A DNA stretch of 40,666 nucleotides from a virus (lineage: Duplodnaviria; Caudoviricetes). Location of the stretch: IMG/VR virus record IMGVR_UViG_3300029179_000010, positions 1 to 40,666 of that record. One strand, 5' to 3'. Made by a program: the position numbers and the translations under genes. Numbering within the stretch: the first letter of the stretch is position 1; every line of letters begins with the position of its first letter. Under the pieces are notes generated by a model. That model was not told the origin of the DNA, ran no database searches, and saw only the letters and a list, made by a program, of their open reading frames with translations. Below, one piece after another: positions 1 through 40,666 of this stretch.

Positions 1-17
1 GTTTCCCAGTCACGATC
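1..17 (+). other. Random-amplification (SISPA/Round A-B) primer, library artefact
   Basis: GTTTCCCAGTCACGATC is the widely used random-PCR tag primer; its reverse complement ends the contig. Confidence 0.93.
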
Positions 18-242
18 GGTTGGGCGTACTTTAACGACTGCACCGCACTGACTTCCATCCCCGCCGGCGTGACGTTTGCCGGCGATGCGTCCTTTTACGA
101 CTGCGACGCGCTGAACACTATCGGCAACGGCGTGACGTTCGCCGGCAACGCGATATTTGAGGGCTGCACCGCCCTGACCGCCATAGGCGCCGGTGTGACG
201 TTCGCCGGTTGGGCGTGCTTTCACGGCTGCACCGCGCTGAAC
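18..242 (+). repeat. 63-bp degenerate tandem repeat (about 3.5 units) encoding 21-aa LRRs
   Basis: Units start at 18, 81, 144 and 207; conserved core ggYgtgacgttYgccgg. Confidence 0.92.
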
Positions 243-473
243 GGTGCGCAGCACGGCTGCGGGGAACACAACCGCACCATATACGCCGTGATTGGCAAGG
301 ACGGCGTAAGCCGGGCGAAGTTCGGTTGCCAGAACCTGACCCGCGCCGAGGCCATCGCGGCCATTTCGGAAAAGTACGGCGACACGTCCGAATCTGCCGA
401 GTACATCGCAAAGGTCAACGCCGCCTTCGATTACGCGGAGGCGCACCGTGGTAAGTCACCTAAAAATCTTTAA
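18..473 (+). CDS. 5'-truncated leucine-rich-repeat (BspA-like) protein with a phage C-terminal GC-motif domain
   Basis: Frame open from 18; 21-aa units GxAxFxxCxALxxIxxGVTFA followed by RTIYAV...FGCQNLTRAEAIAAISEKYG; true start lies outside the window. Confidence 0.8.
   Translation, partial: GWAYFNDCTALTSIPAGVTFAGDASFYDCDALNTIGNGVTFAGNAIFEGCTALTAIGAGVTFAGWACFHGCTALNGAQHGCGEHNRTIYAVIGKDGVSRAKFGCQNLTRAEAIAAISEKYGDTSESAEYIAKVNAAFDYAEAHRGKSPKNL
324..439 (+). repeat. Inverted repeat, partner at 40534..40649
   Basis: 324..384 is identical to the reverse complement of 40589..40649; a diverged ~25-bp block follows, then 410..439 matches with one mismatch. Confidence 0.95.
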
Positions 474-475
474 CC

Positions 476-1450
476 ATGCAAAAATTCGGAGAGAAAATCT
501 TCACAGAAGCCACGAATGCCGCAAACGAATGGCAGCATGGCATTATCATGGTAGAGCCGCCAATGGAAAGTGCGCTGCGCCGATTCCAGAAAGTATATCG
601 TATGCCGTTTGGCGGCGGACGGAAATACTTTGAAATCGTGAACGGCGATATAACCGCCTGTCACGGGTTGACAACGTATCTGGAAATGATACCCGAGTCA
701 CCCGGCTCCCGTGTCCACCTCGACACATGGCTCAAAAAGAACGGACAATACGCCGACTACCTGTTCAAATGGGCAGCCGACTACGGCACGTTCATGCACA
801 TCCTTGTAGGCTGGACGGTTACCTACCAGGAAATAGATATGCCACAGGTTGAGCTTGCCCTTATGCGGTATATGCGCGACAACGGTATGCCTTTGTCACA
901 ATTCCACGACTACGCCACCCGCATGGGTAACGACATCCGCTCGTGGCTGCAATTCGTGCATGAGCGCGAGGTAGAAGTGTTGGCGGTTGAGTATTGCGTA
1001 CTGGATGCGCAAATGAAAATTGCCACGCCCCTCGACATTATATGCCGTATGACATTCAACGGGAAGCGCGTTTTGGCCAACATCAACCTGAAGTTCCGTG
1101 AATCGGAAAGCGCCCGCGATAAGGACACAAAGCAGACAAATTTAGAAATGCTGCTATTCAACCGCATGGCAGAACGCTTTGGGATGGAAGAACGGATTGA
1201 ATGGTGCGGAATCTTCTGCCCAAAAGAGTGGAAGAAGGGTAAGCCTACATACCTCCTCGAAAACTGCACAGGGGATTATACAATGGAAGAAATCAAAGCC
1301 GAATGGAGTTTCGTGAACTCAAAGGGCTGGCTGGAACTGGACATCAACAAACCGTTCCCTATTAAAGTTGGCGGCGTTCTGCGCTACGGGGACCCGGTAG
1401 AAGCAGAAACTGGGTGCATGAAAGATTATATCATCCAAAAAATGAAATAA
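476..1450 (+). CDS. PD-(D/E)xK-like phage exonuclease
   Basis: GLTT...AADYGTFMH...AVEYCV...ATPLDII...INLK pattern of phage recombination exonucleases; next to an SSB-like gene. Confidence 0.65.
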   Translation: MQKFGEKIFTEATNAANEWQHGIIMVEPPMESALRRFQKVYRMPFGGGRKYFEIVNGDITACHGLTTYLEMIPESPGSRVHLDTWLKKNGQYADYLFKWAADYGTFMHILVGWTVTYQEIDMPQVELALMRYMRDNGMPLSQFHDYATRMGNDIRSWLQFVHEREVEVLAVEYCVLDAQMKIATPLDIICRMTFNGKRVLANINLKFRESESARDKDTKQTNLEMLLFNRMAERFGMEERIEWCGIFCPKEWKKGKPTYLLENCTGDYTMEEIKAEWSFVNSKGWLELDINKPFPIKVGGVLRYGDPVEAETGCMKDYIIQKMK

Positions 1451-1861
1451 ATGAGAGGAGTAATTAAGTCCGGCTCAATTTCCCGCCGGGGCAACACAAA
1501 AGCCGGGAAGCCGTATGTCATTGTCAAAGTCGTGCTTGAAACAACCGAACGCGGCGATATATGGGTGTCGTCAGAGCAGGAAGCCTACGAATACATGGTC
1601 GCGGGCAAAGAGATTGAGTACGAATATGTACCCAACACAAACCCGCAGTATGACGGGCAATTCAAAATTAAAAAACCCAACAAGTCCGGCGCGGGCGGCG
1701 GGGAAGGGATTTCCCAAGCCAAAGCCACGATTGCCGTAGCGGCGTATCAAACCGCAATGCAGTTATTTGCGGAGAACAAACTCCTTAAAGACCAGATTGA
1801 AAGCGCGGCTATTAAGGCAGCGCAGATAATGGCAAAGGTCTATAACGCCGTTGAAATATGA
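1451..1861 (+). CDS. Putative OB-fold ssDNA-binding/recombination protein
   Basis: Beta-rich N-terminus (GKPYVIVKVVLE...GKEIEYEY...FKIKKP), Gly linker, helical tail; starts immediately after the exonuclease stop. Confidence 0.45.
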   Translation: MRGVIKSGSISRRGNTKAGKPYVIVKVVLETTERGDIWVSSEQEAYEYMVAGKEIEYEYVPNTNPQYDGQFKIKKPNKSGAGGGEGISQAKATIAVAAYQTAMQLFAENKLLKDQIESAAIKAAQIMAKVYNAVEI

Positions 1862-1989
1862 TGGCGGTATGGCCCGAAATCGGGCTTTCTGTGCTGGCGC
1901 TGATTGGGCTTTGGCTGACACTTACCAATACGGAACAACCAAAACCAAGACGGCCAATTAGCGACTTCAAAGAAGACGAAAGGAGTTAG
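1858..1989 (+). CDS. Small single-TM protein (43 aa), not in the ORF track
   Basis: ATGA overlap with the upstream stop; MMAVWPEIGLSVLALIGLWLTLTNTEQPKPRRPISDFKEDERS. Confidence 0.55.
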   Translation: MMAVWPEIGLSVLALIGLWLTLTNTEQPKPRRPISDFKEDERS

Positions 1990-2009
1990 ACAGGGATATG
2001 CGCGGACGC

Positions 2010-3236
2010 TTATAGCGTCACGGTAACGCCCTTAGCAATAAGGGAGACAACCGAAGCATTCAACATTCCCCCGGTAGGCTGTGCAGAACCCTTAGAATTT
2101 ACTGTGCCGTTTATCGGGGGCGTGGATGTTGACATTGCGTCTATATTTGCATAGATGTTTGTCATAACCCCAGCCGAAATCCCAGCATTCGCAGTAATGT
2201 CTACAACATACGCCGTGCCTAATGTGCCGTAAAATACGCAATTTGCGTTACCGGTAGTATTGTGTACGCTTAAAGACAGGTATGTGCCATTGGGCGACTC
2301 AAACGAATTTATTGCGCAATCCCCTATGGTAATCCCTGCATCCGTTGCGGTCATTGCCGACATATCTACGTCCCCTAAATTAAGGGAGGCGTTACTATTG
2401 ATGTTTAGCCCAATGATAGAACCCGCCATTGGCAACAGCAATGTTGTAAATCCAATCATGCCGTTTATTGTCAGATACGCATCCTCACAAGTAGCATAGG
2501 ACATATCTAAAGATGACATCCCTTTGCCGTTCTCTAAGTCAAAGGCCGTCAAAGCGCTGCCCCAGAATCCGCCGATGCCAATATGTATTGGCTTATAAGA
2601 ATGCGTAATTTCAGACAACGGGCCAAAGTCATAACTATTATCGCCCCATTCAACAATATTGGCGGTATCGTGGGATACCACATAGACCGATTGCGAAACT
2701 GCACCAACCATTTCAAATGTTATCGCCTGATAGACCTCATTTGAAATAACCTGCTCTATCGGGCTTGCAGATAACGCTCCGAACGAACAGGAATAGGTAA
2801 TTGCCCTGGCAAACCCTTTGGTAGGTATAGACGGATTATACGACGGCGACGTAACCGAAATAAGCCCTACGCTGACAAGTATTGGAAATATCCCGCTTAG
2901 GTTATCAACCATTTCAAAGCCCGTGCTGCCCATTTCCCCGGCAAAATTTGCCTGAATTAATGCCTGTGCAGGAGCGTCAATAGACAAATGCCAATTGCTC
3001 CAAACCCACAACCCTTCCGTGTCGCCGCCGTTTGCCGTGATTGTAAACAGGTCATCGCCGTTCAGCGTGAATGTCATCGTATGTTGTACCCCAGGATTGG
3101 AGCCAATGTCCACCCCATTGAGCGTTGGCACACACGAAATATAAATGCCGCTCCGTACCTGCGAACTGTCGTCATAGGCAAGTGTTGCGATTAACCCATC
3201 CCCGGAAGGAGGTGCGCCCAATATTCTTATACCCAT
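2010..3236 (-). CDS. Putative tail fibre/receptor-binding protein (PKD-like and LRR-like segments)
   Basis: Last gene of the virion operon; Ser/Thr/Gly/Asn-rich; VEWGD...ITHSY motif then LRR-like repeats (LDMSYAT, LNINSNASL). Confidence 0.5.
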   Translation of the reverse strand: MGIRILGAPPSGDGLIATLAYDDSSQVRSGIYISCVPTLNGVDIGSNPGVQHTMTFTLNGDDLFTITANGGDTEGLWVWSNWHLSIDAPAQALIQANFAGEMGSTGFEMVDNLSGIFPILVSVGLISVTSPSYNPSIPTKGFARAITYSCSFGALSASPIEQVISNEVYQAITFEMVGAVSQSVYVVSHDTANIVEWGDNSYDFGPLSEITHSYKPIHIGIGGFWGSALTAFDLENGKGMSSLDMSYATCEDAYLTINGMIGFTTLLLPMAGSIIGLNINSNASLNLGDVDMSAMTATDAGITIGDCAINSFESPNGTYLSLSVHNTTGNANCVFYGTLGTAYVVDITANAGISAGVMTNIYANIDAMSTSTPPINGTVNSKGSAQPTGGMLNASVVSLIAKGVTVTL

Positions 3237-3511
3237 TCTATCGTGATTAGATAGTTCAAGCCCGTAGGGATAGAACTGCCTTGTGTGTATTCATACATAC
3301 CCGTGATAGCATCAAATGATGCTATTGCTACTGGGGGATCAACTACGGCTTCAGCGTGGAAATCCCCGCTGCCCATGACTGGCGTGCCTAATAATGCACC
3401 CCCGTTCAAATAGAAGTTTACCGTAAGGTCACTGTCGGGCGCTGTCTCGTCAGTTGCTACGCCCACCTTTGTAACTACCCAGCCGTTGAGTTCCTCCGGG
3501 ACAATGAACAT
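3227..3511 (-). CDS. Small beta-rich virion/fibre-associated domain, probably the frameshifted extension of 3516..3713
   Basis: FIVPEELNGWVVTKVGVA; in the +1 frame directly after the upstream CCC-TAA. Confidence 0.6.
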   Translation of the reverse strand: MFIVPEELNGWVVTKVGVATDETAPDSDLTVNFYLNGGALLGTPVMGSGDFHAEAVVDPPVAIASFDAITGMYEYTQGSSIPTGLNYLITIEWV

Positions 3512-3515
3512 CCCG

Positions 3516-3713
3516 TTAGGGGCTGCCCCCCGTAGAGGAAGGAACCTCTGTACTGCTCGGTATCTCCGTCCATTGGATTAATTGTGGCTGCCGGACTTCA
3601 AGCGTTTTTTGTCCCGCAGTAAATACGAACCCAGTTGCGGCTCCTGTGATAGTCAGGGAACCGCAACCAGTATTCGTAAAACACAATGTTCCGTTTTTAA
3701 TCGCTACGCCCAT
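3516..3713 (-). CDS. Small virion-associated protein (65 aa), ends at CCC-TAA
   Basis: TAATG coupling to the upstream gene; beta-rich. Confidence 0.6.
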   Translation of the reverse strand: MGVAIKNGTLCFTNTGCGSLTITGAATGFVFTAGQKTLEVRQPQLIQWTEIPSSTEVPSSTGGSP

Positions 3714-3901
3714 TAGGCACCAACGTCTAAGGTGATGACATTGCCCTGACAGTCGGTAATCGTCACCGTGTCAGGTGTGGCAGCAAATGTGAGGGGGGTA
3801 GAGGTAAGGCAGGAATCGTCGTTCATAAAACGAAGCTGAAGGCGAACCTCATTTGTCGAGGGGTCAGCTACCAAAGTAGCCGATTGGATGTTATTTGTCA
3901 T
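3713..3901 (-). CDS. Small hypothetical virion-associated protein (62 aa, MTNNIQ...)
   Basis: ATG at 3901 lies one nt after the stop of 3903..4193, giving tight tiling; the track's longer start at 4111 is an alternative. Confidence 0.55.
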   Translation of the reverse strand: MTNNIQSATLVADPSTNEVRLQLRFMNDDSCLTSTPLTFAATPDTVTITDCQGNVITLDVGA

Positions 3902-3902
3902 A

Positions 3903-4193
3903 TTATGGATTTTTTCGCTTGAAGTTTCGAGTTTGAGAAGGGAAAACCCCGTCTTGCTGTTCAATGAGCACAAGGTCATGGCCTTTATGTCGGGTCGGCG
4001 GCGCAGAATCCTTTCCGCTATCAACTGGGATATAATGATTCCTATTGTTACCAATAGGAGAAAAGAAATAAAGCTTTCGCTTTGGACTATCTTTATAAGC
4101 ATTTCCGTCATGCTTGTATAAATTATGGAGGTACAATGAACCCATCAACAACACTAACAAAAAGATGTTGAAAGTTGAAACTTTAAATTTCAT
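3903..4193 (-). CDS. Small protein with N-terminal TM/signal anchor
   Basis: MKFKVSTFNIFLLVLLMGSLYL; ATGA overlap with the glycosyltransferase stop. Confidence 0.5.
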   Translation of the reverse strand: MKFKVSTFNIFLLVLLMGSLYLHNLYKHDGNAYKDSPKRKLYFFSPIGNNRNHYIPVDSGKDSAPPTRHKGHDLVLIEQQDGVFPSQTRNFKRKNP

Positions 4194-4825
4194 TGTGAAT
4201 GCGAAGTTAAAATGATGGGGGAGGGGATTGTCGTTAGATACGTTTCCATTTGCCTCTTTGCTTCTTCCGCATCGTATCCGGTTCCTTTAGGATGGCGTAA
4301 CAGAATACCTACCATCTTTAATACAGGCAAGCCTATTCGCCGCGAAAGACGGCAGGCCGCAACATCTATTCCCCAGCCATACGCATTCTGAGTGGCAGGC
4401 GGAACTATCTCAACAACGGCACGTTTTAGGGCAAAGAATAGGCTGTCCGTACAAGGAACAGGTCTGAATACGCCCGTGTCACAAATATGAGTATATCGGT
4501 GCGGGGAAAAGTCAGCGTCAGGAGCTATAACGCCCCATTCTACGGTGTCCTTTAGTGCAAAGAACTTATCTATGTCCGCATCCGCAGCATATACGTCAGC
4601 CTGAACAATCAACAACTCTTCTTCGCCGCAAGCAAGGAACTCCTTTTTTACCCATTCCCAATGCGCACCAAAATAGTTAAGCGTCTCCGGGGGATAGCAT
4701 CTGAACCCTTCATATTGCTTTTCAGAAGAGGAAATGACGTGAACCTCGCAGTAGCGCCCAATGGATTCCATCAGTGCCCGTGCGTTGTCCGCGTAATCAC
4801 CCCAGTTGAAAATATATGCAATCAT
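4190..4825 (-). CDS. GT-A fold glycosyltransferase (GT2-like)
   Basis: LLIVQADV (degenerate DxD), IAP, FFALKR, GWGID and terminal H motifs; coupled to the GT25 gene. Confidence 0.65.
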   Translation of the reverse strand: MIAYIFNWGDYADNARALMESIGRYCEVHVISSSEKQYEGFRCYPPETLNYFGAHWEWVKKEFLACGEEELLIVQADVYAADADIDKFFALKDTVEWGVIAPDADFSPHRYTHICDTGVFRPVPCTDSLFFALKRAVVEIVPPATQNAYGWGIDVAACRLSRRIGLPVLKMVGILLRHPKGTGYDAEEAKRQMETYLTTIPSPIILTSHSQ

Positions 4826-5433
4826 CCTTTTAGGCGATTATGGTAGTCAGGATTCTGTATATCGGAGACGAACTCTAAGTCCTGAGCAAATAGCGATTCT
4901 TCAGGCCAGTATCCAGCTACGATGCCATTCCTGACAAGTGTGTAAAGGATACCGTCGTATTGCCGCGACCACTCCGAACTTTCAATTTTGGAAAGAATGC
5001 GCTCAATACCAGCGTAGGTAGGGAAGTAAACAGCGTGAGAACCCCAGCTTTTTGTAGTGCGCCCCCAGCCGCCTATTCCATAAAACTCGTTGCCCTGGCG
5101 TGGCATATATCCCAGAAACAAAACATCCGCATCCGGGGCGTTTTGGATAGCCACCGATACCTTTGTTTTGCCTGTGTAGATTATATCGTCCTCCACAATA
5201 AGCAAGCCGTCTATTTTATCCATTACGGCGTACTTCATTATGGCAAGGTGCGACATCATGCAACCAAGCGCACCGCGCGTGAAAGAGTCGGAAATAAAAC
5301 TCTTTACTACACCATGCCGCGTGTCAAATGCCGGATATACCGAATACTCGTTAATCCCCGCCATCGCTAATTGCGCTTGGGCAGAATTAAGACGCTCAAC
5401 GCGCTCAGGTAGGTTTATAATGTACGTGTGCAT
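4822..5433 (-). CDS. Glycosyltransferase family 25
   Basis: YIINLPERVERL, GALGCMMSH, LIVEDD, YD and LFAQD motifs; start moved to ATG 5433, downstream of the terminator. Confidence 0.88.
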   Translation of the reverse strand: MHTYIINLPERVERLNSAQAQLAMAGINEYSVYPAFDTRHGVVKSFISDSFTRGALGCMMSHLAIMKYAVMDKIDGLLIVEDDIIYTGKTKVSVAIQNAPDADVLFLGYMPRQGNEFYGIGGWGRTTKSWGSHAVYFPTYAGIERILSKIESSEWSRQYDGILYTLVRNGIVAGYWPEESLFAQDLEFVSDIQNPDYHNRLKG

Positions 5434-5440
5434 ATATATA

Positions 5441-5471
5441 TAAAGGGGCAGGGCAATTACGCGCTGCCCCC
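5441..5471 (-). terminator. Intrinsic terminator-like hairpin after the head genes
   Basis: Stem GGGGCAG/CTGCCCC (5445-5451/5464-5470) followed by UUUAUAU on the minus strand; short U-tract, probably leaky. Confidence 0.65.
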
Positions 5472-5489
5472 TGATATTGCGTTGATTGA

Positions 5490-6689
5490 TTAAGCTACAC
5501 CACCGGAAGCGATACCTTCGTCGCCGTTGATGTAAGCATCCCACGCCTCTCCGCCGCAACCGTCAGCCGTTGACTCGTAGCAGACATCCGTTGCCAGTAC
5601 GGTACGGAAGCGTCCGGTGCCGAGGTTCGTCATGGAGTACAGCGAAATCTCCTGACCATTGATAGTGCGCGTTTCAACCAACACAACAGAGCCTGTTACA
5701 AGGTTGGGGTTGGTAATCACATAGCTTGCCTCAATGGTTGCAGCGGCGGTAGTACCCGCACGGAACATGCAATAGTAAGTGTTCTGCTCAAAGTCCGTGC
5801 AGGAACAAGTCGGGATTTTGCCAAACATATTAACCGAGTTCGGGTCTTGGAAGATGGTACACAGGCGCGATTTAATTGTAGTACAGGCGCTCGGAACGAT
5901 AATTGCCCCCGTTACGCGCTGAGTCAGATAAGCATATCCGACATTGCCGGGAACGAATACGGTCTGTGCATTTGCGGGAACGGGTTCCCAGTAATCAAAG
6001 GTGTAAACCGTATAATCCTCCGTAAGGACTACGCCCGCATCGGTAGCGGCATCGCCAATCCAGTCAACAATGTCTTGACCTGTACCCCAAGATACTTCAG
6101 GGGCATTGACTTGCTGCGCCGAAATGAATGCGTTACCTGCGGTCACAGAGAACACTACGGTGGCACTTACACCTACAATGTCGAGGGTTGTGCCGTTTAC
6201 CACCGTTGCCGTGAAGTACTGGCTTGCAGTAACATCCGCATTGATGGCATCCGCAAGCGCGGTGATTTGCGTTTCGCAGGTAGCATCGCACGGGCAAATG
6301 TTCGCCGTATTGTAGGAGAAAGACTGCCACGGCTGATTTTCGGTCGTGTAAAGCTGCACGTTAACGGAATAGGACAGATTCTGTCCGCAGCAATCGCCGC
6401 CTGCGCAAAGCATACGCCAACGACCTGCTACGCCCGTACCGGGACAGAATACACGGACGGTCTTGATATAGTCCCAAGTGAAGACCTTAGCCAAAGCGAC
6501 ATTGGCACCGTCAGGGATAATCACAATCGAGCCGTAACCCGTAGGCACTGCAACCCAGTTGGTTGCAGTTGACCCTGCGTCACAATCGGTAATTACCGAC
6601 CATATCGCGGGGGTATTGGCCGGGAAAGACGTGGGAATTTGTGTAGTCCCCATGTTCCCTGTTTGATAATTAATATTGGGGATGGCCAT
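5490..6689 (-). CDS. Cys-rich structural protein, crAss gene-73-like/auxiliary capsid position
   Basis: Third gene after the MCP as in crAss-like phages; beta-rich; 15 Cys. Confidence 0.6.
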   Translation of the reverse strand: MAIPNINYQTGNMGTTQIPTSFPANTPAIWSVITDCDAGSTATNWVAVPTGYGSIVIIPDGANVALAKVFTWDYIKTVRVFCPGTGVAGRWRMLCAGGDCCGQNLSYSVNVQLYTTENQPWQSFSYNTANICPCDATCETQITALADAINADVTASQYFTATVVNGTTLDIVGVSATVVFSVTAGNAFISAQQVNAPEVSWGTGQDIVDWIGDAATDAGVVLTEDYTVYTFDYWEPVPANAQTVFVPGNVGYAYLTQRVTGAIIVPSACTTIKSRLCTIFQDPNSVNMFGKIPTCSCTDFEQNTYYCMFRAGTTAAATIEASYVITNPNLVTGSVVLVETRTINGQEISLYSMTNLGTGRFRTVLATDVCYESTADGCGGEAWDAYINGDEGIASGGVA

Positions 6690-6712
6690 TTTTTATGGAT
6701 TTTAAATTTAAA

Positions 6713-7351
6713 TTATTGTGACAATGTTGTTTCTTGTGCCGCCATTTGATAGCGTGCTGCATCTTCAATAACTGCCGAAGCCTTGCGGCAAGCAATATTT
6801 AAGATGGTATAAATTACGGGAATTGGCAAAACCAAATCCGTAGTAGGACTTCCAGCCCCATCAATTACGGGTGGATACGCAATGTAATCTACCGTAACCT
6901 GTGAGGGTATCGTATCACACTTAATATGATACTCTAACTCCGTTGTGAATGTTTGTAAATAGGCGGGGAAAGCATTCGTTGGAACCTCGTCTGGGTCAGA
7001 AAGCGCAAAGGCATACCTGTCATGCGCCATCGGGACAATCGGACGCGTCCTATTAACTCGATCCCCGCCACAACCTTCCAATTCAAACACACCTGACAAA
7101 GCAGTTACGTTAGCCTTGTCAGGTAAGTCGGATTCAAGTACAGTAAGTGTACCGGGCAAAGTAACCGTTCTGAACAACGACCCGAACAACTCTCTTAGTT
7201 GTTCGTTAGTCTCTGCATTCGGACTTAAATCCTGAAACCATTCGATTTGCGCTTGGTTCAGAAAAACATCTACCTGATCTGGCGTATAGTACGGGTTTTG
7301 TACTACGTCCATTTCAATGTAGAAGAGGTCGTGCAGTTCCTGATAAGTCAT
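6713..7351 (-). CDS. crAss gene-74-like tail ring protein
   Basis: MTYQELHDLF...D...YYTPDQVDVFLNQAQ N-terminus and YIAYP motif; synteny. Confidence 0.7.
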   Translation of the reverse strand: MTYQELHDLFYIEMDVVQNPYYTPDQVDVFLNQAQIEWFQDLSPNAETNEQLRELFGSLFRTVTLPGTLTVLESDLPDKANVTALSGVFELEGCGGDRVNRTRPIVPMAHDRYAFALSDPDEVPTNAFPAYLQTFTTELEYHIKCDTIPSQVTVDYIAYPPVIDGAGSPTTDLVLPIPVIYTILNIACRKASAVIEDAARYQMAAQETTLSQ

Positions 7352-8355
7352 TAATCAACAAGTTCTTTAATACTGTCAAATAACAATTCGTTGCTTTCGC
7401 GCCACACAAGCACTTCGGCCTTAGATTTGCCGAGAACAATAGGAGCACCTCCGGTAGGAGTAAACAGAAGTTGGCCGTCGGTCTTTACAACTACCCCCTT
7501 GCGAAGGGCAGTATTGATAATCTGGTCAGTCTCCGCTTTCTTGTCAATTACTGTTGACGCTGCCTCGTCATGTCCAGTTTCGTTCAATCGCATGGACTGC
7601 AAGAGGGTCGCCGGCGGAACCGCATCCTGCTCTTTAATCGCACGAGATTCCCGTCGCAAAGCAATCATGCGCTTCACTTCCTCAATGTCTGTTGCATTAT
7701 CATGCAGCAACTGCGTTGCATCCATAAGGCTGCTGCCCAAGCGAAGGTTAGCCGTAAACCGCTGAGATAGCCCCTTTGCGCCAATGCTTACCGAGAAAGA
7801 ATTATTCGTGTCCTGAAAGATACCAAGAGACGCTCCTTCGAGCAAGAGGACTTTAGCGTAAGAAAACTTGTCCGACATTTTACGATAGGCTATATCATAG
7901 CCGAGCGCTAACAGGCGTAGGCGCAACTCGTCCGCATTGCCGTCGTTCGGCAAATCGCATTGTCCGCAAGCGCGGGAAAGCTCAATATCATCCATCGCAA
8001 ATACTTTCGATTTGAAGTCCATCTCCAGCCTCTGCTCATTCAGTTTGATACGCGCTTCCTCGCCAGCCTCTGTAAAGGTCATGCGGAACATCGGAAATTT
8101 GCCGTCGTCGTATGCGGCCTTAAGAAGGCGATAATTCCATGCCTGAAACTCATCTGCCATCTCAAAGCGATTCTCTTCATTTTTGCCCCGCAGGCGCAAC
8201 TGCTTCATCCCCTCCATCGGGCCTTTGAAGGCCCATTCACGGCGGGTAGTGTCTTGCGGGAAACGTGTTACGACGGGATTGCAAAGGATTTCCTCTGACC
8301 CATCCATGATGCGGACTATGTAAATCCCTCCCCCTTGTTGTGCTGATTGGTTCAT
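7351..8355 (-). CDS. crAss gene-75-like protein
   Basis: Immediately downstream of the MCP; duplicated A...G(I/V)...LG.S helical unit. Confidence 0.55.
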   Translation of the reverse strand: MNQSAQQGGGIYIVRIMDGSEEILCNPVVTRFPQDTTRREWAFKGPMEGMKQLRLRGKNEENRFEMADEFQAWNYRLLKAAYDDGKFPMFRMTFTEAGEEARIKLNEQRLEMDFKSKVFAMDDIELSRACGQCDLPNDGNADELRLRLLALGYDIAYRKMSDKFSYAKVLLLEGASLGIFQDTNNSFSVSIGAKGLSQRFTANLRLGSSLMDATQLLHDNATDIEEVKRMIALRRESRAIKEQDAVPPATLLQSMRLNETGHDEAASTVIDKKAETDQIINTALRKGVVVKTDGQLLFTPTGGAPIVLGKSKAEVLVWRESNELLFDSIKELVD

Positions 8356-8395
8356 CTTGTGTGTGGTGTATTTGAATTAAAAAAATTAGGCGTTA

Positions 8396-9979
8396 TTAGG
8401 CGTTAGGTTGAGCCACCAAAATAGCCGTAGCATTCGGCAAACGGTCGCAAATCATCGCCTGAGTCAGGATGTGGTAGGTGTTGCCGTCCTGACCGTTGGA
8501 GATTTGAGGCATCCCTTGCAGGCTCATCAGCTTCTGGAAGTTAACACCGTCTCCGATGAACTTGCTCATGGCTGAAGAACCTTGTGTGCCTGACAGACCT
8601 GCGACCATGCCTGTTACCATTGCGCGGTCTATCCCGTCTTTGCCTTTGGATACAAGATACAGCGAACGTTTACCATCTTCAAATGTAACCATCAACTTCA
8701 GGTACAGGTGACACGCCTCAATCGGATATGTTGCCCCGCCGATAAGAATCATGTTATCCGGCTGTGTGCGGTCAACTTGGTCAAGGGCAGGGATATGGAT
8801 AAAGTCCACGTCGCCATTTCGGGTCGGGATCGTTTCTACTCCGACGGGGCGCGGGATGGTCGTCACATTGATTTTGCCACTGCTATCGGCATTAATCATA
8901 ATGTTTGCCTTCGCCTGAATCCATTGCTGACCTGCAAGGCGCAGAACGGTACGGGCACCGGAGCCGCCGAAGCCGATAATTTTCAAATCCCATTGACGAT
9001 ATTCCTTTGCAATCCAGTCAACCGCAGCGTCAATAGCCGGGATGAATGTGTCGGGATTGTTCGGGTTGTACGTTACCTTCATGCCCGCATTGTTCCACAT
9101 CTGGAAACGCAGACCTGCGCTCATCGGAACAACATTGTTCTGTGCATCGCGGCTGATAATCTCCCCCGTCGCATAATTGAAGTTAGGGGCCTCAAACCAG
9201 AGTTTGTTGCCTACCTTCAGGTAGTGTTCGCGCAGAAGAGATTGTCCTGAATTAGTGATAATATCGGGAACAAAACCGTGAACAGATGATTTGCTGCCCT
9301 GCACACTTGCCTGTACAACGTCCACGTCATAACCTTGCGTCATAGCATCACCTGTGATAGTGAGTTCCGTGCGCTCCGTTGAGAAGTAGTTGAGGTAATC
9401 AATTTGCTCTTGCCCGGCAATGATACCCTGACCGCGAACAGAGCCTTCGCCCCACGCAGAGTGAGAGAAATAAAGGTATTTGCCGTAGGCGATTTGTGCG
9501 GCATCAAATGTAGCATTCTGGATAGCCGTACCGCTAACAGAGAATACTACATCCTGACAGTTATTCGGAGCCGGAGTAACCGAAATAACCATAAGGTTAG
9601 ATTGGTCGTTCGTCAGCGCAATCCCGTTAGGGCTTGCAAGGGGCTTGTTGATGCGCACGGTGAAGTAACTGCCGGGGTTGGTAGAGCCGGTATAGTTGCC
9701 TACAATCTGAGCGCTACGCTGCTGACGCAGCATTACCGCGTACTTGATCCACATTTCGTCAACCGTATCGGTGTCGCTTGACGCATTGTAAGCGTTGCCA
9801 AAATACCGGTTGGTGAAAAGCGTGAGGATGCCCTGATCCTGAACCACCGCATTGATGATGGTTCTTGCCAGAAGCGGGATGCGGCCTGCACGCGAAAGGT
9901 TGATAATCGGGGTCGTCTCCGCAAGGATTTGCTGAGTTGGAATACTTGCCCTTCTTATCGAGACATTTACGTTACTCAT
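8396..9979 (-). CDS. Major capsid protein (crAss-like)
   Basis: 527 aa; AWGEGSVRG, NYFSTERTELTITGDA, SAGLRFQM, GGSGA and HIPALD motifs; position after the scaffold-like gene. Confidence 0.8.
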   Translation of the reverse strand: MSNVNVSIRRASIPTQQILAETTPIINLSRAGRIPLLARTIINAVVQDQGILTLFTNRYFGNAYNASSDTDTVDEMWIKYAVMLRQQRSAQIVGNYTGSTNPGSYFTVRINKPLASPNGIALTNDQSNLMVISVTPAPNNCQDVVFSVSGTAIQNATFDAAQIAYGKYLYFSHSAWGEGSVRGQGIIAGQEQIDYLNYFSTERTELTITGDAMTQGYDVDVVQASVQGSKSSVHGFVPDIITNSGQSLLREHYLKVGNKLWFEAPNFNYATGEIISRDAQNNVVPMSAGLRFQMWNNAGMKVTYNPNNPDTFIPAIDAAVDWIAKEYRQWDLKIIGFGGSGARTVLRLAGQQWIQAKANIMINADSSGKINVTTIPRPVGVETIPTRNGDVDFIHIPALDQVDRTQPDNMILIGGATYPIEACHLYLKLMVTFEDGKRSLYLVSKGKDGIDRAMVTGMVAGLSGTQGSSAMSKFIGDGVNFQKLMSLQGMPQISNGQDGNTYHILTQAMICDRLPNATAILVAQPNA

Positions 9980-9998
9980 TTAAGATTGATTTTTTTTG

Positions 9999-10988
9999 TT
10001 AACTGATCTTTTCCAGAAGGCGAAGCGCTTCTTCCAAATCCGGTTGAAGAGCCGGAGCCGTAGGTGAATGAACAGGGCGAGACGTATAAAGATTGCCGGC
10101 GGATTTCCCCGGAATCGTGGGGACATTCCCTATTTTATCACGCAGCGTAACTGCCAGCGGATGCATTGAAAACTGAAGCATCGCATTCACGAGCATCTCC
10201 TTTTCATTCATCAACGAGGAAAAAAACTCTTCCTGAACCTTGGGGCTAAGGATTGCCTCTTTGAGAGGAGCGGGAATTTTCTTACCGAAATAGGCAAGCT
10301 CGTCAACATATTGTTTCAGTTCTGAAACGCGCTTTACCGCATCTGCCTTTGCCTTTTCTTCACGGCCACGCTGTGCGTCAACTGCCGTTTTATAGGCTTG
10401 TTCTTCACGGGCTGACAGCGTGTTTTCAATCAGCGTCTTTACGCCGCTGACAAGATTGCGATATGCTGTTACATCCCAGGATTTTACCGAATCCAGCTTT
10501 TCCTCCGGCGTGTTGCCTTCAATGTTGAAGAACTGTGCCGGGTTGCCCTTAAATGCCGCCAGTAGGATAGTGTCGTCACTCTCCCGTTGAAGTTTGGATA
10601 AGGAGCTATAGGCGGAGTCCGCTTTCAGGATTTGCTGTGCCTGATAATTGATGTTGCCTTCAGAATTTAATAACTCCAGTACATCGTCAACGGTTTTGAT
10701 TTGTTCCGGGTCAACACCGAGTGCCTCCGCAAGTTTTGAAAAATCGGCAGCGGGGGCAGCGGGGGTAGCCGGAGCAGCTTCGCCCAAATCCCACTCTTCG
10801 TCTGTGCTTGCAGGCGGAGTTGCCGATTGTTCAGCCACCGAATTTTCAACAGGCACGTCGTCAATGGGAAACACAGCGGCAAAGACAGTATCTGCCGCAG
10901 GGACAGGGTTGCCGCTTTCGGTAAAGGAGAGGTCGACCAAATCGCCGGGGGAAACCTCTTGTGTAAAAGATTGGTTAGAATCGCTCAT
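9999..10988 (-). CDS. Putative scaffolding protein (crAss gene-77-like)
   Basis: Acidic Pro/Ala-rich N-terminus and coiled-coil; directly upstream of the MCP. Confidence 0.6.
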   Translation of the reverse strand: MSDSNQSFTQEVSPGDLVDLSFTESGNPVPAADTVFAAVFPIDDVPVENSVAEQSATPPASTDEEWDLGEAAPATPAAPAADFSKLAEALGVDPEQIKTVDDVLELLNSEGNINYQAQQILKADSAYSSLSKLQRESDDTILLAAFKGNPAQFFNIEGNTPEEKLDSVKSWDVTAYRNLVSGVKTLIENTLSAREEQAYKTAVDAQRGREEKAKADAVKRVSELKQYVDELAYFGKKIPAPLKEAILSPKVQEEFFSSLMNEKEMLVNAMLQFSMHPLAVTLRDKIGNVPTIPGKSAGNLYTSRPVHSPTAPALQPDLEEALRLLEKIS

Positions 10989-11023
10989 TTCTGTTTGGTG
11001 TGTGTGAATGATAGATGTTCACA

Positions 11024-11031
11024 CAAAAATA
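11024..11031 (-). promoter_or_regulatory. Bacteroidota -7 promoter element (TATTTTTG) for the head operon, inside a long inverted repeat
   Basis: Matches TAnnTTTG 35 nt upstream of the scaffold ATG; inverted repeat spans 10991-11041. Confidence 0.6.
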
Positions 11032-11074
11032 TACCAAACAGCCACCCCAAATCAATAAGGCAATGCGTTCACTA

Positions 11075-12988
11075 TTACCGAAGGGATTGCCGCCCAAATC
11101 TTATCGTGCTTTTTCTAATATTTCTGTCGAACGCAAAGCGGACACGCGAATCGCTTATTGCGCTTGTTTCACGCCTGCGTGTGTATTCCTGTGATTTCAA
11201 ATCCCGAAGCACAAGCAGCGTATGGAAAGCGGAGCCTAAGTCCGTGTTTTTCTTCCGCCATTGCCGGAGTGCGTCAATGATTTCCGGCGAATCCATTTTA
11301 GCAAATGACTCGCTTTCAATGTAGTCCTCACAAAGCCCAGTTTGTTCCGAAATTGTTTTGTCAGATTGACGAATGCCGGGCTTGCCGTTTATATGCCTGA
11401 CACATGAGAATAGCCCTTTCTTCCTCAAATCCTTAATGAAGGATTCGTCATTATTCTCCGCAAGAACTTCTATCCCATCTTTTCCACCGTAAAACCTCAT
11501 GCCCTTAATAAACTCATTGAACAGCTTTGTCTTTGTAGATGGCCGTCCTAAATAATAGGCCACCGGAGCGTCATTGAAATCTACATTAAAATGTTCGCCG
11601 CGCCAAATGACCATCGCCCCTTTTGACGGTTCGGCATCTTGGCTTTCGTCTTTATAGTAGTCGTCTATGGCGGCATAGTCTAAGCCTATGTAATCCGTTT
11701 GGGGCATACCATCTTCATGGATAAGCCAGTCCCCGGAAGGGTCTTCTTTAAAATGAACTTCCGTATTCGTATCGCCCGAAGCATAGCGGTTATATTCCAG
11801 CTTGCCCCGCTTCCACTTCTTGTCTCTGCCGTCAATGCGTATGTCGTACATCCGGGCATCTAAGTAAGAAGCATTATACCCCGAAAGTGTAGGCATCTGG
11901 AAACACTCCCAATCGTTGAGGGGCATTTCCTGAATGGCGTACTGCAACTTTACCATATCCCCCTCCGCTTGTAGTTCCGCCCGCCGGGCAAGGATTTTAT
12001 CCAGCGCCCGCTCCTCGTTACATTTCCCCGTGTGCATATCCCATTCCCCTAAATACAATGACGTGGCTTTAATGAAAAAGCGCTTCCTGTGCGGGGTATT
12101 TTCTTTGTAAAGCCGTTCGTAATCGGAGGATGAGTTTGACACTTTATCGGAGGTGCCGCCGATAATCATGTGTCCGTGACGCAGCATATTCAACGCAACA
12201 ACGTGTTCGCACGTTGAGACAAGCATGGACAGATAATTCTTTGTGTACTTACCCGCCTCGTCAATCACTATAACGTGGTCCCGCGCTCCCCGCATAGCGT
12301 TAATGTTTACAGGCTTTGAGGCTTCTTTGAATGTTACTGCATGACGCTCAAACTCCACGCCTCTGTCCGTGAAGTCCAGATACTTCGCTTTGTCCGCATT
12401 GATAAGCATTGTAAGCGGGTCTTTACCGTCTTCGCTTTTTTCACTCCGCTTCTTAACATACGCCGGGGGCATCCAAGCCGGGTGCATATTCGCCAATGCC
12501 GGACGGAAAACCTCATCCCGGAAACGAGTGATTGTAACCGTGTCGGGGCCGAGGTAAGAACAGTTTACCTGATCTATCAAATAAGACCACATCAGATAGG
12601 AACACATCAGGTATGACCAATGCACCCCCCGCGCTTTCGTGGCAATGATGTCCTTTGCAGTTGATTGTGGAAAGAGTTTGTTGCGCCGCGCAAACCAAAT
12701 TGTGTCGAGCGTAACCTTATCCTGATAAAAGTAATAGGGCTGTTCGGCCTCACTCTTTTTACCCTTTTGGTCAATCACAGAAAAACGCATCCAATTCAGG
12801 TGAAAGTACAACACAGGGTTCAGCCATACACCGTCCGGGGCTGTCCATCCGTATTTGACACGCCGTATTTCCTCCGCCCACCATTCCGCCGCATCGCTTT
12901 CTTCAATTAAAATATTTGCGTATGGCGGTATGACTACGGGGTTAACAGGACGGTACAATACCTGTTTGGATATGTTTTCTATTTGCAT
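11075..12988 (-). CDS. terL: Terminase large subunit
   Basis: Walker A-like TKARGVHWS, Walker B VIDEAGK, motif III IIGGTS, nuclease AAIDDY...ENN...NTDLGSA. Confidence 0.88.
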   Translation of the reverse strand: MQIENISKQVLYRPVNPVVIPPYANILIEESDAAEWWAEEIRRVKYGWTAPDGVWLNPVLYFHLNWMRFSVIDQKGKKSEAEQPYYFYQDKVTLDTIWFARRNKLFPQSTAKDIIATKARGVHWSYLMCSYLMWSYLIDQVNCSYLGPDTVTITRFRDEVFRPALANMHPAWMPPAYVKKRSEKSEDGKDPLTMLINADKAKYLDFTDRGVEFERHAVTFKEASKPVNINAMRGARDHVIVIDEAGKYTKNYLSMLVSTCEHVVALNMLRHGHMIIGGTSDKVSNSSSDYERLYKENTPHRKRFFIKATSLYLGEWDMHTGKCNEERALDKILARRAELQAEGDMVKLQYAIQEMPLNDWECFQMPTLSGYNASYLDARMYDIRIDGRDKKWKRGKLEYNRYASGDTNTEVHFKEDPSGDWLIHEDGMPQTDYIGLDYAAIDDYYKDESQDAEPSKGAMVIWRGEHFNVDFNDAPVAYYLGRPSTKTKLFNEFIKGMRFYGGKDGIEVLAENNDESFIKDLRKKGLFSCVRHINGKPGIRQSDKTISEQTGLCEDYIESESFAKMDSPEIIDALRQWRKKNTDLGSAFHTLLVLRDLKSQEYTRRRETSAISDSRVRFAFDRNIRKSTIRFGRQSLR

Positions 12989-13398
12989 ACTTCCCGAACC
13001 CTGTTGGAGAAGTCTATAAGTTTTCGCTTGCGCTTTTCGTCGGTAAGAATAGCCCGCTCATACCCTTTTGTCTTATTGTGGATATGCGCGCGCGACAATG
13101 ACGTTAACAGGCTTATTTCTGTTATAGTCATACCAAATCCGTAAAGGCTGCTACGCAATGCCGTCAATGCAAGCGAGCGCGTTTCAGCCAATGCCCTGCG
13201 CTCAGATACAGGCAGGTAATTGTATTTGCACAGGTTACAGGTCATTAAGTCGTCAGGAGTGCCAGACGTATTCAATACGCTCAAAAGGCTTCCGTAAATC
13301 CTCGCAGGGCTTTCATTTTTCGCGCCTAACAGCATTTCCATGTCCTTCAGCCGCTGTTCGAGGTATTGAACACGCTGTTCTATATCTACTGCTACCAT
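12979..13398 (-). CDS. Putative DNA-binding protein with HTH resembling the DnaA C-terminal domain
   Basis: N-terminal coiled coil; RRALAETRSLA...GMTITEISLLTSLSRAHIHN. Confidence 0.45.
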   Translation of the reverse strand: MVAVDIEQRVQYLEQRLKDMEMLLGAKNESPARIYGSLLSVLNTSGTPDDLMTCNLCKYNYLPVSERRALAETRSLALTALRSSLYGFGMTITEISLLTSLSRAHIHNKTKGYERAILTDEKRKRKLIDFSNRVREVCK

Positions 13399-13400
13399 GA

Positions 13401-13958
13401 TTATACCATTTTATCCCAACGATGAATATGCTCAACGTTCGATTCTACGCCGTCCTTTACATACCGATAACGGATTCTTGTCTTATGCTGTGCGTCTTTG
13501 ATGTTATGCAGGTGAATGCGAACATCATCTTTTAAGGTAAGCTCCGCCGTTACGTCACGCCATACGTTGCCAATGTAGGCTTGTAGTTTACCTCCGTTGT
13601 TGGGCAGTATAGCCTCTTTAATTGGGCAGCGCTCCCCCGGCGAATGTATTTTGGCCTTATACATACAGCCGCAAGCCGCACACCTTGCATCCGTAGGGAC
13701 TTCCATGCGGGCATAAACCGCGCCGGGTTCTAACGGCTGGTCAGGGTGTATGTACTCCCTGCCTTTGCCCGGTACAATGCGAACGCGCTGATTTGATGTA
13801 ATCATTTTCAGATACTCACAAACCCTGTCCTCCCCGCTGCCCGCGCTCAGGCATTTGTTGTAACGCTCAACTACCTGCGCCCTTTGCCCTTCCGATAACG
13901 AAGAAGGAATGCCCGCGTAGAAGAACCCTTGCGCAATGTTATTTAAATTCCAATTCAT
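13401..13958 (-). CDS. Cys-rich putative Zn-binding protein
   Basis: KC...VC...RCAACGCMYKAK...RCP pattern. Confidence 0.55.
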   Translation of the reverse strand: MNWNLNNIAQGFFYAGIPSSLSEGQRAQVVERYNKCLSAGSGEDRVCEYLKMITSNQRVRIVPGKGREYIHPDQPLEPGAVYARMEVPTDARCAACGCMYKAKIHSPGERCPIKEAILPNNGGKLQAYIGNVWRDVTAELTLKDDVRIHLHNIKDAQHKTRIRYRYVKDGVESNVEHIHRWDKMV

Positions 13959-13979
13959 AAAAGGGGTGTTTGATTTGTT

Positions 13980-14420
13980 TTATCCAGAGCAATCCCAAGT
14001 CGCAGCCCAAACATAAAAGTCGCGGATGCACATCGGATTGCCAGTATCGGTCGTTTGCCAAAATCCATAAGTGTCGCGCAGGTGGTCGCGGAACTCCTGC
14101 TCCGTCAGCGGCCCGTCAATTTCTTCTACCGTAAATCCATTCTTTGTGATGACGATATTGATATACTCCTGCCCCTCCGTACAGGTCGGAGTAATAAAAG
14201 ACGTTGACAAGGCATTGAGTTGCGTACACAGATACTGCGCAACAATGGCGTTAAACCCCTGCTGCGTAGTCATGCCAGTAATGCCCAAACTTGTAGAACA
14301 CTCCGTGCCGCCAAGCCCCGCTGAAAAGTCGGATGCTGTTATCTCGGGACACGTTGAATCCTCACAGTCCTGACATCCCGGAATAACCGGAACCCGTGTT
14401 GTCGGTTGATTGCAAGCCAT
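13980..14420 (-). CDS. Cys-rich hypothetical structural protein
   Basis: Start moved to ATG 14420 (TAATG coupling); MACNQ...GCQDCEDSTCP; 9 Cys. Confidence 0.55.
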   Translation of the reverse strand: MACNQPTTRVPVIPGCQDCEDSTCPEITASDFSAGLGGTECSTSLGITGMTTQQGFNAIVAQYLCTQLNALSTSFITPTCTEGQEYINIVITKNGFTVEEIDGPLTEQEFRDHLRDTYGFWQTTDTGNPMCIRDFYVWAATWDCSG

Positions 14421-14629
14421 TATATATATCTTTTTTCTTTGATGAGACAATCAATTACCTCCATGTCCTTTTCGGTCATAGAGTAATTCTGTGAAACAAA
14501 ATACAGCAAAGACAGCCACATAACCCCTTTGGGATTGACCTGCTTGCCTTTCTTTGCCAAAGTTACAACCCGGCAAGCCTCCGCTATTTGTGCGGCCTCT
14601 ACCTTGTTTGTGATTTGTGTAGGACTCAT
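14420..14629 (-). CDS. Small hypothetical protein (69 aa)
   Basis: Start and stop overlap both neighbours. Confidence 0.55.
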   Translation of the reverse strand: MSPTQITNKVEAAQIAEACRVVTLAKKGKQVNPKGVMWLSLLYFVSQNYSMTEKDMEVIDCLIKEKRYI

Positions 14630-15567
14630 TGTTGACAGAAGTTTTCAACCTTTGAAAGAATCTGGCCAACTTGCCTCACCAATCCGTTAGCGCAAGTGCA
14701 GTTACAGCCCGCGCCCTGTGCCGCCTCCAAAAATGACTTTGCCATCATCAACTGACATGGAACCGGATTGTCCGCTTTATAGCAGTCTATGCAGCCATCC
14801 CCGGCAATGCTCAATACCAACTGCGAAAGACGGTCGCTTTCTTTGCAGGTAAATACCGCTTGCAAGGTTTTGCTTGTGTATAATACCGGGTCGGTAGGCG
14901 TTACCGTTACCGTAGTGCAGCCCGTGCCGGATACCGGAACAGAAGTTTCCGCGACCCCGTTGATGTTGCGGATTTGATAAGCGGTAATCTCATCACAGGT
15001 AGTCGCCTGATAGCGCCATACCATGCCCGCCGTATCGGAGTACGACACAAAGTAAGACATCATATCTACCCATACGCCGTTTATGCGCAGCCAGATATTG
15101 TCGCCAAGCGTTACGGACTTTTGTTTGACTTTGATGTCATAGGTGCATTCCTCACACGAATACGGCAGCTTGGTATATATTGCATATTCAACCTGATAAC
15201 ATCCCGATGCAAGAATGTCCATAATACCGGAATCCGGCGTTGTTGCGGGCATCCCGGCGGCCTGATTGCAGGCAGTACATTCCGGCTGCGTAGCCACAGA
15301 TACCGCTCCGATAGCCTGAAACTGACTTGCGCAAATACGCTGTGAGTTGGGGTACTGCGCAACCACTGTATCCCATATTGAAATCCAGCGGTTCCCGTTA
15401 GCGTCCGTTAACGTAACAGACCATTGGTCAACATCGCTGACTTCAATGTTGGGAGAGCCATATCCGCCCGTGTTTGTTGCGGAGTAATCCCCTGTTGTAT
15501 CGGTAAGGTAAAAGCAATTGCAATCTTGCGAAATTTGCGATACCTGAAACTTTAACTTTAGTGCCAT
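14626..15567 (-). CDS. Cys-rich virion (tail hub/fibre attachment-like) protein
   Basis: FYLTDTTGDYSATNTGGYGSPN N-terminus; GCYQVEY; 18 Cys; helical C-terminus. Confidence 0.55.
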   Translation of the reverse strand: MALKLKFQVSQISQDCNCFYLTDTTGDYSATNTGGYGSPNIEVSDVDQWSVTLTDANGNRWISIWDTVVAQYPNSQRICASQFQAIGAVSVATQPECTACNQAAGMPATTPDSGIMDILASGCYQVEYAIYTKLPYSCEECTYDIKVKQKSVTLGDNIWLRINGVWVDMMSYFVSYSDTAGMVWRYQATTCDEITAYQIRNINGVAETSVPVSGTGCTTVTVTPTDPVLYTSKTLQAVFTCKESDRLSQLVLSIAGDGCIDCYKADNPVPCQLMMAKSFLEAAQGAGCNCTCANGLVRQVGQILSKVENFCQQ

Positions 15568-15568
15568 T

Positions 15569-18500
15569 TTAATTTGCTTTAAGCATACAGGCGGTAATGC
15601 GTTTTATTTCAGACGGCAATACCCCAAGTGTTTCTGCCGTCAAAAGTAATGAATTTTCTACTGATTTCAAAAGGTCGGGGCGCTTATGTTCCTTAGCTGC
15701 CTCATTGAAAACATTTGCAACTATCTCCACAGTCTTGTTGAACTGCTCAACACCTACGTTGTCGCCAACCTTTGACGTATAAGGTGCGTTATCTATTTGT
15801 GATAGAATTGCTTCCGCCGTTGATGCGCTTAACCCCGGGCGCATTTGTATGACGTTTTCTACCGTGTTGATTACAAAGTCAACAAGCCTTTGGTTTGTGG
15901 TTAAGTCTAAGTCCTTCTTTGCGTTGCCGCCAACAACTCCGCAAAGCGTTTTACGGAATGCCGATACAAGCATGTTGATGAAGGATATAGCAATCGCGTT
16001 TACCACTACCATAGTTCCCGCAGAAGCAAAGAACCGTGCGCGTCCGCCGGGAACGCCGTCATGCCAGTCGTACCACGCCTGGGCAACCGTGTTGAGCATC
16101 CGCTGGCTCTGTCCGCTGAACAATCCAAGTATCTGCCCAATAAACGACTTATCCAACTGCTGCGTCGTCCGCGTAGCCACATCGTACATGACGTTCGTGG
16201 CGTACATCAGCCGTACCGCCTTGTCAAACATCTCCGTTCTTTGAGCCTGGGTTAGCGCCGCTACGTTGTCAACCCCCGCATTAGCTAATGCTTCTGCACG
16301 GGCTGCCCTGTATTGCGCAAGGATAACCGCACGGTCAACACGGCGCGTGGCATACATCCCGTACTCGTCGCTCAATTTGCGTAGGTGTTCCACAACACCG
16401 GATTCTTGGTCTATGCCCGAAGATATAATATGACGCATAGTGCTGACAAATTCCGTGTCTGCCGTGTATAGCCCCGTAATACGGTTGAATATTTCCGCTG
16501 CTTCAGGGTACTGTTTTACTTCCTCAATAGTGTCATAAAAACTACGCTGCCCAACCGTTCTTTCTATGCGGCTGCCCGTGTTCCGGGGCCCGATATTGGA
16601 AAGGTTAAACTGAGATACCATTGAAGAAGCGGTTTCTTTTGTAAGCCACGGGAGTTCAGCAAGGATATACTTGTCGTCCACAATGCCTAATCCCAATGAC
16701 CCGGTAAAGCCTACCGACTGCTTCAGCGGTACGCCAAAGCTAAGGGCAAACCTTGCAATGGCAAAATTGCGCGTCAAAGCATTAATTACTTTGCCGACAT
16801 CGCCGCCCGTTTTGATATAGGTCGCAAGGTACTTATTGTAATCATTGAGTGCCTCAATGTGCCGCTCAATTGCTTCAAGCAACTTAGCACCTTCCTCTTG
16901 AAGCCCTGACTGCCCGGCTATGTGGACTTTAATGTCGTCAGCGAAAATGGCAAGATTGAAAACGTGTTCGCCATTTTTCAGGAACTCGTCTGTCTTGGCC
17001 AGGTAGCGGTGCAAGTGTCCAACAGCATCCGTAAGCAAAACGGCCTCCCCGGCGCCTATGCGCTGGTTCAATATTGAAATGCGATCTATGAAAGCCGTGT
17101 TGCCGCCCGTGGCCGAAGCAATCGTATCGGGTGCCGTAGTTACCGCTACTAACCGGAAATACTCGCCCGCACCGTTTGCCCCAGTTACCTGCTGCAATGG
17201 CTGCCCAACAATTTTAGCATACAAGTCGGCTACCGCAGTAAATCGTTCCGGGTCATTGAATCCTTGTTTGACCGCATCGTAAGCCGCTTTGTATTCCGGG
17301 TTATTCATAATGCGGTCACGGATAGCTTCTATCTCTTCCGAGCTTTCAAAAATGAAATACGAGTGCTCTACCTCTGCTTTTTTATTGCCGTAGTGCTTTT
17401 GATAGGCAGCCCCTGAAGCCCGGTTCCGGTCACGGACAATCAATGACGACTTCCCGTAAGAAGCCATCTGTGTGTCGTATATCATCACCAACGAAATAGC
17501 TTCCGATACCGGAATTTCTATTTCGGCGGGTTGAAATCTTTCTGTTTCTTTATTCCATTCCAGCGCAGGGAATGTCATCTTATCTACCGTTGCCCATGTA
17601 TTGCGCCCGCGATATACCGTTATATGGTCACAAGCGTCCGCTACGCGCTGGAGTGTTACAGAGCCTTTCTCGAAAATAGGGGCATACTTCTTTAATGATT
17701 CATATACTTTGTTTGTGAATACTTCGCGCCCATAAGAATTAGGGGCAAAGTACGCCATGCCAATAGTATGAAGATTGAACACCCCTTGCAGGTTCTTACG
17801 GATGAAGTTTTGAAATCTTCCGGCGCGGGTTGTAGCCTCCGCACGTTGACGCATACTTGTTACCGTTCTTACAATTGCGGAGTTGTTGCCCGGCAATCGC
17901 GTCCACATCCGCTGCCCGGAGGTAGTATGAGTGAAATTGCTCCGGTGAAATTTAGCATAGCCCTCAAACAAGGATTCCGTATTGGGGATGCCGTCTATCT
18001 TAGACCCGCCAAAAAGAATACCGGCTATTTTCCTGTAAGGGTTAGGTATCTCTTTAGGCTGGCCTGCAATAATCAGCGTCACCTTTTCCCGCCCCGGCGC
18101 TAATTCAAAGCCTTCGGGGTCGCTGGCAAACGCCGCAACATCTTTCATTACAGATAAGTCGTTGAATCCTGCATAAAAGTCCGCCCACGATTTGCCGTGA
18201 AGCCCGGCACTTTTTGCACGACTTTCAAACTTGTCCTGCGTAATTTGTTGTGAAGCGTTCACCCAACGGCGAAAAGCATTTTGGATATTCAGTGCCGCCT
18301 CATCTACCGGAACGCCCTCTATGTTGTCGGTCATCCAGCCCACAATGCCACGAACAGAATTGAACGCCGCCGTTTCCGTATTTGTAGGAAATAACGCCTC
18401 GTCTAATATCATGTCATTGTCAGAAGTGCCGGGGAGTAACTGAAATTTTGTAGCCGAAGCCGCGTTCGTTTTACGCACCTGCGATTCTGCTATGCCGTCC

Positions 18501-21500
18501 GTAGTTTGGAATGTTTGAAAAACACTTTTGGAATACTCCGCCTTCCCAGTCTGTTCCCAAAGTCCGTCCTTTAATTCCCAGCCCGTATGTGCATAGTCTT
18601 CCCCATTAGCGGCTAACTGCTGCGCCTCGGGTAGCAAAGTAGCGGAATTTACCACGACGTCAACATCCACCGCCGGAGGCGTACCATTCCCCTCAAATAT
18701 AATCTTCGACCCGTTAAGCAGCCGCTTTGCTACCGCTTTAGAAAATTGGTCAAAGGTCATGCCCTCAATTTCATCCGCTGTTAGTTCGGCAATCATCGTG
18801 TCTTTGCCAAACATGGACTTAATGCGCTGCCACATATTCGTAAGCCAACTGCGGAAGCGCGAATAAGTAGTGCCTACCATCTTCGCACCCTGCTCTCCTA
18901 TTGCCGTAGCAAGCGCTTCTTCCGCCACGAAATTGCCTATTTCTTCCTGTGTAGCCCCACCTTCCCGCATCTGCTCAATCTGATCTGCATAAAGGGATTC
19001 CACATATTCCCGGTAAGGGGAGTTTAATGCTTGCTTCTTACCCTCTGCATATATCGTCGGCATGCTTTCCCGTATAGCCGATACCCAGATATGCGCATAT
19101 TCGTGTATGGGGGTAGAAGGATTAGCCACACGCGGGTCAATGTATATCACCCCATTGTGAACAAAGCCCGCTACCGTATAAATAGGTTTCAGCCCTTGCT
19201 CCGCTAATTGTGATAATACCGCGTCTATTTGTGCAATGTCAGATACAACCCTTACTTTTGGAAAGGCTTTGCTCAACTGCGCCGTAACCTGTTTTACTAC
19301 CCGCGCATTTGTTTTTGTGGCACGGACTTCGCTTACTATTTGCTTTGTGACGTTCGGGGCAGGGGGTTCTTGTACCGCCTCTTTGACTTTTTCCGCCTCG
19401 GTAAACGGAATTGCAGATTCCGATTGAGGCTTAGGATTCATAAACATTTCTACGGACGTGCGCGAGAACCACGTTGGGGTTATTAAAACCTCCGCTCCGT
19501 CATTTGTCATGTAGCCAATTTGAACAAGGCTGCCATCAGTTGCTATAACAAATCCCTGCGGGCGCTTGCCGTCATACTGAACCACCGCGTAATCCCCAAC
19601 CGCAATACGCTCAACATCGGTGCGCGGGTTCTGCGTGTCTAACTGTGATGTGCGCTGCTTTACCTCCGCTAAAGTTGTCCACGCCTTTTCTTCTTTTGGG
19701 TAATAGAGCTTTTGCATGGCAAAAATCGTATGTGCTACACTACGCGGGACTCCTTCTTCTTTAGCTAACTTGTTGGCCTCAATCAAAACTATTGCTTCGT
19801 CTAAATTGGGATGTTTTTGTTTAGCTGTTTTCAGAAGAAGAATTTCGCTGGGCATTAAAACAACTCCAGCGGCTTCATCTGCGGACGCTTCAGGTTCTTC
19901 GGTTTCGGCGACCTCTGCGGCTTCGGATTCTCCAACATTGATATTTTCGTCACCTCCAACAACTCGTTCAGTTGTTGGTGATATTCCGGGGTCTCCGATT
20001 TCGGCTTCCGGCTCAGGTTGAATATTGACATCAAGGTCCTTTGCTGCTGTTCGGGAGTTAAGTTCATCCTCTACTGTTTGAATTATTTCTAAGGCGGTCG
20101 GCACGTCAAAGTTGCCTACCTCCTCCTTTAATTGTGCTATCTCGCCCGGGTTGTTCCTTTCTAATAACTGACGGATTTCTGAAATAGGACTGGATTCCTG
20201 TCCGTATTCCGCAATTACTTCCTTCGCGGGGGGCGTTTCTTTTCGCAACCTTAAAATATATTCTTCACCTAATGGTTCCGTTGAATCATCGAGGATTTCA
20301 TCCGCCCTTACCTTTAAGGATATAACACGCCCCTCGCCCGCATAATCCTCTGCAAGCTGCTTGTTTGTTGTGACAAAATCACCAGATTTGATTTTATTTA
20401 CTCCTTTGGAGACACCTCGGTAAACCACTATCTTAGTGTCGGGATTGACTCCCGCAGTCTTATCGAAGGTAGTGATATTTTCGCCTAACGGGAGGTCATC
20501 TCTCTGCTCTGGGGCATATTCCGCAAACACGCTTCCTGTGGGGTTTAGCGTATTTAAAACAGCGCCAGCTTCGGGCTGTGGTGTTGCGGCAACTTCTTCT
20601 ATAACAACTTCCGCCACCGGAGGCGTTTTGCTTTCTACGGCCTTTGCCTCTATTGTTCTCGGAAGCGCATCCATGCGGTTGTTCAAATCAATAGCCCAGT
20701 CCTCTTTTGCACTTAACGCAAGGTCAAAGACTTTCCCGACTAAGGTCTTTTTGAATTTAGCAAATGATGTGCGAATACGGTTTAGACGTTCGTTTGCGTC
20801 CTGTACCGCCGATGCGTAATCCGGTTCTTGTCCGGTGTATTCATTTATGCGGTTGCCAATCTTTACCACTTCGTCAATCTCCTGACTTATTGGCGTCAGC
20901 TTTGAAGATATTTTTTCGGGTATAACAGGGCGTTCCGCTGCTATTTCTGTAGCCGGGGATGTTTCTTCCTCAACAACCTCTGTTGTTTCGGTCGGAGTTC
21001 CTTTCTCCACCGCTTCTTCTACTGTGGGCTTCTCGGCTTCTTCCCTGTATTGCATTGCCGTGATTTCATCCGGGGACAAGCCTATCATGCTCCGCCAGTT
21101 CGTCATGGCTTTGTTCTGAACCGCACGTTGTGCAAGCAAGCCCGGCTGTTTGCGCTCAAAGCCTATGTTTACGTTGCCGTCCTGTATGGAAGTTATTCCC
21201 GGAATAGCAATGCCATAATCATTCTTAACCGTTAGGGGAGCCAATGTTGCCCCCTCCAAAAGCTCTACCGTCTGAATGGCTTTTCTGAAAACAGGGTCAG
21301 AGGCAATGATGTCAATATCAGCCTCTGATTGTGCTACTTCGGCGGCGCGGGAAAGCGTCCGGCGGATATAATCCTTCGCATCGTTCGCCCCGCGCAAAGC
21401 ATCAAAGTAGGTCATGCGCAAATCGCCCGTAGGGTCTGTCATGTGTGAAGTCAGACGCAAAGTGCGCTGCATAGTAGCTAAATCCTGCTTAGTCATCTGT

Positions 21501-23044
21501 GCCTGCTCTCGCGTTATCGTGCCGTTTGCAGCCGAAGCATCTACCGTTTTTCCTAATTCAATGGCATATTCCGTACCGCGCCCCAAATTCTCCGCCCTTG
21601 CCATTTCCCCGAAAAGGTCTTTTGCAAATCCTGTTCGTGTAGCAAGCGGGCCGATAGCGCCTACTGTGCCGCCCGTTACTCCACCAATCAATCCCTCAAA
21701 GATATTTTGCCATGCTGTCTGCCCCTGAAAGCCGGGCTGTAAATCGGTACGCCCGGCGGGGATGTCCTCCGCACGAAGCGAATACACGTCCTCAAATTTA
21801 CCCGTGCCGACTTTTTCATTTGACGGTTGTGCGTAGTTGTATAGCGTTTTCGCAGCGGACTCCAGTACTCCCTGTACCGTCTCGTCAGCGCCTTCTTTTA
21901 ATCCCTGCTCAATGGCTATCATGCCAGCTTTTTTGATTGCTTCCTGTATGGACTCACTATATACAAGTGCCGCCTCTTTCAGCAATCCCTTCGTCATGCC
22001 TTTTTCAGTAATCTCCGCTACTGCCTTTCCTACGGCTTCCGATACAAACGGTTTAGTAGCAGCGTTCCGAGACATTGCCGCAACCACGTTTTCTACGCCG
22101 AAGTTTACGTCCATCCATGACGTAATTAATGCAATAGAACCCGCCATCAACCGCGCATCATCGTCTGGCAATCCACTCTTACGGGCATCTTCCAATGACA
22201 TACCGTAAGCCCCAAAGAAATTTGTCAAATAAGGAACTGCCGACCGCCCCTGCGTAGCTGCTACCGCACCAATTTGCGCCGCCGCCTGTCCTAATGCGGA
22301 ACCCCATGCCGCCGCGTCCCATTTTCCGGGCTCAGATTTAATCGGGGGATCAATATATGGAAGCACATAGTCAATCCCGCTTTCTGCATATTTCGCCGCC
22401 TGGGCTACTATGTTCCCGTTTACATAGTCTGTTGCTGCCTTAACGGGGCTTTTTGCTCCAGGAGCAAACACTGCCGCCGGGTTAGTCAATTGTCCAAGTC
22501 CGCCAACCGCATCCAGTAAAAAAGACGGCGTGTTCACAACCCCTTTAGCAACCGCCGAAACAAAGTTAGGAATTGCCGCTGCAAAGTTTACCGTAAAATT
22601 AAACAGCCCTTCCCCCACCGTGCTTATACCATATGGATCGCTTCCTAATGGCTTTTGTTGCAGCGTATTTGCCTGCTGAACAGGCTTAATCGAAACACCC
22701 GACATTTTACCCATGCCTTGCAAAACAGGCAACTCTTCTAATTTAGGCGTAGTAAAATCTACCAATACCCTTCCAAGCTCCGTATTGGAGGCTATTCCAT
22801 ATTGCGCTAAATTAGATGGCGGTGCTTCCGCCTTTACGGGTTCTTGCCGAACAGGCACTCGCCCAAACAAAATGTCAACGGGCGTTGTTGCGCCGTTTTG
22901 CTTACGCAGCCCCAAATCAACCTCTGCCGGGTCAGCGCCCTTTTTAATAAGCCCTGCACGGATAGTTGCATCGTCATAACCATTTGAGCGCAAAGCATCT
23001 ACTGAGCGGCTGACATTTATTTTAAGTTTGTCGTCTCCGGGCAT
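15569..23044 (-). CDS. Giant putative ejection/polyvalent protein with ART-like and zincin metallopeptidase domains
   Basis: 2491 aa; VVYRG...GDFVTT...AEDYAG (ART-like); IYIDP...TPIHEYAHIW...EEALA (HExxH); third of the ejection trio. Confidence 0.7.
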   Translation of the reverse strand: MPGDDKLKINVSRSVDALRSNGYDDATIRAGLIKKGADPAEVDLGLRKQNGATTPVDILFGRVPVRQEPVKAEAPPSNLAQYGIASNTELGRVLVDFTTPKLEELPVLQGMGKMSGVSIKPVQQANTLQQKPLGSDPYGISTVGEGLFNFTVNFAAAIPNFVSAVAKGVVNTPSFLLDAVGGLGQLTNPAAVFAPGAKSPVKAATDYVNGNIVAQAAKYAESGIDYVLPYIDPPIKSEPGKWDAAAWGSALGQAAAQIGAVAATQGRSAVPYLTNFFGAYGMSLEDARKSGLPDDDARLMAGSIALITSWMDVNFGVENVVAAMSRNAATKPFVSEAVGKAVAEITEKGMTKGLLKEAALVYSESIQEAIKKAGMIAIEQGLKEGADETVQGVLESAAKTLYNYAQPSNEKVGTGKFEDVYSLRAEDIPAGRTDLQPGFQGQTAWQNIFEGLIGGVTGGTVGAIGPLATRTGFAKDLFGEMARAENLGRGTEYAIELGKTVDASAANGTITREQAQMTKQDLATMQRTLRLTSHMTDPTGDLRMTYFDALRGANDAKDYIRRTLSRAAEVAQSEADIDIIASDPVFRKAIQTVELLEGATLAPLTVKNDYGIAIPGITSIQDGNVNIGFERKQPGLLAQRAVQNKAMTNWRSMIGLSPDEITAMQYREEAEKPTVEEAVEKGTPTETTEVVEEETSPATEIAAERPVIPEKISSKLTPISQEIDEVVKIGNRINEYTGQEPDYASAVQDANERLNRIRTSFAKFKKTLVGKVFDLALSAKEDWAIDLNNRMDALPRTIEAKAVESKTPPVAEVVIEEVAATPQPEAGAVLNTLNPTGSVFAEYAPEQRDDLPLGENITTFDKTAGVNPDTKIVVYRGVSKGVNKIKSGDFVTTNKQLAEDYAGEGRVISLKVRADEILDDSTEPLGEEYILRLRKETPPAKEVIAEYGQESSPISEIRQLLERNNPGEIAQLKEEVGNFDVPTALEIIQTVEDELNSRTAAKDLDVNIQPEPEAEIGDPGISPTTERVVGGDENINVGESEAAEVAETEEPEASADEAAGVVLMPSEILLLKTAKQKHPNLDEAIVLIEANKLAKEEGVPRSVAHTIFAMQKLYYPKEEKAWTTLAEVKQRTSQLDTQNPRTDVERIAVGDYAVVQYDGKRPQGFVIATDGSLVQIGYMTNDGAEVLITPTWFSRTSVEMFMNPKPQSESAIPFTEAEKVKEAVQEPPAPNVTKQIVSEVRATKTNARVVKQVTAQLSKAFPKVRVVSDIAQIDAVLSQLAEQGLKPIYTVAGFVHNGVIYIDPRVANPSTPIHEYAHIWVSAIRESMPTIYAEGKKQALNSPYREYVESLYADQIEQMREGGATQEEIGNFVAEEALATAIGEQGAKMVGTTYSRFRSWLTNMWQRIKSMFGKDTMIAELTADEIEGMTFDQFSKAVAKRLLNGSKIIFEGNGTPPAVDVDVVVNSATLLPEAQQLAANGEDYAHTGWELKDGLWEQTGKAEYSKSVFQTFQTTDGIAESQVRKTNAASATKFQLLPGTSDNDMILDEALFPTNTETAAFNSVRGIVGWMTDNIEGVPVDEAALNIQNAFRRWVNASQQITQDKFESRAKSAGLHGKSWADFYAGFNDLSVMKDVAAFASDPEGFELAPGREKVTLIIAGQPKEIPNPYRKIAGILFGGSKIDGIPNTESLFEGYAKFHRSNFTHTTSGQRMWTRLPGNNSAIVRTVTSMRQRAEATTRAGRFQNFIRKNLQGVFNLHTIGMAYFAPNSYGREVFTNKVYESLKKYAPIFEKGSVTLQRVADACDHITVYRGRNTWATVDKMTFPALEWNKETERFQPAEIEIPVSEAISLVMIYDTQMASYGKSSLIVRDRNRASGAAYQKHYGNKKAEVEHSYFIFESSEEIEAIRDRIMNNPEYKAAYDAVKQGFNDPERFTAVADLYAKIVGQPLQQVTGANGAGEYFRLVAVTTAPDTIASATGGNTAFIDRISILNQRIGAGEAVLLTDAVGHLHRYLAKTDEFLKNGEHVFNLAIFADDIKVHIAGQSGLQEEGAKLLEAIERHIEALNDYNKYLATYIKTGGDVGKVINALTRNFAIARFALSFGVPLKQSVGFTGSLGLGIVDDKYILAELPWLTKETASSMVSQFNLSNIGPRNTGSRIERTVGQRSFYDTIEEVKQYPEAAEIFNRITGLYTADTEFVSTMRHIISSGIDQESGVVEHLRKLSDEYGMYATRRVDRAVILAQYRAARAEALANAGVDNVAALTQAQRTEMFDKAVRLMYATNVMYDVATRTTQQLDKSFIGQILGLFSGQSQRMLNTVAQAWYDWHDGVPGGRARFFASAGTMVVVNAIAISFINMLVSAFRKTLCGVVGGNAKKDLDLTTNQRLVDFVINTVENVIQMRPGLSASTAEAILSQIDNAPYTSKVGDNVGVEQFNKTVEIVANVFNEAAKEHKRPDLLKSVENSLLLTAETLGVLPSEIKRITACMLKAN

Positions 23045-23049
23045 ATCTT

Positions 23050-24543
23050 TTAATCGAGTCTGTCAATTATTATCCCCTCTTCTTTCGAAATTTCCAGTTG
23101 ATTCATTGCCTGTGTCTTTGACGGGCTCAGTACGCCGTACTGTGAAGCGGCGGACTGTTCGTCGTTGGGATTATACGGAACTATAAATTCAGAGCCATCC
23201 AATGTCTTTAGGGCGGCGTATGTGCCGCCTTTAATGTCTTTTAATATCAGCATACTCTGGATCGGAATGCCCTGCTTTCCATTAGCGACTTGCAGATAAG
23301 GGCGAACCCTGTCGTCGTTGAAATTGTCTGCATATACCGGGGTCATATAGTTTTCCCCACTCTTTCTCAAAAAGACCGGCCGTTGGTCAGGTGTCCAAAC
23401 ATCAACGACTTTTGTTGTCTTTTTTCGGGTATTATTTTCACTGGTGCCGCCTGTAACTTCTTCCACCACCGTTGGTGTGCTAACAATCCCTAATAATCTG
23501 CCTAATGCCGTTTTGGCGGCAACGCTTGTCTGATAGGGGGTGTATTGAACAGGGGTATAGTCGGACATATGGGGGGTTGCTGTTGGCGTAATAGCCATTA
23601 CTACGCCCGGTCTGCCCGCGCTTGTAGTGGGATTCAATACATTTAACGGCGCTTGCTGTGGTTTGTTTGACAAGTCCTGCCCGCGACGCTTCAATGCTTC
23701 TGCCGCCCGATTATGCCGTTCCTCCTCCGCTTCCTGTTTCTTTTTCAAATCCAGAAGCGCGTTCCTGTATTGGACGTCAATATTGTTCCATTGTAAACCG
23801 TCACGCACTTTGTCGTAGTGTTTGTCCACCCAATATTGCGCGTCCGGCTGCGGGATACCCTCTTGTGTTGCCCACGCCAGTACGTCCTCTTTAGACATAT
23901 ACTGATTATTCAGCCCCGTAGGGTCGGCGTGTGTGTTGGCAAATTCCTTAATCTTTGCCACGTCAAACTTAAACCCGCCGGAGTAGTTTAGCTCCGAGGT
24001 CTTGTTTGCCACAAAGTCCATAAGGTTTTCCTCAAATGACCCCGTCTTTACTACCTCTTTGCCATTCTCCAACGTGTTCCATTGTACCGGGCGCAACTCC
24101 ATGCCGTCCTGTAAATCTTTGTCCGCAAGCCCCTTGTTTGTCTTGTTCATTATGGCACGCTTCAGCGTAGGGTCGTTAGTCATGTTGATTTTAAAATTGT
24201 CAACCCATTGACCTCCCTCTACCTCCAAAAACCTTAACGCATCCCCACCGTAGTCGCGGATACGTTTGTATAAATCGGCTCGCGCACGCTCATTGAACGT
24301 TACCGCCCGCTGCTGGTCTTGCGGCAAAAGCCCCAATGAAGCAATCGCCTGAAACTGTGCCGATATTTCCTTTTCCCGGTTCTGCTTGTTTGCCGCACGG
24401 GTCTGAAGCATATTTGTCACCTGCTGCTCATATATCAACGCATTCTGCCTATCCAGCCTTGCTTGCGCAAAGTTGGTACGCGGACGCAATGCTATTGCAA
24501 TTGCAGGGTTGCCAGCCATGAACTTTCCGTAACTCGTAGGCAT
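23050..24543 (-). CDS. Putative ejection/internal core protein
   Basis: Helical, Gln/Asn-rich, no Cys; between the cargo gene and the giant gene. Confidence 0.55.
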   Translation of the reverse strand: MPTSYGKFMAGNPAIAIALRPRTNFAQARLDRQNALIYEQQVTNMLQTRAANKQNREKEISAQFQAIASLGLLPQDQQRAVTFNERARADLYKRIRDYGGDALRFLEVEGGQWVDNFKINMTNDPTLKRAIMNKTNKGLADKDLQDGMELRPVQWNTLENGKEVVKTGSFEENLMDFVANKTSELNYSGGFKFDVAKIKEFANTHADPTGLNNQYMSKEDVLAWATQEGIPQPDAQYWVDKHYDKVRDGLQWNNIDVQYRNALLDLKKKQEAEEERHNRAAEALKRRGQDLSNKPQQAPLNVLNPTTSAGRPGVVMAITPTATPHMSDYTPVQYTPYQTSVAAKTALGRLLGIVSTPTVVEEVTGGTSENNTRKKTTKVVDVWTPDQRPVFLRKSGENYMTPVYADNFNDDRVRPYLQVANGKQGIPIQSMLILKDIKGGTYAALKTLDGSEFIVPYNPNDEQSAASQYGVLSPSKTQAMNQLEISKEEGIIIDRLD

Positions 24544-24547
24544 AGCC

Positions 24548-26731
24548 TTATTGATTTATAAGCATATCAGTCTGCATCGGAGTGAAGCCGTTGTAGAGCA
24601 TGACATTGCGTAGTTGGTCGGCATAAAGGCTTTGCTGGTCGCCTAATGCCCTGAGATACTTCTCGTATGAACTTCCCGCACCATAAGCAGAAACAAATTG
24701 TGCACGGTCGCTGATAGACTGCAAGCTTGCGTCGAGTAATGCAAGGTTCGCGCTTTCCTGCTGTTCGTATTGACGCGCTTTATCCATGTACTGCATACGG
24801 TCATACTGAACCGCCGTAGGCAATACCGCTGCATAAGCCGCCCTGTTCTGACGACGGACGTTCTCATTCAGTAAAGTACCCTGAACTACGCCTTGCTGCC
24901 TTTGTGCCGCCGCCTGACGGATAGCCGCAAGCGTTGCACCGGGGGAAGCACTCTGGGCTACACTACGGATTGCGCCAATATTTGCGTCAAATGTCTTGTT
25001 CAACTGATTTTCATAGTTGACCAATTCTGCCGGGGATAATCCGCGCTGCGCTTCCTGACGGGCGCTTTCTACATAGTCTGTGAACTCCGTAGGTATATCC
25101 CATTGTGGCGGCGGAGTAGAACCCGCAACCGCACCATAAACCGCACCCAAAGCATCAGAAGCCGTACCAAGCCAGTCAGATGTTGACATCTTGCCCTCAC
25201 TTGTTTCAGGCAGATTAAAGTTGCCTTTCAGGCGCATTGAATAGTCCGTTAGCCCTCCTGTTGTAGGATTGCCTTTCTCTGTGACTTTTCCTGTGACAGT
25301 TGCTTGTTCCTCTCCTATTTCTGTTTCAGGGCGATCATTCATTGCCATTTGATGCAGTTGTGTCTCCCACGAAGGACGAAAAGTCATATTGTCATAGTGA
25401 ATGTCACGAGGTTTAAGCGACTCAGAAGGAGACGAAGCACCCTCCGAAAGTCTTGCCATATTGTCCTTGTTAAAAATGCCATATAGCACCCCCACCGGAG
25501 GCCAGCCCTCATTTCGGGTCATGCCTCCAGCTTTATACATTTTGCCACACGCCGCATGACGACCACCAGCAACCCATCCAAAGTATCTGCGCTGCTTGTC
25601 AGTAAGTGGACGGCCATTAGCCGTTTTGTCGTGAAGCATAGTGCGGGCTTTCTCGGCCGTAAGTCCGCCTTCTTTCATGCAGTCCTCACATTCTTCTTCA
25701 TAGCCAATAACTTCTTCTGCTTCCTCCTGTTTCTCATGGCGCTTTATTGCCGTTGCCGTATAGGCTCCCAATGCCGCAATAAGCCCGGTTTCAGCTAACG
25801 CTTCCATGACAATATTGTCTTTCTGAGAAAAGATACGCTCGTCATAGCGCATCTCCCCAACCTTGCGACCCGTTTCTTTGTCAAACATGACAATATCCTC
25901 ACGTTCGTCATGGTCAGCATATATCATTGAAGGTTCCCCGCCATCTGCGTAACGCATACCTTTGGGGCGTATCATGTTGACCCCTTTGCTAAATTCTACG
26001 GCAAAGTCGCCTGACTGCATTACACCGCCCTTAGCAAACCTTCTCATGCCGCCGCCGCGCCTGTAATTATACGTCAGGTGCTTTTCTGAGTCATTGCTAA
26101 GATCGGCTCCAAATTGTCCACTTGCTAACCCGCCGATAAGCCCCGTAATGTCACCAAGCGCTTTTGCACCTAAGTCCAAAGTGCCGCCAAGCCCGGCTGC
26201 CCCGGAAGTGGCTGTGTCTGTCAGGTCTAATCTTTTAAGGGCTTCTGTCAATCCGCCGTCACCGTACTTGCGCATCTTACCGCCAAAGCGAAATGAAGTG
26301 CTGTCCATGTTTCTGAATTGTTTGTACTGTGCCTGCTTCTTACGCAGCTCTTCCTCCGCCGTTGCCTGTGAAGATAAAGGCGAGATAATAGCATCGCTGC
26401 CAGAACTTATCGCCGTTCCCACACCGGGAACAAAAGCGTTAGCCACCGTAGCACCTACGTCAACAAAGCCTTTCAGTCGCGCCCATTCGTCGTCCGTCTG
26501 GTCTTTGATGTTGGCAAGAGTGTCAGAGCCTTCGCTTGCCGTGGCTTGTGCCATTGCGTTGCCAATTACCCCCGCGCCGGGAATAATTGCACTCGTTATC
26601 TTGCCCCACCAATTGCGTTTACCCCGCCTGTCATAGCCAAGCAGGGAGCGCAGGAAACTGCCTTCTTCGTATTTAGGCGGTTCGTACCGCTCTTGCGGTG
26701 GGAGCGTCTCTTTTGTGCTAAATATAGGCAT
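24548..26731 (-). CDS. Putative cargo/ejection protein with repeated hydrophobic-x-x-GG motifs
   Basis: Gly/Ala hydrophobic segments, Gln-rich coil, eight [FYMW]xxGG motifs; follows the muzzle gene. Confidence 0.6.
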   Translation of the reverse strand: MPIFSTKETLPPQERYEPPKYEEGSFLRSLLGYDRRGKRNWWGKITSAIIPGAGVIGNAMAQATASEGSDTLANIKDQTDDEWARLKGFVDVGATVANAFVPGVGTAISSGSDAIISPLSSQATAEEELRKKQAQYKQFRNMDSTSFRFGGKMRKYGDGGLTEALKRLDLTDTATSGAAGLGGTLDLGAKALGDITGLIGGLASGQFGADLSNDSEKHLTYNYRRGGGMRRFAKGGVMQSGDFAVEFSKGVNMIRPKGMRYADGGEPSMIYADHDEREDIVMFDKETGRKVGEMRYDERIFSQKDNIVMEALAETGLIAALGAYTATAIKRHEKQEEAEEVIGYEEECEDCMKEGGLTAEKARTMLHDKTANGRPLTDKQRRYFGWVAGGRHAACGKMYKAGGMTRNEGWPPVGVLYGIFNKDNMARLSEGASSPSESLKPRDIHYDNMTFRPSWETQLHQMAMNDRPETEIGEEQATVTGKVTEKGNPTTGGLTDYSMRLKGNFNLPETSEGKMSTSDWLGTASDALGAVYGAVAGSTPPPQWDIPTEFTDYVESARQEAQRGLSPAELVNYENQLNKTFDANIGAIRSVAQSASPGATLAAIRQAAAQRQQGVVQGTLLNENVRRQNRAAYAAVLPTAVQYDRMQYMDKARQYEQQESANLALLDASLQSISDRAQFVSAYGAGSSYEKYLRALGDQQSLYADQLRNVMLYNGFTPMQTDMLINQ

Positions 26732-26733
26732 CT

Positions 26734-29700
26734 TTATTCTTTTTGCTGGAAGCGGTATTGTGTTGTCACTTCCGTGATTATAACCTGAATATCGTCATCG
26801 TCAACCTCTTGATCTTCGTTGTGGATAGTAAGTTCTACCTCCATGTCCTGACCAAATACGCGCTTAGACTGTCCTAATTGCATCAATGGGAATCGCAACA
26901 TATTGTTCCTCATCCGTGCGCGGGCATCCGTCCTAACGTCTAATTGCTGCGAGGTATTCGCCGTTACTAATGTAATCTCTCCGATACGCTGATAAGTGTC
27001 AGGCTTGCAGTTGATCTGCATCGTGTCAAATATCTTGTGCCATTGCATATTCCCCGCGTTCACCACAAACCTCAGCTTGGAAGAATAGAACACTCCGTAA
27101 TATTCCCCATAGCGCCCTGCTTGGTGCAAATATAGTGAGGTCGTTTTAGTTGTGCAAATATATTTTCCGTAATTGAGCAGGTAATCAGGGGAAAATGAAA
27201 ATACGCAGCCAAGCGCGTCGAGCATTTCGTTGAAGGCTATCGTGAACGAAGTCCCCTCGTCAGCCCGGTAAAGGGAGTATATGATTTCTTTGTTGCGGCG
27301 GTCTGGTGCGCATTGGATAAGCGTTTGCGCTGCGGGCAAAGATTCAAAGCCTTGTAAGATATTCCACGAAAGAGAATGGAATCCGCGCACATCCGAAATA
27401 CCCTCAAACCCGGCACCGGAATGACGGCAAAAAGTCCGCATCCGCGCATCCGCATAGTGCAGCGTATTGCCAAAAGTAGTTGCCCCTGTTCGTGACTGAC
27501 AGCCGTAATCCCGACTTATGTAGTCGGCTCCGTCAAAGGCCGAACCCGTTCCTGTCTCAATAGGAGCACCTGTTGACGTAGCAAGAATCGTGCGGAGGTT
27601 TATACGCAATGCAGATAGGCTGCGCTCCTGAATACAATAAAGCCCATTGAAAACCCTGTGCAGCCCGGTTATCTTCCCGTGAGTGCCTTCTACCGTGCCA
27701 AAATCTAAAGGCAAGAATATCCTGAAAGAATCAGCCAGTTCGCCGGGCGATTTTTGCTGGGAATAGTAGATTGCCGTTTGCTGGTCGGCAACGGGCTGTA
27801 AGTTGGGCGGCTTGTTTGGGTAAAACCTGATTGTCTCCTCATATTGCAAAGAGCCGTTCACGTTCCAGTCAGACTGCTGGTCTTTATTGATCCCCTTATA
27901 GTATATTGACAAATAAGGGTCAACCTCACAAGCAATAGCCTCCGGGAATACGCCGTCACGCACAAACCTACGTCCGTAACGCATATCGTAATTGTATCGC
28001 GACTCTACCGGAACTATCATGGAAACCGACTGATCTTTGTAGGTATCGTCCAACTCTTGGTCGCAATCAGACCAATACCAAGGGCAAAGCATAGTAAAAT
28101 CCCAATAGGACAAATAGCAGTCGCCGCCCCATACTTCTACATCGTCAAATCGGTAGTGAAGCACACCGTCTATTGTGTCCGTTGGGACATCCGCAAGAAC
28201 GGTAGCGTTTATCGGCTGAAAATGCCCCGTGCTTACATACAGGCGGCTGCCATTTTCGTTGGTATCGTATTGTGCCTGTTGTTTGCCCCAGATATTGACG
28301 ATATAATATGAATAAGGCTGAAGCGTGGATGGCGGAACGGTTCCCGTATCCATCAGCGCCGCGTCCCTGCATTTCATTAATACCGTCCAGCGGGGGACTA
28401 CCGCGCCTTTTTTATGCCCATTGCCGTAATTCGTCGGTTCAATCCGACTATTAATCATAGCATCATAAGACAATGCAAGGTTGTCCGGGTCGTAGTCATC
28501 TATCAGATTGGTAGATAACGACGACTCTATCTTGTATTTTTCTACAAGCCTCGCATTTGAAATACGATAATGTTTGCCAAAAATATTCCGCCTGTCAAAA
28601 CCTGCCGTGGCATACATCTTGCCCCACTCATGGGAGTTATAGTCGGTAGCATTGCCCGTAATCGGGAACAAATACGGCGCAACTCCGCTGACCGTCTCTC
28701 CATATACGGCTGTATCATGGTAACACGTCCTCACATATTCAATATAGTCATCCTTTTCAATATTCGCCTGCCCCTGCTCAATAAAAACATCCGGGCTAAA
28801 AAACTGAAAAGCCCCCGGCCTTGCATACCATGTATTGTCCGAGCCGGACTTTGCAATCAGCGGTGGAAAGTAATAGTTTATCGGCACATTGAACGGTAAT
28901 GCCGACGATGAATAGTCGTTTGTTATAAAAGGATGAGGATAGGTTATATCCTCTACGTCGCCATTTTGAGGGTCATATACCGTATTTGTGATAATACCCT
29001 GATACTTCAGCCGCTTTTTCCTTTTCGCCCGTACAATCGCAAATCCTGATACCTGCAAGTCTCCGTTCTCGTCATAAAGGACCGTTGCGGGAATCTGAAT
29101 ATTTGATACACCCAGCCCCATAATTTGTACCTGAAAGGTTCCTGAGCCCGCATCAAATTCTGTTGGGTAAAAGCCTGATTGATAGCCCGGTGGGAATGTG
29201 ATGTCCCTTAAATCCTGCGCATACATTGGGCGCATCTTCTTGTCAAACAAAACAATCGCAAAAGGATAGGTCTCTTTTCTGAAATAGCCTTTGAAGTGTG
29301 CGTTGAATACAGGCCCCTTGTAGTTAGGGTATTCATTGGCCGCTATATGGCGATAGACGGGGGATCCCCCGGAGTCTGTATAGGCTACAATGTCATATCC
29401 CGTGCTGTCTATATCCACATCCATCATTGGATTCGTATCGAACGGGTAGTTCACATTTCCGGGGCCAATGATGTCCGAACCCACAAGTTTGTCATTGTTG
29501 ACCAATTTTACTATTGGGTTTAGCTCTACGTCCTTAACATTAAATGAAAGGTGCGGAAATACAGACGGGCCCCCTACTATCATCTTATCCCGGAATATTG
29601 CCATTGCCGGGCATTTTGTGAACCACTCGTAATCTGTTACCAAAGATTCATTTGATACAGGCGTTCCGAGGTGCTTGTCCAGCGTAAAGTTTATAACGCC

Positions 29701-30663
29701 GGGATAGGTTGCCGGGTCTATCTCTTGCTCTAAGAAAACAAAGGATTCAAATATCCCCGTATCGTCTATTGCGTACTGGAACGCAACTATCAATTTATAA
29801 TAGCGCGTGTCCAAGTTGGACAACCGAAACTCAATCTGTGTTTCCGTTACCTGATTAGACGGTGACATTTGAACATCCAGATATGGTCCAAGTACGTCAA
29901 CCGCGCTTACGAAATACATCGGCGTGAACGGATGGTACATTGACCTGAAGCCGTCACGGGTCTCATAGGCAAATGTCAGCCTGTAAGCGCCAGACTTTAA
30001 AGCGCCACCCGTAGTTTGATAGTCATAAGGGAGCAATTCACCTCCCGCAACATCGGGGCGCAGGTTCATTGAATGAACCGAAAACCACCAAGGGTAAGGG
30101 TCGGGCACTCCGCATTCCTGATTGTTGTGCCAAGGCTGCCCGTTAGCATCGTAGCACAAACGGATATTCAAACAGCGCGGCTCCCGCTTTGCATCCCACC
30201 AATACACCCGTTCTATGTCAACCGATTCAATATTATAGTCCGCTTCTATGCGGTACTGATACCCCGTCTGGAAATTAAGTAAATCCCCGTTAGGGTCGTA
30301 GTTGTCATTGAACAGCGTAGTGTAAGTGACCGTATCTGTTAAAGCATTTACGGTGAACACCCCTATTTCGGAATGTTCTCCGTCGGTTAAAAACACCAAG
30401 CACTTATCGCCCATGTCACAATGCCCGACACATACAAGCTCTCCGCAAAAAGTATGCACTTCCTTATTGCCGCGTTCAACGGCAAAAGCCCGAAGGGCTG
30501 ACCCGCCGACATCGGTAAGTTTCATTGAGTTGCCCGTAGAAGCCGCCTCATTAAAGACTACCCTGCCGTTAAGCGCATAGATATACCCGTTTTGCGGCAC
30601 TATGTGCGTATCATTGTCGCCCTGCACCCACCCTGCGTTGAACGTGTTTATTGTGCGGTTCAT
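26734..30663 (-). CDS. Tail stabilisation/muzzle protein (P22 gp10-like, crAss Tstab-like)
   Basis: 1309 aa; NTFNAG start, KGYFRKETYPFAIV, WGGDCY, DSFRIF and ADYISRDYGCQS motifs. Confidence 0.8.
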   Translation of the reverse strand: MNRTINTFNAGWVQGDNDTHIVPQNGYIYALNGRVVFNEAASTGNSMKLTDVGGSALRAFAVERGNKEVHTFCGELVCVGHCDMGDKCLVFLTDGEHSEIGVFTVNALTDTVTYTTLFNDNYDPNGDLLNFQTGYQYRIEADYNIESVDIERVYWWDAKREPRCLNIRLCYDANGQPWHNNQECGVPDPYPWWFSVHSMNLRPDVAGGELLPYDYQTTGGALKSGAYRLTFAYETRDGFRSMYHPFTPMYFVSAVDVLGPYLDVQMSPSNQVTETQIEFRLSNLDTRYYKLIVAFQYAIDDTGIFESFVFLEQEIDPATYPGVINFTLDKHLGTPVSNESLVTDYEWFTKCPAMAIFRDKMIVGGPSVFPHLSFNVKDVELNPIVKLVNNDKLVGSDIIGPGNVNYPFDTNPMMDVDIDSTGYDIVAYTDSGGSPVYRHIAANEYPNYKGPVFNAHFKGYFRKETYPFAIVLFDKKMRPMYAQDLRDITFPPGYQSGFYPTEFDAGSGTFQVQIMGLGVSNIQIPATVLYDENGDLQVSGFAIVRAKRKKRLKYQGIITNTVYDPQNGDVEDITYPHPFITNDYSSSALPFNVPINYYFPPLIAKSGSDNTWYARPGAFQFFSPDVFIEQGQANIEKDDYIEYVRTCYHDTAVYGETVSGVAPYLFPITGNATDYNSHEWGKMYATAGFDRRNIFGKHYRISNARLVEKYKIESSLSTNLIDDYDPDNLALSYDAMINSRIEPTNYGNGHKKGAVVPRWTVLMKCRDAALMDTGTVPPSTLQPYSYYIVNIWGKQQAQYDTNENGSRLYVSTGHFQPINATVLADVPTDTIDGVLHYRFDDVEVWGGDCYLSYWDFTMLCPWYWSDCDQELDDTYKDQSVSMIVPVESRYNYDMRYGRRFVRDGVFPEAIACEVDPYLSIYYKGINKDQQSDWNVNGSLQYEETIRFYPNKPPNLQPVADQQTAIYYSQQKSPGELADSFRIFLPLDFGTVEGTHGKITGLHRVFNGLYCIQERSLSALRINLRTILATSTGAPIETGTGSAFDGADYISRDYGCQSRTGATTFGNTLHYADARMRTFCRHSGAGFEGISDVRGFHSLSWNILQGFESLPAAQTLIQCAPDRRNKEIIYSLYRADEGTSFTIAFNEMLDALGCVFSFSPDYLLNYGKYICTTKTTSLYLHQAGRYGEYYGVFYSSKLRFVVNAGNMQWHKIFDTMQINCKPDTYQRIGEITLVTANTSQQLDVRTDARARMRNNMLRFPLMQLGQSKRVFGQDMEVELTIHNEDQEVDDDDIQVIITEVTTQYRFQQKE

Positions 30664-31235
30664 CTTAGGACTTTAGCTTGTATTTTGTTAGCAACCGAAC
30701 GTGAACGCGCCCCGTCCTTTTGGATTAATCCCCTGAGTTCAGAAAGAGCCATTCCGTAATGGCGTTCACATTCCCGCGCCTCCTGATATTTGCCACAAGC
30801 AAAATTATGCTTCCACAACACATAGGCGCGAAAAGCATCTGCTGCATCTTCCCAGATTAGGGGCATCCCAACTTCGTTAAGGGGTACTACATAATACGCC
30901 AATATCCCCTGATAGGGGAAATTGGTATAAATGCAGTTGCCGCGAATGGCGTAACCGGGAAGTGCGTGCGACTCTATTGCCGAAACTTTTTGTACGGGCA
31001 TCCCACTAAGCATAACCGACTCGTCCGAGGCAAACCCCGGCGGCAAATCTCCTTTATACAGAAATTTGTTTTCTTCCATCTGCTCCGTCTGCAATTGGAT
31101 TTCACGGTATTCCATCAAACCCGTAGGGGCGCGGCGGATAAAATCATAAGCCAGACGCGCAAGCCTGTCCGGGGCTATCTCCGGCGTTAGCTGCAAGTCC
31201 TGTACTATATAGCCTATATCTGCATACTTACTCAT
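30660..31235 (-). CDS. Tail ring/tubular protein
   Basis: YAIRGNCIYTNF...LAYYVVPLNEVGMPLI...AFRAYV motif; directly upstream of the muzzle gene. Confidence 0.7.
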   Translation of the reverse strand: MSKYADIGYIVQDLQLTPEIAPDRLARLAYDFIRRAPTGLMEYREIQLQTEQMEENKFLYKGDLPPGFASDESVMLSGMPVQKVSAIESHALPGYAIRGNCIYTNFPYQGILAYYVVPLNEVGMPLIWEDAADAFRAYVLWKHNFACGKYQEARECERHYGMALSELRGLIQKDGARSRSVANKIQAKVLR

Positions 31236-31890
31236 TGCTTGCGTTGTTTGTAGTGTCTTGTCTTGACTGTGCCTCTAAGATAAGATATTTTCTCAGCACT
31301 TCGTCACGCATTCTGGAAAACATCCACTCCGGGATGTTAGTATCCTCCCAAATATCATAGCATCCGCTTACGGTTGCGGTTATTGAGTCCGGCAATGCCT
31401 GAACAAGAACACAATCAATAAGCGATTCCGGCGGGGGGAATATAAAGATAGTGTCGCCGGTCAGATAATATGAATGCGAATTAGGCGCGGCGGGGAACCT
31501 CCCCTGATTGCCTATGCCAATGTATTGCGGCGAAATCGTTTTAAACGCCTGACCCATATCGGTAGTGCCTACATAACGGATCATGTAACGCCCGTTTACC
31601 GAAGCAAGTTTAGGAAGCTTCGCTTTCAATACGCGGCACGGCGCAGAACAGCCGCACTCCGTATAGGAAGCCGCCGTCAAAGGGATGCAAAAGTTACGGT
31701 ACAACTGCCCGTCCGTCTGTTCCCCGTTCAATAAGTTTGAACGGATAATAGCCGAATATTCGCCGTCCAGTAACCGTATTACGCGACGGATAGAGAAACG
31801 GGTGTCGTCCGTTGGTTTGCCGCCCGACATAATTGAAATCGTGCGGGCTGCTTGTGCATATAACGAGTTTGGTGCCGCTGTATTGCTCAT
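31228..31890 (-). CDS. Tail ring protein
   Basis: SGGKPTDDTRFS, CIPL...ECGC, LPKL, CYDIWED..IP and DTTNN motifs. Confidence 0.65.
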   Translation of the reverse strand: MSNTAAPNSLYAQAARTISIMSGGKPTDDTRFSIRRVIRLLDGEYSAIIRSNLLNGEQTDGQLYRNFCIPLTAASYTECGCSAPCRVLKAKLPKLASVNGRYMIRYVGTTDMGQAFKTISPQYIGIGNQGRFPAAPNSHSYYLTGDTIFIFPPPESLIDCVLVQALPDSITATVSGCYDIWEDTNIPEWMFSRMRDEVLRKYLILEAQSRQDTTNNASNE

Positions 31891-32489
31891 GTGTTCCTTA
31901 ATTGATTTGCGGCGGAACCTCCCTCTTTGCGTACAGAGGATACTCCCCGTGAACGCTTGCGGAGTTCCGCCAAGTCCTGACCGCCTACTGCTTGCCTCAA
32001 CACCTCGATGTCGTTTGACATTTTAGCCAGAAGTTCGGAAATTATTTTTATGTTTTCTAAACGCTGACGCATTGTCTCCTCGTCATCCTTTGCGCTGATT
32101 TTTATAGACCCCATAACCAACGACAATTCACGGTGCTTTGCGACCTTTACCTCCAGTTCGTCACCAAGGGCATCCGGCTCGTCTGCTTTAAAGAACTCCA
32201 CCGCTGTTTTGAACACATTCGTGTTGGGGATTTTGGAAATATCTTCAGCTAAAATGTCCGTAGGAACGCCGTAGTTCTCCAGCATCTTATGGACAGCTAA
32301 TGCACTGCGCCGGTTCTTCCCGTCGCCGTCTTTTTGGACTTTCATCGGGGAAAGGTGACTGCTCGTGTACAACAACATCAACAGCCCCGCCACCCCGTGC
32401 CTTTTATACAGATCGTTGTATTGCGGGACGGTTGTCATCCATGCAACGTCCGTAATTACACTATTAGCCGTTATTTTTGCAATAACCAT
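31887..32489 (-). CDS. Hypothetical protein, possibly terminase small subunit-like
   Basis: First gene of the late operon; VPQY...LY...SP motif and C-terminal coiled coil ending in RG; weak resemblance only. Confidence 0.4.
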   Translation of the reverse strand: MVIAKITANSVITDVAWMTTVPQYNDLYKRHGVAGLLMLLYTSSHLSPMKVQKDGDGKNRRSALAVHKMLENYGVPTDILAEDISKIPNTNVFKTAVEFFKADEPDALGDELEVKVAKHRELSLVMGSIKISAKDDEETMRQRLENIKIISELLAKMSNDIEVLRQAVGGQDLAELRKRSRGVSSVRKEGGSAANQLRNT

Positions 32490-32499
32490 AATTAGTGAC

Positions 32500-32517
32500 T
32501 ATTTTTGTGCAAAGATA
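32500..32517. promoter_or_regulatory. Adjacent opposite-strand Bacteroidota -7 elements between divergent genes
   Basis: TATTTTTG on + (32500-32507) and TATCTTTG on - (32510-32517) in the 52-nt gap. Confidence 0.65.
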
Positions 32518-32541
32518 CAATATTCAAACACAAAAGTCAAT

Positions 32542-33339
32542 ATGAAAAAAAATGAAACATCGGGCAAGAAAAAAGGCCGCAAGTACCTGCGGTTTATGCC
32601 AAACTCCCCGCACCGTTTTTCACGCCCTTACTTCGGCGCTTCCCGGGAAGAAGATAAGCGGCTGCACATCAAAGAATCGCATACAATCTCACAAGCCGTG
32701 CTAATTGCAAAAATATGCGAACGGCGCTATAAACAAGGCTACCCTCAGTTTACAACAAAGAACGTCACTTCTGTCATCAACGAGTACTTTGACCAAATCC
32801 ATCTCGAAATGATGCGCGGGAACTCTGTTGCTTTGAGGCGTATAGGACACCTCCGGTTTGTCATGTTCTTAGACCGCCCCCGCACGGCGCTGGAAAAAAA
32901 ATCGGGATCAAAATACACCGTCCGGGGTATTCATACTTTTGTGCCAAGCCCCGGTGCATTCCATAATTTCAATAACAAAATGTCGGACTACCTCGCCCCC
33001 GGCGGCGTAGATTCTTATGCCGAACTTGTTGAGCGCCTTGATAGGTATATTTCGGCAACGCCCCCGCCAATACAGACATTGGCTGATTTAAAAAAAGCAA
33101 TGAAACTCGAAAGGCTTGCCGAAGAAAATCCAGACTTAGCGTTCCGTTTCCATGCAGCAAGGCATGAAGCGTCCAAAGACCAACGCAAACGGGATGCACG
33201 GAATAAAATCCTCGAAGTAAAGTACCACCCCAACCAACGGCAAGTGGTTGAACTACGCCAGCGGACAATGATGCCGGACGCTGAAGGCAACCAAGAGCAA
33301 ATGGACAACTCTTTTGACTACGATTTGCCCGACGAATAA
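32542..33339 (+). CDS. HU/IHF-like DNA-binding protein with C-terminal extension
   Basis: SQAVLIAKI...VTSVINEYFDQIHLEMMRGNSVALRRIGHLRFV...FVPS matches the HU/IHF fold; start moved to ATG 32542. Confidence 0.65.
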   Translation: MKKNETSGKKKGRKYLRFMPNSPHRFSRPYFGASREEDKRLHIKESHTISQAVLIAKICERRYKQGYPQFTTKNVTSVINEYFDQIHLEMMRGNSVALRRIGHLRFVMFLDRPRTALEKKSGSKYTVRGIHTFVPSPGAFHNFNNKMSDYLAPGGVDSYAELVERLDRYISATPPPIQTLADLKKAMKLERLAEENPDLAFRFHAARHEASKDQRKRDARNKILEVKYHPNQRQVVELRQRTMMPDAEGNQEQMDNSFDYDLPDE

Positions 33340-33932
33340 CGGTCTAAGAACTCCGGGTATAGCAACCCTACCGCATCTAAAACGTCGCCGTTCCCGTGCT
33401 TTAGCTCGGGGAAAAACTTTTGCGCCGTCTTTAACGTCCATTTTGTAGGATATGCCCGGAGTTGCCCATTTTTAGAAGCACGGGCAAGTACGGAACGGGC
33501 GCGGCTGATAGCAAGGATGTCAGAACCCAATGTTGTCCCAGAGGTTATTAATGACGACAATGCCCCGTACTTGCGTTGAGAAACAAAAGATAACCGCTGA
33601 CTGCCCAGTACAATTTCAATTTCGTGCTGAAAGGACGTGCATATCCTCTCAAACACTAATGCTACCCCGGCAGCTTTGCCAGAGTCAAACGTGCGCATGA
33701 ACGAATCTCTTTCTTTGCCGCCTTTCGCCGCCCCATAAGCCGCTTTGGCATCCGGGATTTCTATGCGGAACAAACAGTTTCTCCCGTAGTCCTCCGTTAT
33801 CTCCCTTACAAAATCTTTAAGGTTCTCCGGGGCTATCTGTGCCGTCCTCACTATCAATCGTTTCTTTACATCGTATATCGCAAGTCCACAAGCCTGCATA
33901 TCCGCATCAAATGTTACTATAATGTCCGCCAT
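33318..33932 (-). CDS. RuvC-like (RNase H fold) Holliday junction resolvase
   Basis: IVTFDAD...GLAIYD, FRIEIP and DVLDAVGL acidic motifs. Confidence 0.6.
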   Translation of the reverse strand: MADIIVTFDADMQACGLAIYDVKKRLIVRTAQIAPENLKDFVREITEDYGRNCLFRIEIPDAKAAYGAAKGGKERDSFMRTFDSGKAAGVALVFERICTSFQHEIEIVLGSQRLSFVSQRKYGALSSLITSGTTLGSDILAISRARSVLARASKNGQLRAYPTKWTLKTAQKFFPELKHGNGDVLDAVGLLYPEFLDRYSSGKS

Positions 33933-33974
33933 CGTTCGTTGTCTATTTTGTTTTGCAATCAGGCAACCTCATCT

Positions 33975-34236
33975 TTATAGCTTAACACCCTGGCTATCAA
34001 CACATATTGCGGATGGCAACGATGCCCTACCCTCTTTTTCACGGTCAAGTTTGTTAAGTTCTTGATTAATTTCCATCAATAGACCAGTCCTGTTCCACTA
34101 ACTAAAATAGTGATAAACGGCTTGCCAATGGGAGTCGGAGAGTGGCTCATACTGCCTTACCATATTGTGTGTTTTTTTATCAACACAAAAATACGGAACG
34201 ACTACCACTTTTGAAATTTAATTTCCCAACAAACTC
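33975..34236 (-). pseudogene. IS5-family (IS1031-like) remnant: left end and internally deleted transposase
   Basis: ATG 34163 gives MVRQYEPLSDSHWQAVYHYFS*WNRTG...INQELNKLDREKEGRASLPSAICVDSQGVKL*; in-frame TAG at 34098-34100; end GAGTTTGTTGGGAAA preceded by TAA; own TATTTTTG at 34186-34193. Confidence 0.8.
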
Positions 34237-34362
34237 TTAGGCAGCGCATTCTGCGTTTGGGAATACGTCACGCATCTGCTGCTGTCTTTCAATAAAGTCG
34301 AACAACGGCTTTCCCTCTTTTAACAAAGAAGGGTTCCAGGAAAATTCACTCCGGTAGCTCAT
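34237..34362 (-). CDS. Small hypothetical protein (41 aa) ending at the IS target TAA
   Basis: MSYRSEFSWNPSLLKEGKPLFDFIERQQQMRDVFPNAECAA; ATG 2 nt after the SSB stop. Confidence 0.4.
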   Translation of the reverse strand: MSYRSEFSWNPSLLKEGKPLFDFIERQQQMRDVFPNAECAA

Positions 34363-34364
34363 CG

Positions 34365-34757
34365 TCAAAAGGGCAAATCTCCTTCTGCGGGAAGTGGCAT
34401 ATCTGCGCTGACCGGGGTGGCCGATTTCGAACCGGAATCCTTTTCAGCCTCCGTGAATGCACTTGGCTGCCCCGTGCCAAGCCAGTCAATCTTCCACGCA
34501 TTAAGCGAAATGAAATACTTTACTATTCCGGTCTTAGAGTCAGCCCATTCACGCCCGCGAATGTCAAAATGAATGCTTACGTCCGTTCCTTTGGCAGATT
34601 CTGTGACCAAATCTACGCGCTCGTTTACAAACTCAAACGCAATTTTCTGGGGGTACTGGTCATATGTCTCAATAACCACTTCGCGCTTGCGGAGCTTTTC
34701 GCTGATTTGAGTTACGGGGGATACAGCGATTACCGTGCCTTTAATTTGATTGCTCAT
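34365..34757 (-). CDS. DUF3127-type single-stranded DNA-binding protein
   Basis: KREVVIET..QYPQKIAFEF...VSIHFDIRGREW...YFISLNAWKI and acidic DLPF tail. Confidence 0.85.
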   Translation of the reverse strand: MSNQIKGTVIAVSPVTQISEKLRKREVVIETYDQYPQKIAFEFVNERVDLVTESAKGTDVSIHFDIRGREWADSKTGIVKYFISLNAWKIDWLGTGQPSAFTEAEKDSGSKSATPVSADMPLPAEGDLPF

Positions 34758-34774
34758 AAATGGTGTGTTTTGTG

Positions 34775-34782
34775 CAAAGTTA
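34775..34782 (-). promoter_or_regulatory. Bacteroidota -7 element (TAACTTTG) upstream of SSB
   Basis: Matches TAnnTTTG 17 nt before the ATG at 34757. Confidence 0.5.
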
Positions 34783-35799
34783 TAAAAATTTATTTTCATA
34801 TTCGTTGATTGCCTTAAATATTTGAAAAACGAGTTGCGGTACTACTGCATTTCCTGCCGCCTTTATGGTTTCGTTGCGCCATTTTGAAACGGTAATTCCG
34901 TCCAGTTTGGGGGGAACCCCATCATTTCCAATACAAACCGGTGATTGAGTCGGGAACTCTTCCCAATACCAACTGCCTCCCCTAAATTCATCCCGTATCC
35001 CTCCGATTGTCGGTTTTCGTTGCTTGTTGCCCTTGGAGTGGGTAGCAATTCCCTGTTCGCGTTGCGCATTATCCAGCCTGGAACTGAATCTCTGTCCAAC
35101 TGAGAGGGAGAAAATGTTCCGTTTTTCCCGTCTTGTGCGGATGGGGTTGGCAGCAGCACCAGTTTTTCCATTGTCGGCTCGTAACCGCTCATGATTTCCT
35201 GTGCCAATGTTCCGCTGTTTCCGCTGACTGGCTCTTTCTTCCCGCTGCTTATCATTCCATCCATCGCAGTGGGCGTTTTTATGAGCCACGAACCAAACTC
35301 TGTCTCTTCTGTGGGGCGCGCCGACACCGCAAGCTGGAAGTATATACGTTTGTACTTCGTACCCTTCAGCTTCCAGTTCAGCCTGCACCTCCTCAAAGAC
35401 CAATCCCCTGTTCCAATTAACAATTCCGAAAACGTTTTCCCCCACAATCCAGCGCGGCCTGAGCTCTCGTATAACTCTAAGCATTTCCGGCCAGAGGTGT
35501 CTATCATCGTCTTTTCCCTTTCTCTTTCCTGCAAGTGAATAGGGCTGACATGGGAATCCTCCTGACAAAACAATGTCGTCTGAATGCCAGGCTGTACCGT
35601 GCCTTTTTGTGAGTTCTTCATTGATTTTTCCATAAGTAAGGGTTTTTATATCGTCATGGTGGTAAGCATATGGCCAGTAGTACTCCAGTACACGTCGGCC
35701 AAAAGGGTTAATTTCGCAGCTTAGGATGTTTTCCCAGCGTGCCCACTGCGCGGCAAGGTCAAAGCCGCCAATACCTGAAAAAAGGGAAATGTGTTTCAT
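34780..35799 (-). CDS. C5-cytosine DNA methyltransferase, alpha polypeptide
   Basis: SLFSGIGG (I), GGFPCQ (IV), ENV (VI), HRRDRVW (VIII), GNAVV (X); motif IX absent from this frame. Confidence 0.92.
   Translation of the reverse strand: MKHISLFSGIGGFDLAAQWARWENILSCEINPFGRRVLEYYWPYAYHHDDIKTLTYGKINEELTKRHGTAWHSDDIVLSGGFPCQPYSLAGKRKGKDDDRHLWPEMLRVIRELRPRWIVGENVFGIVNWNRGLVFEEVQAELEAEGYEVQTYILPACGVGAPHRRDRVWFVAHKNAHCDGWNDKQREERASQRKQRNIGTGNHERLRADNGKTGAAANPIRTRREKRNIFSLSVGQRFSSRLDNAQREQGIATHSKGNKQRKPTIGGIRDEFRGGSWYWEEFPTQSPVCIGNDGVPPKLDGITVSKWRNETIKAAGNAVVPQLVFQIFKAINEYENKFL
34863..35633 (-). CDS. C5 MTase beta polypeptide nested in an alternative frame (M.EcoHK31I-like)
   Basis: 256 aa inside alpha; IKTP/LLPTP repeats; motif IX-like RLNHRFVLEMMGFPPNWT. 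Confidence 0.75.
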   Translation of the reverse strand: MEKSMKNSQKGTVQPGIQTTLFCQEDSHVSPIHLQEREREKTMIDTSGRKCLELYESSGRAGLWGKTFSELLIGTGDWSLRRCRLNWKLKGTKYKRIYFQLAVSARPTEETEFGSWLIKTPTAMDGMISSGKKEPVSGNSGTLAQEIMSGYEPTMEKLVLLPTPSAQDGKNGTFSPSQLDRDSVPGWIMRNANRELLPTPRATSNENRQSEGYGMNLGEAVGIGKSSRLNHRFVLEMMGFPPNWTELPFQNGATKP

Positions 35800-35809
35800 G
35801 GCTTTAATT

Positions 35810-36535
35810 TTAGAATAAGCGCCCTTGCGCAATGTGGTTCCTTACCCGCTTAATCCCGTCTTTGTAATAGTCGGAATCCAACTCGCAGCCCGTTAACTCA
35901 AAATCGTAATCATGGCACGCTATTGCAATGCTCATACTTCCTAAATGTGTGTCCAGTATCTTGTCGCCCGGTTTGGCGTATCTGTCCAATATCCATTTGT
36001 AAAGGGCTATGGGCTTTTGTGTGGGGTGAATGCGGCGTTCGATCTTTTTCATACTTCTTTCGGGAGTTGTAGGGGAAGCAAGTCTTTTTCCGACATTGAA
36101 CCCGCTGTATAGAAAAGTAAAGACCTCTTCATGCTCCATTAAAGAGCAATACGCTAATTCATACTTTTTAAACGATAAGTTTTCTGGAACCAATTTATCC
36201 CATCTTATTCGCCCGTTGGAAATATTTGGAATTTCATAATATTCAATCCCCCAGATAATTTGATTTTTAGATACTCGAAAAAGTTTGCTAAAATAACTTT
36301 CGTCTGGAACGTTGCAATCCCATTCAGATTTCTTATAAATCGTTTTTCTCGGCCTTAATCTTGTGCCGTTTTTTTGCAAAACGGTTGTTCGGTTCTCCTG
36401 AAGATATGCCATTTTAGAAACCCCGATCCCATACGGCGGATCAACCACCGCCAAGTCAAAATACTTATCCGGGTAACGTGACATAAGCTCCATATTGCCC
36501 TCGTTGGTTAATATTAGTTTGTCTGTTAGTTGCAT
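35810..36535 (-). CDS. N6-adenine/N4-cytosine DNA methyltransferase (beta class)
   Basis: VDPPYG, HPTQKP and LDTHLGSMS motifs. Confidence 0.92.
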   Translation of the reverse strand: MQLTDKLILTNEGNMELMSRYPDKYFDLAVVDPPYGIGVSKMAYLQENRTTVLQKNGTRLRPRKTIYKKSEWDCNVPDESYFSKLFRVSKNQIIWGIEYYEIPNISNGRIRWDKLVPENLSFKKYELAYCSLMEHEEVFTFLYSGFNVGKRLASPTTPERSMKKIERRIHPTQKPIALYKWILDRYAKPGDKILDTHLGSMSIAIACHDYDFELTGCELDSDYYKDGIKRVRNHIAQGRLF

Positions 36536-36547
36536 AGGGGTAGGGGG

Positions 36548-37534
36548 TTAAAAAGATAAACTGACTGTTCCGTTTTTTTTGGCATAGTAGGCTTTTTCAT
36601 TGCTGTGCTTAAACTCTTCCCATGATACGAATTGGTCATACCTACGAATAACCCAGCGCTGAAATTTCTTTAGCTCTTTAAAGTCTTTTGAATCGCTGTA
36701 AACCATCGGGAACGGCAAAAGACCCATTCCTTTCATTGTTTCATAGCGATACCAAATATCAGCAAACGTTTCATCTTTCCAATAGCCGCAAAGAAAGTAC
36801 ACCAATATGTGTGACGGTCGTACCCCTGCATTCAGCAAATACCCCACTCCCTTTTTAAATATCCCTTCGTCGCGTTTATTATCCCAAGCCGTGTATATCC
36901 GTTTTGCCTTAAACTGGTCATCGCGATATTTCAGTGTTGCCAACTCACTCGCCTGTTCCTGATTTATCAATCGGACATTTATCCCCTGATTGATACAAAT
37001 TTCAAAATTGCCCTCTCTGATTTCATTGCACTTCGCCTTCCAATTGGGGTCTCCAAAGAAATCGTTGTCCAATAAGTGTATTTTTTTAGGGTACGGCTCC
37101 CCGCGCCAAATGTCATATATGCTTCTCGATGTATTTACCTTACCCTCTTTTTTGGGTACTACGCAAAATTTACACGCAAGCCTGCATCCCCGCTGAGAAA
37201 ATCCAATTGAGTGTTCAAATTCGGGATAGGTTGAATAGTCGTAAAACTCGTACTCCCCGATATTCAACATATCTTCTACCCGGTACGACATATTTTCAGA
37301 GCCTGTACCGCCAACAACTGCGTTAGGGAATGCTTCTTTAAACGCCCTTATCTTCTTCTCGGATGTTGAAAAAATAGCACTACCTAAAACTAAATCGTAG
37401 TCCGGTTCAAACATGTTTCTGTGAATTGACCTTTCAAAAAATACCTCATGCCCATTACTTTTGTAATAGTGCGATAGCTTCATTAATGCCAGATTAGGCA
37501 AGCTGCCATCTATTTGTGTAAGTCTGATTTTCAT
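36548..37534 (-). CDS. Radical SAM protein with B12-binding-like N-terminal domain
   Basis: PNLALMKL, VVGGTG, RGCRLACKFC (CxxxCxxC) and LLDNDF motifs. Confidence 0.85.
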   Translation of the reverse strand: MKIRLTQIDGSLPNLALMKLSHYYKSNGHEVFFERSIHRNMFEPDYDLVLGSAIFSTSEKKIRAFKEAFPNAVVGGTGSENMSYRVEDMLNIGEYEFYDYSTYPEFEHSIGFSQRGCRLACKFCVVPKKEGKVNTSRSIYDIWRGEPYPKKIHLLDNDFFGDPNWKAKCNEIREGNFEICINQGINVRLINQEQASELATLKYRDDQFKAKRIYTAWDNKRDEGIFKKGVGYLLNAGVRPSHILVYFLCGYWKDETFADIWYRYETMKGMGLLPFPMVYSDSKDFKELKKFQRWVIRRYDQFVSWEEFKHSNEKAYYAKKNGTVSLSF

Positions 37535-37545
37535 AAAATTAGGGC

Positions 37546-38949
37546 TTAAAAAGGCATATCGTCTTGTTCCGGGTATGCCATTTGACTGGGCGTTCGTTGT
37601 CCATGACCAAACGGGTGAGCAGGCGGGAAATCACATATTTTGTTTGTCGGCCCGTGCCAGCGGATGGGAATGTGCCCAACCGCGCCGTTCCTGTTTTTGT
37701 AAACCAACAACTCCATTACGTCAATCAATGAAACACCTTGCTCATCTTTGTCAATCCCGTAGTAGGAAGGGCGGTGCGTAAACATCACTATGTCCGCATC
37801 CTGCTCTATCTGCCCCGATTCCCGCAAGTCCGATAACTGTGGGCGCTTTGATCCACCGCGTATCTCCGAAGAACGGTTTAACTGCGATAACTGCACAACC
37901 GGGATGCTCAATTCTTTTGCCAGTCCCTTGCTTTCCGTTGAAATCTTACCCACGCGGTCATTGTTCGTCATGCGGCTTTCATACGTCAGCAACTGGAGGT
38001 AATCCACAAAGACTATCTGGCAGCCGTGAACCCTGACCATGCGCCGGATTTCCCTTTTTATGTTCGGCCAGTGCATCGCCTCGCTTATGAAAAAGCCGCT
38101 TTTCTTTAAATCGTCATAGGTAGAATCCATTAATGCAATGTCAGCGTTGCTAAGAGAGCCAAGTCGCAAATGGCTTTGATCTAATTCCGCCCGTTGGCAA
38201 ACCGCCCGGTGAGCAAGCTGGATAGCGGACATTTCCGCCGAAATAAAACCAACCCGCGTACCCTGCTGCGCCATGTTTGTTGCCATTTGTAGCGCCAATG
38301 CGGTTTTTCCCTGTGATGGGCGACCTCCGATAATTACCAAGTCGCCCGCCTGAAAGCCAAAGAAATGCCTGTCAATAGCGTGTATGCCCGTCAGGATGCC
38401 CGTGTCCGGCATAATGCCGTTCCTTACCGACAATATTCGCGCCGTACTCAACTCGTGCGCTTTCTGGAATACTTCGAGCGCCGTAAACAAAGATGTTGCG
38501 GAAAACGAATTTGACACCGCCATCAATTCCTGCCCTAAGCGCTCGTATTCGGTCCTGTCTTCTGCAAGTATAGCTGACTTTTGTGAATCGAGCAAGTCTA
38601 AAATCTTTAAATTCACGGCGTAGTCTGTCAGCTTTTTGACATGCTCCTTCACAAATTCCGCCGTAGTGCTGACATACGCGCCGGCCGGACGGATATGGTC
38701 CTTAAATTCGTGAAGCAGTTCCGGGGAAGCAGGAAACGCCACCTCTATTGCCGTGTGCAGGTTCCCGTAGGATGCGTGTGCGCCCTTGTCGTGGTATTCC
38801 ATAAGCACCTTAACGCAAAACCGAGTAAGCGGGCTGTTAAAGATTTCCGGGAATAAATCCACGCGGTTTTCCTCCATAATTGCCCGGCTTGCGATAAGCC
38901 CGCGAATGATGCCCCATTCAGAGACCACCGTCTTGTTATGCTTTGACAT
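37546..38949 (-). CDS. dnaB: Replicative DNA helicase
   Basis: GGRPSQGKT, SAEM, DYLQL, SQLNR, DLRESGQIEQDAD and KNRNG motifs. Confidence 0.96.
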   Translation of the reverse strand: MSKHNKTVVSEWGIIRGLIASRAIMEENRVDLFPEIFNSPLTRFCVKVLMEYHDKGAHASYGNLHTAIEVAFPASPELLHEFKDHIRPAGAYVSTTAEFVKEHVKKLTDYAVNLKILDLLDSQKSAILAEDRTEYERLGQELMAVSNSFSATSLFTALEVFQKAHELSTARILSVRNGIMPDTGILTGIHAIDRHFFGFQAGDLVIIGGRPSQGKTALALQMATNMAQQGTRVGFISAEMSAIQLAHRAVCQRAELDQSHLRLGSLSNADIALMDSTYDDLKKSGFFISEAMHWPNIKREIRRMVRVHGCQIVFVDYLQLLTYESRMTNNDRVGKISTESKGLAKELSIPVVQLSQLNRSSEIRGGSKRPQLSDLRESGQIEQDADIVMFTHRPSYYGIDKDEQGVSLIDVMELLVYKNRNGAVGHIPIRWHGPTNKICDFPPAHPFGHGQRTPSQMAYPEQDDMPF

Positions 38950-39532
38950 CTTTTTTCAGGTTTAGTGATTTGAAAAATTCTACAATCTCCTGTATCTTCT
39001 CCCGTGCCGTATCATCCCCTATGTTGTCCATAACGTACTTCATTTCCTCCCACACCGCACGCCTGCCCTTTGTTCTCATTTCTCCTAACCACTTGTCGCG
39101 TAAAACCGCATACACATCCAAGCTCTTGCCGGAATCTAAAAGGTCCATCACCGCCGCCTGAACGTTTATCTCCATTTCTATCCCGTAGTCCGTTATCGGG
39201 GTAGGGCGTACCCAATACCCGGCGGGAAGCGTCTTTTCTAAGAAAAGGTAAAGCCGGACGCGAAAGGAATGTACAAACTCCGAAGCCAGAAACAAATCCG
39301 CCGACGTGGGATTTCGGTTCGGGCAAAACCGTTTCAGGAAAATCCCTATCAAAGTAGCAAATTCATCCTGCTCAATATCCGGGTAAGTAAGGAACATTTC
39401 GTACATCACTACCTCCCGGCGATACTCCGCCTCCGACATTTTACCGGATAGCCGCCTGCTTGCGTAAAAACGCCGCGCCGCTTCAAAATTATCGTTGCTT
39501 GTGAGGGTGTGTTCCATTTTAGGAGAGATCAT
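38936..39532 (-). CDS. Hypothetical protein between initiator and helicase
   Basis: Tiles the operon; no motif recognised. Confidence 0.6.
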   Translation of the reverse strand: MISPKMEHTLTSNDNFEAARRFYASRRLSGKMSEAEYRREVVMYEMFLTYPDIEQDEFATLIGIFLKRFCPNRNPTSADLFLASEFVHSFRVRLYLFLEKTLPAGYWVRPTPITDYGIEMEINVQAAVMDLLDSGKSLDVYAVLRDKWLGEMRTKGRRAVWEEMKYVMDNIGDDTAREKIQEIVEFFKSLNLKKDVKA

Positions 39533-39543
39533 CGAATGTAGGG

Positions 39544-40341
39544 CTATTTTTTCGCTCCGTGCATCTTATCCCAGAATGCAGCCGCGTCGTTGCCGGACGA
39601 GGGAAGGGGGCGCACGGAATTGGGGTTGGAAGCTTCTTTTTCGGCATTGAAGGACAAACGTAGCCAGCGCTCGTAATTCACTTCCGTATCGCTGAAGATC
39701 GCTCCCTGATAATCGTTAGATGTAGCCGTTTCCACAAGTAGAGTGGCAAACTCAACCCGAAAAGCAGATAAGCGCTTCAACGTAAGCAAATGCGCTGACT
39801 GCTCTTTCTTGTATTGCTTCCTTAACTTCATCCAATTAACCCATGCTTCCCTGAACTCCGAAGTATTCAAACTTTCCGGTAAGGGAAGGTTGCCGTTTTC
39901 TGCGGCAGCTTCAGCGCCGCTTTTCTTTTTACTTTCTTTTGTTATTATTATTAATTCCTTATTACTACTTAACTCTATATTACTATATATGCCGGTTTCC
40001 CGATTTTCGGAAAAACCGATAATCGGAAAACCGGTGTTTCGGTGGTCGGGCGATTCAATGACAACCCACTCTTTGCCGCCCAATTTTCCGTCCGCTCCGC
40101 GAACAGAACGCAACTCTGCATAGCCCAAATCCCGTAATTCTTTCAATGCACTTCGGATAGCTGTAATGCCATCATGGGAGGCATTCCTTAACTCCGCCAC
40201 GCTCACCGTCCAGTTATCAGGTTTAGATAGCAAATAAGCCAACACGCCCCGCGCCCTAAAAGACAGGCGGCTGTCACTGATGGTTTCGCTGTCAATCATG
40301 ACAAAGGGGTTGTTCCGGCGGGATACTCGTAAAATACTCAT
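39544..40341 (-). CDS. Phage replication initiator (N-terminal HTH, lambda O-like layout)
   Basis: NPFVMID...DSRLSFRARGVLAYLLSKPDNW...AIRSALKELRDLGY; repetitive linker; FREAWVNWMKLRK domain; start moved to ATG 40341. Confidence 0.82.
   Translation of the reverse strand: MSILRVSRRNNPFVMIDSETISDSRLSFRARGVLAYLLSKPDNWTVSVAELRNASHDGITAIRSALKELRDLGYAELRSVRGADGKLGGKEWVVIESPDHRNTGFPIIGFSENRETGIYSNIELSSNKELIIITKESKKKSGAEAAAENGNLPLPESLNTSEFREAWVNWMKLRKQYKKEQSAHLLTLKRLSAFRVEFATLLVETATSNDYQGAIFSDTEVNYERWLRLSFNAEKEASNPNSVRPLPSSGNDAAAFWDKMHGAKK
39920..40043. other. Putative replication origin inside the initiator gene
   Basis: CGG-N4/5-CCG units at 39993, 40008 and 40024 beside an AT-rich tract at about 39920-39990. 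Confidence 0.6.
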
Positions 40342-40351
40342 TTTGTACAAA

Positions 40352-40448
40352 TTAAAAACCCGGTCGGGTGTACATGGCGCGCACACCCATAACCGGGATT
40401 GTTACCTTTTTAAAGGTCAGTTTTCGTGGAGCGCCATTCCACGAAAAC
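40352..40448 (-). ncRNA. Structured 5' leader: three hairpins, kissing loop and terminator
   Basis: Stem 40420-40430/40438-40448 with loop AUGGCGC; stem 40359-40373/40381-40397 with loop GCGCCAU then UUUUU. Confidence 0.7.
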
Positions 40449-40460
40449 ATTATGTTGATG

Positions 40461-40468
40461 CAAATATA
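40461..40468 (-). promoter_or_regulatory. Bacteroidota -7 element (TATATTTG) for the replication operon
   Basis: Matches TAnnTTTG, 12 nt upstream of hairpin 1. Confidence 0.65.
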
Positions 40469-40508
40469 AATAAAAAGAATCTATCCAAGCAAATAATCAG
40501 TCTCTTTT

Positions 40509-40649
40509 TTAAACCGGTTTCACCCGGCAGCCTTCCGCGTAGTCGAAGGCGGCGTTGACCTTTTGGAGGTAGTCCGCGCCTACGGGTCTGTCGCCGTACT
40601 TTTCCGAAATGGCCGCGATGGCCTCGGCGCGGGTCAGGTTCTGGCAACC
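40509..40649 (-). CDS. 3' end of a paralogue of the left-end LRR gene (5'-truncated)
   Basis: GCQNLTRAEAIAAISEKYGDRPVGADYLQKVNAAFDYAEGCRVKPV*; frame absent from the ORF track. Confidence 0.85.
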   Translation of the reverse strand, partial: GCQNLTRAEAIAAISEKYGDRPVGADYLQKVNAAFDYAEGCRVKPV

Positions 40650-40666
40650 GATCGTGACTGGGAAAC
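40650..40666 (-). other. Random-amplification primer (reverse complement), library artefact
   Basis: gatcgtgactgggaaac is the reverse complement of 1..17. Confidence 0.93.

Follow-up and report, generated by a model that had tools for sequence, protein, structure and literature searches.

Complementary hairpin loops in the leader of a phage replication operon: a recurrent design and a predicted kissing-loop attenuator

The window analysed here, the whole 40,666-nt stretch of virus record IMGVR_UViG_3300029179_000010, carries on its minus strand a short leader in which the loop of the first hairpin is the exact complement of the tip of a terminator-type hairpin just before a replication initiator gene. 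Judged by sequence comparison, this structured leader design is real in this phage, and the window holds a GC-rich and unusually clean example of it. The explanation that we favour, with moderate confidence, is an attenuator: the two tips would pair in cis and hinder closure of the predicted terminator, so that a fraction of the polymerases would read on into the initiator-DnaB operon.

The leader, its operon and the phage

Protein family matches identify the window as a tailed phage with crAss-like virion genes. The Bacteroidota-type promoter of the leader and a DUF3127 gene in the operon suggest a host among the Bacteroidota. The leader elements and the genes behind them are as follows.

40461..40493, minus strand: match to the Bacteroidota housekeeping promoter, TTTG-N21-TATATTTG, with the -33 box at 40493-40490, a 21-nt spacer and the -7 box at 40468-40461
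40352..40450, minus strand: 32-codon ORF spanning the element (ORF list), unconserved
40420..40448, minus strand: hairpin 1, a perfect 11-bp stem (folding and sequence)
40431..40437, minus strand: loop 1, AUGGCGC, predicted kissing partner of the terminator tip (sequence)
40404..40417, minus strand: hairpin 2, 5 bp, in the linker (folding)
40359..40397, minus strand: hairpin 3, terminator-type, with a 6-bp lower stem, a small internal loop and an 8-bp upper stem containing one G-U pair
40374..40380, minus strand: loop 3, GCGCCAU, exact complement of loop 1 (sequence)
40349..40358, minus strand: U tract, 8 of 10 nt U, directly 3' of hairpin 3, the first five U being 40358-40354
39544..40341, minus strand: HTH replication initiator, 265 aa from ATG 40341 (phrog_4707, E 5e-20)
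38936..39532, minus strand: orphan gene of 198 aa between initiator and helicase (only a self-hit)
37546..38949, minus strand: DnaB-like replicative helicase (PF03796, E 5e-76)
34365..37534, minus strand: remainder of the likely operon, with a radical SAM protein, DNA methyltransferases and a DUF3127 single-strand binding protein

The original prediction had described this element from the letters alone, and its anatomy was confirmed by sequence and folding. All three hairpins are present on the minus strand, the two 7-nt loops (40437-40431 and 40380-40374) are exact reverse complements whose pairing ends at the loops without extending into the stems, and five U (40358-40354) are followed after 12 nt by the initiator ATG at 40341, 17 nt behind the end of the hairpin 3 stem. 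The 32-codon ORF at 40450-40352 exists as well, but is probably incidental. The preference for the minus strand was also borne out, both by the G-U pair in the upper stem and by the stability of hairpin 3, which is -25.5 kcal/mol on this strand and -19.4 kcal/mol on the other. The promoter-like element turned out fuller than first noted: it is a complete -33/-7 match to the Bacteroidota consensus (PMC6847099, in part), one of six full matches in the window. As the -7 box occupies positions -12 to -5 (PMC9723704, in part), the transcription start would lie at 40456, and termination at the U tract, the predicted 3' end, would yield an RNA of about 103-106 nt.

Homologues of the initiator align from ATG 40341, in agreement with this start; its HTH_36 match was below the cut-off. 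The genes follow the leader in the order initiator, orphan, DnaB, radical SAM protein, methyltransferases and single-strand binding protein. No close relative of the phage was found via the initiator in viral contigs or genomes, nor via searches with DnaB or the 198-aa gene, and the leader DNA has no close relative among cultured phages. Among the window proteins scanned no integrase was found, the contig being incomplete at the leader end.

The element itself is matched without differences by one contig in each of two sequencing runs (depth 161 and 174), possibly the source of the window. The last 130 nt of the window are unreliable: contigs of two sequencing runs carry other letters beyond 40651 and branch at 40534-40563. 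Identical stretches of 22 nt stand in inverted orientation at both contig ends (1-22 and 40645-40666); we take them to be probably a library amplification primer and not a terminal repeat.

Some further features of the contig may be mentioned here. The 40.7-kb contig combines a crAss-like virion module (muzzle, ring proteins and a weak capsid match, 6713-31890) with an initiator-DnaB module of lambdoid type. Two long frames overlap on the minus strand (34780-35832 and 34863-35633), with methyltransferase matches to PF00145 (E 4e-40) and phrog_1008 (E 4e-22); possibly they represent an overprinted subunit. Inside the initiator gene, at 40042-39996 (minus strand), clustered short direct and inverted repeats are followed by an AT-rich stretch, and this is likely the replication origin. 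Divergent Bacteroidota promoter-like boxes at 32476-32507 (plus strand) and near 32517 (minus strand) occupy the gap that separates the virion genes from a plus-strand orphan of 323 aa. Within the muzzle gene, 27162-27127 (minus strand), two -7 boxes occur in tandem, one of them belonging to a full promoter match.

The 141-nt region folds with -45.9 kcal/mol (z -4.17), and none of 200 shuffles was equally good. The minimum-energy fold adds a G-U pair that closes the tip and leaves a 5-nt loop; a fold with both 7-mers open lies just 0.3 kcal/mol above it. Hairpin 2 is favoured by 1.4 kcal/mol over an alternative 5-bp helix of the linker with the terminator base, which was dropped. Two random 7-mers of the window are complementary with P about 1e-4. 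With a relaxed architecture scanner, shuffling the window leader gave 325 positives in 100,393 sequences and shuffling pooled promoter-like sites gave 102 in 99,270, so that about 0.04-0.14 chance matches are expected for the 43 promoter-like sites of the window. Taken by itself, the window sequence makes a chance origin unlikely yet not impossible; it is the family evidence that settles the matter.

A family of leaders with the same design

A scan of 2,057 promoter-like sites in the window and the fetched loci gave eight positives, against a chance expectation of about two. Five of the eight show the clean design, namely the window, L340, L400, the cultured phage morran9-1 and L345. The leaders of L340 and L400 precede a Prim-Pol/DUF3987 primase; in L345 the design occurs without any gene behind it. 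A search with this primase gave 80 loci, three of them without upstream DNA, and in the remaining 77 the scanner detected the design 64 times. For a non-circular test, promoter and terminator were set without regard to loop pairing; both were present in 73 of the 77 loci, which were collapsed at 85% identity. By this loop-blind definition the tip matches its own 5' region over at least 6 nt in 26 of the 27 distinct primase leaders. With the addition of the window, L493 and L375, which had been picked by complementarity or by eye, the own tip matches in 29/30 leaders as compared with 55/870 cross-pairs. A covariance model without a kiss term retrieved 49 copies, with an own match in 43 of them versus 132 of 2322 cross-pairs.

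The complementarity is maintained while the words change. Fifteen leaders, hand-picked for alignability, were aligned with MAFFT, which is blind to structure, and the structure was assigned after the alignment had been viewed; 20 of the 25 pairs change on both sides, including six of the seven kissing pairs. None of 500 shuffles reached that covariation, and slid structures scored far lower. Two leaders, L499 and L504, have a change in loop 1 without compensation. The loop words change freely, to the point of exchanged polarity (hairpin 1 reads GTAGAC in L519 and GTCTAC in L549), and the spacing of the loops is constant within 44-63 nt, with 57 in the window. Columns with at least 90% conservation among the 49 aligned copies comprise only the promoter, one basal C-G pair and the U tract, and no loop column is among them. 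The terminator hairpins are less stable on the opposite strand in 27 of 30 leaders and contain 42 G-U among 489 pairs. Thus the sense orientation corresponds to that seen on the minus strand of the window, and the acting molecule is probably RNA. A start codon follows after 7-48 nt in 29 of the 30 leaders (script count). Seven of them, the window included, have a hairpin in the linker; the negative correlation of linker with arm length is partly built in and hence was not used.

The window leader fits this design in its promoter, hairpin 1, loop spacing, complementary terminator tip, U tract and start codon. Three models built without the window gave its element 8.4, 14.7 and 20.4 bits (E 0.11, 2.1 and 0.33). 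The element ranked second of 28 matches in the first, where it was the only near full-length one, first of three in the second and first of two in the third. The best-scoring model aligns it end to end, with the next match at 13.2 bits, although the E of 0.33 for the element is weak. These comparisons demonstrate a common design; common descent is unproven by sequence. The sampled family has a GC content of about 30% and the window 48%, and the window tip sits on an 8-bp upper stem, in contrast to the family, most members of which have a larger internal loop capped by 3-4 bp. Searches gave no close relative of the window leader, so the evidence from covariation derives from other phages.

Among all explanations considered, we give least credence to a plain leaky terminator whose loops match by chance, or to DNA hairpins of an origin. 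The lack of a close homologue and the 0.3% of leader shuffles on which the relaxed scanner is positive would fit such an explanation. Yet the tips match over 7/7 positions at family spacing, the end-to-end alignment is the best match of the family model in the window, the hairpins are strand-asymmetric, and origin-like repeats lie elsewhere, inside the initiator gene.

Leaders of homologous initiators, for which a test of loop covariation had been proposed, show the design in part. The 243 loci found with the initiator include 231 with enough upstream DNA, 123 of them distinct, and in 26 of these a terminator-like hairpin precedes the gene. Its tip region matches the own upstream sequence over at least 7 nt in nine of the 26, compared with 38/650 cross-pairs. 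Inspection of the nine revealed two clear two-hairpin kisses (L426, L127), three ambiguous cases (L124, L297, L106) and four long helices or other folds; complementary loops are therefore clear in only two of the 123 distinct leaders. An earlier, strict scanner had given 0/80 for leaders of initiator homologues; it was too strict and overlooked L127. Since L426 and L127 have no Bacteroidota box, the design may reach other hosts. Further initiator operons with the design are those of L396 and phi18:3.

The initiator matched in eight of 401 Bacteroidota genomes, with the design in none of the eight loci, and a search of 151 genomes with model R2 (25 candidates scored in each) gave one match, an already known phage-like contig. 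Two pattern scans on the loop words of the window (95 and 77 loci) showed no instance of the design among the matches listed. A different arrangement was seen in L188 and L229 (about 2001-2097), where a Bacteroidota promoter box is followed by two interleaved complementary pairs that contain the 7-mers of the window, possibly a pseudoknot.

The design is also present in cultured phages. The region is matched by 46 records of Baltic Flavobacterium phages, with three compensated tip alleles in four records, in addition to morran9-1. Cellulophaga phage phi19:1 carries the design, and so does phi18:3, by eye and by model. The leader of phi18:3 lies at 3183-3068 on the minus strand of KC821620, and that of morran9-1 runs from 14178 in MN812219; no convincing copy was found by the scanner in Flavobacterium phage Fpv5 or Nonlabens phage P12024L. 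Seven contigs have two or three copies each, 15 in total, and each copy has its own word. The genes behind the leaders encode primases, initiators, recombination proteins, ParB-methylases, HNH proteins and others. The proposal that the leader gates the replication initiator thus holds in so far as the window leader heads the initiator-DnaB operon, but it is too narrow for a module which also precedes primase, recombination, methylase and HNH genes. According to part of PMC7077304, the mumin-type phages (there including morran and lillamy) are lytic only, and lysogeny genes were not found.

Several observations concern the surroundings of individual leaders. In the Baltic phages L580-L583 the loop allele follows the downstream module, with one word type before a primase module and another before a helicase module. 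At L550:739, L550:5089, L523:1261 and L582:542 an endonuclease-like gene has a promoter and a kissing leader to itself; the copy in L581 precedes a NUMOD4/HNH gene, and the one at L523:1261 has a third site at the start codon. The primases of L340 and L400 are 98.8% identical, whereas the origin-like repeats upstream of their leaders differ in sequence (L340:11750-11930, L400:2450-2630); further primase loci have other repeat units. In morran9-1 an Rfam DUF805b match lies upstream of gp040 (L493:12838-12872).

Predicted mechanism and alternatives

The mechanism that we propose has the following course. The host polymerase would start near 40456, as judged from the consensus match. Hairpin 1 is predicted to fold first and to present loop 1; after some 57 nt more, folding of the hairpin 3 upper stem would expose loop 3 before the lower stem closes. 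The loops would then kiss in cis, a prediction with which the family covariation and the constant spacing agree. With the kiss formed, the linker would have to span both helices, the terminator base at the U tract would close late, and the polymerase would read through, as in the guanidine-IV riboswitch; should the terminator prevail, the polymerase would release an RNA of about 103 nt. Because the leaders showed no conservation of a pocket, a peptide or an antisense promoter, the default would be a kinetic race, with Mg2+, the speed of the polymerase or Nus factors of the host setting its course, and its outcome would be a dosing of DNA-metabolism genes during lytic growth.

Folding of the growing transcript agrees with this order of events, loop 3 being out at 40366 and the lower stem closed at 40359. 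The lower stem contributes -10.7 kcal/mol, the 7-bp loop duplex at most -11.1 kcal/mol; with energies so similar, the two could compete. Rough geometry indicates that a stretched linker spans the kiss on a complete terminator in 26/26 leaders with a 120-degree bend and in 24/26 with a straight one. Within this model, geometry would not force kiss and terminator to exclude each other, and the reach of the window linker would, by estimate, be borderline if hairpin 2 stays folded. For guanidine-IV a race has been described in which the kiss hinders the complete terminator, while growth of the terminator shortens the linker and hinders the kiss (PMC11611296, in part); hindrance of this terminator by the kissing loop had been proposed earlier (PMC7736828). 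That the kiss would be the ON state draws on this analogy and on a subtype of three of the 30 leaders, in which the tip can also pair beside the start codon. There the kiss would open the way for translation, in keeping with kiss = ON.

Of the attenuator that had originally been inferred, the structured leader, the maintained loop-loop complementarity and the terminator-type hairpin before the operon were upheld. This was not the case for a ribosome, a separate antisense RNA or immunity as general features of the design. Control by a ribosome on the 32-codon uORF would have in its favour that both loops lie within the frame, whose stop falls in the U tract. But a spanning ORF exists in one of the 30 leaders, that of the window, and its AUG lies 6 nt from the presumed start, with its G opening the 11-bp stem; we hold this explanation to be exceedingly improbable, only a little less so than a chance match. 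A separately transcribed antisense RNA receives no support either, as an antisense promoter match is found in 2/30 leaders and not in the window, at a background of 11.7%, other promoter types being possible. The conservation results likewise count against a small-molecule pocket and an immunity arms race.

A distinctly less probable alternative to pairing in cis is self-repression in trans. In this case the released short RNA with its two free tips would bind nascent leaders of the same word and promote their termination, acting as a timer, a copy-number sensor or a means to exclude co-infecting phages with the same word, like P4 CI. Such variants would be compatible with, and come on top of, the cis mechanism. 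The different words of the copies in all seven multi-copy contigs, the rare cross-pairing between phages (55/870) and the three compensated alleles in near-identical cultured phages would fit this alternative, as would the precedent of the P4 CI RNA, which derives from a leader, pairs and causes termination (PMC4825925, in part). Unrelated copies, however, differ in word by chance anyway. Among close relatives the kissing positions differ at 4/226 (17 pairs with at least 90% identity) and 2/66 (five pairs with 75-90%), hairpin 1 at 9/292 and 2/90 and the terminator stem at 5/570 and 22/178 in the same identity classes, so the tips diverge no faster than the stems in close pairs. Together with the description of the cultured carriers as lytic only (PMC7077304, in part), this would speak against P4/P1-type immunity. 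Finally, the constant spacing favours contact in cis, which needs it, whereas contact in trans does not. The same low probability applies to the form in which the attenuator needs neither ligand nor protein and its own terminated RNA represses same-word leaders only. If it were true, lytic phages would own a number of counters, each orthogonal to the others, which would switch off genes for replication, recombination and homing endonucleases with increasing genome copy number, and the terminated RNAs could exclude co-infecting kin.

It seems unlikely that the kiss is a shape read by a protein or by RNA polymerase as an antitermination signal, which would switch all leader copies in a genome together. 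HK022 put and the Bacillus EAR element are antitermination signals. In one phage a number of early promoters are each followed directly by a copy, the words being unrelated and the shape common, and seven of 30 terminators contain a loop-E-like internal loop. Yet the window has no loop-E motif, the U tract follows directly on the hairpin as in a terminator, and conservation of 90% is limited to the promoter, one basal C-G pair and the U tract. Hardly more attractive, and if anything slightly less so, is the notion that the short RNA itself is the product, compacted and stabilised by the kiss, with the downstream genes living on leak. Geometry permits a kiss on the complete terminator, and L345 has no gene to regulate behind its leader. 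On the other hand, 29/30 leaders have a start codon within 7-48 nt, the downstream genes consistently belong to DNA metabolism, and no conserved sequence in the 49 copies hints at a common target.

Mainly translational control, with a kiss that decides on access to the initiation region near the hairpin, appears very unlikely. It could build on the tuning of Flavobacterium initiation by structure from -20 to +20 (PMC6847099, in part), on the 17 nt between stem and ATG in the window and on the third site in 3/30 leaders. But the window has no such site (best match 3 nt), and the U tract is conserved.

Relation to known systems

In agreement with the original prediction, the element is not a named Rfam family: the window has no gathering-score match in Rfam 15, only weak chance matches. 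Thirteen family loci gave nothing but the unrelated DUF805b match outside the leader, and three loci searched in E-value mode gave no match on the leader. The closest working model would be the guanidine-IV kissing-loop antiterminator (GGAM-1; PMC7736828; PMC11611296, in part), which likewise has a 5' hairpin loop that kisses the terminator loop, a flexible linker, a U tract and a gene behind, and reaches its ON state without strand exchange. The pairing of a 5' loop with the terminator loop is supported in the phage leaders by complementarity and covariation. Guanidine-IV, however, needs highly conserved loop nucleotides that form the pocket (PMC7736828), which the 49 phage copies do not have, and it precedes sugE-type exporter or related genes, not initiator, primase, HNH and methylase genes. 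Unlike in guanidine-IV, the phage words differ freely from leader to leader, and their polarity can be exchanged between the hairpins. The mechanism may be like that of guanidine-IV, while pocket and genes argue against membership; comparison with P4/c4 argues against membership there, too.

The immunity leader of P4 (seqA, CI RNA, seqC; PMC4825925, in part) resembles the phage leaders in its position before replication genes, in premature termination, as predicted for the latter, and in short loop complementarity. The third site at the start codon in 3/30 leaders is a further likeness to P4/c4. The c4 RNA of P1/P7 (Rfam RF01695) is an immunity RNA with the same kind of mechanism, and loop 1 presumably resembles the c4/CI loop word. 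The window leader, however, has no cloverleaf by folding or Rfam, too little space for two targets with an excised RNA between them and neither a third site nor a kil/icd-type gene, and the cultured carriers are described as lytic. Leader RNA structure also limits the initiator in plasmid rep control, as in the IncI/IncB rep pseudoknot and the antisense attenuators of pT181/pIP501. These systems share with the phage leaders a structure before the initiator and, as predicted here, an activating long-range pairing of a hairpin loop, but the phage leaders have no conserved antisense promoter or leader peptide, and their loop partner is the terminator tip.

Three published candidate phage RNAs, DNAVirus_187, _4940 and _4548, lie at most 25 nt ahead of DUF1376/DUF4373 or PriCT_1/VirE_N/DUF3987 genes, the first two coming from aquatic phages (PMC10690425, in part). 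They measure 49-85 nt, are flagged as having no terminator and, in that part of the source, come without a kiss or mechanism; our comparison is by description only. They could be parts of the kissing-leader family, in which case the motif may already be partly catalogued, albeit without the kiss. Apart from this possible overlap, the leader design appears to be uncatalogued. Such a motif is absent from Table 1 and main-text parts of PMC2864571 and from part of PMC5737381, and no description of the element was found in literature in which subscription journals are thinly covered.

Kiss-hindered termination has been described for a ligand-binding riboswitch (PMC7736828; PMC11611296, in part); here the same geometry would occur with freely changing words, ahead of replication genes. 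This points to a common, uncatalogued route by which phages would dose DNA-metabolism genes, used in many aquatic phages and with several copies per genome. The natural compensated alleles in cultured Flavobacterium and Cellulophaga phages make the design testable, and its orthogonal words are a potential set of RNA parts for engineering of Bacteroidota. A separate group of longer leaders was seen before initiator- or antirepressor-like genes in L107/L108, L099, L106 and L138, in which upstream loop words match words in a large terminator-like tip; these we take to be c4-like.
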